In this document: in pieces, positions 1-64,000 of the stretch | Layout: each line of letters starts with the position of its first letter | Numbering within the stretch: position 1 is the first letter of the stretch | Origin: a virus | Virus record (IMG/VR): IMGVR_UViG_3300042934_000125 | Coordinates: 2,886-66,885 of that record | Length of the DNA: 64,000 nt | Strand: one strand, 5' to 3' | Notes under the pieces: model-generated | What the model saw: only the letters and a program-made list of their open reading frames with translations | Database searches by the model: none | What the model was told of the DNA's origin: nothing | Program-made: the position numbers and the translations under genes

Positions 1-335
1 GGACGCTGAACCCGTGGAGCATCGCTCGGACTTATGTAGCCTGTAACTTCGCCGTTAGTCCTGAAAGGTATTAGACGGTCATTCTCGGGGACTTCATACC
101 TGTCTTGAATATACTGTATCATATCAGGATTCCGAACTAAAGCATACACTAATTGCTTTGATAGTGTAGTAGGTTTGGTTCTGCATTTCGCTGAAAGTTC
201 AAATAGCAGGTCAAAGGTTTCTTGATCAAGTGCCATGTTTACCCTTACTTTTTTATCAATTCTCACCCTAACATGACTAAACACATGAGGACTGTTCATC
301 TCAATAGCCCTCTCCCCCACCACTATTCGCTCCAT
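1..335 (-). CDS. Ribbon-helix-helix-like DNA-binding protein (runs off the window edge)
   Basis: Manual translation MERIVVGERAIEMNSPHVFSHVRVRIDKKVRVNMALDQETFDLLFELSAKCRTKPTTLSKQLVYAL...; GAGGAGG RBS upstream; not in the ORF track; beta-strand followed by two helices. Confidence 0.6.
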   Translation of the reverse strand, partial: MERIVVGERAIEMNSPHVFSHVRVRIDKKVRVNMALDQETFDLLFELSAKCRTKPTTLSKQLVYALVRNPDMIQYIQDRYEVPENDRLIPFRTNGEVTGYISPSDAPRVQR

Positions 336-427
336 TTTGCCCCTCCTCGATCACCTTAGTCTGCTAACTTTGTAACTTTGTAACTCGTACATGATTTATT
401 CTACGATAGGGCAGGGGGATTTATGCC

Positions 428-517
428 ACGCTTTAGCGTGATGACGTAGCAAAAATGCGCCTTCTATAATAATACTTATTTAATTATTATTTACTAAAGT
501 AAATAAGTAATTAAATA
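428..517 (+). repeat. Dispersed element copy 1 (GC box plus AT-rich palindrome)
   Basis: ACGCTTTAGCGTGATGACGTAGCAAAAATGCGCCTTCTATAATAATACT followed by a hairpin at 477-517; homologous to 21110-21203 (inverted) and 44007-44075. Confidence 0.9.
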
Positions 518-520
518 GCG

Positions 521-556
521 AAAAACGCCCCCAATGCTACAAAGCACCAGAGGCGT
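521..556 (-). terminator. Intrinsic terminator after endolysin
   Basis: ACGCC...GGCGT stem followed by a T-run on the minus strand. Confidence 0.6.
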
Positions 557-568
557 ATTCTAAAGCGT

Positions 569-1300
569 TTATTCAGTTGGACGACCTAATGCCTTTCTTA
601 GTTCGTTAGCGACGAAATGAGTGTATTCCTGTACGTCAGAATTGCCATTCATCTTGTGCCAATAGTCACTCAGTACAATCAAGATGTAATCTGCAACTTT
701 ATCATCCAATTCTAACTCCTCCTCGCCTTTCAGTTCCTTTTTCACATCCTCGATAAATTGAGCGTAGGTTACGCCGTATTTATTCAGAGCATGTGATGGG
801 TCAATCTTACGTTTCGGGTCAAGATGCTCATGTCCTATGATCTTCTCAGTACCTTTGTTGAATTTGTAGCAGAGGAAAGCAAAGTACCAGACGTACCTTG
901 CATATGCCTCTTTGAAGTTGATAGCTTTACCATTCTTCGCCACTCCATAGCACAATTCAACTCCGATAGCGACATCATTAGCATCGTCTCCGAACCAAGA
1001 GTTATCCGTAGTGACGTCATAGATTACATGCCATGCTTTCTCAGCCCGATCAGTTCCCGTACCTGTTGGGATAATCTCCAGAATTTTAACATCATCGATG
1101 AAGGTTTGCGCTGAAGCTGAACGATCTGTAAGACCGTTAAAGTAGATGAAATGTCCATCAGCCGTAGCCCCTTCGTTTCCTGTATCATGAGCGACAAAGA
1201 ATTGAGGCGATCCAGATACCAAGTATGCCCCGCTTCTCGTGTTGCTTCTCTTTTGGATGTATCTGCGTTCGATAGGATACTTGTTAGGATTGAAAGCCAT
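569..1300 (-). CDS. Endolysin, N-acetylmuramoyl-L-alanine amidase (Amidase_2)
   Basis: HDTGN, KAWH, IGVELC and GH...KIDP zinc-amidase motifs; follows holin. Confidence 0.92.
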   Translation of the reverse strand: MAFNPNKYPIERRYIQKRSNTRSGAYLVSGSPQFFVAHDTGNEGATADGHFIYFNGLTDRSASAQTFIDDVKILEIIPTGTGTDRAEKAWHVIYDVTTDNSWFGDDANDVAIGVELCYGVAKNGKAINFKEAYARYVWYFAFLCYKFNKGTEKIIGHEHLDPKRKIDPSHALNKYGVTYAQFIEDVKKELKGEEELELDDKVADYILIVLSDYWHKMNGNSDVQEYTHFVANELRKALGRPTE

Positions 1301-1716
1301 TATTTATCAACTCCATTTTTGTTTTTAAGCGCCGCGATCATCTCAGTTACTTTTGCAGGAACAGGAACTCCCAACTTACCGCCATTCTCAACGATTGAGA
1401 CGAACTCAAGTACAGCAAACATGATTGCAAGACCATCACCTGTGTATCCCGCGATAGATAGGTCTGCTACACTTTGTATCGTGTATACCGCACCAATCAG
1501 CATGAGGATGTAAACTTTTCTGATTAAACCCTTAATGCCTACTTTTGAACTAAGTCCCTCACCATATGCACCTACCATCAATCCAGTGATAAAATCAATC
1601 ACCATGAGAACAATAAGAGCCGTTAATGCCACTCCGATTCCCCCTACTACGTAAGAGATTCCAACCGAAATTGTACCGATGAATGTCTTTACGATATTAG
1701 CCTCCATTACTTTCAC
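1300..1716 (-). CDS. Holin (Phage_holin_4/TcdE-like)
   Basis: Three hydrophobic segments, DFITG and SIVEN..KLGVPVP motifs, basic C-terminus. Confidence 0.9.
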   Translation of the reverse strand: MKVMEANIVKTFIGTISVGISYVVGGIGVALTALIVLMVIDFITGLMVGAYGEGLSSKVGIKGLIRKVYILMLIGAVYTIQSVADLSIAGYTGDGLAIMFAVLEFVSIVENGGKLGVPVPAKVTEMIAALKNKNGVDK

Positions 1717-1771
1717 TCCCCTCTTTTAATTAGAAAAAAGCCCTACCCATTCAAGAGTAAGGCTTTATCTT

Positions 1772-4570
1772 TTAGATTGCTATCAGCGCATTCCGTAGTG
1801 CTGTCCAGTGCAGACCTTTTCTATCAATCGATGTGCTGATGATATTGTCAGTCCACGTTGGAGGTACTGAGAATAAGGTAGTATAGATGTCTAAAATTGC
1901 TTGCCGCAACTCAATCAGATGTGTTGTCCTCACGTTCGTAGGAGTACCACCGTTCCAGTCAACAATCGTCGAATCTGTCCAGACCGCTACCGCTAAGCCT
2001 CTCGCTTGACGAACATTATTGACCTTCGTTCTGATCTCATCTATCGTCCTCTTGCTGACCGCGGAATCATCATCCGCTATAGTAGTTGTCCACGAAACGG
2101 TACTAATTGAGAAAGTAACCGTTGAACTCCATGTACCCCACTCTTTTCCATCATAGGCTCTAACTCGAACATATAGCGTTCCTACACTCAGATCAGCTTG
2201 TAGCGAATATGATACCGCACCACCAGACGCTACTGATGAACCGCTCCAACCGATGACAGACGAACCAGATGTCGTATCAATGAGAGTAGTTAAGAACGTA
2301 TTTACCGTACTCACTTGAATCTGGAAATTACTTAGTGTTGCATCGTTCGCATCTGTAACAGTGAATCTAAATTTAGGTCTTTTGTTATAGATGGTTCCGC
2401 TCGACGTAAGGTTTGTAATAGTCGATACCGTATATGCGTTCGTTGTGAATGTCGTATAGTTCAGAGTACTAACATTCGTCGAATTATCGGTATATGTTAC
2501 TCCCCAACGATATTGCGTATTAGGTGTTAATCCTGTGAAGCTGTAAGATACACCTGTTACACTTTTGGGGAATGTTGGTTCGTTAACCCATGTTGAACCG
2601 TTGTACTTTTGAAGGTAAAGCGTTGTGAGTAGCAGTCCAGAAGATGCCGATCCGTCACTGAAAGGTGTCCAAGACACTCCGTTCGATGTTGCATATAATA
2701 CACCATTGGTTTGTGTTGGTGCTGTAGGGTTTGTACGGTCAATCCATGTGTCAATTCTTCCTGTGTTTAACAGGTTTCCTGCATTGTCATAGGCATACGG
2801 GTCAGTGTAGTACAAGCCCTCAGCATTTCCGAATGAGGATAAAGGAATATCACAGTACCAGTTATTTGTAGCTCCGTCTTTGATTCCGTCGAACCAAATC
2901 CAAGTTGCCCCTCCTGTTACAGTGACGTTGCATGTAGGGAATTGCACTCTATTCATGCCTGAACCGCTATCCGTTACATTGTAAGCCCATACCCTAAATG
3001 TCCCAGAGGATAAGTTTAAATACTGGGGAGGGTTTACGCCTGTGGACGTAGGCTTGACAGTATCAATTCTGAACCATTGCGTATCGCCGACAACATTATA
3101 CGGTCCTTCAACGTCATTATTGTCCCATGTCTTGATTCTGTAGTAATAAACGCCATCAGGAATTCCGTAAAACTCCCAACTTTGATTAGAATTAACGACC
3201 TTCCCTGTGTCCAAGATAACATCCGTGAAGGTGTGATTCCTTGAAATTTGTACAGTCCACGCGCTTTGTGTGTTTCCTGCGTCAGGGTCTTGGAATGTCC
3301 AACCAACGGGAACTGTCGAACTATTGTAACTATTTCCGTATAGTGGATACTGCGGTACAGGTGCGCTTGGCGCATTGTTGTAAGTCCTTGTCCATGTCCG
3401 ATGTTGATTGTATCCTGTTGGATAGCCTTGAACAATGGCAACGGTTGTATTTCGTTGCGTTGAATTTGCTCGCCTATTAAAAGACATATTATCTTGACTT
3501 TGCAAAGAGAAGTTGCCCGAAGGATTTGATATAAGATGCCATTGATCAACCAACTTTGTGCCCATTGTAGTAAAGACGCTTGCATAGACGCCGCCCGATG
3601 TGTTTTGTTGGCTGTAATGATAGAACACCCAAATTTCCCCGCTTGGAGACATTTGCGCACCCGAAAAATAAAAGTTTGTTGTCGCCGTGTATAATTGTGG
3701 AGCATGTTCGACCCATGCAATACTTGAACCTGAGATATCGGATGTTCTATACATCCTAAATTCCCATTGATTGTTAGTGGCTAACATATACAAGTAACCA
3801 TCTGTAGGATGTACAAGTAATGTCCTCGCATTCCATCCCGTAAATCCTGCTGTGAAGGTGTGATATTCAAGTGTAGATGTTCCCAATGGGACTGTTAAAA
3901 AACGGGCTGGAGTAGTTGGGTTTTCGACTGGAACACTAAATATAACCCTCCCTTTGTATTCAACGATAGAATACGAGAGGTTTGGTTGAAAATTCCAAAT
4001 TAATTCATTTGCCCGCATCGTCCATAGTGCTGTTGGTGATCCCCAAGAAAACGCACCATTGAAGTAGTAATACTGATCATCGTCTGACGAGTAGTTAATA
4101 TAGTAATGCCAAGCAATATAAATTCTATCATCAGAACCGTATAGAATACCGAAGGGTCTGGATGCATCGTAACCGTTAAGCGTAAATGTTGCCCACCAAC
4201 CGTTACCTCCTGCGTCCGTATTATCGTTCACGGTTCCTTGCGTGACAACGGAAAGATCAACACCACCTAAAAAGGATATTGTTCCACTATTCCACGATGC
4301 GGCAAAGGCTACTTTCATACCTTTTGCGGAAATTACTATTGCCGAATAACTTGAATTACTTGATGTTCGTCTAAATCTGCAATACTCTGTATAGCTTTGT
4401 CCGTTATTGGTTGAGCGGAACAAAACCATGTGATAGACAGGTGAACTTTGCCCATTGGTAGATGCAATATAGACTAATGAACCGTCTGACAATTCAGCCA
4501 CGTTACTGACCGCGAATGAACCCGTGACATTTGTACCCGTTATGACGGGGGATGATGCATAATCTGCCAT
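1772..4570 (-). CDS. Tail fibre/receptor-binding adhesin with FN3/Ig-like domains
   Basis: Ser/Thr/Gly/Asn-rich beta content, FN3 motifs (YYYRIKTWD, YVRVRAYDGKEWG), last tail gene before the lysis cassette. Confidence 0.75.
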   Translation of the reverse strand: MADYASSPVITGTNVTGSFAVSNVAELSDGSLVYIASTNGQSSPVYHMVLFRSTNNGQSYTEYCRFRRTSSNSSYSAIVISAKGMKVAFAASWNSGTISFLGGVDLSVVTQGTVNDNTDAGGNGWWATFTLNGYDASRPFGILYGSDDRIYIAWHYYINYSSDDDQYYYFNGAFSWGSPTALWTMRANELIWNFQPNLSYSIVEYKGRVIFSVPVENPTTPARFLTVPLGTSTLEYHTFTAGFTGWNARTLLVHPTDGYLYMLATNNQWEFRMYRTSDISGSSIAWVEHAPQLYTATTNFYFSGAQMSPSGEIWVFYHYSQQNTSGGVYASVFTTMGTKLVDQWHLISNPSGNFSLQSQDNMSFNRRANSTQRNTTVAIVQGYPTGYNQHRTWTRTYNNAPSAPVPQYPLYGNSYNSSTVPVGWTFQDPDAGNTQSAWTVQISRNHTFTDVILDTGKVVNSNQSWEFYGIPDGVYYYRIKTWDNNDVEGPYNVVGDTQWFRIDTVKPTSTGVNPPQYLNLSSGTFRVWAYNVTDSGSGMNRVQFPTCNVTVTGGATWIWFDGIKDGATNNWYCDIPLSSFGNAEGLYYTDPYAYDNAGNLLNTGRIDTWIDRTNPTAPTQTNGVLYATSNGVSWTPFSDGSASSGLLLTTLYLQKYNGSTWVNEPTFPKSVTGVSYSFTGLTPNTQYRWGVTYTDNSTNVSTLNYTTFTTNAYTVSTITNLTSSGTIYNKRPKFRFTVTDANDATLSNFQIQVSTVNTFLTTLIDTTSGSSVIGWSGSSVASGGAVSYSLQADLSVGTLYVRVRAYDGKEWGTWSSTVTFSISTVSWTTTIADDDSAVSKRTIDEIRTKVNNVRQARGLAVAVWTDSTIVDWNGGTPTNVRTTHLIELRQAILDIYTTLFSVPPTWTDNIISTSIDRKGLHWTALRNALIAI

Positions 4571-4609
4571 TCAATTCATCTCCTTTATTTAAACAAAGAA
4601 AAACGCCCC

Positions 4610-4855
4610 TTACGGAGCGTACTTCTTCGCCTTTGCTATTTCTGCGTCAACGTACTCTTTAGAAGTTGCGTGTTTCGCGAGAGTAGGTAATTGATCTACT
4701 GTCACATTCCCTGTAAAGGACGGGTTAGCTTTGGGAGCGTTTTTTGCAATCTCCTCGTCAATCTTTGAGAAGTTCTCATTAAACTCTGTCCGCTTCACAT
4801 AATCCGTACCTTCCCAAGAATGTAAATTCAAGTTAGGTGTCTTATTTGTACTCAT
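4610..4855 (-). CDS. Small tail fibre-associated protein
   Basis: TPNLNLHSW...DYV...FNENFSKID and HATSKEYVD motifs typical of Bacillota phage fibre N-termini. Confidence 0.7.
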   Translation of the reverse strand: MSTNKTPNLNLHSWEGTDYVKRTEFNENFSKIDEEIAKNAPKANPSFTGNVTVDQLPTLAKHATSKEYVDAEIAKAKKYAP

Positions 4856-4867
4856 TGAAATCCTCCT

Positions 4868-7576
4868 CTACACAATTAATGTCTCTAACTCGTCCCATTT
4901 TAGCAAGTCAAGACCATTGAAATCTTCCTGCAGGATCAATTGAATCTCGTCCCAGTGAGAATATGTGAACTCGTAGATGATAGCTAAGTGAGCAGGAATA
5001 ATACTTCTCATAGCTTCTTCGATGTCATCCATATTAGGAGGATTACCTCTTTTGCCCACGAACTTGATCCCTACAGTAAACGCCTCTTGTGGTTCGAACT
5101 CAGTCTTAACACCTTGTTCAAGTTGCGGGTTAGTGAAGGAAATATTCCCCTTTGAACCGTTAGCGTTTTTGAAGTAAACTCTAATATTCGTATTCAATCC
5201 GCTGTTAAAATTTATTGTGTCTGCTGTCGTATAGCTATAAATAACCGTCGACCCGTCCGCGCTATATATTGCAACCGCCGCATTTGTTGAAGGCGTATAA
5301 GATAGAACATATGTTGTATTTGGCGCAACGTCTACATTTACATAGCTCGCTTCAGCGTCAACCGTGGCGCTTAGATTCAACTTATACGGGTTTCCTTGAT
5401 CAACTTGAGCATCTGATTTTGTTACCCCACTTACAACGTTAGCCTCAACAATTAACTCTATATAGTCCGTGTTAATCGTTGACGCGATTGTTCCGTTTGA
5501 CGCGTCTGCATAGGCGAGGAAGTGACAGAATCCATTGGCGTCAATTCTGTCTGCAATTGCATATCCCGCACCGCTTGACGGTGTTGAGTTTCGCGTTATA
5601 GCTAATACACCGCTGCCCACATGTGAGCCTGAATTATTCCATTGTGAACCAGTCACGTTCCAAGCGGATACTGTAGCTTTATTCCCACTCGGACCCGATC
5701 CGTACCCATGCCAATTTCCTGTTAACTTAGTAACATTAGCCTTTAGCCATGTAACTTTTTCAGCAACGTTAGCGCCTGGAATTGTAACATTGTACTTCCG
5801 CTCGACAATGGCAATAAGATCAAAGGAAAATAGCTGCTGCGCGATGTTTCCGTTTGTTAGCCCTGAAGTGTTTGCGGCTGATCCATTTAATGTACTAACT
5901 AAGCCGTAACCCGCGCTGGAAAACTCACTCCAAGGACCAGTAGGGGCAAGAAGACTTGTAAACACTGCACCGCTTGAGTTGTTATTGTTCGCCCACGGTT
6001 TAACGAAATAGATTACCAAGTCCACATAGTCCGTGTTTATGGTAGATGCTATGGTTCCATTACTTGCGTCTGCAAAAGCGAGGTAATGAACGAACCCGTT
6101 AGCATCAATTACGAAGTTGACAGCAGAACTTCCTACAGTAACCTTAGTTACACTTGCATTTGTATGATGTTGTGTACCATCCCAATTTGAACTGGAGACG
6201 TTCCACATTCTCAAATTAGCTTTATTTCCACTTTGTCCACTTCCGAACCCGTGCCAATTACACGTCAACGATTTTACAATGTTTTTTGCTGTTATTACCT
6301 TTTCAGTTATTGAAGCCCCTAATGATATACCATATTTATTTTCAATAAGGGAAACGATATCGAATGAAAATAACTGTTGTGCTATCCCGCCGTTATTCAT
6401 TACAGAGTTTATACTCGTAACTGTTCCGTTAAGGCTTGTTATCTGCGGATAGAATATAGAGTCAAATTCTATCAATGTCGCCGTTGGTAAAGCTAACGAA
6501 GTTGACCCGTTCATTGCTGTAGCTGTTCTCTTTGCGGTATTCGCATTCATCCACGGCTTCACATAGTCTAATACTAACTCTACATAGTCCGTATTGATTG
6601 TAGATGCTATCGTTCCATTAGATGCTTCAGCATGTACAAGGAGATGAACGAAACCATTAGCGTCTACCCTTGCCGAAATAGTTACGGAAGATGGCGAAAC
6701 TTTAGCCACAACCCCCAAACTATTTGAGACGCTTGCATCCCAAACGGAAGACGATGTATTCCATAAAGCGGTTTTCCCTGAATTACCGCTCGGACCGCTC
6801 CCGAAACCGTGCCAGTTAAACGTTAAGGATTTAATAATATTCTTGGCTTGTGCGACCTTTGCCGCTAAATCAACGCCCAATGAAATACCGTGTTTACGCT
6901 CGATGATTTCAATAACGTTGAAAGAGAGTAATTGTTGCGCCATGAAAGTGCTTGTTGTATTTGAAGTAGTAACGTATGGGGCACCATTAAGAGATGACAC
7001 GTATCCGTACTGAAAATCGAAGTTTTCCGCCCAATTTCCCGTTGGTACGATCAACGTAGCCGCACCATTACTTCTTTTCATTACATTTGGATTATCTACC
7101 GTACTACCCGCAACTTTTCCAACAAAGTTAACTGTTTCCGTGTCGGCTCTATCAACAAAGTTTGTTGTTTCTGTTTGTGCCCTATCCACAAAATTAGAAA
7201 GCATGGTTGCTTTGTTGAATAAAGTCCAGTGCGTGAAAGGAGGAATTTTGTTCTTTACATACTCCTTAACCTCTACTTCCCCGTTCAGATATGCTTGTGC
7301 TACATCTTGTACCAGATTCTTCGTGACTGTACCGTACCCGCGAAGTTTTGATTTGATGAAAGAACGTCTATCCAAATCCGTCTTTGTAAGGTCTGTACGA
7401 ATATCCAAGAACTGCTCCCAATAATCGAGTCCCCACGTAGCTGTATCGACATATAGTTGATTCTTCAAATCCTCGATACTACCTCTGAATCGCCCTGTTT
7501 GAGAGAGCAATTCAGTGTATACCTCTTTGATAATTTTGTCTTTCAGTAGAAAGTCTGGAAGATATCTTACAGCCAT
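4868..7576 (-). CDS. Baseplate wedge protein (XkdU/YmfQ/DUF2313-like) with a large repeat insertion
   Basis: N-terminal TATWGLDYWE...RRSFIKSKLRGYGT and C-terminal IIPAHL..YEFTY halves flank about 720 aa containing three internal repeats. Confidence 0.8.
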   Translation of the reverse strand: MAVRYLPDFLLKDKIIKEVYTELLSQTGRFRGSIEDLKNQLYVDTATWGLDYWEQFLDIRTDLTKTDLDRRSFIKSKLRGYGTVTKNLVQDVAQAYLNGEVEVKEYVKNKIPPFTHWTLFNKATMLSNFVDRAQTETTNFVDRADTETVNFVGKVAGSTVDNPNVMKRSNGAATLIVPTGNWAENFDFQYGYVSSLNGAPYVTTSNTTSTFMAQQLLSFNVIEIIERKHGISLGVDLAAKVAQAKNIIKSLTFNWHGFGSGPSGNSGKTALWNTSSSVWDASVSNSLGVVAKVSPSSVTISARVDANGFVHLLVHAEASNGTIASTINTDYVELVLDYVKPWMNANTAKRTATAMNGSTSLALPTATLIEFDSIFYPQITSLNGTVTSINSVMNNGGIAQQLFSFDIVSLIENKYGISLGASITEKVITAKNIVKSLTCNWHGFGSGQSGNKANLRMWNVSSSNWDGTQHHTNASVTKVTVGSSAVNFVIDANGFVHYLAFADASNGTIASTINTDYVDLVIYFVKPWANNNNSSGAVFTSLLAPTGPWSEFSSAGYGLVSTLNGSAANTSGLTNGNIAQQLFSFDLIAIVERKYNVTIPGANVAEKVTWLKANVTKLTGNWHGYGSGPSGNKATVSAWNVTGSQWNNSGSHVGSGVLAITRNSTPSSGAGYAIADRIDANGFCHFLAYADASNGTIASTINTDYIELIVEANVVSGVTKSDAQVDQGNPYKLNLSATVDAEASYVNVDVAPNTTYVLSYTPSTNAAVAIYSADGSTVIYSYTTADTINFNSGLNTNIRVYFKNANGSKGNISFTNPQLEQGVKTEFEPQEAFTVGIKFVGKRGNPPNMDDIEEAMRSIIPAHLAIIYEFTYSHWDEIQLILQEDFNGLDLLKWDELETLIV

Positions 7577-8631
7577 GTAAATGTCACCGTCCCTAAGATA
7601 GCAACCTCTTCATCTCCTACCAAGACATTAGAGGTCGTACCGTTCAATTGTAAATTTGAATAATCAGTTACGCCTACAGAGTCAAGGATTGCATTTCCTA
7701 ACAATGCTTGAGATACAAATGATTGTTTAAAGGCAATCGTCTTTAGATAAGCTGTAATAGATGCTTTGATGTTAGCGTCTACTGTGGCTTGAGAGTAGTT
7801 CGTATTTCTTGTGACTGTTACGGATACATCGATCACTTTAGGAGTCGCGCTTATTACCGTCAGGATTGCCCCGATAGGTCTAACAGACTCGATGTAATCA
7901 TATACCTCCGTCACTTTTGGAGCATTAACGTCTTTCTTATCAGAGGAAATGACAACGACTTTTACTGTTTGCGCCCCGTTCCATACTGGATAGACTTTTG
8001 CATCCCCGATTCCGCTTACTTCCAATGCCCAAATCTTGTAATGATTCGGATTACCTGAAGTAACTGGAATACGCGTCTTGGCGTATAGACGTTCCCTTAG
8101 AGCGTCATCACCCTCTACGTCAACTCCATTGACCACCGCGCTTTGGTTTGTGACCGCTGAAACGCCTGAGATGGCTTGAGGAAGTTTTACGATCGTATTT
8201 GCAGGTACGTTATAAATCGATCCGATGTTAGCCGCTTCTGCTTTGATATCCGCGATTCCCGCCGCAATTGCTTTGGCTTCAGTTGTTACATAGTTCAGAC
8301 CATCATTTGTTGACACCGTGGTTCCGATTGGAATGTTTACTCCGTTCGTACCTGTGAACCTGATTGTCATAGTTGCCTTCTCTCCTTGCTTCCTGTCAAC
8401 GCCGAACTCAGATGCTCTCATAGTAAGATAGTTATCAGAACTCGTTTGAGCGAACAGCAATTCAAGCGCAGTATCCAAACTGATATATCCTTGCTCCATC
8501 TCGTTAGCCACTACGGACACGATATCTTGAGTAAAGGAGCCTTCGGATTTATCTACATCATTTGTTATGTTAGTTAACATACTGCTCTTAAGAAGGGCTT
8601 CGGTGTTTGTTTCTTTAAACATCAACATCAA
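7567..8631 (-). CDS. Baseplate J-like protein (XkdT-like)
   Basis: DKSEGSF, E.DDALRER, SGN..HYK.WALEV.G motifs; synteny. Confidence 0.9.
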   Translation of the reverse strand: MMLMFKETNTEALLKSSMLTNITNDVDKSEGSFTQDIVSVVANEMEQGYISLDTALELLFAQTSSDNYLTMRASEFGVDRKQGEKATMTIRFTGTNGVNIPIGTTVSTNDGLNYVTTEAKAIAAGIADIKAEAANIGSIYNVPANTIVKLPQAISGVSAVTNQSAVVNGVDVEGDDALRERLYAKTRIPVTSGNPNHYKIWALEVSGIGDAKVYPVWNGAQTVKVVVISSDKKDVNAPKVTEVYDYIESVRPIGAILTVISATPKVIDVSVTVTRNTNYSQATVDANIKASITAYLKTIAFKQSFVSQALLGNAILDSVGVTDYSNLQLNGTTSNVLVGDEEVAILGTVTFTWL

Positions 8632-9043
8632 CCTCCCCGTAGATCGTTACGATACGAAATTGTATGTTCAATTGAGACTCATTGAACTCTACTTGTACAT
8701 TACGTATGTCCACGATATAGGGATTTATAGACAGTGCTTCCTTGATATATCGGACAACTTCGGCTCTGATTGCCTCTCTGGAATATCGGCTCCCGATCAG
8801 TGATTCGAACTCATTTCCATAGTCCCATGAATAGGCTCTGAATTTGAATCGATCAGTCTTGAGGGCTTTGTATGCCCATACTTTTACAGCATCTTTACGC
8901 TCCACAATCTGCATCTTTCCGTTCTTCAGCAAAAATTCATCCTTTTCAAAGTCCCACGCATACTCCTTTGGAATCGGGAGCGTTGTAGTTGCCGATGTCT
9001 CCTTTACGTCATTACCATTTAGAAATGGAAAAAGACTACTCAT
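8615..9043 (-). CDS. Baseplate/sheath initiator (XkdS/DUF2634-like)
   Basis: EYAWDFE, KALKTDR, YSWDYGNE, TIYGE motifs. Confidence 0.85.
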   Translation of the reverse strand: MSSLFPFLNGNDVKETSATTTLPIPKEYAWDFEKDEFLLKNGKMQIVERKDAVKVWAYKALKTDRFKFRAYSWDYGNEFESLIGSRYSREAIRAEVVRYIKEALSINPYIVDIRNVQVEFNESQLNIQFRIVTIYGEVDVDV

Positions 9044-9393
9044 GCTCTCACCACCCTCGCTAATACTATGTATTGCTGTTTATCTGCTGTAGGAAGTACC
9101 GCAACGATATCTCCTACCTCCAATGAATCTTTGAACGTCATGTCACCTTTAACATCTGTCAGTTCTGGTACTGAGATGGACTCAGATTCGATCTCGACCT
9201 CTCGTTTGTAGTCAGGTACGAGATGGTCTGCAAAGTAGAGGTTGTCTCTGTCCAGTTGTAGCTTCCCAATTGTGATTGTGACATCTGGAAATGCGGAAGA
9301 AACTTCAGCTAAAAGAATAGAAGGTGGGTTATTCACCGCACCCTCCTCCCTCATAAAGGATATTAGTTTGGAATATGGATTGTCCTTGTTCAT
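9040..9393 (-). CDS. Baseplate spike protein (XkdR/DUF2577-like)
   Basis: L.VGD.VAVLP...QQYIVL motif; synteny. Confidence 0.8.
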   Translation of the reverse strand: MNKDNPYSKLISFMREEGAVNNPPSILLAEVSSAFPDVTITIGKLQLDRDNLYFADHLVPDYKREVEIESESISVPELTDVKGDMTFKDSLEVGDIVAVLPTADKQQYIVLARVVRA

Positions 9394-9405
9394 AACTCAC
9401 CTTCC

Positions 9406-10479
9406 TTATTTGAATAAGTCTGCTACTTGTTCCGCGGTCAAATTAATTTCTCCCGCCTTCTTAGCTCGTTTCTTCTTCGATTTAGCGGTTTGAATACGTT
9501 TACCCGCTGTAGTTTTGTCGATCATCGCATTCATGTTTGTACGAAGCGTCATCGTGTACAGACCATCTTGCCATACGTGTGAATCACTCTCGATAACGAA
9601 TTGACCTACAAGACCTGTGTATTGATCTTCGATCATGACTCCATTACCTGTGATACATTCAATATGTCCCAGAGCACGAACAGAACCAGTCCATTCTACA
9701 GGAACCAACATCGATTCCGCGATTGGAACTTGTTCTCCTTCGTACAGCTTATAGATGTCCTGAATAACCCCATACTGTAAATCGTCAGCGCTCTCGACCG
9801 TTTTTACCTCTGCGCCTTTCTCGTTAATAATCTTCACGCGATTGACCATGTTCTCAAGGCTTCCGCTGAACGTAGTATCTGTTACTGTACCTTCTCCCGT
9901 CTGGGTATCATAGTTCGAAAGTACCACATCTGGGATGTATTCACCGTTCTGAATGACCAAGAGTTTGCCTTTATCCATGCAAGCGTAGTACTTCATGCCG
10001 TCCTGCAGATACGCTTCTGTATAAGCAGTCATGATAATGTCATACAGAGTACTCGAATCAAATATTTTATTGATCTTCACGCCCGATTGATACAGATCAC
10101 CTATAGGTATTCCGTAATCGTCGCACACTTTTTTTGCGATATATTCAGGAGTTACGCCTTTGAAGTTGTATACTTCCTTGCTTTTCAGGAGATAAATGAG
10201 TCCATCATAGGCTTTTACAGTCATTTCATTCTCGTTGTATCCCTTTGAGAGTGTGAAAATGTATCCGCTGAACAACTCGATTCCGTCATCTGTGATCAAT
10301 TTGAGCATTTGACCTAACTTTACATCCAATACAGGGAGGTAATAGTCATTAGGAGAAGCCAAGATACCAAGATCAAGGCTCCTCGATGCTGATTGACTAT
10401 CTCCAGACCATTCAATTCTTGTAACCAGTTCAGAGATATCGATGATACCGTCAGGACTGATCCATTGGACGATTGCCAT
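9406..10479 (-). CDS. Baseplate hub protein (XkdQ-like)
   Basis: WSGD...ASRSL, AYDGLIYL, SDSHVW.DG motifs. Confidence 0.85.
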   Translation of the reverse strand: MAIVQWISPDGIIDISELVTRIEWSGDSQSASRSLDLGILASPNDYYLPVLDVKLGQMLKLITDDGIELFSGYIFTLSKGYNENEMTVKAYDGLIYLLKSKEVYNFKGVTPEYIAKKVCDDYGIPIGDLYQSGVKINKIFDSSTLYDIIMTAYTEAYLQDGMKYYACMDKGKLLVIQNGEYIPDVVLSNYDTQTGEGTVTDTTFSGSLENMVNRVKIINEKGAEVKTVESADDLQYGVIQDIYKLYEGEQVPIAESMLVPVEWTGSVRALGHIECITGNGVMIEDQYTGLVGQFVIESDSHVWQDGLYTMTLRTNMNAMIDKTTAGKRIQTAKSKKKRAKKAGEINLTAEQVADLFK

Positions 10480-10480
10480 A

Positions 10481-11116
10481 TTAGATCACCAACGCTTTCC
10501 CGACAGGTAACAAGTCTGGATTTTTGATTCCGTTCTTGTCCGCAAGTTCTTTATACCGAGAACCAGTGCCATAGAACTTTTTCGCCAAGTCCCAGAGCGT
10601 GTCTCCTGCTTTCGTCGTATAGGTTGTTGGTGCTACACTTTCAACAGGACGATTAGTTCCTGAAGCCGTAGACGCCTCGATAAGCGATTTCTTTTTAACG
10701 AACCTGTATTCAGTCAGGTCTAAGGTGAAATACACGTCTCCAGTACCGTCACGCTCCCCATATGAGAAGTTCTCGATACTGAAAGCCATGTTGATAGCTT
10801 CTTTACGTGCATTACCTGAAGTAATGATCAATCTCATAGGTCTTCCGCTTTCCTTCCACCGCTCGATCAGGTCTACACACTCGTAAGGTTCAGGGAAGGT
10901 CGAATACGAACAGAAAGGATATACTTGATTGGGGAAGAAGGTATAGATTGAGATACGGGCAAGAGTGCCCTTACCAATCAAACCTACCTCACCCAGATTA
11001 TTTACATTGATCGTATTGATTTGATTGCCCTTTGTGATCTGAAAGTCTGAAGGTACGACAGGTAATGCCAGTACTTCCGCTTGATTGTTAAAACTTAACC
11101 AGAACTCTACTGCCAT
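10481..11116 (-). CDS. LysM-domain tail tube initiator (XkdP-like)
   Basis: LPVVP N-terminus, GDVYFTLDL.EYR, C-terminal LysM (GDTLWDLAKKFYG...NGIKNP). Confidence 0.9.
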   Translation of the reverse strand: MAVEFWLSFNNQAEVLALPVVPSDFQITKGNQINTINVNNLGEVGLIGKGTLARISIYTFFPNQVYPFCSYSTFPEPYECVDLIERWKESGRPMRLIITSGNARKEAINMAFSIENFSYGERDGTGDVYFTLDLTEYRFVKKKSLIEASTASGTNRPVESVAPTTYTTKAGDTLWDLAKKFYGTGSRYKELADKNGIKNPDLLPVGKALVI

Positions 11117-12849
11117 TACTTCACACCTCCACCGTAGTTCATTCTTGTAGCAGTCAATCTCGTCACGAACTTGTCAACGATCTTGTCAATGTCAGCCTCT
11201 TCACGGACGATTACTGTATCAGCCAATTTAGCGATATTGATATTCCCGCCCCCGCCTTTACCTTGACTAACCTCTTGCTTCGTCAGGAGCCTTTCTCCTT
11301 CGTGCGCCATGATTGGGTAATTATCATGAGGAACACGCGGTACGCCAATCGCTCTCGGCTTCAAATATCGACTCTGTACTAACTCGTCATCTGGTGGTAA
11401 CGATGTCGTTTTTCGAGGATCAAGAGACGGAACAAGAACCTTATGAATCTTTTGCAGTAAGCTGTCAGACGAGTTGATGTCTGAGAAAGGATTTAGCGGG
11501 TCAAAGACAGAACCTTCACCTTTCGCTTTCATCTGATTATCTGTAGCCTTGATAACCGCTCCACTTGTTACTAATGCCCCACCTAATGCTCCCCACGGTC
11601 CCGCAACTGCTCCACCAATCGCTCCACCCGCTAAGGTAGAAAGGATAGGATGCTTAGCAATTTGCTCCTCTAAACCGTCAATGATACCCTGTCCCATACG
11701 ACCTCCAAGTTTCTTGGCTGTGTCGATGATGATAGGAGAATTTTTATCAATGCTGTTTGCAAGGAATCGAGTGAACTTCTCAGATACCGAGTAGATAGCT
11801 TCACTTCCACCTTTTGCATACCATTCATCGAATGTATCTTTAAGGTCTTGGAATACAAAAGCTGTCTTTGCTTCGATTGTGTCAAGTTTCGTGAACTCGG
11901 GATTATTCAGATAGTGTCGTTTGACATAGCTTGCTACTTGCTCAAACCGTCTCAGCATACCGTCAGCCACTCTGTTTGTCACAGAAGCGATTCTATCTCC
12001 CCATCGCTTGATCGTATCGCCGTTATTGTTAATCCACTTATTCAGTTCAAGGAACCGTGGACGTAGCGCATTAGCGATACCATTACCGAATTGAATCAGA
12101 ATCTTACTGTCAAAGGTATCTTTCATAGTTGACCATAAACCTTGTAACGTCTGACTCTGCTTCTTCATCATGTCAGGGAACTTTTTGTTCATCCCCTCGA
12201 TGAGAGTATCGATTGCCTTATCCGCAGGAATTAAGCCTTTTTCAGATAGTTTCATGACCTGAGCAACCGTAAGTCCCATCTTATCAGCTAACAATTGCCA
12301 AGCGGGGATACCTGCTTCAGTTAACTGTAGCATCTCATCGCCTTGTACTTTCTGCTTCGCCTTGATTTGACCGAGAGCAAGCGTGATTCTATCGATACCC
12401 GCCGCACCCAAACCCAGACCAGACGCGGCATTACCTACGGCTGTCATCATAGGGATAACAGACTTAGCCTCGAACCCGAATGCAAGCAACTTTTTAGACG
12501 CATCTCGCACTTGCGGCAACTCAAAAGGAGTCGTATTTGCAAATACAGACAAGTCCTCAAGGAACGTCTTTGCTTTATCGGCACTTCCAAGCATCGTTTC
12601 AAACGCGATAGAAGCCTGTTCTGCGTCACTGGAAAGTTTCAACGCACGAGAAGCCACCGCATATGCTCCAAGCGCACCAACGCCCGCTATAATAGCAGAG
12701 TTCATACTTAGGAACTTACTTGTTACCGTACCGATACCGCTACCGACTCTCCCCAATGCATCCCGCAGACCGCTTGTTTCACGCGAAGCCCTCCGCAACA
12801 CGTCAGACATATTATCCCGAAGCGTAATAATTGCACCCAAATCTAACAT
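11116..12849 (-). CDS. Tape measure protein
   Basis: Ala/Gly-rich helical; FETMLGS...FANTTPFE...QLTEAGIP TMP domain; follows tail chaperones. Confidence 0.9.
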   Translation of the reverse strand: MLDLGAIITLRDNMSDVLRRASRETSGLRDALGRVGSGIGTVTSKFLSMNSAIIAGVGALGAYAVASRALKLSSDAEQASIAFETMLGSADKAKTFLEDLSVFANTTPFELPQVRDASKKLLAFGFEAKSVIPMMTAVGNAASGLGLGAAGIDRITLALGQIKAKQKVQGDEMLQLTEAGIPAWQLLADKMGLTVAQVMKLSEKGLIPADKAIDTLIEGMNKKFPDMMKKQSQTLQGLWSTMKDTFDSKILIQFGNGIANALRPRFLELNKWINNNGDTIKRWGDRIASVTNRVADGMLRRFEQVASYVKRHYLNNPEFTKLDTIEAKTAFVFQDLKDTFDEWYAKGGSEAIYSVSEKFTRFLANSIDKNSPIIIDTAKKLGGRMGQGIIDGLEEQIAKHPILSTLAGGAIGGAVAGPWGALGGALVTSGAVIKATDNQMKAKGEGSVFDPLNPFSDINSSDSLLQKIHKVLVPSLDPRKTTSLPPDDELVQSRYLKPRAIGVPRVPHDNYPIMAHEGERLLTKQEVSQGKGGGGNINIAKLADTVIVREEADIDKIVDKFVTRLTATRMNYGGGVK

Positions 12850-13016
12850 TAATCCTCACCCCCAGTTGTTCCATACTCTTCATCCATTTCAATTTCGAAA
12901 AATGCCTGAAGGATGATTTGTTCACCCCTCGGCATCGAATAAAAGACTGATGGACGTAATGCACGTTTCTTCCAGTTCCAATACATCATCTGCATTTGTC
13001 CATCAGTCTTTATTAG
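12849..13016 (-). CDS. Tail assembly chaperone GT extension (reached by -1 frameshift)
   Basis: The -1 frame is open from the A AAA AAC slippery site: LIKTDGQMQMMYWNWKKRALRPSVFYSMPRGEQIILQAFFEIEMDEEYGTTGGED*; its stop overlaps the TMP ATG. Confidence 0.8.
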   Translation of the reverse strand, partial: LIKTDGQMQMMYWNWKKRALRPSVFYSMPRGEQIILQAFFEIEMDEEYGTTGGED

Positions 13017-13411
13017 TTTTTTACTTCTTGTACCGAACCCTCATCAAAACCACTCATCTCAGAAATGGCAAGATACAGATTAGCAATTTCGCCACCAAGT
13101 AAGAGTTTTTTAACCAACTCTTTAGGAGTCTCTGCTCCATATCTCTCCCGAAGTGCTTTGTCCTTCAGGTTAGGAGATACAACACCCTCAAGGAGTGCGA
13201 AGACATGGATATCTGTTTGAGATGCATTGTCACCAACATTCTCCTGTACTCGTTCGAATTGCTCCCCGCTCAAGCCCTCTACTGTAAAGATAACATCTGT
13301 ACCCGCATACTCAGAAAGGGATTTAATACGAACCTCTTTACGTTGCTTTTTCACTTTACCTGCGTCTACACCGAGAAGAATATCCAATACGTTTGCTTTT
13401 GCCTTTGTCAT
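13013..13411 (-). CDS. Tail assembly chaperone (XkdN-like)
   Basis: P.LKD..L...YGA.TP.ELVKKLLL.GEI...SGF motif; between tube and TMP. Confidence 0.9.
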   Translation of the reverse strand: MTKAKANVLDILLGVDAGKVKKQRKEVRIKSLSEYAGTDVIFTVEGLSGEQFERVQENVGDNASQTDIHVFALLEGVVSPNLKDKALRERYGAETPKELVKKLLLGGEIANLYLAISEMSGFDEGSVQEVKN

Positions 13412-13445
13412 TTTAATAGCCTCCTAATTTTTATGTTTATACAAG

Positions 13446-13478
13446 AAAAAGGGACTATGTAGAGTATACATAGCCCCG
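13446..13478 (-). terminator. Terminator after tail tube gene
   Basis: GGGGCTATGTA-loop-TACATAGTCCC then TTTTT on the minus strand. Confidence 0.8.
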
Positions 13479-13484
13479 ACTTGC

Positions 13485-13916
13485 TTAGTTGATCGAATCC
13501 AATAGATCATAATCCTCGAATGTGAACGGCATGTCCACTTCAAGCACTTTCTTTGGTTCGAAATCGATTAGTGTAAGATCATCGAACGATACGTAACGAA
13601 GAACTACACGCTCAGAACCAAGTGCGTCTGGGTCAGAGAGTTTAGAGATGATTGTGAAACGCACATCTCGACCTTCCTTAACCATTTGACGGACTTTGTT
13701 CGCTACACGGCTGTTCACTTTGAAGAGTTTCAAAGAACCCTTACCGTCCCAACCGATTACCTTTGTACCTGTACCAGTCTTCCCCGCCTGATTAACATCC
13801 TCTTTACGGAAGTTGACTTTAGCTTGCAGACCTTTTTGCTCTGCGAACTTCTCATCATCTACCCAAACTTCCCCGAAGGAACCGTTAATGGCTTGTGTCG
13901 GTCTGAAGTTTTCCAT
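13485..13916 (-). CDS. Tail tube protein (XkdM-like)
   Basis: INGSFGEVW, ISKLSDPDALGSERV, PFTFEDY motifs. Confidence 0.92.
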   Translation of the reverse strand: MENFRPTQAINGSFGEVWVDDEKFAEQKGLQAKVNFRKEDVNQAGKTGTGTKVIGWDGKGSLKLFKVNSRVANKVRQMVKEGRDVRFTIISKLSDPDALGSERVVLRYVSFDDLTLIDFEPKKVLEVDMPFTFEDYDLLDSIN

Positions 13917-13934
13917 TGTGCCTTACCTCCTTTA

Positions 13935-15005
13935 TTAGATAGTCAGTCCGAGTGTAATGTCTTCGATTGCATCAAGAGGTTGTACTGCCCCACCTAAGAA
14001 CACTTTGTCATTGGTGTTAGCCTCTTTTATTTGTTGCTCAGTCAACTTCTCTACGTCTACTCCAACGGACTGCAAGTATACGCGCTGTGCAACAATATCA
14101 ATCGATACATCATTCTTGCCAACGTCCAACAGACCCTCAAGTTCCAGTTGCAACAGGTAGCCCTTAATTGCATTGATCAGGAGTACTTTATTGTCGTAGC
14201 TGTTAGCGAATTTACCGATATAGGAATCCTCTGCCGTAGCTTTAATGTCCGTATAGATCAGGTCAAGAATGTCAACGATCTTGATTTTCTTCCAATCCGC
14301 GGGCTTCGCTTGAGAGGTAGTAGTCAAGCTGTTTACTGCTCTACCTACTTTTACTTTCTCACCATCGTGGAAGATTACGAACTCTCCTGCATCGATTCGC
14401 GTATTCAGAGCATCGAATGTTACACGCTCAACGTCCGTTACTTCAGGTAATGTCTGATAAGTAGCGGAGATAGTCAGCGGTGTACCTGCCAATAGACCTG
14501 CGATACGAGTCGAATAAGACACTGGAGTGTAGGTCTTTTCTCCTACTTTGATGCCTGTGGATGTGAAGTTGATGATGCCTTCGTAATCACCTGCCGTAAG
14601 AGGTAGAACGATTTTTGACTTTCGTCCAAGGTTATCACGAATCTTCTTAATCCAAGCTACAACCGCTGTCTGCTGAGTTGTCTTGTCATAAGCAGGAATA
14701 GCCATGTAATCAAATTTAACAGTCTCGAAATAGTTAAATGCTACGTCATAGTTTGTAGCCGCCGCCGCAAGGACGTAGACGATAACTTTTTGAGGAGCAT
14801 TTGCACCACCCAAGAATGCAAGATCGATCTGTTCAGCGTTAGATGCTGAGAAACCTACAGGCTTATCGGCAGTTCCAAGCAACGTGTAAGCACCAGTAGT
14901 TACCCCGTCATCCTTGATGATTAGCGCGACGATACCACGTTCAGACCGCTGAATAGCGGAGATAGCCGCTGATGTAAAGTTAATAGAGATTTTTGGCAAT
15001 CCCAT
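13935..15005 (-). CDS. Tail sheath protein (XkdK-like)
   Basis: MGLP.I.I.F...A.SAIQRSERGIVALI, RAVNSLTT, YIGK..NSYDNK motifs. Confidence 0.92.
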   Translation of the reverse strand: MGLPKISINFTSAAISAIQRSERGIVALIIKDDGVTTGAYTLLGTADKPVGFSASNAEQIDLAFLGGANAPQKVIVYVLAAAATNYDVAFNYFETVKFDYMAIPAYDKTTQQTAVVAWIKKIRDNLGRKSKIVLPLTAGDYEGIINFTSTGIKVGEKTYTPVSYSTRIAGLLAGTPLTISATYQTLPEVTDVERVTFDALNTRIDAGEFVIFHDGEKVKVGRAVNSLTTTSQAKPADWKKIKIVDILDLIYTDIKATAEDSYIGKFANSYDNKVLLINAIKGYLLQLELEGLLDVGKNDVSIDIVAQRVYLQSVGVDVEKLTEQQIKEANTNDKVFLGGAVQPLDAIEDITLGLTI

Positions 15006-15019
15006 AGTTAATACCCCCT

Positions 15020-15472
15020 TTAAATTAATTCATCGAATGGGAAGATTATCTCACCCATAGGTTCTTGTTCTTCCTCTTTTGGAATTTCAAAGTAATTTGT
15101 GATGTACAGATCAATATCCATGTACACCTCTCCGTCCCGAAAATCTGTTCTAAGGCTTGTGATCTTTGCCTTTCGATCAGTAGTCACTATCGGAATGATC
15201 ATCCCATTAAATATGCCTTTGATCTTGCCTACTTCAGCAAGTTGCGTGTCAATGTCGGCAAAATCATACTCTGTCAACGGACTAAAGAAGACTACCTGAA
15301 AACTCATCGTTTCCATGCGCCAATCTTTATTCATTTCGTCCGTATCTCCTGTCACATATTGGATGAAAAAGGATGGTCTTTCGAAGTGTTGTGGGACTTT
15401 TTGATAGTAGATAGGTGCATATGTATATACATCTGAAATCATCTTAGCTATCGAATTAAAGATATTTTTCAT
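15020..15472 (-). CDS. Tail terminator/completion protein
   Basis: VPQ.FERPSFFI motif; precedes sheath. Confidence 0.75.
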   Translation of the reverse strand: MKNIFNSIAKMISDVYTYAPIYYQKVPQHFERPSFFIQYVTGDTDEMNKDWRMETMSFQVVFFSPLTEYDFADIDTQLAEVGKIKGIFNGMIIPIVTTDRKAKITSLRTDFRDGEVYMDIDLYITNYFEIPKEEEQEPMGEIIFPFDELI

Positions 15473-15963
15473 TCCCCAAACACCTCATTCAGTACTGTCC
15501 TCATAAAATGCTCGACATCTTCACGAATCTTCGGAAGTGCCGTTCTTCTTGCTTTCTCTACGAACTTCTTACCCTCTACGAAACGCGCTGTAAGCATCAT
15601 TCCTTGACCGTTATTATGCGGATATGGTATGTACTGAAAGGTTCCGTTAGATTGCCATCTGCCAGGGACAAAACGCCGTGTCTGCCTGTGACCGTCATTG
15701 ACCATCTTAGCGTACTCGACGTTTGATCCTACCGTGACTGTGTAAGGAGTTGTCTTCTTCACTTGCCAACTATCTCGCAAGCGTCCTGTATCGACGATGT
15801 TGAGACGTGTGATTGTTTCCTTTATCTCGGATTTGAAGATTTCGCCCATTCTCATAAGCTGTTCCTCTCGTAATTCAGGGAGGATATCTCCGATAATGTG
15901 CTTTACTCTTTGCTCGAACTCAGCCCAACTCCGAGACAGGTTAACCCGCCGATCATATGCCAT
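15469..15963 (-). CDS. HK97 gp10-like tail completion protein
   Basis: VDTGRLRDSW, GSNVEYA..VN.GH motifs. Confidence 0.85.
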   Translation of the reverse strand: MAYDRRVNLSRSWAEFEQRVKHIIGDILPELREEQLMRMGEIFKSEIKETITRLNIVDTGRLRDSWQVKKTTPYTVTVGSNVEYAKMVNDGHRQTRRFVPGRWQSNGTFQYIPYPHNNGQGMMLTARFVEGKKFVEKARRTALPKIREDVEHFMRTVLNEVFGE

Positions 15964-15966
15964 GAT

Positions 15967-16275
15967 CTACACATCCTTTTTGAGAACGATATCGGTTTCT
16001 GAGTGATTTCTATAGTGCATAGTGGCACTCTCTACCACGTAATACCATCCTCCAATCATGAGAACATCATTAGGTTGAAAGATTACGCCTCGTTTGGCAT
16101 ATACTCGATACCGTTGTACGTCCTGATAATGACCGTTAAGGCTTGATACAGACAAATTACGTCTGCTGATATTAACTTTTACAGAGGATACGTACATAAG
16201 CTGTGTTGTCTGCCTATTGAACTCTCCCCGCTCGACAGTATTCTTGTAGATGTCGCAATCTTGTGTGTATAACAT
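15967..16275 (-). CDS. Head closure/stopper protein
   Basis: Size, beta-rich sequence and position in the neck module. Confidence 0.6.
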   Translation of the reverse strand: MLYTQDCDIYKNTVERGEFNRQTTQLMYVSSVKVNISRRNLSVSSLNGHYQDVQRYRVYAKRGVIFQPNDVLMIGGWYYVVESATMHYRNHSETDIVLKKDV

Positions 16276-16598
16276 TAGATCACCCGCATCTTCCTATAAC
16301 GATATAGACGATTTTTGATGTCCACAGGAATGTCATCAGAATATGAAGTGTTCTTGTCTCCTTGTCCTTCGGATTTAAACCCTTCTGCACCTCTTCGGTT
16401 ATACCTGTAAACTACCAAGTCCTCCAATGCACTCTCAAGTTCTTCAGGGAAGATATCCTCCCCGTTTTCATCCTTAAACTTATCATTACAGAACACTTTA
16501 ATATCTTTTTCGGCTTTATCGACCAGTAGAGGCAGGAGAACATTATCAGAAACACCAAGAAGCGTAAATACATTACTTAGGATTGCTTCTTTGTTCAT
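16275..16598 (-). CDS. Head-tail adaptor (SPP1 gp15-like)
   Basis: YNRRGAEG.KSE...SY.DDIP...L.RYRK motif. Confidence 0.85.
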   Translation of the reverse strand: MNKEAILSNVFTLLGVSDNVLLPLLVDKAEKDIKVFCNDKFKDENGEDIFPEELESALEDLVVYRYNRRGAEGFKSEGQGDKNTSYSDDIPVDIKNRLYRYRKMRVI

Positions 16599-16610
16599 AT
16601 CTACCCCTCC

Positions 16611-16814
16611 TTATTTAACTACTCGAACTCCTGTTACATTTTTCAGGAACTCAATTACCTTCTCATCATTAGTTTCGTAAGTACCTTTTCGGAACTGTAC
16701 GTCTACTGCAGGAACGAAAAGATATGGATTATCATGCTCAAACTTTACGACTCCCTTTACCTCTGCTTTCACTTCTACTTCTTTAGCTTCGACCGCTTTT
16801 TGTCCTCTTGCCAT
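16611..16814 (-). CDS. Small head-associated protein
   Basis: VQF..G.YET.D..VI..L motif commonly follows major capsid genes; strong RBS. Confidence 0.55.
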   Translation of the reverse strand: MARGQKAVEAKEVEVKAEVKGVVKFEHDNPYLFVPAVDVQFRKGTYETNDEKVIEFLKNVTGVRVVK

Positions 16815-16840
16815 CGTCTTATTCCTCCTATTTTAGATAA

Positions 16841-16882
16841 AAATAAAAGAGGGTGAGAGAATAGTAATTATTCCCCACCCTC
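16841..16882 (-). terminator. Terminator after major capsid gene
   Basis: GAGGGTG...CACCCTC stem followed by TTTT. Confidence 0.8.
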
Positions 16883-16918
16883 GATTTATATCACAACTCC
16901 ACCAACGGAGCACCGATA

Positions 16919-17821
16919 TTACTTCGTGATACCAACAATCTTGAATCCTGCTTTGGAGTTCAGGAGTTTGATTGTTTGCTCAGCTACAACGTGACCTTTG
17001 GAGTAGTCACCAGTTTTAGCCAAGTCTTCGTAGAAAGGAGAACGAAGTTCTGCAATTTCCACATAGTCCATATCAACGCCCAGAATTTGACCAGTAGGCA
17101 TCCAACGGTTTAGAACCAAGTTGATGATACCGAAGTCTGTATCAAATTGAGTTACTTTGATACCCAATTTGTTCTCGCCCGCGTTAGCGATGATACGAGA
17201 AGAATTGGAATCCTTCAGCAATGCGTTAACGATACGTTTCTCACCTGCGTTCAGGAATGCAACGTACTCGCCTTGTGCGCCCGCTGTCCAAACTTTTTGC
17301 ATAGCGTCAAGGAAAGTGTTCTCAGTCAGTTGACCTGCAACTGCATCGTCGGACACGTCCTCTACGTTAGCTACCAAGTTCAGCAAACCGTTCATTTGAC
17401 GAGGAGTTGCTCCCGCTTCAAGTGCATACGTTCCGTTTAGGAAGTAGTACTCAGCGTCACGTTTCATCTCAATCAAACGATCATTTACCTCAGCGATGAA
17501 CTCATCTCCCAAACCTTTAGCCGCAAGAGCGCGGACAGTACCAGAAACGGATACTACTTTCTCAAGGATTTGGTTGATGTTTGTTTTCATAGTACGAGTG
17601 GATTGAATCTCTGTACCTGCTTCAGCACCCTCAAGTTTCAAAGTACCGCGTACAGCATTCAATTCCTTTTCACGCCAAGACACCGTAATGTCAGCGGCAG
17701 GAACGATTGCTCCACGACCTGCAAGCATTGTGTATAGTGGAGTATCAGTTGGAGACAAAAGAGCGATTTCGTTCTTCAGATCAAGCAACTCTCCATCAAG
17801 AAAAGAACCATATTTCTTCAT
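16919..17821 (-). CDS. Major capsid protein (SU10/DUF5309-like)
   Basis: P.DTPL, N..QI.EK.V.VSGT, TDFG, LAKTGD motifs; follows scaffold. Confidence 0.88.
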   Translation of the reverse strand: MKKYGSFLDGELLDLKNEIALLSPTDTPLYTMLAGRGAIVPAADITVSWREKELNAVRGTLKLEGAEAGTEIQSTRTMKTNINQILEKVVSVSGTVRALAAKGLGDEFIAEVNDRLIEMKRDAEYYFLNGTYALEAGATPRQMNGLLNLVANVEDVSDDAVAGQLTENTFLDAMQKVWTAGAQGEYVAFLNAGEKRIVNALLKDSNSSRIIANAGENKLGIKVTQFDTDFGIINLVLNRWMPTGQILGVDMDYVEIAELRSPFYEDLAKTGDYSKGHVVAEQTIKLLNSKAGFKIVGITK

Positions 17822-17859
17822 TTTTTATTTCCCCCTTATGTGGTAACTCAGATTAGTTT

Positions 17860-18570
17860 TTATTCCTTAGCGGCGAACCGCGCTTTAAGCATATCTTTGA
17901 CCGAACCTTTTTCTTTGGCTTGATCATAAGCAGTTGGTGGAGTGTTATTTCCCTTTTGTTGGTTACTTGGAGACTTACCTTTAAGGAACTCAGTTTTGAA
18001 ATCCTCAACTTTCTTGTCTACCAAACTGTCTACAATCTTCTTAGTGGCTTTGACTTGTTTTTTTAGTGTCTCGTTACGAACATCCTCATCCTCTACACCG
18101 AGTAATGCGGATACGTCGATAAGATCACGGAAACCTAAGTCAAGACCTTCTTCGTTGATATAATCAACAAGATTGTATTTCAATTCCTTGACTGCCGCGT
18201 CACGGAGTTTAGCATCGATTGCTCTTTGCTTCTCAGCTTCTTCAGCTACACGTTTTTCATCTTCAGTCATTTTTTCCTTCGCTTGTTTAGCTTGGAAATC
18301 TGCTGTCAGCTTGTCGGTTGTCTTTTTAATGGCATCCGTTACACGCTTGTCTGCAATCGACTGTAGTTGAGATTCAAAATCCTTTTCAAGCCCGTGTTCT
18401 TTCAGGATATCTTCAAGCGACTTCTTAGTACCCCCGTCTTGGTTGTCCTTAGCGTCTTTCTTTTCAGTTCCAGATTGATCACTTTTGCTTTCTCCACCTT
18501 CGCCACCGTCAGCCGCGAACATTTGAAGAAAACCGAATTTACCGAATTGATCTGCTAATTTGCGTTTCAT
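17860..18570 (-). CDS. Capsid scaffolding protein (DUF4355-like)
   Basis: LQMFA N-terminal motif, charged coiled coil, DKRVT.A, LKGKSP. Confidence 0.85.
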   Translation of the reverse strand: MKRKLADQFGKFGFLQMFAADGGEGGESKSDQSGTEKKDAKDNQDGGTKKSLEDILKEHGLEKDFESQLQSIADKRVTDAIKKTTDKLTADFQAKQAKEKMTEDEKRVAEEAEKQRAIDAKLRDAAVKELKYNLVDYINEEGLDLGFRDLIDVSALLGVEDEDVRNETLKKQVKATKKIVDSLVDKKVEDFKTEFLKGKSPSNQQKGNNTPPTAYDQAKEKGSVKDMLKARFAAKE

Positions 18571-18634
18571 TCTCTTACCTCCATTTTTAAGTTACTTCGT
18601 TTCAGCCCCTCAGGAGTTGCCTCACGTTGTCCCT

Positions 18635-18670
18635 TCATAACATATTACCTGCGACGATTTTAGGCGTAGC
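18635..18670 (-). promoter_or_regulatory. Putative late promoter (scaffold/capsid operon)
   Basis: GCTAC-N16-GGTAATATGTTATGA; same architecture at 21055 and 29447. Confidence 0.55.
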
Positions 18671-18703
18671 AACAAACAGACAAAAAAAAATAGCCCCGAA
18701 GGA

Positions 18704-19615
18704 CTATTCTTCTTGTTTAGGGATATTATCTTGTTGAGTAGCCCTCCATGCCTGAAAATCACGACTCGCTCTGATACGATCTCTAATAGAGTTTGCTCGT
18801 GCGTCTTGTGCTTCAGGTACGATGACTACAGGTGCGTATGTGCATCTACAATGAGGATGTCTTGGCAATATCGGATGTTCATCAATTGGAAACTCCTTAA
18901 GATGGCTTTTGCCGCAAATCTCGCACGTCCGTTCAGATGGTACAGTGGCAAGATACTTGATCCGTTGGATGTTGTTCGCTTTCATTGCCTTGATCTCAGC
19001 CGTGTAGGTGATACGCATCATCTCAGTACGTGCAATCCTTACCGCGTTAGCGTGACCAACGTCCGTTGCCTTGTTAATGTTTCGGGCAAGTGTGTCCATT
19101 GAGTCACCACGGATGAGGCTTTGTGTAATTTCCTGCCGCAATGTTTTCATGAGCAACGTCTTATTGTCCCAGATTCGATCTGAGAACATATCACCCATCC
19201 ACGGATAGTTGACTGCCTCACGAATCAGTTTGGGGTTAAGAAGAGCATATGAGGTTGATACGTTCATATGTTGACCCATCGTGAATATCGTCCGCAAATG
19301 ACTTTCTATGTATCGAGAAGTCATTGCTGAGGTAACAAGCCGAACCTGATTCCCGCTAAGTGCGGATAACTGCTCATTGATCTGACTGAATAGTCCTGTG
19401 AGACGATTATACTTGGATGCTTCAGCTAACGTCCACTCACTCATATTCTCCCGCAAGTCCATGATCTGAACTTTGATGTCCCTTGCCACCTTGCGGTATT
19501 CCTGCTTCATTCTCTTTTCGAGACGTTCTGAATCAGCGAAGGCAGAGGCGTTATTATCAAGAACGTTCCTCTGCACATCATTGATTATCGCCCCGCGCTC
19601 CGCGCTTGTAGGCAT
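18704..19615 (-). CDS. Minor head protein (SPP1 gp7/MuF-like)
   Basis: FSDRIW.NK, RIARTE, ERTC..C, P.HP.CRC motifs. Confidence 0.9.
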   Translation of the reverse strand: MPTSAERGAIINDVQRNVLDNNASAFADSERLEKRMKQEYRKVARDIKVQIMDLRENMSEWTLAEASKYNRLTGLFSQINEQLSALSGNQVRLVTSAMTSRYIESHLRTIFTMGQHMNVSTSYALLNPKLIREAVNYPWMGDMFSDRIWDNKTLLMKTLRQEITQSLIRGDSMDTLARNINKATDVGHANAVRIARTEMMRITYTAEIKAMKANNIQRIKYLATVPSERTCEICGKSHLKEFPIDEHPILPRHPHCRCTYAPVVIVPEAQDARANSIRDRIRASRDFQAWRATQQDNIPKQEE

Positions 19616-21033
19616 TAGAATCCACCACCGTTAGGTATAGGTTGTTGAGTTGGACTGTTAGGGTCTTCATTGCTCATGTTAGCTTGTTGGAACTTCGCCA
19701 TATCCTTAGCGTAAATGTCCTGCTCCGCTTGTAGCTTTTCAAGAATGTAAGTAGGGTCATCGATAAATGGCAATAGGGACAGCAATGTTTCTTTGTCCAC
19801 GACACCATTCAGCAAGCCTACAACCTCTGCAATCTCATGTAGGTTATCTGGTACATTACGAGAGAAAATAACTTGTACCTTTGTCATGTCAAACTTCTCA
19901 GCCGATTTGATGCCAAGAGGTACAGAGATCAGCTTCAGTAGCTTACGGATGGCTTTTGTCATCTTACGCTCTTTCACGATGCATTTGTTCTCCATCGAGA
20001 ATAGTTTGAACTTGATAGCGACACCCGACAGATTACCTGCAAACTTCTCGTCAGATAGGTTAGGGATTTGAGTAAACTTGTAAATGTTCTCTTCGAGTCT
20101 GTCCAGATGTGCGTTAACCGCATCCGTCTGTACATCCTTCGTCAAGAACTTAGCGTCCCCGTTCTCCATGACCTCAATTACACCTTGTTCCTTTAGCTTC
20201 TGCAAGCTGTCAGAGGAAAGAACCATATTCTTCAGAACCAAGTATGCGTTCCGATATGCCTCATGTTCATTGGATTGGTCTGAGATGATTTTATCGTAGT
20301 CGTTGACCAGAGAGATTACTTTCTCGAAATCACCCATTTGCTCCTCGTTGTTCTCAAACTCGACTAATGGAACATCTCCGAAGATATGAGGCTCTGGGTT
20401 CACTTCACGAGTGTCATCTAAGAAATAGTTACCGTTAACTTCTTTCCAGTACGTAATTTCAACAGCATCATAAACCTCCACGTATTTTACAGGCTCTGGC
20501 TTGGCTTGTGCGCTCGATACGGCACTGGACGTGGCTACATTCAATTCATACACTCGCAAGGCGTAGAGCACCTGATTCTGCTTGCTTGCGTCATAGATAA
20601 AAATGGTTTGCTCGGCGGGTAAGCGAATAAGCTGAGTCATAGCCTCTTCGTCCTGATAAATCATAATTGCCGACTTACCTTTGATGGACATTTCCTTGCC
20701 AACTTCCATGAACAAGTCATCTGCCTCATTTTCTGAGAAGATAGCGTCCAATTGATCTTGTTGACGTTCGGAGTCAATGTTGACTACGATTGGTTTCCCT
20801 AAGAAGTAACCTGTCACATCATCTACGATTTGCCCGTAATAGTTATTAACCAATTTGTTGTTTGGTTTATTAACATCCGTGATCACACGTTCTGCAATAT
20901 CGTGTTCCCCGCAATATAGAGCATATAGCTTATTGAACTTACCTACGTCAGACTTATAGTGAGCAGTTACCAGTTCCTGAATCATCTTACTGTCCATTGC
21001 TGTATCACGACTCATGTATATTTTTTGTTTCAA
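19615..21033 (-). CDS. Portal protein (SPP1 gp6-like)
   Basis: PNNKLVNNY, H.FG.VP..EF.NNEE..GDFE, F.GN.SGVA.KFK motifs. Confidence 0.93.
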   Translation of the reverse strand: MKQKIYMSRDTAMDSKMIQELVTAHYKSDVGKFNKLYALYCGEHDIAERVITDVNKPNNKLVNNYYGQIVDDVTGYFLGKPIVVNIDSERQQDQLDAIFSENEADDLFMEVGKEMSIKGKSAIMIYQDEEAMTQLIRLPAEQTIFIYDASKQNQVLYALRVYELNVATSSAVSSAQAKPEPVKYVEVYDAVEITYWKEVNGNYFLDDTREVNPEPHIFGDVPLVEFENNEEQMGDFEKVISLVNDYDKIISDQSNEHEAYRNAYLVLKNMVLSSDSLQKLKEQGVIEVMENGDAKFLTKDVQTDAVNAHLDRLEENIYKFTQIPNLSDEKFAGNLSGVAIKFKLFSMENKCIVKERKMTKAIRKLLKLISVPLGIKSAEKFDMTKVQVIFSRNVPDNLHEIAEVVGLLNGVVDKETLLSLLPFIDDPTYILEKLQAEQDIYAKDMAKFQQANMSNEDPNSPTQQPIPNGGGF

Positions 21034-21054
21034 GATTTTTCCCCCTTCATAACG

Positions 21055-21090
21055 TCATACAGTCTTAGCTATAAGGGGGAACATTTTAGA
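21055..21090 (-). promoter_or_regulatory. Putative late promoter (portal)
   Basis: TCTAA-N16-GCTAAGACTGTATGA. Confidence 0.55.
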
Positions 21091-21109
21091 ATTTGAATGT
21101 CACTCGTGA

Positions 21110-21203
21110 TAATAATAACTAATATATTTACGAAGTAAATATTAGTTATTATTAAGTATTATTATAGAGGGCGCAAATTTGCGACGTCATCGGACTAAAG
21201 CGT
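21110..21203 (-). repeat. Dispersed element copy 2 (inverted)
   Basis: Reverse complement ACGCTTTAGTCCGATGACGTCGCAAATTTGCGCCCTCTATAATAATACT plus palindrome at 21110-21154. Confidence 0.9.
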
Positions 21204-21210
21204 TAAAGAA

Positions 21211-21963
21211 TTATCGCTTCTCAGCTACCTTAATTAACTCCTGAATTGACTCCTCAATGTTGTCAGCCCATTGGCTAATTTCCCCTCTATAATTCTTCGT
21301 CAGCTTGCAAACAGAGGTGAAAGTTTTCTTTGCCATGTGGTAGGCATAAATCTGGAAAGGTGTTTTTCCTGCCACTGTTTGAACCTTCTTATTGTCCTGC
21401 TGTCCAGAATGCCCGATCACTACCGCTGTACCTCCATCATCATGAAGACGGGTAAGGATAAGACGAAGAGTGTCGATGTCCTTAGCGTTCTGTGCTTCAT
21501 CTATGATCAGGAATGTACCTTTCATATTCGTTCCGCGTAGTGCTGTATCTGTCTCTAAAGACACCTTTTCGGCTCTAATTAACATCTCAAACGCCTGTTT
21601 AGAGACTTTCAACTCCTTCAGAGCATCGAAGAACGGAACAAATAGCTTCTGTGTCTTTTCCTCCAAGTTACCTGAGAGATACCCATTCTGGAGATAACGA
21701 TCATCTACCAAACGGATGTAAACAATCCTGTCAGCCTTACCTGTTCTTAGAGCATTAAACGCTCTTTCTACTGCCAGTGTCGTTTTACCTGAACCACTCG
21801 GAGCATCTACGAACACTACCTGAGAATTATCGATAGCTTTTAGATACTTACGCTGTTCCGCGTCAGGTGCATAGTCGAGTTTCGTCAGATAAGGATTTAC
21901 TTCTTGCTTAGGTTCTCTTTTCACTTGTTTTGGCATAAGATGCCTCCTTTTGTTTTTTGGCAA
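21211..21963 (-). CDS. phoH: PhoH-family ATPase
   Basis: APSGSGKT Walker A, GYL.G.LEEK, LRG, IIDEAQN, LTR and Q.D motifs. Confidence 0.9.
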   Translation of the reverse strand: MPKNKRRHLMPKQVKREPKQEVNPYLTKLDYAPDAEQRKYLKAIDNSQVVFVDAPSGSGKTTLAVERAFNALRTGKADRIVYIRLVDDRYLQNGYLSGNLEEKTQKLFVPFFDALKELKVSKQAFEMLIRAEKVSLETDTALRGTNMKGTFLIIDEAQNAKDIDTLRLILTRLHDDGGTAVVIGHSGQQDNKKVQTVAGKTPFQIYAYHMAKKTFTSVCKLTKNYRGEISQWADNIEESIQELIKVAEKR

Positions 21964-22216
21964 GACGGTCTGTCAACTTCTGGATATACTCTTCATCGTC
22001 GGCAATGCGGATAAGGCTAATGAGCAGATATTTTGAATAGTCCACAGGAATCTTCTTATTCAGGACTACATCTATCAATTGCTTCGCCTTGTGATAACTC
22101 TGGATGTGCGTGTGTCCGCTTCTATACGGCTTGGCATGGTTATAGACGATAAATCCATAATCAAGCCTGTAAACGGCAAATGAGCGCCTCCTATAGACAT
22201 GCTCTTTAAATCCCAT
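21908..22216 (-). CDS. Hypothetical phage protein
   Basis: AGGAGG RBS; IVYN..K....GHTH motif. Confidence 0.65.
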   Translation of the reverse strand: MGFKEHVYRRRSFAVYRLDYGFIVYNHAKPYRSGHTHIQSYHKAKQLIDVVLNKKIPVDYSKYLLISLIRIADDEEYIQKLTDRLAKKQKEASYAKTSEKRT

Positions 22217-22464
22217 GACATCCCTCCTTCACAATGCTTATCTGCAAGAAGGTCAGTCTGAGAATCTGGACATGAAAAAAGACGGGTACGATTTCTCGCC
22301 CCGCCTCTATGCTTGCTTATGCGTTTTGGTTATAAGCTCTCGCCTCTTGATTTCTCGTCGGCACTCATTGATGAATCTCCGTATCGTAAGTGAGCAATAA
22401 TCAAGTCCCATATTCGTGATCCTATGTAAGGTTTCATCACTTAGGAATACGGGATTCTTAGGGG

Positions 22465-22911
22465 TCAACCTGTCTGCGCCTCCTGCTGAAATTCCCCCTC
22501 GGAGTGCCCTTCTTCCTGTGCGGAATGTTGCATATCTTGACCTTCTTCGGCTTGATATGATCCGTCTTCTATGTCATTTTCGCTACCGTCAGAGTCCTCG
22601 ACAGGTTGCATCTGTTCTTCCATCTTGCCGATAGTGGCTACCGCTACGGTTCGATCTGTTTTGAATACTCTCGGCTTCAGCGTCTCGCCTGTGTCTGTTT
22701 TGAACCAAAAGCCGTCCATTTCGAAGTACATTTGAGTGGATTTACGTTTGTCATCCCACCAGAAGTCAACATCTTCACCATCGACCTTCTTTTTGACCGC
22801 TACCCAGTTACGTCCCCCGACATTGCTCATTTTTGGCTTAGGGAACTTCCCGCAAAATACTTTAACTCCTTTAGCTGTGAACATTTTCATGGCAATTAGC
22901 CACCTCTCCAT
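22465..22911 (-). CDS. Hypothetical protein with acidic tail
   Basis: ORF track; GGAGAGGTG RBS favours a start near 22890. Confidence 0.55.
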   Translation of the reverse strand: MERWLIAMKMFTAKGVKVFCGKFPKPKMSNVGGRNWVAVKKKVDGEDVDFWWDDKRKSTQMYFEMDGFWFKTDTGETLKPRVFKTDRTVAVATIGKMEEQMQPVEDSDGSENDIEDGSYQAEEGQDMQHSAQEEGHSEGEFQQEAQTG

Positions 22912-22969
22912 ATTAAGTTACTTGCTCATATTCTTACTCTACCAGATTATGGCTTGTCATATCAAGTAC

Positions 22970-23182
22970 CTAAACAGATTCCCGCCAATAGTCAGTGAAG
23001 TCGATTCGTTCCGTTCTTCGATACACTACAGTCCATGTGAACGGAGGTTCGTCGGCTACATAGAATCCTTGCTTAATCATCGTTTCCTTGTGCTTCTTCA
23101 TCTCTGTATGATTGCTATACTTAAATACCTTCTCTGTGATTTGAGTCGTGGATAGTTGATTCATTTCTGTACTCCTTTTCAT
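22970..23182 (-). CDS. Hypothetical protein (paralog of 23121..23318)
   Basis: Shared EK.F.Y....EM.KH..TM...G motif. Confidence 0.6.
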   Translation of the reverse strand: MKRSTEMNQLSTTQITEKVFKYSNHTEMKKHKETMIKQGFYVADEPPFTWTVVYRRTERIDFTDYWRESV

Positions 23183-23318
23183 AGGTTACTGTCAGGCGTT
23201 CGTCTAAAGATGTCTTCCATCCCAATGCTCGCATTGTAAATCTATGTTTAATCATCTCGGGGATCGAATCATATGTGAATTTCTCCCGTTTTACCAGTAC
23301 AGATTGCACACGTCTCAT
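23121..23318 (-). CDS. Hypothetical protein (paralog of 22970..23182)
   Basis: GGGAGGT RBS; shared motif. Confidence 0.6.
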   Translation of the reverse strand: MRRVQSVLVKREKFTYDSIPEMIKHRFTMRALGWKTSLDERLTVTYEKEYRNESTIHDSNHREGI

Positions 23319-23383
23319 TCTGTCTACCTCCCGCGCTCTTAGCGTCTTATATGATTAGGGAGTCTGTCACCCTCCCGCGTTGT

Positions 23384-23560
23384 CTACTTCAGTTTCTTGT
23401 ACTCTGCTTCGTACTGAGCAATCTCGGCTTCTATCAGGGCTTTATCGAACTCTCGCCCTTCGTAGTGCGCTATGTTCCGTTTTGATCTCAGCTTTGTGAT
23501 TCTCGTTTTAATTTGTGCTTTACGGTAAGTTCTCTCATTTGTCACCTTCCACGATTCCAC
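23384..23560 (-). CDS. Small hypothetical protein (58 aa)
   Basis: AGGAGGTG RBS, GTG start, directly downstream of the promoter at 23581; manual translation. Confidence 0.5.
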   Translation of the reverse strand: MESWKVTNERTYRKAQIKTRITKLRSKRNIAHYEGREFDKALIEAEIAQYEAEYKKLK

Positions 23561-23580
23561 CTTATCACCTCCTACTTAAT

Positions 23581-23609
23581 ATTATACATGTTCCTATATT
23601 GTAAGTCAA
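23581..23609 (-). promoter_or_regulatory. sigmaA promoter with TATAGG spacer box
   Basis: TTGACT-tacaatataggaacatg-TATAAT. Confidence 0.85.
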
Positions 23610-23666
23610 GCCTTGAGACAAAAAAAAAACAGGCAAGCATTTCTGCTCACCCGTTTTGTGCTACTC

Positions 23667-23768
23667 CTATGCTTTCTTCCTTTTCCTTTCAGCGTACATC
23701 CCAAGCAGGAAAGGTATGATTGCTACTGCTATGAACTCTAATAAACCTTGTGCGGCGTCCCAGATCAT
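23667..23768 (-). CDS. 33-aa single-TM peptide
   Basis: MIWDAAQGLLEFIAVAIIPFLLGMYAERKRKKA; GAGGAGG RBS, own promoter and terminator. Confidence 0.65.
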   Translation of the reverse strand: MIWDAAQGLLEFIAVAIIPFLLGMYAERKRKKA

Positions 23769-23822
23769 TTTAATTGTCCTCCTCGATGGTAATCATCCAC
23801 AATGTATTTGCCTTACTGATTT

Positions 23823-23851
23823 ATTATACATAAACCTATATCATATCGCAA
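23823..23851 (-). promoter_or_regulatory. sigmaA promoter with TATAGGTT box
   Basis: TTGCGA-tatgatataggtttatg-TATAAT. Confidence 0.8.
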
Positions 23852-23854
23852 GCA

Positions 23855-24073
23855 TTACTTTCCAAGGGACTGCAATTCTGCGGGAAGCTGAATGACTCCC
23901 AATGATTGAAGCTGTCCAACGGTTACATTATGATCGATGATGTTAAGTATTGTCCCATAGCAAGTGGCTACACGAGACTTAACGCCTTCCAGATACTCAG
24001 TCAAGTCCATGCCTTCCGTCAGAGTATGTTCATCTCTCAGGAACTCTAAAATATTAGTTGATGTATACTCCAT
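23855..24073 (-). CDS. Hypothetical protein
   Basis: GGAGAGGAG RBS; similar small ORFs often neighbour amidoligase genes. Confidence 0.6.
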   Translation of the reverse strand: MEYTSTNILEFLRDEHTLTEGMDLTEYLEGVKSRVATCYGTILNIIDHNVTVGQLQSLGVIQLPAELQSLGK

Positions 24074-24154
24074 GTCTTATCTCCTCTCCACATCTCCCAG
24101 AATGCCCTCTAATGGACAAAACAAAAGGTAGGGCTTGTACACCCTACCTCTTAC

Positions 24155-25060
24155 TTAAAACGGCACTACCATGGGGTTAAACACTTCTGGTGCTACTTGC
24201 TGTTCTACTTTGTTGTATGACACGAAACTCTTACGGCGTTTTCTGATGTAGTAAGCGATATCCGTCCCGCCGATATCGAACTCAATGTTCATGTGTCTTG
24301 CTCTCATGTTCTCGTCGTTCGCTTCGCGTTCAAGCATTTTCGCTGTCTTCGGTCTTACCTTTTTAGTGGCAAGTGCCATTTCCAAAATTCTATTTGTAAG
24401 GCGTACCCACATCTCGATTTTTTCAAAGTCGATTGTTCCGCTATGCCCTCTAAACTCAATTGTACCGTGTTTGACATATGAACAAGTGTTAATGTGGTAG
24501 TAACGCTTCTCAGTGTAATAGTGGCTTCCTGCTCCGCAGATGTCAACTCTGAAATCAGCCATCGTATCACATGCAAGCACTTTCTCAAGTTGCGCTCCTT
24601 CAATCGGCTTGCAGAAGCGGTTATCTTCGCGTCTACTAAGTGGTAGCATAGTCATCATTGTTTCCTCGTGCTTTGCCCACATTTGATAAAGGTTTTTAAA
24701 TTGCTCAAGTGTAGTGTAATCCGAAGCGTCATGATGTACATGCAATCCGCAACGTTTGTCCACTTTTGCTCCGACTTCTTCAAGCGTTTGGCATACGATT
24801 TGAAGTTCACGGAAGTCGCTTAGTACTGGGCTAACGATTTCGGCTCCACCTTGTACCGAAGCGTCTGGTTCTACTTTCCATTCATTGTAATCATAGTGCT
24901 GAGCGGATGATAACGCTCTTGCTCTCAAGCCTTTCGCTCTCAGCTTTGCCGCAAACTCTTCTTTCGTAACTACCAGTTCAGCGATCTCCATTTCTACTCC
25001 GAATTTGAATGCTCGTACCATTTTGACTCTCAGTAGTTCCATCGCATTTTTGTTTCCCAT
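24155..25060 (-). CDS. Putative amidoligase (COOH-NH2 ligase type 2, Amidoligase_2)
   Basis: FGVEME, W..E.DASV, EIVSPVL, CGLHVH, RY..IN, HGTIEFR.H.GT motifs; RBS favours ATG at 25060. Confidence 0.9.
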   Translation of the reverse strand: MGNKNAMELLRVKMVRAFKFGVEMEIAELVVTKEEFAAKLRAKGLRARALSSAQHYDYNEWKVEPDASVQGGAEIVSPVLSDFRELQIVCQTLEEVGAKVDKRCGLHVHHDASDYTTLEQFKNLYQMWAKHEETMMTMLPLSRREDNRFCKPIEGAQLEKVLACDTMADFRVDICGAGSHYYTEKRYYHINTCSYVKHGTIEFRGHSGTIDFEKIEMWVRLTNRILEMALATKKVRPKTAKMLEREANDENMRARHMNIEFDIGGTDIAYYIRKRRKSFVSYNKVEQQVAPEVFNPMVVPF

Positions 25061-25109
25061 GTGTGTCACTCACCTTTTCTCTGTTTGTGTGTTTCAACCT
25101 TATATCCCT

Positions 25110-25138
25110 ACTATACACTAACCTATATAATATTACAA
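25110..25138 (-). promoter_or_regulatory. sigmaA promoter with TATAGGTT box (amidoligase)
   Basis: TTGTAA-tattatataggttagtg-TATAGT. Confidence 0.8.
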
Positions 25139-25182
25139 GCCAACAGACAAAATAATTGATAACTTTATTTTCGTCCCTTTAC

Positions 25183-25211
25183 TTGACTTATTATATAGGT
25201 TGTACTATAAT
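25183..25211 (+). promoter_or_regulatory. Divergent sigmaA promoter with TATAGGTT box
   Basis: TTGACT-tattatataggttgtac-TATAAT. Confidence 0.88.
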
Positions 25212-25250
25212 AAAGGAGTAAGGCAAACAAACAGAAAAGGTGAGTGGAAC

Positions 25251-25445
25251 ATGAAAGAAGGATCGAAACTGTACGCGCTGAATGATCAAGAATTACTAAC
25301 GGTGATCATCGCACTGAGAAAGATGGAAACGCAAGAAGCCGCTGACGTGGCGATGTACTTAGTGTATATGCAACATGCACAATACAATGAGACAGCGATT
25401 CAACAAGTCGCCGCGGGAATAGAGTTAGAGAAGGAGAAGCCCTAA
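25251..25445 (+). CDS. Hypothetical 64-aa protein (only credible plus-strand gene)
   Basis: Own promoter, AAAAGGTGA RBS, terminator AAGCCCTAACGGGCTTTTT at its end. Confidence 0.75.
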   Translation: MKEGSKLYALNDQELLTVIIALRKMETQEAADVAMYLVYMQHAQYNETAIQQVAAGIELEKEKP

Positions 25446-25480
25446 CGGGCTTTTTCTCTTTGGACATCCAGAGCGCGGGA

Positions 25481-25699
25481 CTATTCAGAGTCCTCCTCTT
25501 CTTCCTCCAAGCTATCAACCTCGTATACGGCGATATTAACTCCCTTTTCCTGAAGATATAACATGCCCATTTGGACTTTGGCTAACTCCAGAACTGCCAT
25601 CGTTTCAGTCTTCGTCAATTCATTATCTAAGATGGATACTGCGTCTGCTACTACGTCATACTCAATTACGATTGTCTTTTTCATGCTGTATCCCTCCAT
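25481..25699 (-). CDS. Hypothetical acidic protein
   Basis: ORF track; directly follows terL. Confidence 0.55.
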   Translation of the reverse strand: MEGYSMKKTIVIEYDVVADAVSILDNELTKTETMAVLELAKVQMGMLYLQEKGVNIAVYEVDSLEEEEEDSE

Positions 25700-25702
25700 A
25701 TG

Positions 25703-27226
25703 TTAAATTCTGAATGCGCCTCGATCAAGAACCCTTGCTTGCCCGCCTTGCTCTGCTACCGTCATAGCGAAATCCATACCATCAAATAAGTCATCATGCT
25801 CAACCTCGGGGAACAAGAGTAAGGTTTCCTCTAAATCTTGCATATTGTCCCTGAAGAATACCTTACCATTCTCAAACAGAGCCGATCTACGTAGTGCCCT
25901 ACTAATTTTATCCCTTACTGTCTTGATATTGATCAAAGGAAGGGTACTGCTTCTGCGAAGTTCTTGCGCCATCGCCAATTGGTAAGCGTTTGTCTCAATA
26001 CCGATACGCTCAACCATGGGGAATTTATCATATCCGTATTGCATGATCTTAGTGAACTGAGCATCAAACGTTAAACGCTCTTTTACATAGTCAAGAATAA
26101 AGATATTCTTTTCGTCATCCAGACCGATTACCATAAGGACGAAGTAATCCGCTGAACTCTGCTGAGAGACTGCTAAGTCGATACCCATATAGACCTTTAC
26201 TTTCTTTTTATGGGATTGTCCTTCTCTGTCACGATATGTAACATAGACCTCATTCGACTCCGTAATGGTGTAGCCGTCAAAATGTCTGAAGTATTCAGGC
26301 TTGTAGATGTTACCTTTAGCTAACTCTACGTCATTCTGATACTGCATCCCGAAGATGATCGATCCAGACTCAATACGTATCTTTTGTACAGTTGGAAGGT
26401 CGAACTTATCTGCCCATAGGCTAAACTCTTCACCTTGCTTCAGTTCTGCAGGAATGATTCCTTTATCCCGCCAAGTACGATGCGATTTCTTGCTCTCGTC
26501 AAACTTGTTAATCGACATCTGAATCTGGACATGGTAGTTACCTGAGTCAATGAAGTTCTGGTACAAGTCAAGAGGATGGTATCTCGTTCCGAGAATATGC
26601 ATCTCACCCTCTGGTTCGAGTGTTGGTGATAATGCTGAGTAGAACCATTCCTTCAGCTTCACCCGCTGTGATTCTGTACGGGCATTTTCAAACCCTACTA
26701 AGTCATCTGCAATGATAACGTCAAAGTGCTTCGATACAACCGCACCAGACGCGCCTAAAGCGGTCATAGTTGCTTCTTTTTTGATAATGGTACGTGTGTT
26801 CACTGTAAATTGAGTATCGTTCCATTGCTTCTTGTTCTGCATATCCCCGAATACTCGAATAAGATCGTCATTTACTTCAAAGTGTTGTCTCACCTCCTTT
26901 AAAAAGGCTTGCGCGATACCTTGTGATTTAGAGCCTACCATCATCCGAATGTTAGGTTCTCGGAGGATTTTAGTGATGCAATAATCTACGTCACCTACTG
27001 TGGACTTACCATGACCACGCGGAGCAAGATCAAGGGTAAATCTATGACTTGATATATGTCTAATGATCTTTAGATGTAAGGGCTGAAGATTACGCTTAGT
27101 GATGAATCTACAGACCGTCAAGTATGCGGCTTCGAAGTCATCCCCCATAACCATTTCCCGTACATATGCATCTGGGACGCCTTGTGAACCATCGAAGCTA
27201 TAACACCAATTATCCCGCTTTATCAT
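25703..27226 (-). CDS. terL: Terminase large subunit
   Basis: APRGHGKS Walker A, IIADD Walker B, GTRYH, QYQN, GIDLA...ADY and HDDLFD nuclease motifs. Confidence 0.93.
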   Translation of the reverse strand: MIKRDNWCYSFDGSQGVPDAYVREMVMGDDFEAAYLTVCRFITKRNLQPLHLKIIRHISSHRFTLDLAPRGHGKSTVGDVDYCITKILREPNIRMMVGSKSQGIAQAFLKEVRQHFEVNDDLIRVFGDMQNKKQWNDTQFTVNTRTIIKKEATMTALGASGAVVSKHFDVIIADDLVGFENARTESQRVKLKEWFYSALSPTLEPEGEMHILGTRYHPLDLYQNFIDSGNYHVQIQMSINKFDESKKSHRTWRDKGIIPAELKQGEEFSLWADKFDLPTVQKIRIESGSIIFGMQYQNDVELAKGNIYKPEYFRHFDGYTITESNEVYVTYRDREGQSHKKKVKVYMGIDLAVSQQSSADYFVLMVIGLDDEKNIFILDYVKERLTFDAQFTKIMQYGYDKFPMVERIGIETNAYQLAMAQELRRSSTLPLINIKTVRDKISRALRRSALFENGKVFFRDNMQDLEETLLLFPEVEHDDLFDGMDFAMTVAEQGGQARVLDRGAFRI

Positions 27227-27267
27227 GTGTTCCCCTTTCTGGACATAAAAAAAGAGCCTTTCGGCTC

Positions 27268-27516
27268 CTATTCAATCCTATATCGTTTATCGATCTTTAC
27301 CTCAAATGCTCCTAACTTCTTGATAACGTTCTGCAATTCAATCGGAGTAGGGAAGCTATTGAATACATACTTTAATGGACTTTTGATCTCGTCACCTGCA
27401 AAATCATAGGCGACCACGTAGTAAATTTCCCTCAACTTAGGTTGACAGTTGGGACAATTTCTCCCCATATGGCTTTCACAATTCATTCCGCTTCTACCTC
27501 CTTGAATACGCCGCAA
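27268..27516 (-). CDS. Hypothetical protein (Cys/His-rich N-terminus)
   Basis: ORF track; GGAGGT RBS favours a start at MNCESH. Confidence 0.5.
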   Translation of the reverse strand: MRRIQGGRSGMNCESHMGRNCPNCQPKLREIYYVVAYDFAGDEIKSPLKYVFNSFPTPIELQNVIKKLGAFEVKIDKRYRIE

Positions 27517-27710
27517 TCGAGATTATTGATTACTACGCTCTTATGGTAAGCTATGCAATTAAGATCAGGTTCATTTGACATATTCGCGTAAAGAGTGTCG
27601 CCCCTGTCCCAGACCACTACCATATACTTCTCATTAAACTCATACATCGTATATACATGATCTTTATTATTATGGTAAATGAACTTTGTTCCGCTTTTCA
27701 ATGCTCTCAT
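27483..27710 (-). CDS. Hypothetical protein
   Basis: GGGAGG RBS; resembles the N-terminus of 31278..31886. Confidence 0.6.
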   Translation of the reverse strand: MRALKSGTKFIYHNNKDHVYTMYEFNEKYMVVVWDRGDTLYANMSNEPDLNCIAYHKSVVINNLDCGVFKEVEAE

Positions 27711-27752
27711 GTTATATTGCCTCCCATTATGGTATGAAAAAAGGGCTAAAGA

Positions 27753-27956
27753 TTAGCCCAGTTTATTCGTTTCTCTCAGATCACGCTTCAATGTGTAATT
27801 CTCGTTGTTGAGTTTTGTATTCATGTCCAAGAGTTGATTATTCTCTTGACGCAAACGATCAGCTTCCTTACCGTTCGCACTCTCGATCTTTGTACATGCT
27901 ACAACTACAATTCCGAACATGAAGCTAATTAAGACCCATACCCATTGCCATGTCAT
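27753..27956 (-). CDS. Hypothetical membrane-anchored coiled-coil protein
   Basis: N-terminal hydrophobic segment followed by heptads. Confidence 0.55.
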   Translation of the reverse strand: MTWQWVWVLISFMFGIVVVACTKIESANGKEADRLRQENNQLLDMNTKLNNENYTLKRDLRETNKLG

Positions 27957-28330
27957 TATTTGTACGCTCCTGTCTTGCCGTATAAGGCTGAATTATACCC
28001 GAGAACACGGCTGTTAATATCAACACCTTCAGACAACTCTCTGATACGCTTTTGCATCTTCTTGATATCTGCCCGATACTTGGCAATGAGATATCCTCGG
28101 CTGATATCAAATTCATCAGTAGGATTACATCTTGCTACACCCTTTGTACCATCCTCAAGGATGACTACAGTGGTACGATCTGCATAGTTGTAGATCACCT
28201 TATGAGACGATTCTGAGTTCTGAATGAATTGCTCTTGAATCAAAGAACCGTCTGGGTTTGTAATGATACTGTTGAAAGTAGATGGAAGGTTGCGGTAATG
28301 ATGAATTTTAACTGATGATTGCTTCTTCAT
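27956..28330 (-). CDS. Hypothetical phage protein
   Basis: TVVIL.DG.KGVARC.P.D.FD...G..IA..RA motif common in phage proteins. Confidence 0.7.
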   Translation of the reverse strand: MKKQSSVKIHHYRNLPSTFNSIITNPDGSLIQEQFIQNSESSHKVIYNYADRTTVVILEDGTKGVARCNPTDEFDISRGYLIAKYRADIKKMQKRIRELSEGVDINSRVLGYNSALYGKTGAYK

Positions 28331-28332
28331 GA

Positions 28333-28609
28333 TTACTTCGCCTCCAAGATCAGTTTGTATTGTGCTGAAGGATAATGCATCGTGAAGTGTTTCGAGGTAA
28401 GTTCTTCTTGAAGTTTTTCCTCAGTCAAGTTACTATTCCATGCACCTGATCCACTGATTGACATCATATCATACCTCAAGCCACTATAAGACTCACCATC
28501 ATATCTACGGTGTTGCATTACGATGTACAGATTACCTGCCATTTGAAGGATGTCTCCTGCTTGTACTGGGTACTTCACCTGTTTTGGTACGTTAACTTGA
28601 AGTTGCATT
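28333..28609 (-). CDS. Hypothetical protein
   Basis: AAAAGGTGG RBS supports MQLQV start; the longer track ORF runs through the upstream promoter. Confidence 0.6.
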
Positions 28610-28655
28610 GTTTGTTTCCACCTTTTCGTTGGTTTATTTTGCCCTACACTTAATC

Positions 28656-28683
28656 TAATCGTGTGCAGTTCGGGGACTAAACC
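28656..28683 (-). promoter_or_regulatory. Phage-type (middle) promoter
   Basis: GGTTTA-N17-GATTA. Confidence 0.7.
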
Positions 28684-28703
28684 AACCAACGAAAAAGTTT
28701 TTA

Positions 28704-29240
28704 TTATTCCCCGTCTAAGATACTATGTGCTTCTGCCTTAATTGCCGATGCCATTTCCTTAATGACTTCCCTGTCAGATTCCGTTAGACCTGTATTCGTC
28801 TGATTGACCTTTGTGATCTCCGTGGATTCACCTAATAGAAGCATATCCAGTTTCACAAGCCTCTCCAGATCACTCACGTTCCTTGCGCGGAACTTATCAT
28901 CCTTGAAGTCCTTTACGATTTGCCCTACCATCGCCTTAATTAGCTTTCTATACTGTGATTTCTCCTCTACTACTGCTGAGATCGTCGTCTCGCTCAATCG
29001 GCGGGAGATTTCGATGTCATACTGATTACATCTATCCTTCCAGTTAAAGCGTCTCGACCACTCATACAGCGTTCTAAGCGTCTTTCCTGTATGTTCGGCT
29101 ACTCGCTCATAGGAACGATCTTTACCGAGATTATAGTAGTATTCAAATGCGGCTCTTTGGAACGGCTTTTCCACTTTATACTTACCATCTCCTGCCGCTT
29201 CGATTACCTCTTCAGATGGTTCGATGTAGTTTTCCTCCAT
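28704..29240 (-). CDS. terS: Terminase small subunit (putative)
   Basis: AFEYY..LG..RS...VA HTH, WS.RFNW..R, D..RLVKLD..L.GE.T; upstream of terL. Confidence 0.75.
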   Translation of the reverse strand: MEENYIEPSEEVIEAAGDGKYKVEKPFQRAAFEYYYNLGKDRSYERVAEHTGKTLRTLYEWSRRFNWKDRCNQYDIEISRRLSETTISAVVEEKSQYRKLIKAMVGQIVKDFKDDKFRARNVSDLERLVKLDMLLLGESTEITKVNQTNTGLTESDREVIKEMASAIKAEAHSILDGE

Positions 29241-29242
29241 AG

Positions 29243-29392
29243 TTAGATCAACTCTCCTTTCTTATCGTATCTGATTATCTTCGGTGGTGCAGGTGGTTCT
29301 ATAACTGGGACATTTACTGGGAAGAATGAGAAGAAAGCTACCATGGCGTAAATGTTGCAAAAAGTCCGTATCATTTTTTCAATTTGTTTCAT
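29243..29392 (-). CDS. Small hydrophobic Pro-rich peptide (49 aa)
   Basis: Manual translation MKQIEKMIRTFCNIYAMVAFFSFFPVNVPVIEPPAPPKIIRYDKKGELI. Confidence 0.4.
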   Translation of the reverse strand: MKQIEKMIRTFCNIYAMVAFFSFFPVNVPVIEPPAPPKIIRYDKKGELI

Positions 29393-29446
29393 TTATCTTC
29401 ATTTTCCTTCCTATTTAGGAGATCATCGCACTATTTTTACATCTTT

Positions 29447-29482
29447 TCATACTATCTTAGCTACAAGACAGGGTAAAATAGC
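29447..29482 (-). promoter_or_regulatory. Putative late promoter (terS)
   Basis: GCTAT-N16-GCTAAGATAGTATGA. Confidence 0.55.
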
Positions 29483-29571
29483 AAAAAAGAGGCTTCCTAC
29501 AGTCCTCATATGGAGAATTGTAAGAGCCTCTTTTACATCTTATTCTTTGCTATAGTGTATATTACTATATA

Positions 29572-29952
29572 CTATATCTTTAATGTTGTATTTACTAATA
29601 CTTCTTTTACATCTTGTAATGGTTCTATCACTACTTTCTCCCCGCGGGTCGTTACGCTTTTTATATTCTTTCTTACCCATGCAATCTTATCTTCCATCGT
29701 CTCCCCGATTGATCCATATATATTTTCAATCAGTTTAATGACATCTATTGATGTAATGTGTTTACTTAGTAATACTTGTAATGCCTTATCTGTTTCTGCT
29801 ATCATTTTCTCTCTGTCCCGCGCCGCCTTTTCTTTTTTCCTATACTCTTCGATGATAGTACAGAGATCATCTACTGTATCGTAGATTTGCTCCTGCATAA
29901 CATCTCTCCCGAGAATTGCTTCTACTCTTACTATAGTAGGACGTTTACTCAT
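29572..29952 (-). CDS. Hypothetical protein
   Basis: ORF track; translationally coupled. Confidence 0.55.
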   Translation of the reverse strand: MSKRPTIVRVEAILGRDVMQEQIYDTVDDLCTIIEEYRKKEKAARDREKMIAETDKALQVLLSKHITSIDVIKLIENIYGSIGETMEDKIAWVRKNIKSVTTRGEKVVIEPLQDVKEVLVNTTLKI

Positions 29953-30134
29953 GATATTGCATCTCCTATTAAATAGAATTTACCATCTTCTCCGCGGCAT
30001 AGCATTGGTTTCTGACAAGTATTACAAGTATAAAAGCCTGTGTTAGGGCTATTCCAATTGACGCTGTATAAATCAATCAGATGTCTTCCACACGGGCAAT
30101 TTGCATAGATATATTTACCTACTTGTTTATGCAT
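29949..30134 (-). CDS. Zinc-ribbon protein
   Basis: CPCG...CNTC. Confidence 0.55.
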   Translation of the reverse strand: MHKQVGKYIYANCPCGRHLIDLYSVNWNSPNTGFYTCNTCQKPMLCRGEDGKFYLIGDAIS

Positions 30135-30891
30135 TCTTGGAGTTCACGCCTGTCCACATATCGGGGATGTACCAACCGATGAAATCAAATGGAATGTAGC
30201 AATATCCTTTATCTCCCCAGTCTGCTCCCCATGAGTTTTGAGTGATCATATAATCTTTTCCCGCGATTTGTCTATATCCTACTACTAACATCGCATGACC
30301 ACCAAGAGCATACTCTTTCTTTGTATCAGGCATAGGGACAATTCCTGTGTCTGCTACTGCTTTAGATTCGAATGAGGAGTATATAGTTACACCAATAACC
30401 ACTGGATTCCCCGCAACCAACTCTGCTTTTAATTGATCCTTCGTCATAATACGATAGTACTTATCGATTTTATGTAATGGAGCATTTCTCTCCGCGTCGA
30501 TTGATGGTACTTTCTTATAATCAGATGGAATGTATGGAAAGTATGATTCAGTTGCACATCCGATTTGCTGAAGAACTTTGAATCCATCCCGCAAATACGC
30601 ACCACTATCATAATCAATCGTTCCCTCTATCTCCCGCTCTTTCCAGTAATGATATAAGCGTGATAGGAAGAAATAGTATCCATCTCTCTGTTTGTCCTTG
30701 AACATCTTAAACATTAGAATGGCATTTGATGTACAGGAACCTAACCACTCTTGATTCCATATCGGCATAGGTACTTCTAATCTGTTTCTTAAATCAACCA
30801 TCAATGGAAATGTTGTGGTGGGACTGACGAGTTTAGCCGTCAAGTCCCGTGTATCTGGTTTGTCTGGTAATAGTCCATAATTTCTACTCAT
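30127..30891 (-). CDS. Papain-family (C1) cysteine peptidase
   Basis: Q...GSCTSNA, GGHAMLVVGY, NSWG..WG.KGY catalytic motifs. Confidence 0.92.
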   Translation of the reverse strand: MSRNYGLLPDKPDTRDLTAKLVSPTTTFPLMVDLRNRLEVPMPIWNQEWLGSCTSNAILMFKMFKDKQRDGYYFFLSRLYHYWKEREIEGTIDYDSGAYLRDGFKVLQQIGCATESYFPYIPSDYKKVPSIDAERNAPLHKIDKYYRIMTKDQLKAELVAGNPVVIGVTIYSSFESKAVADTGIVPMPDTKKEYALGGHAMLVVGYRQIAGKDYMITQNSWGADWGDKGYCYIPFDFIGWYIPDMWTGVNSKNA

Positions 30892-31285
30892 AGATGTACC
30901 ACTCTCCTCTAATATCGCCCTCAGTAAAGGTTACTTTATTTCCTGTCTTATCATCTTGGAATATGAATCCGAATCTATTCTCGATCTTTTTACCTGCGTC
31001 ATATGCATCAAACGCCTCTTGGAAGTTATGTGCTTTCCGTTTTTCAGGTACTAACTCCCACAGATATTTCAAGGTGTATTCATTTAATGGGAAGTCTTCA
31101 GAATCTCCCTTACTGTCAATCCATGATATTTTATCTGGATTACTTCCATCTCTACTATCTCGCCCATACTTGACGGTTACTCCCATATCATATGACGAAC
31201 GTTCTGGGTGGCTAACAGCTTTGTAGGAGTCGCCTTTATTGATCTGGTTCAGCATCTGAAGAGTGGTTAGTAGTGTCTTATTCAT
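30884..31285 (-). CDS. Hypothetical protein (paralog of 31278..31886 C-terminal part)
   Basis: FP.N.YTL.Y.W.LVP.KRKA..F.EAF.AY..GKKIEN...IRGEWYIYE shared. Confidence 0.7.
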   Translation of the reverse strand: MNKTLLTTLQMLNQINKGDSYKAVSHPERSSYDMGVTVKYGRDSRDGSNPDKISWIDSKGDSEDFPLNEYTLKYLWELVPEKRKAHNFQEAFDAYDAGKKIENRFGFIFQDDKTGNKVTFTEGDIRGEWYIYE

Positions 31286-31886
31286 AGATGTACCACTCCC
31301 CGCGGATATTTCTTTCGCTGAAGTATACTAATGACGATCCTTTTGTGAAAGTGTCTCCGTTCTGATTCTCGATCTTCTTTCCGTTTTCGTATGCGTTAAA
31401 TGCTTCCCAGAAATCATTTGCTTTCCGCTTCGCAGGTACGAGTTTCCATGAATATTGTAGAGTGTATGAATTGATAGGGAACAATGAACCTTCTTTAATC
31501 CCGCTTCTTTCTTTCTTCCATACCAGTTCAACTAAATCTGAGTTATTAGCAGTATTATTCCTGACCATAGATACTTGTGAACCATTATGCGTATCTGTTC
31601 TCGTATCATGCCAAGTAATCTCGTATACTTCGCCTTCTTTGATAACTGCAATCATTTCTGCTGTAGTGAATTTCATTGGTAGTTTCTCTCCCTTTTCATT
31701 TGTTTCTATCCAGTACTTTGTAATGTTACGGATGATTTCTTCTTTAGAGTATTTCATCTGTCCTGATTCATATCTCCCATGCGCTCCCCACGAAACTACA
31801 TATTGATCTTCCTTCTTTTTCGTAATCGTGTAGACACAGTCTTGATCATCCTTGTGTACTGCATAGAATTTATCCTTTAAGTGCAT
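31278..31886 (-). CDS. Hypothetical two-domain protein
   Basis: GGAGGT RBS; paralogy as above. Confidence 0.7.
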   Translation of the reverse strand: MHLKDKFYAVHKDDQDCVYTITKKKEDQYVVSWGAHGRYESGQMKYSKEEIIRNITKYWIETNEKGEKLPMKFTTAEMIAVIKEGEVYEITWHDTRTDTHNGSQVSMVRNNTANNSDLVELVWKKERSGIKEGSLFPINSYTLQYSWKLVPAKRKANDFWEAFNAYENGKKIENQNGDTFTKGSSLVYFSERNIRGEWYIYE

Positions 31887-31902
31887 AACCTTACCTCCGC
31901 TT

Positions 31903-32442
31903 TTATAGTACGCGTCTAACTCCTGTCATCGCGCTTGATGCTACTGATTTGATATTGACTCCCGTTGCAGGTGTGTTTGTGTGTATCATGTTACCATCAC
32001 CGATATAGATACCCACATGGTCTACTGTCCCATCTCCTGAGTAGTCGTAGAATACTAAGTCTCCACGTCTCCATGTGCTGATATTGTCCTTGTCCACTTC
32101 TTCCCCGAACTTGGCTTGATCTTTACTTACTCGTGGGAGTTTTACATCTGCCATATGCTTGTATAGGAATTGTGTGAATCCTGAACAATCCATGCCTTTG
32201 ATCGTTTCCCCGCCGAATACATACGGCACACCTAAAGCATCCAACGTCATAGCCCCGCAAATGACTCTCTCAGCCTTGTATTCCCATTCGTCAGGTGTTG
32301 GGATCATGTGATCGATTTGAGCCTGTAGATCACGTCTATGGGCTTCAGATGCTTCGAGAGCGATTTGTAAGTTACCTACCTGCATTTCTAATCCAGTAAT
32401 GAAGTCTAAACCTAATTGCAATGATTCTTTGATGTTTGTCAT
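31903..32442 (-). CDS. NlpC/P60 (C40) cell-wall peptidase
   Basis: GVPYVFGG, DCSGF, LPRVS.DQ, GDLVF, HVGIY.G motifs. Confidence 0.93.
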   Translation of the reverse strand: MTNIKESLQLGLDFITGLEMQVGNLQIALEASEAHRRDLQAQIDHMIPTPDEWEYKAERVICGAMTLDALGVPYVFGGETIKGMDCSGFTQFLYKHMADVKLPRVSKDQAKFGEEVDKDNISTWRRGDLVFYDYSGDGTVDHVGIYIGDGNMIHTNTPATGVNIKSVASSAMTGVRRVL

Positions 32443-32568
32443 GATGTGATTGCCTCCTATTTTCTTAATTCCAGATTAAGTAGCCTACAGCTATACCTAC
32501 AACGAAAACGATGATATAGACAAATGCTTTAAAGAATATCTCTAAGTCGAACAGATCGTCAAAGTCCA

Positions 32569-32823
32569 TTAGTCGATCTCCGATGTGTTCCAGTATGTCT
32601 TTACTACTCGCGTCACTTCTGCATTATATCCTTGCATGGAGACTGTATCACCAAGTACGATCACTGGAGTTGCTTGATATCCCATTGCTCTTACCGCTTC
32701 CAATGCCCCCGCGTCTTCCCGAATGTTCTTCGATACATAAGGGATTTCGTTCGTTTCTAACCACGTTTTCAGTGCCACACATGGAGAACATGATGGCTGA
32801 GTGTACAGAATTACTGATTTCAT
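32569..32823 (-). CDS. nrdH: NrdH-like glutaredoxin
   Basis: YTQPSCSPC, GYQATPVI; class Ib RNR present in the window. Confidence 0.85.
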   Translation of the reverse strand: MKSVILYTQPSCSPCVALKTWLETNEIPYVSKNIREDAGALEAVRAMGYQATPVIVLGDTVSMQGYNAEVTRVVKTYWNTSEID

Positions 32824-33068
32824 TGAAACCTGCCTCCCAACATTATTTTAAGTATTGGTTCGTAGATGAATCCCATTATAATTAATGTAATGAGGATCAT
32901 CGCTATGCCTCCAACAATCAACCAATTGACCAGAAAATCTAATACTTCTTTCGACTTGCGGTTAATGTACAACTTCCAAGCTACAATTCCGTAAGCCAGT
33001 AAGAAAATTAACCATGTCACCATAAACATGCTCAGTGACAACCAACCTTCCAACACAACTTGCTCCAC
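32820..33068 (-). CDS. Hypothetical membrane protein
   Basis: Two hydrophobic segments; GAGGAGGTG RBS. Confidence 0.65.
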   Translation of the reverse strand: MEQVVLEGWLSLSMFMVTWLIFLLAYGIVAWKLYINRKSKEVLDFLVNWLIVGGIAMILITLIIMGFIYEPILKIMLGGRFQ

Positions 33069-33125
33069 CTTTGCACCTCCTCAAATTAAAAAGCCCTCAA
33101 CCATTTATTAGGCTTCACATAAACC

Positions 33126-33153
33126 TAATCTGATTGAGGGCAGTTCTTAAACC
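33126..33153 (-). promoter_or_regulatory. Phage-type (middle) promoter overlapping a terminator hairpin
   Basis: GGTTTA-N17-GATTAGGTTT; its -10 lies inside the GCCCTCAA...TTGAGGGC stem. Confidence 0.65.
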
Positions 33154-33224
33154 TTATTTTTTGATTGATCGATGTACTGTACACCAGACACCTAATGTGA
33201 ACATAAATACTGCAAATTTCTCTA

Positions 33225-33737
33225 TCATTTCGGATACCATGCTTTGGAGTACTTATGGTTTTGAATATCAAGTGCCTTGAATACATTATCCATCAGTAAT
33301 AGATCAATCTCATCTTTCGTTGCCCCGATCTCCTCAGCGATTTCATTAACAGGTATTTCATGCTCGTTAACCAGAGTCTTCACGATATCTGCCATTTTGA
33401 TAGCGATGTGAGAACCCTTCGCCCGATTGATACGGATTGTGAGCAACATGCGCTCTGGTTCGGTCAGATTCATTACAACTACAGGAACCAAGCCGTTATA
33501 CTTCGCTTTGATCTTCGCGCTTGTACGGGCTAAGGAACTGCGGTGAAAGCCATCGATCACGACATAATCCTGAGTAACCAGAATAGGTTGAATCCAACCA
33601 TTACGAAGGATACTGAACTCAAGGAGTTTCAATTCCTTATTAAATACCACATTGGGATTGTAATCATTAGCAGATAGTTTCTCGACATCTACCCACTCTA
33701 CATTACTGATTGGACTTGCTGTTACATATTCATTCAT
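33225..33737 (-). CDS. IbrB-like ParB/Srx-domain protein
   Basis: P...V.WV....L.ANDYNPN.V...E.KLL..SI...GW.QPI, IDGFHR, TIR.NRAKG.H. Confidence 0.88.
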   Translation of the reverse strand: MNEYVTASPISNVEWVDVEKLSANDYNPNVVFNKELKLLEFSILRNGWIQPILVTQDYVVIDGFHRSSLARTSAKIKAKYNGLVPVVVMNLTEPERMLLTIRINRAKGSHIAIKMADIVKTLVNEHEIPVNEIAEEIGATKDEIDLLLMDNVFKALDIQNHKYSKAWYPK

Positions 33738-34135
33738 GTTTTCTTCCCCTTTACCATTCTTAATATGTCTGCTGTCGTGACTTTCTCTTCCTTCTTGCTA
33801 CTGAATGTAGGGATACCGTGAATGCTGAGTTGAGAGAAGTCTGGGTAATGAATAGCAGGATACTGTTTCCCTAACCACACTTCCTCAAAATATTCACATA
33901 CCTCTAAAGGATTACTGAAGCGTCTATGTGTCATCATGTGGCATCTCCAACATAGCGGCTCTAAGTACTTCGTAGGATGACTGTAATCATGACTATGGTA
34001 CTGGATGATACCTTTGTCCTGTTTGCATCGATTACATACCGTTGGAGGTGGGATTTCTCCCTCCGCGATTGCCTTCTTCATCAGTTTGTCCATTGCTGTT
34101 CGTTCTGCAGGAGACCAACCTTTGTAACTCTTCAT
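33734..34135 (-). CDS. HNH-like zinc-binding protein
   Basis: CNRC...H.HDYS.P...LC..CH...H. Confidence 0.7.
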   Translation of the reverse strand: MKSYKGWSPAERTAMDKLMKKAIAEGEIPPPTVCNRCKQDKGIIQYHSHDYSHPTKYLEPLCWRCHMMTHRRFSNPLEVCEYFEEVWLGKQYPAIHYPDFSQLSIHGIPTFSSKKEEKVTTADILRMVKGKKT

Positions 34136-34139
34136 TCGC

Positions 34140-34697
34140 TCACCTCAGTCTCAATACTCTACAGTTCTTGTATGTATGTACAAGATCATAGCTGTCCATG
34201 AAGTATACTAACTCCTTCTCGACCGCGGAAAGTGCCGCTGTAGGCTTTTTCACTGGCTTTCGACCTTCAATAATGATTGTTTTGATACGGGCTGTAGCAC
34301 AAGCCTCTGCAATCAATGGCATGACTTCTGGGTCAAGTTCATTGATTTCTGTAAACACTCGCCTTGCTACTACGGTATCTATATAGTGTGCAGTTAATAG
34401 CATCTTAAACCGTTGAATGGTTTCAGAATTGATATAGAAGTTCTCGTAATGAACTTGCGGATGCTGTACTGCTCTTTCATAGTACCCTTTGTTCCCTTCG
34501 ATACCTACAACGTGCATGAAGTCGCATTGCTCAATAAGACGGTTACTGAGTAGCCCTGTACAGCTACCCAGATCGACCGCATTTACTCCAGACACGTAAT
34601 TTGCGATGACAGTACCAATCTCATCATGTATTTTAGGGAATGTCCCTTTAGTATTGTAGTCATCAACTAACCTCTGTTCCGCAAATACGTTACCCAT
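34140..34697 (-). CDS. Class I SAM-dependent methyltransferase-like protein
   Basis: VDLGSCTG motif I followed by VVGIE acidic motif II. Confidence 0.7.
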   Translation of the reverse strand: MGNVFAEQRLVDDYNTKGTFPKIHDEIGTVIANYVSGVNAVDLGSCTGLLSNRLIEQCDFMHVVGIEGNKGYYERAVQHPQVHYENFYINSETIQRFKMLLTAHYIDTVVARRVFTEINELDPEVMPLIAEACATARIKTIIIEGRKPVKKPTAALSAVEKELVYFMDSYDLVHTYKNCRVLRLR

Positions 34698-35852
34698 TTA
34701 GTATCCCTTCCCTACTAAACTATTCTCGTACTCAATCTCATCCTTAGTAGGATTCTGAGTCGGCTGAATTTGACGTTTATAGTGTCCGCTTACCACGCTT
34801 TTGAAGACGTACAGTACTGGAAATCCTCCGAAGTTATCTCCTTGGATACCTGCTTTGTACCGCTTCGCCTTCATTTGTCGGCAAGAGAACACTTGAATCA
34901 TAGCTTTCTTCCGTTCGCTCGCATCTTCAATCGTATCATCGATGAACTTAACAAGTCCATTCCATGACTTCTCATACTGATAGATGACACCATAGCGGTC
35001 AAACTCTTTCCAATATAGTTCCTGAATCGTCATCTCAGGGAACAGAGTCATGATCTGCTCGTAGAACTTAGGGAACAATGTACGTAGCTTGTTCAATACT
35101 TTGGCTGACTCTGCGATGAATGGAGTGGCTACTCGTAGACTATCACCATTCCACATCTGCTTATCATAGGAGACACAATACTTGATATCTTTTTCGTAGA
35201 AGTAACGGAAGATATCTTTTTCGCTCCAATCAAAGATAGGCTTACAGAGTTTCACATTGAGAACGTCAGTCGCATTGATATAGTTCTCGTTCTTCTTATT
35301 GATAGAAGCCCTGAACCTGATCAGACTTTCATCTGCTCGGATACCTGTTAGTACCGCAACTTTCCCTTTGTAGTCCTTAGTAGCAAATGCGTCCATCGTG
35401 TATTGAGTGTAGACAGTTACTCCCTCATCTGTGATTGCATAAGGTGGCTTAGGTCTTACCCATTCCCGCCCCGTTTCCCACTGGATGTATTGGTGAGTGC
35501 GTCCAAGGATGAACTTTGTACTCTGCATTTGCACCGCGAACCACTTAGCGTCCCATTCTCCGCTTTCATGATAAGAGGCTACGAACTCTACTACATCATC
35601 AGGGATTAACTCCTCGTCCCTGAAGATGAATTTAGGTTTCTCAGTCATTCCTCGTTCTTCCATGACTTCTTTCATGAGATGAAGGGTGACAAGGCTATCC
35701 TTGCCGCCGCTGAAGGAAGTTACAACGGTATCGAACGTATCAAAGATGTGATGAATACGCTTCTTCGATTCAGTGTAAACGTCCGTATCGATATACTTCT
35801 TCAGCTTAGATACTGCTTTCTCTTGGACTTCTTTTTCCTCACTCATTATCAA
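34698..35852 (-). CDS. IbrA-like PAPS-reductase-family (PP-loop) protein
   Basis: SFSGGKDS PP-loop, F.DEE, GIRADES..RFR, PIFDW.EKD motifs. Confidence 0.88.
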   Translation of the reverse strand: MIMSEEKEVQEKAVSKLKKYIDTDVYTESKKRIHHIFDTFDTVVTSFSGGKDSLVTLHLMKEVMEERGMTEKPKFIFRDEELIPDDVVEFVASYHESGEWDAKWFAVQMQSTKFILGRTHQYIQWETGREWVRPKPPYAITDEGVTVYTQYTMDAFATKDYKGKVAVLTGIRADESLIRFRASINKKNENYINATDVLNVKLCKPIFDWSEKDIFRYFYEKDIKYCVSYDKQMWNGDSLRVATPFIAESAKVLNKLRTLFPKFYEQIMTLFPEMTIQELYWKEFDRYGVIYQYEKSWNGLVKFIDDTIEDASERKKAMIQVFSCRQMKAKRYKAGIQGDNFGGFPVLYVFKSVVSGHYKRQIQPTQNPTKDEIEYENSLVGKGY

Positions 35853-36471
35853 TCAGTCCTCTGTCTTGGATGTCAGCAATGATACGCTCTGCAATTGTCT
35901 CGCGGTCGGCGTACTGCTCTTTCAGACCTTTTAGGTAGCTATGCCAAATGGCTTGCTCTGCTTCATCGTTGAAGATGATATTGTATTGGATGACATAATT
36001 CTTTTCTTCCTTTTCCGTCTCGTCTTCACTGTCGCGGTCAGGAGTTGGGTCTTCTAAAGCCTCGTCACCGAAGTTGATCTCCAGTTTGATCTTCTCCAGA
36101 TCGATCATGTCAAAACCAGTAAGGTCTGTATCATAGTCAGACAGTTCCAGTTCGTCAATCTCTTTCATCAGTTTAGGATAATTCCACTCTGCCATCTCAG
36201 ATGCTTTATTATCCATGATACGGAAAGCCTTTACTTGTTCCTCTGTCAGATCATCTGCCACGATTACAGGTGCTACCTCAAGTCCCAGACGCTTAGCCGC
36301 TCTGAACCGTGTATGACCTGCTACGATCACCATATCTTTGTCTACGATGATAGGATTCTTAAAGCCGAACTCCTCAATGGATTTCATGACCAGTTCTACA
36401 GCATCGTCATTGTCCCGCGGGTTGTTCTCATATGGTTTCAAAAGTTGCAAAGAAAGTTCATTTACTTGCAT
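35839..36471 (-). CDS. ParB N-terminal (ParB/Srx) domain protein
   Basis: LKPYENNPR...SI.EFGF.NPIIVD...IVAGHTR..AA..LG...RIMDNK..E...W. Confidence 0.9.
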   Translation of the reverse strand: MQVNELSLQLLKPYENNPRDNDDAVELVMKSIEEFGFKNPIIVDKDMVIVAGHTRFRAAKRLGLEVAPVIVADDLTEEQVKAFRIMDNKASEMAEWNYPKLMKEIDELELSDYDTDLTGFDMIDLEKIKLEINFGDEALEDPTPDRDSEDETEKEEKNYVIQYNIIFNDEAEQAIWHSYLKGLKEQYADRETIAERIIADIQDRGLIDNE

Positions 36472-36574
36472 TTTTCTTCAATCTCCTTCCTAAACGCTTC
36501 AATTTTCTTCATTCACTTACAATGTCCGTTATTCTTTCCACTTTAGCAGGACAAGAAAAAAAGCCCCTCTGGGC

Positions 36575-36814
36575 TTAAAATCCTTGTGTTGCGAATCTTT
36601 TGTTGAATTCTCCTGCTCGTCTGTTCATTTCTGCTATGCAATCTTCAAGTTTATATTCTTGCCCGATGAAGTACCATCTTGCGCCCTTCTTGTCTGCTTC
36701 TTTAGCTTCGATTCTGAAGCAAGGTGCTCCAAGTTCAAGTCCTGTTACTACTCTCAAGATATCTCCGCGATTTAGTGTTACCGTAGCCAGTTGTTCTTTT
36801 TTGAATTTAGTCAT
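36575..36814 (-). CDS. Hypothetical early protein
   Basis: Own sigmaA promoter and terminator; AAAAGGTGG RBS favours ATG at 36814. Confidence 0.65.
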   Translation of the reverse strand: MTKFKKEQLATVTLNRGDILRVVTGLELGAPCFRIEAKEADKKGARWYFIGQEYKLEDCIAEMNRRAGEFNKRFATQGF

Positions 36815-36866
36815 TTTATATTCCACCTTTTGGTTTTTTTATTGTTTGCTTCAACCTTATAATCTT

Positions 36867-36895
36867 ATTATACATGAACCTATATAATAAGTCAA
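36867..36895 (-). promoter_or_regulatory. sigmaA promoter with TATAGGTT box
   Basis: TTGACT-tattatataggttcatg-TATAAT. Confidence 0.88.
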
Positions 36896-36905
36896 CAACA
36901 AAATA

Positions 36906-36974
36906 AAAAAAAAGTCCCTGCCGTGTTATCCGTCACGAGAGGAACCAAGAAGAAGAATATAAAGGTTATGAAAC
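36906..36974 (-). ncRNA. Candidate sRNA B (about 70 nt)
   Basis: TTGATT-N17-TACAAT promoter (37009-36981), no RBS or ORF, hairpin plus T-run terminator. Confidence 0.55.
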
Positions 36975-37012
36975 AAGATCATTGTAACATCTTGAGATAT
37001 CAAAATCAAGAC

Positions 37013-37099
37013 AAAAAAAGTGACACCAACCGAAGAGGTTAGTGCCAAGAGGTGTAAGGTTTAAACACAAAAAGGTGTGAACAAAGGTGAAACTACCGT
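37013..37099 (-). ncRNA. Candidate sRNA A (about 87 nt, anti-SD rich)
   Basis: TTGACG-N17-TATATT promoter (37134-37106), repeated ACCT motifs, terminator GGCACTAACC-TCTTC-GGTTGGTGTC followed by a T-run. Confidence 0.65.
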
Positions 37100-37130
37100 A
37101 CTACTAATATACATTATGTATCATCTGGCG

Positions 37131-37379
37131 TCAAGTGGCTTCGTAAAGATGACTAACGTCTAAATTAGAACGCTCAACTTCCTTCAGCCTGTTCTTGAAT
37201 AGGTTACTAAGCGGAATCTCTTTATGCTGACGATACTTCAATTGTTTCTCTGTCAGGTAGCAGTAATCCGCTTTCGTTTTCCATTTGTCGGTATTCTTAT
37301 AGTAATCATCATTCTCGCGCAACCAGTCATCTGTTCTTTGGTCTAACTCCTCATCCCTCAACCTCTTGGCATACATCAA
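37131..37379 (-). CDS. Hypothetical protein
   Basis: ORF track; coupled to the upstream gene. Confidence 0.6.
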   Translation of the reverse strand: MMYAKRLRDEELDQRTDDWLRENDDYYKNTDKWKTKADYCYLTEKQLKYRQHKEIPLSNLFKNRLKEVERSNLDVSHLYEAT

Positions 37380-37734
37380 ATACTCCCCCTAATAATTGCT
37401 TCTTCGCCACTTTCAGACCTTCCTTGACTCTATTGGAAATAGTTCTCTGGGATACATTCAATGTCTCAGCTACTTCAAACTGCGTGTACCCCTCGATCAG
37501 ATTCATCCGTAGAGCGATGACTTGCTCTGTAGAGAGCATAGTCTTCTCCATCCCGTAGTATCCAAGGATCAGCTTTAGGTCTACCATGATAGCCATAGCC
37601 ACTCCGTCTCCGCGGGAAGATAAGTCCTCCAGTAATTTCATGTTGATGATAATGTTCTTGAGAGCCGTTACCTTTTGGTAATCGGCTAACTTCATTAGCT
37701 TGATGTTATACGTCTCGCGCTGTACCGCTCCCAT
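37351..37734 (-). CDS. Sigma-70 region 4-like HTH protein (possible late transcription factor)
   Basis: LSTEQ..AL...LIEGYTQ.EVAE.LNVSQ.TIS.RV..GL. Confidence 0.75.
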   Translation of the reverse strand: MGAVQRETYNIKLMKLADYQKVTALKNIIINMKLLEDLSSRGDGVAMAIMVDLKLILGYYGMEKTMLSTEQVIALRMNLIEGYTQFEVAETLNVSQRTISNRVKEGLKVAKKQLLGGVFDVCQEVEG

Positions 37735-38164
37735 CGCCCTCTCCTACCTTTCTCTCAATGTAATCTACGATGTATTTTGCTACCTCTTCGTATTGCCCTT
37801 CAATAACCTTCTCTCTACTTAACTTATCAATCATGTAGATTGGACTCTTAACCAGATCGATCAGGTTCTCAACGAATAGCTGTAAACAGATTGCTTCCTT
37901 TGCTTCCCAGATATAATACATAACCGTGTAATTAACAAGGTCATCAATCGTATCCTCGATACTCTCCGTCTTTACCATGTTGCCTTTCTTCAGGAGTTTT
38001 GTGAGTCTATTCACCTTGTTCTCTGCTTGAATCAGGAAATATACTTTACCGTGTTTATCCAAACCTTTTTGTACGGAATTACCGTAATCTGCATTTTTCT
38101 GTATAAAGGTTAAAGTCTGTTTACAGACGTAATTTTCGTAGTTATGCATTTGCTTTGCCTCCAT
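37706..38164 (-). CDS. DUF1599/Nmad1-like all-alpha NTP pyrophosphatase-like protein
   Basis: KNADYGNS...K..RL..L......ESIEDT..DL.NY. Confidence 0.8.
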   Translation of the reverse strand: MEAKQMHNYENYVCKQTLTFIQKNADYGNSVQKGLDKHGKVYFLIQAENKVNRLTKLLKKGNMVKTESIEDTIDDLVNYTVMYYIWEAKEAICLQLFVENLIDLVKSPIYMIDKLSREKVIEGQYEEVAKYIVDYIERKVGEGDGSGTARDV

Positions 38165-38204
38165 AAGATAATAGATTAGGGAGGGCTTTCACCTCCCGCG
38201 CTTT

Positions 38205-38753
38205 TTACTTTGTTCCTGTGCTACCGTGACCGCCTCGATCTGGATTACCCAGTGTGTTTACTGCTGTGAACATTACGTTAGGCATTACTTCCTCTACCCG
38301 CATCTGACCTACTCTATCGTACTGCTCGATGATACCGTCCTTTAATGCGTAGTAGCTAACGAACCATTCGTCATTATCTCCGCTGAAGGATGTATCAATG
38401 ATCCCTTTGCTGTTCACTTGGATGAGTCCGAAGTTCTTATAGGTTGAACCTCGTGGGAGAACATACGCCTCGTACCCTTCGGGTAACTCCATAGCGAAAC
38501 CTAAGTAGACCTTTACTTCATCTCCCGCGTGATAACCAACTCCATAGATATCTTTCACGATCTCTTCAAAGTAATTAGTACCATCTACAGGCTTGTAACC
38601 CGTGACTAAAGTACCAGATAGGAAAGGTATAGGGACACCGTTGACTTCTATACGACACGCTCTGACATCTACCCAGTTCGAACGACTTTTACCTCCGAAA
38701 TGTTCAAGTTCTGGTACTCCTGAATCTTTGTACAATACTGGAATCGTAAGCAT
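38205..38753 (-). CDS. dut: Trimeric dUTPase
   Basis: [28 protein letters not shown] motifs. Confidence 0.9.
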
Positions 38754-38986
38754 TACATAAACTCCTTCAGCTTGTCTTGTAGTTTCTTGTTGCGTTCCAT
38801 GTCAGCTTTGGCAAGTTTGGCATGAGTAGCATGATACAGAATCTCTTGCTCTGCCGTGTCATTGATCTTTGTAAGTTCAGCATTTGCCGCTTCCAGATCG
38901 TCATGAGCTTTCTGGAATGTACCGAGTGCTTTTGTTACCTTCTTCATAGCCTTGTTAACTCGTCTTTCATGGGTTGTCTTAAACAT
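38753..38986 (-). CDS. Hypothetical coiled-coil protein
   Basis: GGAGG RBS; coupled. Confidence 0.6.
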
Positions 38987-38989
38987 TGT

Positions 38990-39604
38990 TCATCCTCCAA
39001 TTTGTTTTTTGTAGTTTAGTACGGCTCTGGAATACTGAGTTGAATAGATTCCGTTTCTCTTAGCCGAACGCATACCACCTTCACCCATGTTGTAAGCCAT
39101 TAGAATTGTTGTCTCGTCGTCGTACTTCCTATAGAGGTTCGACAGTATGTATACTCCTGCTCTAATGCTATCCTCTGGATTGGTAAAGTCCAGTGATCCT
39201 AATGCTTTGCGTAGACCTGCATGGTTTCCTGAGTTGATCTGCATGATGCCTACATCTACGGAACCATTTTTGTTTACGTTTCGGGCTTTCGGGTCGAAGT
39301 GACTTTCTTTCTCCATGACCGCTAACACCATGTCATAAGGGACTTTGCTGTTTAGGGCTTGCTCATACGTGAATTTTTGCAACTCTGTACTCAGGTCAAT
39401 ATCTCGTTGATAAGGCTTTTCTTCTTTTTTCGGCTGTTCGGGTTTTGTGTCGAATTTAGCCGATACAAACTGTACTGTTATAACAGGTATTTTCTCTGTA
39501 GATGTCACCTTTGCTTCCATGACAGGTGTTTCTTCTTTAATGAAGCACCCTAACAGTAAGGCAAGTGTAGCAACTACAGAAACAACCTTAGATAATACCG
39601 TAAT
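38990..39604 (-). CDS. Lytic transglycosylase (SLT), probably membrane-anchored; start extended to ATT
   Basis: AV..KES.F.P.A, D.GIMQIN, AYN.G motifs; in-frame hydrophobic signal upstream of the track start at 39520. Confidence 0.85.
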   Translation of the reverse strand: MTVLSKVVSVVATLALLLGCFIKEETPVMEAKVTSTEKIPVITVQFVSAKFDTKPEQPKKEEKPYQRDIDLSTELQKFTYEQALNSKVPYDMVLAVMEKESHFDPKARNVNKNGSVDVGIMQINSGNHAGLRKALGSLDFTNPEDSIRAGVYILSNLYRKYDDETTILMAYNMGEGGMRSAKRNGIYSTQYSRAVLNYKKQIGG

Positions 39605-39944
39605 CTGTTAACTCCAACTGCCTATTCTTGACCATTTCCCTGAGTTCTTTCTCACGTTGCTGAGATACGTACATCTCAAGCCCCTTTAATGCACCCTTTA
39701 GTCCGAACATTCGCCCTTGTAAATGCTCTTTCGTCTTCTCAACTTCTTCAATGGAACTTGCAAACCAGTAACCTTCTCTACCACTACAGATTGGATTACC
39801 ATGTCTGCGAAGAGTGTTGATTAGTCCTCTGATTGTTGCGCCTTTCATGCTGAACAGAATCTCAAGCTGTTTGCTCTTGACCGCGTTCTCCTTGCCTACT
39901 TGATCTTGCAATAACTCCAACAAGATTTCGCAAGTTTCACTCAT
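39588..39944 (-). CDS. Winged-helix HTH protein
   Basis: G.ENA..S..L......A.IR..IN.LRR.G.PICS...GYW. Confidence 0.7.
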   Translation of the reverse strand: MSETCEILLELLQDQVGKENAVKSKQLEILFSMKGATIRGLINTLRRHGNPICSGREGYWFASSIEEVEKTKEHLQGRMFGLKGALKGLEMYVSQQREKELREMVKNRQLELTDYGII

Positions 39945-39979
39945 TGCCGTTCCCCCTTAAATTGGTTTTCGAATAAACA

Positions 39980-40007
39980 TAATCGCGTGGGAAGCGGTTT
40001 CTAAACC
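39980..40007 (-). promoter_or_regulatory. Phage-type (middle) promoter
   Basis: GGTTTA-N17-GATTATGTTT. Confidence 0.75.
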
Positions 40008-40060
40008 TACAAATAAAAAAAGGCTTAGAAAGGTTTTGTACGCCCTTCTAAGCCTTGTTT

Positions 40061-41083
40061 TTAAGCAATATCGAATACAAAATCATCATCAGTAATTGGT
40101 GCTACAATCGCCTTCTTATAGCCGTTACCCTTTAGGCTGAAGAAGTCATGAATCTTCGTGCCGATCTTGATACCATTTTCTACGATAGAGTTGATTTGTT
40201 CCTCTTCGAAGTATGGTTCGAATCCGAAGTTCTGCAATGCTTTATTAGCGTTGTATCTAAGGAACTTCTCGACCTGATCAACCATCCCGATACTGCCGTA
40301 TACCTCTTGAGAGTAGGCAACTTCATTTTGGTACAGACCTTCTACCATGTCGTATACTTCCATTTGCAATCTCACCTGAGTAGCCGCATCGAATCTTTGG
40401 AACTTCTCATAAGCCAATAGACCAATATATGCTCCGTGGATTGCCTCGTCACGTAGGATCAAATCAATGATTTCTCCGCTTTTCGTCATCTTGCCTTGCC
40501 CCTTCAGGTACAGAGGGTAAAAGAATCCGCTGTAAAAGAGGAATGATTCAAGAAGTACACTTGCTACCATCGCCATGAAGATTTCCTCTTCAGAGGCGTT
40601 CGGGTTGAATAGTTTCAGGTACTTACCTACAATCACATCTGCTTTGTATTTCAGATGCTTGTTAGTCTCTACCCATTTGAAGAGTGCTTGACGCTCCTCG
40701 CTCCGCGGAATCAGTGTAGTGAAGATCGTACTATAACTCTTCGCATGTACTTGTTCCATTGCACCCATGAAGGAGATGACTGCTTTCTGCTGTAAATCAT
40801 GCACATGCAATCCGATCAGCGGCATTCCCTCCCCTCCCTGACGTGTGTCAAGGAAGGTTAGTCCTGCAAGTGCATGTACATAGGTGAAGCGTTGCGCATC
40901 GTTCAGATCGTTGTTCCATGTGTTCTTGTCTTCAGTTACAGGAAACTCTTTCTCCAACCAAAACTGAGTCGTGTTCTGATTCCAAAAGTCCTGCGTATAC
41001 CCATCTATCTGCTCGTTCCAATCTACCGCGTCATATCTTACCGTCATTCCTATATCCTCCTTTAGATCGTGCATGTTTCGCAA
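40061..41083 (-). CDS. nrdF: Class Ib ribonucleotide reductase beta subunit
   Basis: QFW, LT.LD..Q, E.VHAKSYS, LESFLFYSGF, RDEAIH, HDFFS.KGNGY. Confidence 0.95.
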   Translation of the reverse strand: MRNMHDLKEDIGMTVRYDAVDWNEQIDGYTQDFWNQNTTQFWLEKEFPVTEDKNTWNNDLNDAQRFTYVHALAGLTFLDTRQGGEGMPLIGLHVHDLQQKAVISFMGAMEQVHAKSYSTIFTTLIPRSEERQALFKWVETNKHLKYKADVIVGKYLKLFNPNASEEEIFMAMVASVLLESFLFYSGFFYPLYLKGQGKMTKSGEIIDLILRDEAIHGAYIGLLAYEKFQRFDAATQVRLQMEVYDMVEGLYQNEVAYSQEVYGSIGMVDQVEKFLRYNANKALQNFGFEPYFEEEQINSIVENGIKIGTKIHDFFSLKGNGYKKAIVAPITDDDFVFDIA

Positions 41084-43164
41084 AACTCTTCTTCGATGAT
41101 TGCATCTAAGTTCTGTCTGTCCCGCGGTCTAACGTAGTACAAAGACTTAAGTCCTTTTTTCCAAGCATATACAAACAGTCGGGCTAATTCATTTGTAGGA
41201 GTGTCATCATACACATGAAGAGTACATGAGATTCCTTGATCAATGTGATCCTGTGCCGCCGCAACCATGTCGATTACTTTGTATTGACTGATCTCGTAAG
41301 CGGAAACGTAATACTCTTCAGTCTCAGGAGACAAGTAAGGCATAGGATAGTAAGTTGTACTGTTACCGTATCCGCGGTCTTCGATGACTTTGGTAATCGG
41401 CATGATAGATTGTGTACTGTTCTGTACGTAGCTGATAGATTGTGTTGGTGCGATAGCTAAGCGGTAAGCATGGTACAGACCATTTTCACGAACAGATAAT
41501 TTCAACCATTCCCAATCTGACTTTGTAGGTATATAGATTCCATCGAACAACTCTTTGACTCTTTCCATTTTAGGGCTGTAATCGTTCGTCAGATATTGGT
41601 CGAAGTATTCACCAGAGTAGTAGTCGCTCTCCTCGAATCCTAAGAAGGTTTCCTCTTCCTCTAAAGAGATGTGCATGGATGCTTCAATGGAGTAATAGTT
41701 GACCATTGCCGCCCATACTGTTAAGAACTCGATAGCTTCAGGTGATCCGTAATGAATTTTATTCTTGGCAAGGTAGCCGTGAAGATTCATGTATCCGAGT
41801 CCTACGCTATGTAATTCTCGATTAGCCTTAGCGATTGACGGAGCATTTGCAACGTCTGATTTTTTGCTCACAACTGTTAATGCTCTCATTCCCGTATGAA
41901 CGGTTCCGCGAATGTTCTTTCTCTCCATCGCGTTAACGATATTGATCGAACCAAGATTACAGCTAATGTCCCTGTAGATCACATCGTCTTTGCCGTAGTC
42001 GGTGATAAGCGATGTTTCTTGTAACTGGAAGATTTCTGTACACAAGTTGGACATTTTAATCTTTCCAAGTTTCTTCAAGGCGTGTCGTCTGTTAGCTGTA
42101 TCGATGTAAATCAGATACGGGTATCCAGATTCGATCTGTGTAATAGCAATCTGAGTCAGTAGGTCTCTCGCTGAGATGTCCTTTTTCTTCTTCACTCGCG
42201 GATTGGCTACCAGTTCGTCATACATTTCGCTCATGTTCATGTCATCCAAGTGAACGCCGTATTCCTTATAGACTGTGTAAGGATAGAACGCATAACCAAA
42301 CTCATTCTTCTCAGCTAACTCCATGAACTTGTGCGGAACGGTCAAGCCGATTGACAACGATTGAAGTCTACTTTTCTCATCAGCGTTGATTTTCTTCGTA
42401 TCAAGGAACTCAAGTCTATCGGCATGGAAGATATTCAAGTACGCCGCTCCCGCTCCCTTACGTTGACCAAGCTGATTCACATAGGAGAAGATGTCCTCTA
42501 ACAATTTCAGTACAGGCATGATACCAGATGCCGCGTTCTCGATGTCGAGAATGGCTTCAGTCCTCGCCCGCAACTTAGAAAGGTTAATTGCTACGCCCCC
42601 ACCGATTTTAGACAACTGACCTGCTACGCCGACATTAAAGAGGATTGAATTAAGGCTATCATCCATCTCGATCAGGAAGCACGAGACAAGTTCACCTCTG
42701 CGCTTCTTGCCGCTGTTCAGGAAGGTAGGTGTTGCAGGTTGATATCTTTGCTCAATCATTGCCGTTGCGAAGTCTTTAGCCTTGTTTGAATCTCCTGCTC
42801 CAAGGAATAAGGACGTGATGACGATACGGTCTTGGTACGTCTCCAAATATTTCTTCTTATCATTTGACTTTAGGCTGTAGTCCTCGAAATACTTGCTTAC
42901 TGCCATGAATGATTGGAACTCAAACGGTACGCTTCTTACCAGAGATGTTACTTCTTTAACTTCCTTCTCTGAATACTCCTCGTAAACGTCATAGTAGAAA
43001 TCGTTATCAATAAGGTTCTTGATACGACCTGTAACAGAACCAAACTTCTCCGTATTCTCCTCTACGTATGCCAGATATTCTGCGATAGCTACTTTGTCTG
43101 CCTCAAGGTTGTAGAATCCGTTAACCTTCTTTGTGATCTCGTTGTTTGACTCAATAAACTTCAA
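41062..43164 (-). CDS. nrdE: Class Ib ribonucleotide reductase alpha subunit
   Basis: QPATPTFLN, LVSCFL, SNLCTE, CNLGS, APT.SIS, LKSLYY, C-terminal CETC. Confidence 0.95.
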   Translation of the reverse strand: MKFIESNNEITKKVNGFYNLEADKVAIAEYLAYVEENTEKFGSVTGRIKNLIDNDFYYDVYEEYSEKEVKEVTSLVRSVPFEFQSFMAVSKYFEDYSLKSNDKKKYLETYQDRIVITSLFLGAGDSNKAKDFATAMIEQRYQPATPTFLNSGKKRRGELVSCFLIEMDDSLNSILFNVGVAGQLSKIGGGVAINLSKLRARTEAILDIENAASGIMPVLKLLEDIFSYVNQLGQRKGAGAAYLNIFHADRLEFLDTKKINADEKSRLQSLSIGLTVPHKFMELAEKNEFGYAFYPYTVYKEYGVHLDDMNMSEMYDELVANPRVKKKKDISARDLLTQIAITQIESGYPYLIYIDTANRRHALKKLGKIKMSNLCTEIFQLQETSLITDYGKDDVIYRDISCNLGSINIVNAMERKNIRGTVHTGMRALTVVSKKSDVANAPSIAKANRELHSVGLGYMNLHGYLAKNKIHYGSPEAIEFLTVWAAMVNYYSIEASMHISLEEEETFLGFEESDYYSGEYFDQYLTNDYSPKMERVKELFDGIYIPTKSDWEWLKLSVRENGLYHAYRLAIAPTQSISYVQNSTQSIMPITKVIEDRGYGNSTTYYPMPYLSPETEEYYVSAYEISQYKVIDMVAAAQDHIDQGISCTLHVYDDTPTNELARLFVYAWKKGLKSLYYVRPRDRQNLDAIIEEEFCETCTI

Positions 43165-43516
43165 GATTTCTCACTCCCTCAATGAATGTATTTACATCGG
43201 ACTGTTGTCCAGATAGTTCAAATTTATGGATCAAGGGAACACCGTACATTGCTGATAAGGTGTCCCCTGCTTTACCGAAGTTTTCTCCCCAATTCCTATT
43301 CCCGCTAACCGCTACCCCTCGTATTAACCGCCTATGATCGTAGTCGTGCATAAACGCCTGTGTAACGCTCGGAACTTCTCCGAAGCCACATGTATAAGTT
43401 ACGAGTACAAACGGGTCTGAAATGGTCAGCAGAGGGCTGAGACGATGTGTCTCGAATGGTAGCTTACGAATGAACCTGAGAACATTGAATGTCTTTGTAT
43501 CGAATACTATAAGCAT
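43151..43516 (-). CDS. nrdI: NrdI flavodoxin
   Basis: TYT.GFGEVP, SGNRNWG..F.KAG, KFELSG. Confidence 0.92.
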   Translation of the reverse strand: MLIVFDTKTFNVLRFIRKLPFETHRLSPLLTISDPFVLVTYTCGFGEVPSVTQAFMHDYDHRRLIRGVAVSGNRNWGENFGKAGDTLSAMYGVPLIHKFELSGQQSDVNTFIEGVRNLEVY

Positions 43517-43932
43517 CCGTTTTTCTCCAGTACATGTCTGAGTGCTTCCATATCTTCAGAATCAAACATCCGAGGATTTCCCGAAACGAACTCTGTCAAC
43601 TCATTAACCGCTTTGTATGCGCGGTACATTTGCTCAAAGAGCCGTTCGTCTACTGCGTAGAAGTCTTTTTGATTGTCGAAGCTGAATGATACCGCAGAAT
43701 CTTGCCTACGCATTTGGAAAGCTTGCTCCTTTGCTTTCTTGAACCATTCCTCTTTCACTGTCATGGATGCTTTAGCTGTCATCTGCGTCTTGCACTCGAT
43801 AAAAAGAGTACCGAATACGTCCCCTTTAGCAAAATCACCTCTACCACCACCAGTGACCTGCCGTTCCCCGAGACTCTTCGCTACTCGCTTCTCATGCTTA
43901 TTGGATGCTTGTGTTGTGTTCTTCATGTTCAA
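43507..43932 (-). CDS. PD-(D/E)XK nuclease, Holliday junction resolvase-like
   Basis: HEKRVAK...G.G....KGDV...FIECKT. Confidence 0.75.
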   Translation of the reverse strand: MNMKNTTQASNKHEKRVAKSLGERQVTGGGRGDFAKGDVFGTLFIECKTQMTAKASMTVKEEWFKKAKEQAFQMRRQDSAVSFSFDNQKDFYAVDERLFEQMYRAYKAVNELTEFVSGNPRMFDSEDMEALRHVLEKNGCL

Positions 43933-43961
43933 TGCCTCCTGTTTAGGTTACTAAGTAAAGA

Positions 43962-43989
43962 TAATCCTTTACCCAGTGAAACCTAAACT
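43962..43989 (-). promoter_or_regulatory. Phage-type (middle) promoter
   Basis: AGTTTA-N17-GATTATCTTT. Confidence 0.6.
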
Positions 43990-44006
43990 AAGAAGGTAGG
44001 CAGGTA

Positions 44007-44075
44007 CAAATTTGCGCCTTCTATAAGAATAATATAGATAATTAATATTTACTTCGTAAATATAATAATTATCTA
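44007..44075 (+). repeat. Dispersed element copy 3
   Basis: CAAATTTGCGCCTTCTATAAGAATA plus palindrome TAGATAATTA ATATTTAC TTC GTAAATAT A ATAATTATCTA. Confidence 0.85.
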
Positions 44076-44137
44076 AGCGTCCCGCCTGTAGACAAAGAAA
44101 AAACCTACTAACGATTTCTCGCTAATAGGTTAGTTGT

Positions 44138-45271
44138 TTACTTTGCTTCACGCTTGAACATTTTAGGTTTCCAAGGTTCTCCACTTTCCAGTAGTACTGC
44201 ACCGTCAGGTATAGGTCGATTCCATAGGTAGTATTCTACAGCGTAGTCAGCTTTGATTGAGTGAGCAATAGTTGGACGTCTCAGGTACATCCCCTCGTCT
44301 CGCCGCTCGTCGTAGCTTTCCAGACCGTCAAGTCTGTCCTTCGTTATAGCATCTACCTCGTATATTTCCCCTCTAACCTCGCCCTCGCCCTTTTTAACGG
44401 CAGGGAATCCGAATGGTAAATCATATATCTCCCCTTCAATCCAAGCGTTCTCAACGAACGTGGAGCCTTCAAGAAGCCTATGATTGTGATACCCCTTCTT
44501 CAGTGTGCCGTAAACGAACACCAGATGTTTTCCTGTACTACCCTTACCTATGAATTTTCGTTTAGTAGAAGCGGTATTGATAACTTCTGTAACTTTTTCT
44601 TCCTTTGGCTTAATCTCAGCTTGAGGTGTAGCGTCCATGCTATACTTGAGGGATTCTTGCAAGACAGCCAAGTCAAATCTGAAATGCTTGTATCCTCTGA
44701 TAATATACTCCAGATAACCTTCTTCAGGTACTCCGTATCCTCGTCTAACTTTTTCATATCCATCCGTGTAGAACCCTTTCTTCACTTCCACCGTTTTCTT
44801 GTTTTTGATGAACGCGGGCATTATGTAAGTCTGTACTTTCAGCGGTTCATTTCGAAACTTCAGAGTGATTGGCGTTCTTTCGTACACATTCGGATGTCCT
44901 TCGCATTTATCGAGAACCTTACGGTCAGCTTCTTCAATGTGAAAAATAGTTCCCCAGACTTGTGAACCTTCATGCTCCTCGATGTTAGCTACGATCTTAC
45001 CTGCGTTATTCTCAGTGAACGTCAATCTGTAGCCGCCGAGTGCTCCACTTCCGATCACTTGTGCGGAAGGGCAACGCTCTTTCATTCTCTCAGGGTCTAA
45101 ATTGGAACCGTAGGCGAAGTATAACATGTCTTTAATCTCCTCTTTTTTGGTAGTTTTCTTTGTTGGTGCTTCGTGCCGTGGTTTAGGGAGTATTTTCTCC
45201 TTCATGGGTTTAGCTTTCTTTTTCCCATTTATCTCCTTCGGCGCATTGAACAGATGATCAAGCCATCCCAT
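44138..45271 (-). CDS. Tandem gamma-glutamylcyclotransferase (GGCT/AIG2-like) domain protein
   Basis: YFAYGSNL...LD..EG.P..Y and VFVYGTLKKG..NH...LD.LE motifs. Confidence 0.9.
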   Translation of the reverse strand: MGWLDHLFNAPKEINGKKKAKPMKEKILPKPRHEAPTKKTTKKEEIKDMLYFAYGSNLDPERMKERCPSAQVIGSGALGGYRLTFTENNAGKIVANIEEHEGSQVWGTIFHIEEADRKVLDKCEGHPNVYERTPITLKFRNEPLKVQTYIMPAFIKNKKTVEVKKGFYTDGYEKVRRGYGVPEEGYLEYIIRGYKHFRFDLAVLQESLKYSMDATPQAEIKPKEEKVTEVINTASTKRKFIGKGSTGKHLVFVYGTLKKGYHNHRLLEGSTFVENAWIEGEIYDLPFGFPAVKKGEGEVRGEIYEVDAITKDRLDGLESYDERRDEGMYLRRPTIAHSIKADYAVEYYLWNRPIPDGAVLLESGEPWKPKMFKREAK

Positions 45272-45303
45272 TTTTGTGTCCTCCTTGCTTACCTCTTGTC
45301 CTC

Positions 45304-45332
45304 ATTATACACAAACCTATATAGTATTACAA
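45304..45332 (-). promoter_or_regulatory. sigmaA promoter with TATAGGTT box (GGCT)
   Basis: TTGTAA-tactatataggtttgtg-TATAAT. Confidence 0.85.
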
Positions 45333-45369
45333 GCCCTTCAGACAAAAAAAAATAAGCCTTTCGGCTTAT

Positions 45370-45558
45370 CTAATTTAGCGTATATAGTTTGAATGAATCA
45401 ATTACGAGAATACAGAAGAAGAATCCGCTCATGAATAGGAATTTCTGTTTGTTGTAAGTCTGCCATAGTACATATAGACCTAATACCATAATTGTGCTTA
45501 ACACTATATGAAGTTCCTTGCAGACCGTTGCCCAAACCAAGAACTGTTCCAGATTCAT
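45370..45558 (-). CDS. Small membrane protein
   Basis: Two hydrophobic segments; AAGGAGGT RBS; TTGCAA-N17-TAGAAT promoter at 45595-45623. Confidence 0.65.
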   Translation of the reverse strand: MNLEQFLVWATVCKELHIVLSTIMVLGLYVLWQTYNKQKFLFMSGFFFCILVIDSFKLYTLN

Positions 45559-45648
45559 AAACTTACCTCCTTTGTATTTTACCTCTTAATGGTAATTCTA
45601 CAACAGATAACCTTCCGTTGCAAGCGCAAACAGACAAAAAACCGAAGG

Positions 45649-45843
45649 CTATTTGCCCTCGGTATCCTTATTTAACTCTTCCTGACTTTTTAAGAATAAA
45701 TCACATACACATATTCCACAAACTCTAACTTCTTCGCTACCAATCAATAGAACTCTAAACGTCTTTGTATCACATCCAGAGCATCGTACACTGAATTTAG
45801 TATGTACATATCTTATCATCTTAGCTGTGATGGAAAAGTCCAC
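45649..45843 (-). CDS. Small zinc-finger protein
   Basis: CSGC...CGIC. Confidence 0.45.
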   Translation of the reverse strand: MDFSITAKMIRYVHTKFSVRCSGCDTKTFRVLLIGSEEVRVCGICVCDLFLKSQEELNKDTEGK

Positions 45844-46330
45844 GTTCCATTGCCCTTCTATAGCTTACAGGCAGGGACTTCTTGAATACGCTGTGTGACC
45901 ATGCTCTTGCGTCCTCTTCGGCTTCATTACGGTGCATGGGCATGTCAGGCTTCTTGGTCTGAACAGCATGTCTGAACTCATGCAGAAGCGTCATGATGGA
46001 AGGCTTTTGAAACACGTAAGCCTCGTGTAGTGTAGGGAAGTAGCAACCTCCACCAGTACGGGCATATTCTGTTTGATCTTGCACGAAGTAAAATTTAGGT
46101 GGTTCAATGCCGTAGATTGCTGATACTTTATTGATCCAGATTCCCATTGCGATAGCTTTATCCGTCACGTCAACGTCACGTTTCCAGACTCCTGCTTTTT
46201 TCAACTCAATAGTTGCGGCAATCGTTTCAGGGTGAATGTGTCTGAAGACCTTTGCGTAGTTTTGTTGGTATCCAGAAGTTTGAACTCCTGCTCCGCGTGT
46301 TGATTCGGTTAGTTCCAATGTTGTAGCCAT
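45821..46330 (-). CDS. HEXXH zinc metallopeptidase-like protein
   Basis: TLLHEFRH...EEDARAW. Confidence 0.7.
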   Translation of the reverse strand: MATTLELTESTRGAGVQTSGYQQNYAKVFRHIHPETIAATIELKKAGVWKRDVDVTDKAIAMGIWINKVSAIYGIEPPKFYFVQDQTEYARTGGGCYFPTLHEAYVFQKPSIMTLLHEFRHAVQTKKPDMPMHRNEAEEDARAWSHSVFKKSLPVSYRRAMERGLFHHS

Positions 46331-46374
46331 TGTCTCAGCCTCTTTCGTTTATGTAGTTTGTCCTTACACCTATT

Positions 46375-46403
46375 ACTATATCAGAACCTGTATAGTATTG
46401 CAA
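46375..46403 (-). promoter_or_regulatory. sigmaA promoter with TACAGGTT box
   Basis: TTGCAA-tactatacaggttctga-TATAGT. Confidence 0.8.
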
Positions 46404-46447
46404 TAGCCTGTATAAAAAAGTCGGAGATTTCTCCCCGACCATTCCAT

Positions 46448-47458
46448 CTATGATACAGCTAACTCAAGGACACGATCTTGTAGGCTACCAAACTCCTCAG
46501 AATCGCTTCTAAGCCAATCAAGTAGCTTAGCCATACCTTGGAACTTATGCTCGGTTCCTTCGCTGTCCTCGACGTAATACCACGCGCCTCCTTGACGGAT
46601 GACCTCAAGGAATAGTCCAAGTTCAATAGTATCATTCAGAACGTCGACACCTTCTGCATAGTTGAGAGTGTAGCCAGTGAATCGACGGTCATTCTTCGTC
46701 ACCTTGTTCTTCTCATACTTCACGTTGACCGTGTGAGCGGAAGGGTTCTCGAAGTTGTTAGCTTGCTCCTTGTTATTGTGATCCAATAGCTTTCCTTTAG
46801 AGAACATGAATCTTTGGGAACAAGCATGTTTCCACATTCTACCCCCTGGAGTATTATAGGCGACATATGTACTTCCGATCTTGTCCCGAAGCTGATTAAT
46901 ACCGATCAGAGTCGTTCCAAACTTGTTACAAGCAGGAACAACCTTCGTGGCGAACTGCGTCATTACAGCGGAGTTACCTGCATACGTTTTATCCTCTAAT
47001 GTCCCCTCAGTTGCTTGTTTCGGATGCAGGAAAGGGATACTATCGATGACTACCAGACCAACTTGACCTGTACGGATGGCATCAAGAACCATGTCCAACA
47101 GAGTTTCAGCGTACTCTTGTTCAGGCTTGATGAGAATAACCATCTCCCAATTGACTCCGAGACGTGTTCCCCATTCTTCATCGAGTGTATTCTCAGCATC
47201 AAGGTAAAGGACGTAATCCTCGGGATATACCTTCTGGTAGTTTGAGATGGCATCAAGGGCAGTAGTTGTCTTACCACTACCCTCTGAACCGAAGAACTCA
47301 GATACTTTACCTTTTGCGACTCCTCCGCGTGTCATATAGTTCATCATGGGAGAAGAAAAGGGAATCATAACCCTCTTCTCGATCTTCGTACCCACCTGTA
47401 CAATATTCTTCTTGAATTTCTTGTTTAATGCTTCGGCAATTTCACGAATGTCAGCCAT
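46448..47458 (-). CDS. recA: RecA/UvsX-like recombinase
   Basis: GSEGSGKTT, YLDAEN, VVIDSI, INQLR, TPGG, GAWY. Confidence 0.92.
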   Translation of the reverse strand: MADIREIAEALNKKFKKNIVQVGTKIEKRVMIPFSSPMMNYMTRGGVAKGKVSEFFGSEGSGKTTTALDAISNYQKVYPEDYVLYLDAENTLDEEWGTRLGVNWEMVILIKPEQEYAETLLDMVLDAIRTGQVGLVVIDSIPFLHPKQATEGTLEDKTYAGNSAVMTQFATKVVPACNKFGTTLIGINQLRDKIGSTYVAYNTPGGRMWKHACSQRFMFSKGKLLDHNNKEQANNFENPSAHTVNVKYEKNKVTKNDRRFTGYTLNYAEGVDVLNDTIELGLFLEVIRQGGAWYYVEDSEGTEHKFQGMAKLLDWLRSDSEEFGSLQDRVLELAVS

Positions 47459-47459
47459 C

Positions 47460-48206
47460 TTAGCGATACCCCGCTTTCAATTGTTCGATTACTGTATTGT
47501 AGAACACTGGGAGATGAGGCTCGATAGATTCAAGCATCTGCGTAACTACTGTACTGATTTGCGGCTCTGCTTCCCGACCGTTCGGGGAATACTTCGCACT
47601 ACGTTGTGTACCCATATGTACAAGGGAGCGAAGATTGATAGAAAAAACGCTCTCTACTGCTGTATAGAAACCTAATCGTCTACGTGCCGCCTGTTTCTTT
47701 CCTCCCGCTTTGATCACATCACAATACTTCCTAAAGTCAGGCACGACAACGAACTGGATGAAGTCCCATTTGTCCGTAGCTGTTACACAATCATCTGGAA
47801 ATACAATCGTAAGACCATGCTTAAGATAGTTCACATAACGACCAGATTCGTAGTTCTTGGAGTTGTGTCGGTAACGATTCATCTCAGCTTCCGTTGCGCG
47901 GTCAAAGATGCACTCGTACTGGAATCCTACTAACTCAAGAGGCTCACCATGTTTCTGTTCGAATCCATATGTCTCTACCACTTTAGGCTTTGCGGGTGTC
48001 TTGTAGTTCTTCTCAAACGCTTTCACCAGAATTGCATCCATCGGATATCCGTCAAGATAACCTACGGGCTTCGTAACTCCGATTAGAGTAGCTTGCGGTT
48101 CTACAGAGTAGATTTTAAGTGTCTCTTCATTGTGTTGGAAAGAGAACTCCAGTTTCTTATTAAAGTCATACTTAGGGATGTTATTCAGATCAGTTGTCAT
48201 CGTCAT
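47460..48206 (-). CDS. thyX: Divergent FAD-dependent thymidylate synthase
   Basis: HGEPLE, RYRHNS....SGRY (RHR..S....S.R variant), N.RSL.H....R, A..QI. Confidence 0.7.
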   Translation of the reverse strand: MTMTTDLNNIPKYDFNKKLEFSFQHNEETLKIYSVEPQATLIGVTKPVGYLDGYPMDAILVKAFEKNYKTPAKPKVVETYGFEQKHGEPLELVGFQYECIFDRATEAEMNRYRHNSKNYESGRYVNYLKHGLTIVFPDDCVTATDKWDFIQFVVVPDFRKYCDVIKAGGKKQAARRRLGFYTAVESVFSINLRSLVHMGTQRSAKYSPNGREAEPQISTVVTQMLESIEPHLPVFYNTVIEQLKAGYR

Positions 48207-48741
48207 TGCTCCTATTCATAGATGTGAAATTTGCGCCTTTTAATTCCTTGCGGAATACTTCAAGTTCCAACATGCGCTTGGAATATACTTTCTTCAATGC
48301 TGAGTAAACAGAGTCAGCCTTTTCGATCTTCATTTTCAGTTGATCGTATGCCCTCTTCAATACATCCTCTACAATCTGATGTTCCATCGATAGACGTTCA
48401 GCACGAGACTTTTTCTCCTGTACTGTTCCCGCTGAAGCTAATGCACGATTGAATATCTCAAGTTTCTTTGATCTACTCATATCAGACTCGCCCCCGAGTT
48501 TAGCCAGTTCTCTACCTGCTCTGTACATGAGAATAGGAATCTCTAAGATGTCCATCTCCAATTGTTGATCAGAGTAATCGTCAATGCGTCCCGCTTTCAA
48601 GTCTTTGATAAACTCATACATGCGGTCAATGAGATCATCTAACTCTTTGGAATAATAATCGACGATGTTATCCATCATCTGATTCGTAACAGAACTCTCC
48701 TGTTTGACCTCGTTATAGATCGCGGTTAGTTTCTCGTTCAA
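48190..48741 (-). CDS. Helical hypothetical protein (possible recombination mediator)
   Basis: Coiled coil in the recU-thyX-recA operon; function inferred from context only. Confidence 0.5.
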   Translation of the reverse strand: MNEKLTAIYNEVKQESSVTNQMMDNIVDYYSKELDDLIDRMYEFIKDLKAGRIDDYSDQQLEMDILEIPILMYRAGRELAKLGGESDMSRSKKLEIFNRALASAGTVQEKKSRAERLSMEHQIVEDVLKRAYDQLKMKIEKADSVYSALKKVYSKRMLELEVFRKELKGANFTSMNRSNDDDN

Positions 48742-48753
48742 CCTTACAACCTC

Positions 48754-49215
48754 CTAAATCGTGTCTAAGAATAGATCAATATTGTACTTCCATGTCGTTC
48801 TCACTTTCGTCTGTTCGATTCGATATCCCATCTTCCTGCACCATTCGATAGGGAAGGATTTTCTGCTACCTTCTTGAACGAATGCGGCAACGTCACCTGC
48901 TGAGAGATAGTACGTCTCATTCAGGTCACGGAAGTTGAAAACGAATCCTCCTTTGATCCCGCGTTTCTTGTTCGCTACGTAAAGTCCTGCCACTTGATGA
49001 ACCTTTAGATTATCGAAGGGCATTGACTTTCCTTTCGTCGTTTTCAACTCAAGGAGAAAGAGTGTCGGGTAACGGTACAATATGTAGTCACAGATGTTCT
49101 TCACGTTGACCAACTTCTTGTACTTCCCGCCCATATCTCTAAGACGTAGAATAAACGCTGATTCAGGAACAGAGTTTGCAAAGGCTTTCTCGAACGCTTT
49201 TCCCACGTTTACCAC
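48754..49215 (-). CDS. recU: RecU Holliday junction resolvase
   Basis: GK.FE, CDY, ELKTTK.KSMPFDNLK.HQ. Confidence 0.85.
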   Translation of the reverse strand: MVNVGKAFEKAFANSVPESAFILRLRDMGGKYKKLVNVKNICDYILYRYPTLFLLELKTTKGKSMPFDNLKVHQVAGLYVANKKRGIKGGFVFNFRDLNETYYLSAGDVAAFVQEGSRKSFPIEWCRKMGYRIEQTKVRTTWKYNIDLFLDTI

Positions 49216-49240
49216 TTGCTCACCTGCTTTCAGATAAATG

Positions 49241-49268
49241 TAATCTCAGCAGATGTGTAAATTAAACC
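49241..49268 (-). promoter_or_regulatory. Phage-type (middle) promoter
   Basis: GGTTTA-N17-GATTACATTT. Confidence 0.7.
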
Positions 49269-49788
49269 ATCAGGACAAATAAAAAAAGCCCCGAAGGGCT
49301 TACTTGACTGATATTAAGTGATATGAATATCTTCCATTCTGCAACAATCTTTTTCCTACCTTTAGCGAACACGTGCCTCTATTGATTTGCCCGATCAGTA
49401 CGAAATAATACTCTTCTGTTATTTGGTTGCTTGCGGTCATTGGGAACATTCTCGCTACCTCCTATGCTTTGTTGTATCTAAGTTCGCCGTTAACTTGGTA
49501 AACCTCGTAAGCTATTCCGTTCATGTCAGCAACCATGACATTCTCCAGTTCTTCGTTAACGAATATCACATCAAACTCTCCGATTTCCTTCTCCAACCAA
49601 CCAATGTGATCTTTATTGTTTAACATTTTTCTATCTCCTCATCATCTTCTTCGTGCATACAACCGTTTGGGCAAATACCATCTTTTAATTCCTCATCACA
49701 ATTCCAACAATTCACTGTTTTTATCTCCTTCCTGCGCTCATGACGCATATGAATATAATTGGGATAAGTGCGATAAGTAGGTATGTAT

Positions 49789-50016
49789 TCATACGGTAAG
49801 TCCCGCGTTAACTTCAGACAACCTCGTAGGTACGACCAGATGGCAATTCTGCCCACCCATTCTCATCATCATTCCATCTTCGTTATACCATGCGGCTATC
49901 AAACTGGAACTTAGTTGCGTAACCATGTTGTCCCCTTGCTCTTTACCCATCTTGAATTGAGCGATTACCGTCCCGTTTGATCTGAATCCTACCAATGTTC
50001 CTGTCATTTTCAGCAC
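49789..50016 (-). CDS. Hypothetical early protein
   Basis: GGAGGTG RBS downstream of a sigmaA promoter. Confidence 0.55.
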   Translation of the reverse strand: MLKMTGTLVGFRSNGTVIAQFKMGKEQGDNMVTQLSSSLIAAWYNEDGMMMRMGGQNCHLVVPTRLSEVNAGLTV

Positions 50017-50036
50017 CTCCGTTTGTTTATGTACTT

Positions 50037-50065
50037 ACTATACACCTTCCAGTATAATGAGTCAA
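50037..50065 (-). promoter_or_regulatory. sigmaA promoter (variant box)
   Basis: TTGACT-cattatactggaaggtg-TATAGT. Confidence 0.75.
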
Positions 50066-50280
50066 GCCCAAATTTGAAGCCACTTCAAAAACAAGAACCC
50101 TACGATCACCCATACCAACGGAGCATACTCTTTTTTAGGCTTACTTACTCTTACCCGCTTCATTCCTCTACTGTCCCAGAACCCGATCGGCACACCCTTC
50201 TTCAGGGCTTCATATTCCATGTCCTCAGCCTCTTCGTCGGTTAGTTTGACTAAATAGTCATCGGCATATTTACGCGCCAT
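50062..50280 (-). CDS. Small C-terminally anchored membrane protein
   Basis: GAGGAG RBS; C-terminal TM segment. Confidence 0.55.
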   Translation of the reverse strand: MARKYADDYLVKLTDEEAEDMEYEALKKGVPIGFWDSRGMKRVRVSKPKKEYAPLVWVIVGFLFLKWLQIWA

Positions 50281-50369
50281 CTAACGCCCTCCTCGTCGCT
50301 TGTACTTAGTCCATACTATGCAGACCAGTCCACATATTAGTACAAGAAAAAAGAGGGCTTTTCAGCCCC

Positions 50370-50570
50370 CTACATTTCAAGCCATTCAATTGTAATTCCT
50401 TTTTCTACATCAGTAGTCATCTTGAAAAATAGGTAATTCTCTTTCTTTGATCCTTTATGCGACATAGCCAGTTTAAGATTTCCTAACTTCGGGTATCCTG
50501 TGGCTGTACCGCCTTTACCTACAAAGAACTCACCATTTGATTTCTTTACTGCTCCGTATGACTCATTCAT
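50370..50570 (-). CDS. Hypothetical protein
   Basis: ORF track; coupled. Confidence 0.5.
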   Translation of the reverse strand: MNESYGAVKKSNGEFFVGKGGTATGYPKLGNLKLAMSHKGSKKENYLFFKMTTDVEKGITIEWLEM

Positions 50571-51381
50571 ACAGCATCATCCCTTCATCTGCAAATGCTT
50601 CGCATTTTGTTTTGTGTTTACAATACATACACTTATCTCGTTCAGCAGGTGGAACAACGTCATTCTGTACGAACCATTCTGCTTTCTCAGTCCGAGATGT
50701 TACATAGTCTTTCAACTCCTGAGGAATCTTCCATAGAAACGGCTTATGCTGAAGGAAGTTACGATCTTCATAGAAGAACAGTATGTAATCAATACCCAAT
50801 CCCATACCGTAACAAGTCGCCTGAATCTGATGCTCCATCAATGGTTCTGTCAGCTTCTTGTATTTGAACATAGAAGCTGTTTTAATCTCAAGCAAGCACT
50901 CTTTACCGTTGAAGATGAACACTCCGTCACATTGAAAGCTGATTCTCAGATCATAGTTGACGCATCTTGCTTCAGTTCGATCCTCGTTCCACCCTTTGAA
51001 GATGGTATTGATTCCTTTTTGGTTAGCTTCCTTGACGATTTCCTCTACGTCGAGAGTTTTAAGGTTCTTCATCTTCGCCACGGTACGTTGGATACGTTCA
51101 TGTCTATCAGTACCATTATCGGTAATCCCAATGATGTTATACGTCCACTCATCGTTGAAGTCTGGTAAATCCTCTTGCAGACCTTTACGCATGAAGAACA
51201 TATTTCTCATACAAGCACCTACAGAACTCGGTCTGAACAGATCACTTGGATATTGCTGTCTGTTCTCGTTTTCATTCTTCCAGAGTGCATCATTGTATTC
51301 TTTCAGAAACGCTTGCTCGAAGCTATCATCTGGTTTATCTTTCATATCATTTAACAGAGCATGAAGGTTCTTTATTGCCAT
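50563..51381 (-). CDS. Cas4-like PD-(D/E)XK exonuclease
   Basis: PSS.G.C.R, G...HE, CDG, EIKT, Q...Y, C.YC....C Fe-S ligands. Confidence 0.85.
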   Translation of the reverse strand: MAIKNLHALLNDMKDKPDDSFEQAFLKEYNDALWKNENENRQQYPSDLFRPSSVGACMRNMFFMRKGLQEDLPDFNDEWTYNIIGITDNGTDRHERIQRTVAKMKNLKTLDVEEIVKEANQKGINTIFKGWNEDRTEARCVNYDLRISFQCDGVFIFNGKECLLEIKTASMFKYKKLTEPLMEHQIQATCYGMGLGIDYILFFYEDRNFLQHKPFLWKIPQELKDYVTSRTEKAEWFVQNDVVPPAERDKCMYCKHKTKCEAFADEGMMLYE

Positions 51382-51547
51382 ACAAGAACACCTTCGATCT
51401 GTGAAATCTTTACGACCAAATAGTTAACATCAGAATCAGTCACTTCAAGACCTTGTACATCTCCGAAACTATCTGTCCTTACTGTAATATCTTTACATGT
51501 AAACTCCATTATATTTCCGCTTTTTAGAAATAATTTTACTCTTTTCA

Positions 51548-51892
51548 TTAGATGACTTGACCTCCAAGCGTAAGACCTTTCATCTTCGCGGCTTTTCCTT
51601 TACGTTCTGCTTGTACTTCAGGTGTTGCAGGATACAGACCTTCTTTTTGCACCAATCGTCTTGCGCGGGTAATTGATTCAGCAGAGGTTGTATTGCGAAT
51701 TACGTCCCATACATTGACCATGCTATCAGACACTTTAATACCATCCTTGTGCGTCCAGTACATCATGATCAGAAGTCTGTCATCGCTTCGTGTATCGGGA
51801 AATCTGTCCATTAGGTTCTCAACATTTTCTCTTACATTACTCATATCTGTACCACACCTCTCCGTTAGTTTCATGTTTTGAAAATATTCCAT
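51548..51892 (-). CDS. Hypothetical phage protein
   Basis: P.TR.DD.LL...YW, ESITRARR..Q motif; GGAGAGGTG RBS favours MSNVRE start. Confidence 0.65.
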   Translation of the reverse strand: MEYFQNMKLTERCGTDMSNVRENVENLMDRFPDTRSDDRLLIMMYWTHKDGIKVSDSMVNVWDVIRNTTSAESITRARRLVQKEGLYPATPEVQAERKGKAAKMKGLTLGGQVI

Positions 51893-52229
51893 ATTCGATA
51901 AGAATGTCCATAAATTTATGATATGCGGTCAAATCGTTATCTACGTCCTGCACTTCCTGTAATTCCTTTAGCTGAATAAGTTTGTCGTATACTTCTTCAG
52001 GTTTAAATCTATGATCATAAATAATCGTTGAAGCATGAGACTCAAAAAACTCTTCTCCTTCTTTATCGGGCTTCAAACCCACTAACAAGTAAATCAACTC
52101 GTCTCCAAAAGGAAGCATTTCAGTAATTTCATCGACTCCAACTGCCTCTAACTTCTGATGATAATCTCTTGTTCTACTTACGTGATTAGTTATTACCTCT
52201 CGAACATCTCCATTAAAATTATGTCTCAT
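51837..52229 (-). CDS. Hypothetical protein
   Basis: AAGGAG RBS after a middle promoter. Confidence 0.6.
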   Translation of the reverse strand: MRHNFNGDVREVITNHVSRTRDYHQKLEAVGVDEITEMLPFGDELIYLLVGLKPDKEGEEFFESHASTIIYDHRFKPEEVYDKLIQLKELQEVQDVDNDLTAYHKFMDILIEYGIFSKHETNGEVWYRYE

Positions 52230-52272
52230 TTTTTATTCAGTCTCCTTAGTGTTATTTGCTTTCGTGTAAACA

Positions 52273-52300
52273 TAATCTGGTACGTTTTAATTCTTAAACC
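52273..52300 (-). promoter_or_regulatory. Phage-type (middle) promoter
   Basis: GGTTTA-N17-GATTATGTTT. Confidence 0.75.
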
Positions 52301-52410
52301 AAGAAAAAAAAGAACCCTTTCAGGTTCTCTGTGTTATATGTGCCCATCGTTTACCTAACTTAATGTTACTTACATGCCCTAATCTTCATAGTAAGCAATA
52401 GGTTTCCAGA

Positions 52411-54552
52411 TCATAGCCCGTACGCCTCCGCTACGTTAGCACCGTACCAGACATCCATGACCTCCAAATCGCATTTCATCAGAAGTCCACCAAGAGTCTC
52501 TCTTCCTACAGCTTTCATATGCTCTGACATTATTGTTCCTGCTTCGTATACATGTTCATCTGGACATTCCATGATTAGCTCATCGTGGATTGTGAGCAGA
52601 AGGTGAGCGTCTAATTCTTGAAGTCTTTCATCTTGTCCGATTCTAATCATAGCTTTCTTTAACAAGTCTCCAGCCGTACCTTGTACGACTGAGTTAAGAA
52701 CTTGACGGAATGCCACTGTATATTCCCACGACTTCTTACTCTTCATCATATCGGGAAGTCTACGTTTACGACCATCTACTGTGTAAGCATATCCTTTTGT
52801 TTCGGCATGGTGGATGAAGTACTTACGTACCATCTCGACTTTCGGGAATGCCTTCTTGAACAGGTCTACAACTTCCTCGCCCCATTTAGCAGGTTTACCA
52901 AATTGTGCCGCGATATCGCCCGCAGAACGCTCATACATGATTCCCAAGAGTACTGACTTAACAGAGTCACGTCTTAGCTTACCTTCAGCCCCGAATGCCT
53001 CCACACATTCCTCGGCAGGAACGCTGTAAATCTTGGATGCCATCATTGCGTACAAGTCTTCCCCGTTCATATATGCGTCCCACATTTCAGTACCTTGGAA
53101 CATATTCATCGTAATGAATGACAGCACCCTTGGCTCAATCTGTGAGAAGTCACTTCCGATTAGCTTATACCCTTCCCGCGCCCTGAACATCTTACGAATG
53201 CGCTTTTCTCTTGCAGGAATGTTTTGCAGGTTCGGATTGGTTGAACTAAATCGAGATGTTACCGTACCAGATTGATTAAACTCTGTATGAATTGCCTGTG
53301 TTCTCGGCTCTACTTTGTTAGGGAGTGCGATAACGAATCCACTAAGCAACTTCGCCAATGTCTTATACTCTAACAGTAGGTCAAAGAAGTCGAGTAGCGT
53401 CTCATTCTTTACTTTCTCTTTCAGGATACCAATCTCTTTTCGACCTGTACCTCTCGGCTTTTTGCGACTCGGTGCAGGTATCTTCATTACATCATAGAAC
53501 AGTGCGGCAAGCTGAGCGGGTGCGTTGAAGTTAATCTTCCCTGTACCTTTCGTTAGACGATTCAGCAATTCATTCTCCAGAATGCTTTCCTTTATCTCGT
53601 CCAATGTTGCGTCCATTTCCCATTCTGTACGGGCAAGGTCTGCTTGCATCTCACCTTCTAATTCCTTGGCGTAATCAGGTCGAATCTGAATGCCTCGCGT
53701 TTCGATGTTTATAAGAACTGGTATGAGTGGCATCTCAATGTCCCTGAACACGTGATATAGCTTTCTGAAGTCTTCTCGTGCGTGATCAGCCTTGAGGAAT
53801 TGTCGTTGGAACTCTACGAGGGCGTCTGTTTTGTATCCATCGTTCGCCCCGTAGATTGTAGCGATCTCAATCGGAATGTAGTTGAATGGGATTCCATCGA
53901 AGTAATCTCCGTAATCGAAGTCATTTCCTTTCCCTTTCGCTACGTACTTATTATAGAGATACTTGAGTCCATGTGGTTCATTTTCATCCAACACATGGGC
54001 GCCAACCAATGTATCCCAGAAGAAGTTTGCTATCTTAACTCCCCAATTCAAGAAGTGCATTTTTCCATCGAATTTTCCGTTATGCGTCTTGGTCTTGATT
54101 CTTTTGTTGGTGACTATAGGTTTCATGACTCTAATCACCGTAGCCTCGTCCAGTTGCCCCGAGAGTCGATTATTAGCCATATCAGTATGATTGATAGGCA
54201 CATATGCAGAAGGCTGTCCTTTTACGTAGAGGCATACGCCGACGATGATGTCATTGAACACATCAAGTCCCGTAGTCTCTAAGTCGAGTACGTATTCTCC
54301 TTCTCGTTCGATGGCTTCCATGTACTCTTTTAGTCGATTCTCAGTCGTGATTGTTTCGAGATTACCTTCGGCTTTGAGATCACCTTTCCTGAGCATTTCC
54401 CACGCTTTATCTATCGCCATTGTGATCTTGTTACGTACTCTGGTTGTTTGCACCTGACATTCCTTTTTGTTCGCCAATCTTGCAGTAATGTCAGATAGGT
54501 TCGTTGTTGCTCTATCGAATGACATCGCTAAATTTCTCGTCAAGATATCCAC
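52411..54552 (-). CDS. polA: Family A DNA polymerase with 3'-5' exonuclease domain
   Basis: DLETTG, HNGKFD, T.T.RFSS.NPNLQN, DFSQIEPR, K...LG..Y, QGTAGD, IHDE. Confidence 0.95.
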   Translation of the reverse strand: MDILTRNLAMSFDRATTNLSDITARLANKKECQVQTTRVRNKITMAIDKAWEMLRKGDLKAEGNLETITTENRLKEYMEAIEREGEYVLDLETTGLDVFNDIIVGVCLYVKGQPSAYVPINHTDMANNRLSGQLDEATVIRVMKPIVTNKRIKTKTHNGKFDGKMHFLNWGVKIANFFWDTLVGAHVLDENEPHGLKYLYNKYVAKGKGNDFDYGDYFDGIPFNYIPIEIATIYGANDGYKTDALVEFQRQFLKADHAREDFRKLYHVFRDIEMPLIPVLINIETRGIQIRPDYAKELEGEMQADLARTEWEMDATLDEIKESILENELLNRLTKGTGKINFNAPAQLAALFYDVMKIPAPSRKKPRGTGRKEIGILKEKVKNETLLDFFDLLLEYKTLAKLLSGFVIALPNKVEPRTQAIHTEFNQSGTVTSRFSSTNPNLQNIPAREKRIRKMFRAREGYKLIGSDFSQIEPRVLSFITMNMFQGTEMWDAYMNGEDLYAMMASKIYSVPAEECVEAFGAEGKLRRDSVKSVLLGIMYERSAGDIAAQFGKPAKWGEEVVDLFKKAFPKVEMVRKYFIHHAETKGYAYTVDGRKRRLPDMMKSKKSWEYTVAFRQVLNSVVQGTAGDLLKKAMIRIGQDERLQELDAHLLLTIHDELIMECPDEHVYEAGTIMSEHMKAVGRETLGGLLMKCDLEVMDVWYGANVAEAYGL

Positions 54553-54575
54553 CTCCGTGATTAGTCAATAGAACA

Positions 54576-54603
54576 TAATCGTTTCAGCAAGATATTCTGA
54601 ACA
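54576..54603 (-). promoter_or_regulatory. Phage-type (middle) promoter
   Basis: TGTTCA-N17-GATTATGTTC. Confidence 0.65.
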
Positions 54604-54748
54604 AGAAAAAAAGCCTTTCGGCTTTATTTGTGTAGGGAGGCTGAGTATTTGACGTTTTTTATTACGTGCCATCCCGTTTTAAGCACTACAGAGGGTTTCT
54701 TACAATCTATACACTTACACTCGATACAGTAGGTCATCTCAATTCCTC

Positions 54749-55018
54749 CTATTGGGGTACTGGTACGCGGACATTCTCTGTATTAGCTAAAGTCATAAGG
54801 TAGCGGGAGTACTTCTTCACAAGTCTTCTTCCCGTTTTCATTTGTGGTGGAGTCAAGTTTCGTCCAAACTGAAGTTGTGTAGCCAAGGATTCCCCGAAGT
54901 TTCTATCTGGTGCAAGGAAGGCTGATTTGTCATTTAGAGTCTTTATCGCTCTTTTTACGGCGAAGTCATGTGTCTCAAGTAAATACAATATGTCTTGCTC
55001 AGTGTACGTGTATGGCAT
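54749..55018 (-). CDS. Hypothetical early protein
   Basis: AGGAGGT RBS; own sigmaA promoter. Confidence 0.7.
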   Translation of the reverse strand: MPYTYTEQDILYLLETHDFAVKRAIKTLNDKSAFLAPDRNFGESLATQLQFGRNLTPPQMKTGRRLVKKYSRYLMTLANTENVRVPVPQ

Positions 55019-55050
55019 TTCGTACCTCCTGTGTTCGTCTTATGATACCG

Positions 55051-55079
55051 ATTATACACGAACGTATATAGTATTGCAA
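55051..55079 (-). promoter_or_regulatory. sigmaA promoter with TATACGTT box
   Basis: TTGCAA-tactatatacgttcgtg-TATAAT. Confidence 0.85.
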
Positions 55080-55123
55080 GCATAAAAAAGGAACAAGCCG
55101 TTAAGACTTGTCCCCTTTTATCC

Positions 55124-55777
55124 TTAGAACGTCGATGGTGTTTCCCCTTGAGGCTCGGCAGGAGTGTCATTCTTCAAAGTGAATTGTCCATTCTTCGCTT
55201 GAATCATTTCCTCCGCTGTCAGGTCAAGTACGAACCATGATTTCTTACCCAGAATCTCTGGGATTTCAGGCAACTCAGCCGCTTCTTTGTCTTTTGGGTA
55301 AAACTCGTAAGTGGTCTTTGTGTTGCCTTTCTTGCCGATACGCTTGATTTTCCAATCTCTCGCGTTCAGGTCTCCATACTCTTCGATCAGTGAGATGATC
55401 TTTTTGATGTCTCCTAAACCGCGTTTCCAGATTTGAATCACTGGGTCTTTCTCAGCTACAGTATTCGGCTTGATTGGGATGTACACTTTCAGTGATGGGT
55501 GATCTCCGTCTAAGCAGTAAGGGCAACCGTCACCAATACAGTTAACGTCTCGGTTATAGCCGTCGATCTGGATGTTCTGGTGAACTTCGTATACTGGGAG
55601 GTCATATGTAGGGTTCCCCAGTTCATCCACGCCCGTCTTACCTTTCAGCAAAATACGTCCTTGAATCGTGTCCCCATCATCCTTCAGACCTTTGATCCAT
55701 CCAGTCTTGATGAAGTCACCGCCGCCACCTGCATTTTCGTACTGAGTGATGAGAGATTGCAATCCTTTTAATGACAT
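55124..55777 (-). CDS. Single-stranded DNA-binding protein (T4 gp32-like)
   Basis: LKDDGD....RI, H...C....CPYC zinc site, G.L..RD.KI.R.G....T.Y, acidic tail ending in F. Confidence 0.75.
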   Translation of the reverse strand: MSLKGLQSLITQYENAGGGGDFIKTGWIKGLKDDGDTIQGRILLKGKTGVDELGNPTYDLPVYEVHQNIQIDGYNRDVNCIGDGCPYCLDGDHPSLKVYIPIKPNTVAEKDPVIQIWKRGLGDIKKIISLIEEYGDLNARDWKIKRIGKKGNTKTTYEFYPKDKEAAELPEIPEILGKKSWFVLDLTAEEMIQAKNGQFTLKNDTPAEPQGETPSTF

Positions 55778-55916
55778 TTGATTTCCTCTTTTCGTTGTTT
55801 TGTATGGGAATCGCTTAATTGTCTCGGTTACGGTTTCGTGTATACAAACACTACCAATGTTTATTTTTTCTTCCCCGACACCGTAACTTAACTCTTATTG
55901 CCTACCCGAATAAACA

Positions 55917-55944
55917 TAATCTCGTTCTCGAACTTTTTTGAACC
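55917..55944 (-). promoter_or_regulatory. Phage-type (middle) promoter
   Basis: GGTTCA-N17-GATTATGTTT. Confidence 0.75.
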
Positions 55945-56048
55945 AACATTTTCACTTTTTTCTGTTTTGTCGGCTAACCACTCTGTAGCTAAGCAGATGA
56001 TGAATACCCCAACCAATACAATGAACCCTCCGACAGTCGCTCCCATGT

Positions 56049-56234
56049 CTATTTAATCCCCTTTTCCAGTTGAATAGAGTGTTTTCGAATCATGAGAAGT
56101 AGTTGCTTTAGTTCTGTTGTTTCCCGATCTAAGTCCATCCATCTACCGTTCTGCTTGTACTGCTTGATTTCCTCTTTACTTTCCATGATCATAATTGCTC
56201 TTTTCATTTCCTCGATCAGAAGTTGTTTACTCAT
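56049..56234 (-). CDS. Hypothetical protein
   Basis: GGGAGG RBS. Confidence 0.55.
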   Translation of the reverse strand: MSKQLLIEEMKRAIMIMESKEEIKQYKQNGRWMDLDRETTELKQLLLMIRKHSIQLEKGIK

Positions 56235-56236
56235 GG

Positions 56237-56455
56237 TTATCTGTCCTCCCGTTCTGGTAATTCAAGTACTACCTTCTCAAGTCCGTTCTTCTTGAAATGA
56301 TCGATGGCACATGCTCTATCACAGAACAGTTCGTCAGCTTCGTTCTTGTATACTGCTTGTCCCGCTACCAAGTCATCCCCGCACTCCTCACAAGCGTAAA
56401 GGACGATCTCGACAGCTTCAGGTGGACTCGTTTTCCAGTTATCGTAGTTTGTCAT
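56237..56455 (-). CDS. Zinc-finger hypothetical protein
   Basis: YD.WKT.PP, CEEC...C...C. Confidence 0.65.
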   Translation of the reverse strand: MTNYDNWKTSPPEAVEIVLYACEECGDDLVAGQAVYKNEADELFCDRACAIDHFKKNGLEKVVLELPEREDR

Positions 56456-56467
56456 ACTCTCACCTCC

Positions 56468-57067
56468 TCAGTATGTGGCAACCAAAATTGTTCTTACTTT
56501 GGCTATGTATTTGTTTACCATCGTGGCAGATACTCCAATGGCTCTTGCTATGTCGGACTTGCTTTCGCCACGACTCAGTAGTACACATGTCTTGTATTCC
56601 TTATCTGACAGCTTCAGCGTATCAAGCAATTGCTTTAGTTCACTGTCTACGTAGCTTGTATCGTCGAAGAGTTTATCGAAGTCGTTCTTAGCACCTTCTT
56701 CGTTGTTCTCAAGCATGTTCTCATAGCTGATATGGTGCGCCGTGGGATCGAACCGCTTTTCTCTCGTTTGAATCTCGTACTGCTTCTGCATTGCTTGATT
56801 GAAATAGCTCCTGCAGAACGTTGTGAACTTGTACCCTCGTGAGACATCGAAGTTTGCAATGGCTTTGATTAATGCAATCTGTAACTCCCCCATTCGATCA
56901 TTCCAATCAATGTTTGGGATGTTCTTGTACAGATCGGCTACCTGAGTCATGATCCCCTTCATGCGTTTTAACATGATAGTTATCAGATCATTCATTTCCC
57001 AGTCACAAGCTGTATTCTGGTAAGTCATTGCAAGTTCTTCATTTGTCATTTGAGCGTAATTTTTCAT
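56468..57067 (-). CDS. Phage sigma-70-family RNA polymerase sigma factor
   Basis: TNEEL, IALIKAI.NFD.SRG.KF.TF region 2, C-terminal HTH (KSDIARAIGVS); GGGAGG RBS favours ATG at 57067. Confidence 0.88.
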   Translation of the reverse strand: MKNYAQMTNEELAMTYQNTACDWEMNDLITIMLKRMKGIMTQVADLYKNIPNIDWNDRMGELQIALIKAIANFDVSRGYKFTTFCRSYFNQAMQKQYEIQTREKRFDPTAHHISYENMLENNEEGAKNDFDKLFDDTSYVDSELKQLLDTLKLSDKEYKTCVLLSRGESKSDIARAIGVSATMVNKYIAKVRTILVATY

Positions 57068-57126
57068 TCGGTTTATTCCTCCCACGGAACATTAGATTTT
57101 TTATGTTTAAAACTTGGATTAATTGG

Positions 57127-58119
57127 TCATGATATGGTTAGAGCGTTAAACTGCTCGATGGTTAACTCGTTGATATCCTTAGCTGTACCGTAGCCATCGG
57201 TGTTCCATATTCTGTAGCCTAATGGAATCAACTTGTTCTTCATGTGCCTCAAACCTTTCCGACCTGCTTGATCCCTGTCCAATCCGTCAAGCAGTTTTCG
57301 GAATGGCGTACTGTTCATTTCTTTGATTTGATCGTCCGATAGTTGACTACCCATTTGAGCAATCCCTATCCCGCCATAACTGCATACTGTCAGAGCATCT
57401 ATCTCTGATTCACAAACCCAGATTGTCTGTTCGCCTCTTGGGTCTTTTTGCATTGCTTGATATAGCCCATAGACCAATCCTGCTTTGTTTGCCCCGCGTG
57501 TATTGCTGAATGTCTTACCCTCAATGCTTCTTTCCTTCAACATCCTAACTTGACCACGGATATCCGCTACAGGTATCACAATGGAGTCCGTATCGGGGTT
57601 ATATCCAAGCCCGTAGATCGTCCACACTGACGATGTGATCTTACGTTTTCTCAAGTACTCTTGCGCTCTATCGCTAAGCATCAACTCCCATTGATAATGT
57701 GTGACCATTACGTTCTCGGGTACGGTCGGCTCTGGTTGTCGGTAGTCCCTATCAAAGTCGAATGAGACTGACCTTTCGTCCCCCGAACCGTAGGTATACT
57801 TTCCAACCAACCATCTAAAACCATCCATTGGTGTCCCAAGTCCGTACATATCAGCTACAAACTTAGGGAGGTCGGCTCTGTACCCACATGAATAACAGTG
57901 AACCGTCCCTGCTTCGTAGGTTCTTGAAGGTCGTTTTACTACACCTTTACTTACTCCGCATGATGGTGTTCCTTCAGTCCCGTTCCCGTGAAATGGGCAC
58001 GTGATCATGAAGTCAGAACCTACGTCATTCATGTGTTTCAGGAGTCCTGTAGCTATCCGCATTTCTCGCAAAATTGTTTCGACAGTTACGACAACTGGGG
58101 TATTCCAAATGATTAACAT
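57127..58119 (-). CDS. dnaG: DNA primase (CHC2 zinc finger plus TOPRIM)
   Basis: CPFH...HCYSCG, YL..R.I, VCESEIDAL, D.D.AG, KDINE; GAGGAG RBS supports ATG at 58119. Confidence 0.9.
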   Translation of the reverse strand: MLIIWNTPVVVTVETILREMRIATGLLKHMNDVGSDFMITCPFHGNGTEGTPSCGVSKGVVKRPSRTYEAGTVHCYSCGYRADLPKFVADMYGLGTPMDGFRWLVGKYTYGSGDERSVSFDFDRDYRQPEPTVPENVMVTHYQWELMLSDRAQEYLRKRKITSSVWTIYGLGYNPDTDSIVIPVADIRGQVRMLKERSIEGKTFSNTRGANKAGLVYGLYQAMQKDPRGEQTIWVCESEIDALTVCSYGGIGIAQMGSQLSDDQIKEMNSTPFRKLLDGLDRDQAGRKGLRHMKNKLIPLGYRIWNTDGYGTAKDINELTIEQFNALTIS

Positions 58120-58432
58120 TCGACACTCTCCTCGTATTTGACCAGTGTTCGGTCTGTTCGTATTTTTGTTGGGTATTTCTTCCAGTAGGCAGAGCGAATC
58201 CGTCAATTTTCGACACAGTTCTACACGTTTGGAGCAAAAAATAGCAGAGTTTTGCCGCAAAACCGTAAAAAGCTGTAAAAAATTTACAAGTACTATTTAC
58301 TTGTCTTTAACCTCTTGTTCGTATTTTTTTCTAAGTCGTATTGCTTACTATACACCTTGTACACCAATTAGTAAATAGCTTTTTCGACAATTAAAATTAC
58401 CAATTTATGACGTAATAAAAAGTTGTGTCGAA
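58078..58432. promoter_or_regulatory. Cluster of five Spo0A boxes plus a sigmaA promoter
   Basis: TGTCGAA at 58078, 58119, 58209, 58383 (minus) and 58426 (plus); TTTACT-N17-TATAGT at 58375-58347. Confidence 0.65.
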
Positions 58433-58460
58433 TGATTCCAACACAACTCTAAATGGTACT

Positions 58461-59081
58461 TTACCTCACATATGTTTTCTTCAGTTTTACCTTCTGCCAT
58501 GTAAGACCTTCCCTTACATGACTCCTGCAAAGTGTTTCGTAGTTGTCGCCTTTTTGCACCTGCGAACCCTCCAAAATTAACTCACCGTCAAGAGCATTTA
58601 CTCTTACGTTGTGAATGGCTTTCTTGCCACACCAACATAAAGACTTTGTTTCAATCTCGGAGCATTCGTCAGATACTTCGAACAACCTCTTTACTCCGTC
58701 AAATAGTTGTCCTTTAAAATCTACCTTTATACCGAACGCATGGACGTTTATTCCGTATTCATCAACGATTTCAGCCAATTCATCCACCTGCTTAGGAGTA
58801 AGGAATTGTGCTTCATCAACGATAATGTAATCCACCCATGCGGAGCCGCTTACGTATCCTTGCACATACAAATAGAAGTCGAATGATTCATCCGATTCAA
58901 TAGCAGGTTGAGACAACCCGATACGACTTGTAATTTGCTCCTTACCTGAGTGATCCCCTGCCGTGAACAGAAGACCGAACTGTCCGACATTCTTATAGGC
59001 GTGATTAATCTGAAGAGCATGTACTGATTTCCCAGACCTCATTGTTCCGTACTTGAATTTCAATTTTGCCATATTTTTCAC
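58461..59081 (-). CDS. tdk: Thymidine kinase
   Basis: YGTM.SGKS, I.SRIG, VDEAQFL, DF.GQLF.G, C.CG, LCR.H. Confidence 0.93.
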   Translation of the reverse strand: MKNMAKLKFKYGTMRSGKSVHALQINHAYKNVGQFGLLFTAGDHSGKEQITSRIGLSQPAIESDESFDFYLYVQGYVSGSAWVDYIIVDEAQFLTPKQVDELAEIVDEYGINVHAFGIKVDFKGQLFDGVKRLFEVSDECSEIETKSLCWCGKKAIHNVRVNALDGELILEGSQVQKGDNYETLCRSHVREGLTWQKVKLKKTYVR

Positions 59082-59093
59082 CTCGAATAAATC

Positions 59094-59121
59094 TAATCGT
59101 TCTCGTTAAAATTCTTAAACC
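59094..59121 (-). promoter_or_regulatory. Phage-type (middle) promoter
   Basis: GGTTTA-N17-GATTAGATTT. Confidence 0.72.
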
Positions 59122-59146
59122 TCAGACAAAAATAAAAAGCAGGTTG

Positions 59147-59638
59147 TCATCCCTGCTTGTAAGCAACAGCATCTTTTAACTCCGTGAAGTACTTCTCTTT
59201 TCCATCTTTGATTACTCTGTACTTATCCCCTCTCGGATATATACCTTTAATTCCGAGTCTGTTGTTCTTTTGCGCCCTTGAATGTAGCCCATTAACAGAC
59301 CTCGTTACGATACGTAGATTGTCTTTCGTGTTGTTCAGACCATTAAAATCGAAGTGATCTACTACGTTTTCCCAGTCAGGTTTCCCCATAATAACGTGAT
59401 GAATAGACATATCTGATCTCTGTCCGTCATCCTTATAGTACTTTATCACGCAATATAGAGTCCTGTTCTTCGTTGATCTCTTAGCAAACCAAGTTCCTTT
59501 GTAATCAGATACTTTTATGAAGTCTTCGCAATCAAAAAGGCAAGTCATAACCTGCCCCTTATAATTAACATCCATGTGGACTTTATCTCCAACAATCGTA
59601 TAATTATTCTCAAAATCCGTACGCCGATGGTTCGCCAT
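59147..59638 (-). CDS. Free-standing HNH homing endonuclease
   Basis: H..IM...VDH...NGLNN.K.NLR.VT...N, G.KG.Y; overlaps the end of the helicase gene. Confidence 0.85.
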   Translation of the reverse strand: MANHRRTDFENNYTIVGDKVHMDVNYKGQVMTCLFDCEDFIKVSDYKGTWFAKRSTKNRTLYCVIKYYKDDGQRSDMSIHHVIMGKPDWENVVDHFDFNGLNNTKDNLRIVTRSVNGLHSRAQKNNRLGIKGIYPRGDKYRVIKDGKEKYFTELKDAVAYKQG

Positions 59639-60881
59639 TTGATCCCTCCAATAAAGGCTTTAGTAAGCCCATGTCGATGTCCCACATCATCAGTACGTCC
59701 TTATTGTTCAGACCGTACCTGTTCTTTTTGATCGCCAATTTCAGCACGTTATCTACCATGCTCATAGATATTACCCTCGTAGCGTTCTGCGCGATACCGT
59801 CACTCTCCCCGATTTCATGCAGTTCAGGAGCATCTGGTTCAGCCTTGTTCTTCACGCTATCACGGTTAGCCTGTGTGACCGCCAGAACGGGCTTCTGAAG
59901 TTCCTCGGACATCAGGTACAAGTCCTCAGAGATATTAGTGTACTGGATACGCTTGTTCTCGCCTTTGCGTTGATCTCGCATCAGAGTGATTTGATCTACG
60001 CCTAACAGATCAGCATCATAGTACATATAGAGGTTTTTGAGTTCGTCCACCGTTGGTTTGTTGCCTCCGAAGTCCTTTGGTGTTACGACGATGAATCCTT
60101 CTTTACTGCTTAACTCTGTCACGTAGTTCTCGTAATCAGCCATCGAACGATCCCCGACATTGGAGTTTCCTCCCAGATCAGTGTTCCCGTTCATCAAGCC
60201 TCTATTTGAATAGTGCTTGTACAGAGTATCTACACGGAATCCAACGATGTGTTTCCCCATCTCACCCGAGTACATCAGTACTTTAAATCCTGCCGCCCAT
60301 GCCATTGTGAGGAAGTACAATAAAATCCATGACTTACCTACGTTAGTACGGGCAAAGATAACCACTAAATCCTCCTTCAGCCAACCGTGGAGAAGTTCAT
60401 CCATAAGCTGAATACCTGTCGTTACACCCAACAATCCATCAGCATCTACCCGCGTCTTGTACTCGTTAAACCGCTCTTGAGCGTTCGCCATGATATCATA
60501 CCCGCGACCTACCCGAAGGCTGTTCTGTTTGATTAGAACATCGACCTGTTCTTTCAGGAATTGTACGGCTTTAAAGCTATCCTCTCTGATTAACTCCTCG
60601 ACCTTCTTCAGCACGGGTACGGACTCTTTGTACAAGTATGCTTCCTTTAGCTTATATGCAAGGTAATCATTGCTCTCGGTTACGTCTACGACTTGAAAGT
60701 CGGGGAATGCACCTATAAAGGTCGTAATGTCTGGGACAACTGCGTACTGCTGAAAGTGCTCGTTGATAAACGTGATCTTGTTGCTCGCTGTAAGGAAATG
60801 CTCTGCTTTTAGCCCGTTCTCTTTCAAGGCTTTAAGGCTCTTTTCCTTCAGTATTTTATTTAAGATTAAATCCTCAATCAT
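59610..60881 (-). CDS. dnaB: DnaB-like replicative helicase
   Basis: ARTNVGKS, YSGEM, VDQI.LM, QANR, ESD.I.Q.A, KNRYG. Confidence 0.93.
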   Translation of the reverse strand: MIEDLILNKILKEKSLKALKENGLKAEHFLTASNKITFINEHFQQYAVVPDITTFIGAFPDFQVVDVTESNDYLAYKLKEAYLYKESVPVLKKVEELIREDSFKAVQFLKEQVDVLIKQNSLRVGRGYDIMANAQERFNEYKTRVDADGLLGVTTGIQLMDELLHGWLKEDLVVIFARTNVGKSWILLYFLTMAWAAGFKVLMYSGEMGKHIVGFRVDTLYKHYSNRGLMNGNTDLGGNSNVGDRSMADYENYVTELSSKEGFIVVTPKDFGGNKPTVDELKNLYMYYDADLLGVDQITLMRDQRKGENKRIQYTNISEDLYLMSEELQKPVLAVTQANRDSVKNKAEPDAPELHEIGESDGIAQNATRVISMSMVDNVLKLAIKKNRYGLNNKDVLMMWDIDMGLLKPLLEGSNGEPSAYGF

Positions 60882-61546
60882 CGCTTATCCCCGCCCTTCA
60901 GTTCCATTACTTCCGTATGTCCTTTGATCCTTGACCATATTCGACTACCCAGAATTTCCTTTTGATGATTAAGAGGTATATTGCTTGTGTAGATTGTGGT
61001 TAACTCCTCGTTGTCACGATAGTTAATGATCTCGTACAGCCTTTCCTTAACCCACTCTGAGGGCTTCTCTGCCCCGATATCGTCAAAGATAGCTAACTTG
61101 GCACTAAGTAGCCGCTGTTTCATCAGCGTTACCTCCTGCACTAATGACTCATCACTGTAGGACTGCCGTAGTTTCTCGAAGAATGTAGGTACATTGATAT
61201 ACATTACAATGTCCTCAAACTCCCCTGTAAAGATGGTTTTACGGATGAAGTAGTTTGCTATCTTCGTCGCCCATGTTGTCTTCCCGTTGCCAGTTGTCCC
61301 AGACCATATGTATAGTCCTTCACCCATAGCCACCTTACCTACTACATCCATTTGGTAGTTACGCAACTCGACGAACGTATTGTAGTCTACGTGCGCCTTA
61401 TCTATGTCCAATTTCTTATCGAACTGATATTTCTTCGGGATGTTGCTTTGGCTGTAAATTGCCTTCATCAAAACATACGGATCACAAAACTGATTGCATG
61501 TTTCTGATTCGTACCGCTTGCAGTACCCAGATGCCCAACAATTGAT
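60878..61546 (-). CDS. DnaC/IstB-like helicase loader ATPase; start extended to ATC
   Basis: GTTGNGKT, FDDIGAEK, IINYR, TSN, RIWSRI; in-frame four-Cys N-terminus upstream of the track start at 61471. Confidence 0.88.
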   Translation of the reverse strand: MNCWASGYCKRYESETCNQFCDPYVLMKAIYSQSNIPKKYQFDKKLDIDKAHVDYNTFVELRNYQMDVVGKVAMGEGLYIWSGTTGNGKTTWATKIANYFIRKTIFTGEFEDIVMYINVPTFFEKLRQSYSDESLVQEVTLMKQRLLSAKLAIFDDIGAEKPSEWVKERLYEIINYRDNEELTTIYTSNIPLNHQKEILGSRIWSRIKGHTEVMELKGGDKR

Positions 61547-61559
61547 AAGTCATTCCTCC

Positions 61560-62366
61560 TTAGAACGATTCGACCTGTCCAGATGTTTCTTCTTGCTGTG
61601 TTTGTTCTACAGTAAAAGCTAATCTCACAACCCTGTGTAAAATGAACTCCGTTTTTAAATATTGTATTTTTGGGTACGGGAAGCGGTCATTTTTGAAGTA
61701 CTGATCAAAGACCTGTACATATGTTTTGATGAATAGGAGGGCTTGCTCTACGGTCGTAGCATCGTTACAGAATAGCTTCTTCATGATCGCCCCGTCCCTG
61801 CCCCACTCGATTGATGGAATCAGGTTCTTCTGTTCAAGCATCTCACGCTCAAAAGCAATCACGAAGTCACGAGCATTCAACTCTATACCTTGATCGATTT
61901 TCTCCTGTAGAGCATCAATGCGTCCTTGAATCGTAGATGTTGCCGTAGATTTCTTTTTAGGCTTCGTTGTTACAGTTCGTCCCATGGCTTCATAATGAGT
62001 CCGTATCTCGTCAATGAGTACGTCAAAGTCCGCTTTCGTGTCGATGTACTGAGCGTCTTCAGGAACGGGCTGAGCGTGTGGAATCTTCAGGTTTGACACC
62101 CATTCAATAGGGATAAGCACATATGTATTTGTCCCTTTCATATGCTCTCTGTATATTCGTACCAGACCTAATTCACGTAGGGTTCTTGTTGCTCGTTTCA
62201 CTGTTGCTACGTGGACACCCAATTTATCCGCGAGAGTGTCTAACTTCGGGTAAGCGAATACATCATTGAACGCGAAGTCCATCAGCTTCAGGTAAATGAT
62301 CTTCTCTCCATCATTCAGCTTATCCGTTTCAAGTATTGCTCTTGGTGCTAATGTGAAGTCTCTCAC
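61560..62366 (-). CDS. Replication initiator (N-terminal HTH)
   Basis: L..GEK.IY..L.......AYP..DTLA..LG....TVKR....L...GLV...N.Y; upstream of loader and helicase. Confidence 0.8.
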   Translation of the reverse strand: MRDFTLAPRAILETDKLNDGEKIIYLKLMDFAFNDVFAYPKLDTLADKLGVHVATVKRATRTLRELGLVRIYREHMKGTNTYVLIPIEWVSNLKIPHAQPVPEDAQYIDTKADFDVLIDEIRTHYEAMGRTVTTKPKKKSTATSTIQGRIDALQEKIDQGIELNARDFVIAFEREMLEQKNLIPSIEWGRDGAIMKKLFCNDATTVEQALLFIKTYVQVFDQYFKNDRFPYPKIQYLKTEFILHRVVRLAFTVEQTQQEETSGQVESF

Positions 62367-62506
62367 TCAGACTCACTCTCCCACTTCTTATAGATATCAT
62401 CGAGGTCTTTCTTAAGGGATGAAATTACGTCTTTGACTACCTGCTTATCACTCTTTGACCTCATTAATTCGATTAACAGATGTATTTTGTTCACTATAAC
62501 GAACAT
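62363..62506 (-). CDS. Small hypothetical protein (47 aa)
   Basis: GAGGAGG RBS; stop overlaps the initiator GTG; manual translation. Confidence 0.5.
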   Translation of the reverse strand: MFVIVNKIHLLIELMRSKSDKQVVKDVISSLKKDLDDIYKKWESESE

Positions 62507-62562
62507 GGACTATTCCTCCTCATAAATAAAGGGAAGCCAATTTTTCAGGCTCCCCTTCTTAA

Positions 62563-62760
62563 TTAGCTTCTTAGCTGACTGATTTGCGTTTCGATTTGAC
62601 CTTCTACATCGTTCCACATCTTATTCCAGATAGCCTTACGGCTTGCTTCTGTATCGGTCACATCGATCTCTACAACTTCACGCGCATTCAGCTTGTACCA
62701 CGTTTTGTTTACCTCTACCGATACGCCCAATGATACCTCTACCTCTTTTAACTTTGCCAT
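62563..62760 (-). CDS. Hypothetical protein
   Basis: ORF track; followed by a terminator. Confidence 0.6.
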   Translation of the reverse strand: MAKLKEVEVSLGVSVEVNKTWYKLNAREVVEIDVTDTEASRKAIWNKMWNDVEGQIETQISQLRS

Positions 62761-62761
62761 G

Positions 62762-63085
62762 TTATTTATTCACTCCTTCAATTTTAATGTTAAGTTCTGA
62801 GAGTACGTTCTCGATTATGCCCAAGGTGTATATATGACCTTGTTTTACTTCTTCATCCCATAGTGCCTTGACTTTCTCTTCAGGTGTCTTCTCTTTTTCA
62901 TATCCGAAGAACAATACTTGAATGAACTTCTCCAGTCCCATTTCCCTAAGCGGCTTATATGAAGATGTCCACAATTGATTCGTTTGAACATAATGCTTTA
63001 CTGCTTCCTCTTTACTTCCACGAACTGCGAGATATTTATTTAGAGATACTACCTCTTCATTAGTCAAAACTGGTTTTGTAGTCAT
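62762..63085 (-). CDS. Hypothetical protein (paralog of 63085..63417)
   Basis: Shared W...Y.PL.E.G..KF.Q.L..G.E.E.TP...V..L...LNIKIEGVN. Confidence 0.7.
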   Translation of the reverse strand: MTTKPVLTNEEVVSLNKYLAVRGSKEEAVKHYVQTNQLWTSSYKPLREMGLEKFIQVLFFGYEKEKTPEEKVKALWDEEVKQGHIYTLGIIENVLSELNIKIEGVNK

Positions 63086-63417
63086 TATGCGTTAACTCCT
63101 TCGATTTTTATATTTAGTATTGCAAGTACTGATCTAATTGCGCTTGCAGATGAAATTTGATGATTTACTGACTTCGCGTTTTCAGTCTCGAACAAGTTCC
63201 TTACTCTGTCATACGGAGTTTCCTCTATCTCGAATCCGTTGTACAGGGCTTGAACGAACTTATCGAAACCCAGTTCAGCTAATGGCAGGTAGCCGCCTTT
63301 CCAAGCATCTCGATACTTCAAGTAATATTCAATGCAAGCCTGTTTGTCTTGTGCTTTATTGTTAAGCATGGTTCTGATTGCCGCCGCTTCTTTCTTCTTC
63401 AACATGATTTTTTCCAT
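63085..63417 (-). CDS. Hypothetical protein (paralog of 62762..63085)
   Basis: Same shared motif. Confidence 0.7.
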   Translation of the reverse strand: MEKIMLKKKEAAAIRTMLNNKAQDKQACIEYYLKYRDAWKGGYLPLAELGFDKFVQALYNGFEIEETPYDRVRNLFETENAKSVNHQISSASAIRSVLAILNIKIEGVNA

Positions 63418-63418
63418 A

Positions 63419-63718
63419 TTATTTGACCTCGATTTCTACGATGAATGTATCGTCAAGGATGAATACTACTCGTCCTGTTTGGCTTCCCCAAGGGTCTAAT
63501 TTCTCTAAGATATTTCCTGCCGAACTGCATCCCTTTACTCTTGTTTTCAAGCTATTAGATACATACCCGATTACGCCTAACTTACTCATCTCTACAGACA
63601 CCGCTTCTGAATCGAACTTGTTTTCTTTGTCGGCTCTTAGCGTTACCGAATCTCCCAGTGAGACTACGTTGATTCCGTGGTAATGATTTACGCCAACTAC
63701 GTTTACATATTTTTTCAT
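63419..63718 (-). CDS. Stand-alone HIRAN-domain protein
   Basis: VVG.NHY, V.L..DKEN.FD.EAV.V, IGYV; GGAGG RBS favours ATG at 63718. Confidence 0.8.
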   Translation of the reverse strand: MKKYVNVVGVNHYHGINVVSLGDSVTLRADKENKFDSEAVSVEMSKLGVIGYVSNSLKTRVKGCSSAGNILEKLDPWGSQTGRVVFILDDTFIVEIEVK

Positions 63719-63766
63719 GGTAGTTTGTCCTCCGATTTTTCGTTTTTTGTCGCTCACGATAGAACA

Positions 63767-63794
63767 TAATCGTGTCTAAACTCAGGACTAAACC
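63767..63794 (-). promoter_or_regulatory. Phage-type (middle) promoter
   Basis: GGTTTA-N17-GATTATGTTC. Confidence 0.72.
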
Positions 63795-64000
63795 ATTTTG
63801 GACAAAAAAAAAACGATAGGCTATTTGCCTACCGCTTTCTATGTTATACATATTATTCATTTTGATACTTTCTCGAAAAATCCCGACTTCTTTTTATGTG
63901 TATCGCACGCAAGTACAAGTTTTGGAACAAGTGCCTCTCCCTCAACTTCTTTCGCAAAAACGTGACCTTCTGTAGTAGCGTCTTTATTGCAATTCCTATA

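Follow-up and report, generated by a model that had tools for sequence, protein, structure and literature searches.

The nearest described system to the locus reported here is the c4 RNA of P1 and P7, whose gene lies on the same strand as its target and upstream of it. As set out in a passage of a review (PMC12197685), c4 binds complementary stretches around the ribosome-binding site (RBS) of the ant mRNA and blocks translation. The locus is a gene-free gap in the genome of a phage, for which an initial annotation had proposed two tandem, ORF-less promoter-terminator units (A and B) and, as their products, small RNAs acting in trans on the 5' ends and Shine-Dalgarno (SD) sequences of early cassettes. 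The predicted RNA of unit A (RNA A) lies, like c4, upstream of and on the same strand as a 79-aa gene. Whereas c4 serves temperate immunity and acts on one target operon, RNA A is proposed to act on a number of early cassettes scattered over the genome of a phage that looks lytic, and c4 and RNA A have no sequence or Rfam relation.

In Firmicutes, anti-SD sRNAs of the RsaE/RoxS and RNAIII type carry C/U-rich seeds; they are chromosomal, conserved and experimentally shown, and display their motifs in loops. Predicted RNA A resembles them in being short, ORF-less and ended by an intrinsic terminator, with several unpaired pyrimidine anti-SD motifs. Unlike theirs, its motifs are located in a nearly unstructured 5' half, and it has no Rfam match. 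The shut-off logic of the initial annotation is that of T4, where early mRNAs are silenced at SD sequences by RegB, a protein endoribonuclease; the proposed RNA A would mask the SD sequence instead. As to origin, plant microRNA genes can arise by inverted duplication of their target, and RNA A would likewise be complementary to its targets via an inverted target copy. Here the homology exceeds the region needed for pairing. The other kingdom and machinery restrict the analogy to origin. The gap also resembles tandem terminators at operon ends, with two hairpin-U-run terminators approximately 100 nt apart, a last gene before them and a strong promoter after them, but differs in that the first terminator is 84 nt away from the stop codon and the spacer contains an inverted leader copy. 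Among the matches listed in a full-text literature search, no phage anti-SD RNA directed against the phage's own early genes was found, nor any regulator RNA of the bacterial world derived from an inverted copy of its target.

Genomic setting of the gap

The genome of the uncultured phage is a single contig of 66,885 bp obtained from a soil metagenome. The window, i.e. the whole stretch of DNA analysed (64,000 nt), corresponds to bases 2886-66885 of this contig; coordinates are given as positions in the window. Almost all genes are carried by the minus strand, and the gene content comprises large and small terminase, tail, lysis and ribonucleotide reductase genes as well as a ParB/PAPS-reductase/methyltransferase module, the genes of which were named by Pfam and PHROGs scans of the neighbouring proteins. 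The phage may be lytic, as it looks, and Firmicute-style. A DNA search of GenBank phages gave no match to the genome and no relative of the locus, and a search of the same phages with three proteins did not reveal a relative of the locus either. The large terminase is <60% identical to every matching GenBank phage record (25.6-27.2% among the matches listed). Two DNA sequencing runs contain the same or a near-identical phage, and none of the runs on record with this DNA is an RNA run. A 259-nt contig of one of them (X2) differs at three places (37128, 37158 and one other), none of them informative.

The gap of approximately 305 nt (36827-37130) separates an 81-aa gene from a 79/83-aa gene. The elements of the region are, in the direction of transcription:

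37351-37734, minus strand: gene of a 127-aa sigma-70 region-4-like protein (Pfam sigma_r4 match), same operon as the 81-aa gene
37131-37376, minus strand: 81-aa gene, an ORF with SD sequence, last gene of the operon upstream of the gap
37106-37134, minus strand: promoter-like site P_A, TTGACG-17-TATATT, 10 of 12 matches, -35 hexamer overlapping the stop codon of the 81-aa gene
37012-37099, minus strand: predicted RNA A, about 88 nt, with a pyrimidine-rich 5' half of little structure and the terminator hairpin at its 3' end
37048-37089, minus strand: anti-leader segment, three CACCT[CT]T heptamers and the complement of TAAGGTTTAAACAC
37013-37047, minus strand: terminator A, 11-bp stem (37047-37021) followed by a T7 run, -15.1 kcal/mol
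36981-37009, minus strand: promoter-like site P_B, TTGATT-17-TACAAT, 9 of 12 matches, TG at -15/-14
36906-36974, minus strand: predicted RNA B, about 69 nt
36905-36945, minus strand: terminator B, interrupted 12-bp hairpin (36945-36914) followed by a T9 run
36867-36895, minus strand: promoter P3, TTGACT-17-TATAAT, 11 of 12 matches, member of the TATAGGTT-box early promoter family
36815-36860, minus strand: leader of the 79-aa gene (ATAAGGTTGAAGC ... AAAAGGTGG), a possible partner of RNA A in cis or in trans
36575-36814 or 36826, minus strand: 79/83-aa gene, downstream of the gap, heading the modification module

The 81-aa gene is real, since a full-length protein of a relative (P0004) is 96% identical to its product over all 81 residues and ends alike. 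The sigma-like protein has relatives at 91% identity, while it had, like the 83-aa ORF, zero matches in GenBank phages.

No ATG-started or SD-preceded ORF is present in units A and B. Only UUG and GUG frames of 7-18 codons without an SD sequence occur, so that both units are free of a protein-coding frame, as is expected of sRNA genes and as the initial annotation, which saw neither RBS nor ORF in them, had stated. A plus-strand frame of 39 aa (36923-37042) with an inner ATG frame of 24 codons was rejected, as it has no promoter and its SD sequence is too near to the ATG. No tRNA or tmRNA was found, and of the eight Rfam matches with E <=10 in 35500-38500, none overlaps 36906-37134 and none reaches the gathering score.

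Terminators and promoter-like sites

Both units end with a G+C-rich hairpin and a U run, the features of an intrinsic terminator, which corroborates the terminators assigned to them before. The hairpin of terminator B (-12.3 to -14.4 kcal/mol) was absent from a stricter consensus scan and was recovered by folding and by a terminator scan of the genome. Predicted RNA A folds with -21.3 kcal/mol (z -4.2), which is not reached by any of 200 shuffles; the value for predicted RNA B is -14.4 kcal/mol (z -2.3, reached by 4 of 200 shuffles). The genome contains approximately 35 good terminators on the sense strand, most of which, by our own reading of the scan, start within approximately 15 nt of a stop codon. 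Terminator A starts 84 nt past the stop codon of the 81-aa gene, and a similar distance (~85 nt) is observed near 52327 and 33139. A further second strong terminator without a preceding ORF was not detected in the genome scan. That the two units are tandem duplicates, either of one another or of the P3 cassette, was dismissed because the alignment was unconvincing (51% mean column identity).

The two minus-strand hexamer pairs of the sigma-A type with 17-bp spacers that had been described for the units were found again as P_A and P_B, and both have the near-consensus hexamers and the spacing (16-18 bp) of sigma-70/sigma-A promoters. Such sites are not locally enriched, with seven observed in 35000-39000 compared to 8.2 +/- 3.2 in shuffles. 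The remaining intergenic DNA (7,381 nt), as defined by a crude list of our own of 101 genes, contains 13 sense-strand promoter matches outside the family; from this number, a probability of 0.10 is obtained for two or more matches in a 305-nt gap. For one match in each of the 70-nt windows that precede the two terminators, the probability is 0.013, which our own arithmetic raises to roughly 0.04-0.24 once about eight comparable windows in the genome are taken into account. A 17-bp spacer is shared by P_A, P_B and all 11 family promoters but by only one of the 13 other intergenic matches, and each of the two sites is located 60-90 nt ahead of a terminator.

The early promoter family of the phage consists of 11 sites with a 33-bp consensus, GCTTGnnnTAnnATATAGGTTnnTGTATAAT, which includes the spacer TATATAGGTT. 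Its members reach 35-45 bits on their own matrix, and the next site in the genome 15.3 bits. P3 scores 41.7 bits (rank 3 genome-wide) and drives the 79-aa gene and the ParB/PAPS-reductase/methyltransferase module. P_A and P_B are not members of the TATAGGTT-box family, with -2.7 bits (rank 150) and -13.4 bits (rank 2,662) among 133,698 positions. They are at best ordinary sigma-A sites that do not belong to the promoter class of the phage itself. These generic sigma-70-like matches may fire or may not.

Probable inverted copy of an early cassette

The plus strand of the gap aligns over 56 nt with the promoter and leader of the cassette of an amidoligase gene (Pfam Amidoligase_2 match, 2.2e-36). 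The features concerned are:

37036-37090, plus strand: inverted, partly decayed copy of a promoter-leader cassette, closest to the amidoligase cassette (25138-25061)
25061-25138, minus strand: promoter and leader of the amidoligase cassette, second-best predicted partner of RNA A
25183-25250, plus strand: divergent box cassette with a 64-aa gene, best predicted partner of RNA A (ddG -28.5, rank 1 of 101)

The aligned stretch begins with AGGTTAGTG in the promoter spacer (3' part of the box), which lies upstream of any transcript; it then crosses a destroyed -10 element, continues through TAAGGTT(G/T)AAACAC and ends at AAAGGTGA, the SD sequence. The local score of 35 compares to 18.3 +/- 2.9 in shuffles (none of 200 reached it) and exceeds the best score among 12 cassettes in all 200 shuffles. 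With 101 upstream regions as search space, the shuffle maximum was 26.7 +/- 2.9, and 3 of 150 shuffles reached 35. In direct orientation, no signal was obtained for the gap with either the cassettes or the 101 upstream regions. The homology rests on these restricted search spaces, because BLAST of the gap against the whole genome gave no significant piece (best piece 15 nt, E = 3), and its statistical weight is therefore moderate. Since the homology extends into untranscribed promoter DNA, it points to an inverted DNA copy and not to a stretch that selection for pairing alone has shaped. The initial annotation had named a non-conserved inverted relic of a duplicated leader as the scenario that would speak against its model, and the inverted-copy half of this scenario is matched by the homology to the amidoligase cassette.

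A second degenerate box-like copy is located inside the terminator hairpin at 33139-33093. Debris of cassettes thus occurs elsewhere in the genome.

The anti-SD heptamers CACCT[CT]T in RNA A start at 37089, 37077 and 37054. Seven are present on the sense strand of the 66.9-kb genome, three of them within these 42 nt, which form the only cluster on that strand. A 12-nt tandem repeat (GUUUCACCUUU / GUUCACACCUUU) contains two of the three; three heptamers in 42 nt need an extra 12-nt tandem duplication in addition to a single inverted leader. On the sense strand, the segment follows the stop codon of the 81-aa gene and precedes terminator A, and it is therefore transcribed whenever that operon is on.

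Complementarity to early leaders

The strings quoted in the initial annotation for RNA A, RNA B and four leaders are all present in the sequence. The reverse complement of the 52-nt 5' part of RNA A was compared with 101 leader strings, each consisting of 60 nt of upstream and 20 nt of coding sequence. The amidoligase leader gave the highest local score, 29, compared to 22.2 +/- 2.5 in dinucleotide shuffles (2% of 300 reached it); the mean of the top six and that of the four box cassettes were reached by none of the 300 shuffles. For RNA B, the best score of 22 was reached by 52% of the shuffles (21.8 +/- 2.3) and the mean of the four box cassettes by 3.7%.

Energies were ranked by cofold ddG, corrected for self-structure, which replaced a plain duplexfold ranking because the latter allowed huge internal loops. 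The four box leaders took ranks 2, 1, 10 and 11 of 101 with RNA A and 3, 1, 5 and 30 with RNA B, where the strings of short leaders held up to approximately 10 untranscribed bases, so that some duplexes are inflated. The minimum ddG of RNA A was -28.5 (shuffles -24.1 +/- 3.2; 3 of 28 reached it), the mean of its five best leaders -25.6 (-20.9 +/- 2.4; 0 of 28) and the mean of the four box leaders -22.6 (-17.0 +/- 2.5; 1 of 28). The minimum for RNA B was -17.5, compared to -18.7 +/- 1.7 in shuffles (17 of 22 reached it), and its top-five and four-box means were reached by 8 and 3 of 22 shuffles, respectively. Shuffled RNA A still prefers the box leaders over the median leader (-17.0 versus -10.0), and reversed RNA A ranks them 5, 10, 21 and 6, with the native RNA approximately 6 kcal/mol better than the reversed one. 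The rank evidence for RNA A is thus inflated by composition, because both controls still favour the purine-rich box leaders.

The complementarity of RNA A to the early leaders appears to be modestly above chance, while the pairing of RNA B is not. Of the pairing proposed in the initial annotation, that of RNA A was upheld in part, insofar as it exceeds shuffles, but much of its energy is compositional, as is part of the high ranking of the early leaders that had been suggested as a check; the pairing of RNA B with leaders was not borne out, its scores and energies being no better than those of shuffles. The duplexes predicted for RNA A with the amidoligase and 64-aa leaders span from the 5' end to the start codon, and the differences between RNA A and the amidoligase leader are not wobble-compatible. 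With the leader of the 79-aa gene, a ddG of -17.9 was obtained (rank 10 of 101). In a fold of the 326-nt stretch as a single RNA, the 5' part of RNA A pairs with this leader and its SD sequence, which would be expected of a c4-type RNA, although the leader ranks only tenth; the fold has a z of -3.2 (1 of 100 shuffles reached it), and its long-range pairs are missing from the centroid fold. A perfect 10-nt complement of RNA A at 33147-33156 is within chance for the size of the genome and was discarded.

Possible functions of the gap

The gap is best explained as a boundary with tandem terminators and a decayed inverted cassette copy, a reading to which a probability of about 0.45 is assigned. 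It would separate the operon that ends with the sigma-like and 81-aa genes from P3 of the DNA-modification operon, and the two tandem intrinsic terminators would shield P3 from upstream transcription. An early cassette copy, inverted and partly decayed, would lie downstream of the stop codon and ahead of terminator A; it would have lost its -35 and -10 elements, and the remnant of its box would now form the 5' arm of terminator A. As the copy is inverted, the RNA of the sense strand would be pyrimidine-rich and contain anti-SD strings, and the complementarity to the early leaders would be due to inverted DNA duplication, i.e. to descent and not to selection for pairing. Unit B would be an emptied cassette or a mere back-up terminator, and we infer that the stretch has no regulatory use. 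This is in line with the cassette homology that reaches into promoter DNA, the lack of signal in direct orientation, the deviation of P_A and P_B from the promoter family, the chance-level promoter density, the behaviour of RNA B like its shuffles, the composition-driven energies, the debris at 33139-33093 and the two phages in which such units do not occur (see below). Against it count the 17-bp spacers, the position of the sites 60-90 nt before terminators, the anti-SD cluster, the unparalleled ORF-less second terminator, and the top-five and four-box means of RNA A, which exceed those of shuffles. If the gap is a relic, it would still be of value in showing that a candidate sRNA may owe its match to supposed targets to chance inheritance alone, and that any pyrimidine-rich RNA is drawn to purine-rich leaders when energies are ranked.

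The same inverted duplication might have given rise to an RNA gene. That RNA A is a working anti-leader RNA, produced from P_A or as the 3' tail of the mRNA of the sigma-like/81-aa operon, is considered less probable. Its anti-SD strings, together with the sequence complementary to the leader start (UAAGGUU...AAACAC), would pair with leaders of early cassettes, best with those of the amidoligase and divergent 64-aa genes and also with that of the adjacent 79-aa gene; the pairing would cover 5' end, SD sequence and start codon and result in translational shut-off, with RNA B as an accessory at most. Such a role is consistent with the transcription of the segment together with a real operon, with or without P_A, with the ranks of the box leaders (2, 1, 10 and 11 of 101), with the top-five and four-box means (0 and 1 of 28 shuffles), the advantage over the reversed control, the reach of the predicted duplexes from leader to start codon, the anti-SD cluster and the suitably placed promoter with its 17-bp spacer. 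It is opposed by the best single energy, which 3 of 28 shuffles reached, by the untranscribed bases that inflate some duplexes, by the differences from the amidoligase leader that wobble pairs cannot accommodate, by P_A, which would fire simultaneously with the supposed early targets, and by the homology in untranscribed promoter DNA, which pairing does not need. The multi-target model of the initial annotation can be retained in part for RNA A, with respect to its complementarity, and not for RNA B. A fuller form of this reading is doubtful: a multi-seed anti-SD RNA that originated by inverted duplication would be made from its own promoter, as the 3' tail of the sigma-like (middle) operon or in both ways, and would cover the 5' ends and RBSs of dispersed early cassettes. 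Expression as the tail of this operon would provide a simple timing logic, as the next phase would silence the early cassettes. If RNA A works, the phage would silence its own early genes by an anti-leader RNA and not by a protein, early shut-off at the RNA level would be coupled to the start of the following transcription phase, and RNA A would be a clear case in the bacterial world of a regulator RNA whose gene began as an inverted duplicate of its target. It is unlikely that units A and/or B encode real small RNAs with targets among host mRNAs or factors or with another role, for which the match to the leaders would be incidental to their origin. Their promoter-terminator anatomy would fit, and a passage in PMC12197685 describes non-coding RNAs of unknown role in lytic phages, as do transcriptome studies among the matches listed in the literature search, but nothing in the sequence suggests a host target.

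Two further explanations relate the gap to the promoter downstream of it. TAAGGTT..AAAC at +1 might be the operator of a protein, and the inverted copies in the gap auxiliary operators that repress P3, e.g. by looping. A TAAGG motif is present in the +1 region of 8 of 12 promoters, the gap copies are centred at about 37061 and 36968, the centre-to-centre distances to the P3 copy are, by our own reading, approximately 114 and 93 bp and thus near to whole helical turns, and the 33-bp conservation of the family, which includes the spacer and is kept in the relative contig L062, exceeds the needs of sigma-A. However, the gap copies are imperfect, that in B with inserted bases, TA[TA]AGGTT occurs in coding DNA too, no candidate repressor was found and the spacing argument is post hoc, so that this role is considered quite improbable. 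The other explanation, the least probable of those considered, is a leader for antitermination or attenuation, in which P_A would yield a short RNA, comparable to the 6S RNA made from lambda PR', and a phage factor would later drive read-through of A and B into the modification operon; the anti-leader in the read-through RNA would mask the SD sequence of the 79-aa gene. The gene order (regulator gene, promoter, terminators, operon) and the one-piece fold, in which pairs form between the 5' part of RNA A and the leader and SD sequence further downstream, would fit. The adjacent regulator, however, resembles sigma region 4, and Pfam and PHROGs scans of 30 neighbouring proteins did not detect any antiterminator family, Q-like or other, so that the arrangement of lambda Q and PR'-tR', an antiterminator gene beside a promoter-proximal terminator, is not found here. 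Moreover, P3, which is among the strongest promoters, already precedes the operon, and the long-range pairs do not appear in the centroid fold.

Distribution of the locus in related sequences

The viral contigs scanned for ParB, PAPS reductase, the sigma-like and the dUTPase-like protein yielded no copy of the locus, and no relative of it was found in the metagenome contigs and genome contigs scanned. With the phages L015 and L016, only the modification module is common, and no comparable units precede ParB in them. A search with the box-promoter pattern yielded one relative contig of 4.7 kb (L014/L062), which stems from another genome region. Its proteins are approximately 60% identical to those of another part of the phage genome, and it carries a box promoter as well (37.4 bits).

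Early promoter family

The 33-bp consensus GCTTGnnnTAnnATATAGGTTnnTGTATAAT, which is partly palindromic, is common to 11 promoters of the phage, and these score 35 to 45 bits vs 15 bits for the next best site. The spacer of the family promoter is conserved (17 bp in 11/11), which suggests that it is read by a factor other than sigma-A. A promoter of this family is also carried by L062, a distantly related 4.7-kb contig.

Family promoters, early cassettes and their protein genes (window coordinates)
23851, 25138, 25183 (plus strand), 36895, 45332, 46403, 55079, 23609 and 50065: family promoters in the window, GCTTGnnnTAnnATATAGGTTnnTGTATAAT consensus
-73 and -2241: two family promoters before the window, GCTTGnnnTAnnATATAGGTTnnTGTATAAT consensus
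25061-25250: divergent cassette pair, amidoligase gene (minus strand) and 64-aa gene (plus strand)
44138-45271: gene for the double gamma-glutamyl-cyclotransferase-like protein
24155-25060: gene for the Amidoligase_2 protein

In the divergent pair, two box cassettes (promoter-leader units of the early genes) lie back to back with their promoters approximately 45 bp apart, and the 64-aa gene is among the very few plus-strand genes of the genome. The pairing of a double gamma-glutamyl-cyclotransferase-like protein with an Amidoligase_2 protein, both encoded in early cassettes, suggests peptide or metabolite modification chemistry.

Other candidate promoter motifs

A second repeated motif, consisting of (G)TTnAGAAt, approximately 17 nt and then GATTATGTTTA, is located directly 3' of terminators. 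It may represent promoters of a class that is recognised by the sigma-like protein (127 aa, sigma-70 region 4; 37351-37734, minus strand). Furthermore, three long AT-rich palindromes share the centre TTTAC(N3-4)GTAAA. Two of them, at 44075 and 520, are each followed by TATAGAAGGCGCA, in place of which GCGCAAATTTGC is found alongside the copy at 21165. These palindromes could represent a third class of promoter; alternatively, they could serve as an origin or a packaging signal.

Positions of both motifs (window coordinates)
~52300, ~54600, ~40010, ~49250, ~50340 and, before the window, ~-640: (G)TTnAGAAt / GATTATGTTTA motif
44075-44015, 21165-21085 and 520-440: AT-rich palindromes

The sigma-like protein ends (37351-37353) 8 residues short of the C-terminus of relatives with 91% identity, where RA(L/I)RSDNG follows. 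Another soil metagenome run, belonging to a different study, contains low-depth contigs of a near-identical phage; these cover window 36936-37194 and 37376-37551, with 3 differences in 259 nt.

DNA-modification module

A ParB / PAPS-reductase / methyltransferase / HNH-like / ParB-like module is common to the phage and two otherwise unrelated viral contigs, L015 and L016. Amino acid identity ranges from 35 to 77% (PAPS reductase, 52-60%; ParB-like protein, 68-77%). Its behaviour is that of a movable module for DNA modification.

Location of the module
33225-36471: this phage (window)
1800-4950: L015
5421-8350: L016

The terminator hairpin 3' of the second ParB-like gene (window 33160-33090) is partly built from a degenerate box-like string, GATTAGGTTTATGTGAAG, preceded by ATAAGGTTTAAGAAC, a look-alike of the leader start in direct orientation.
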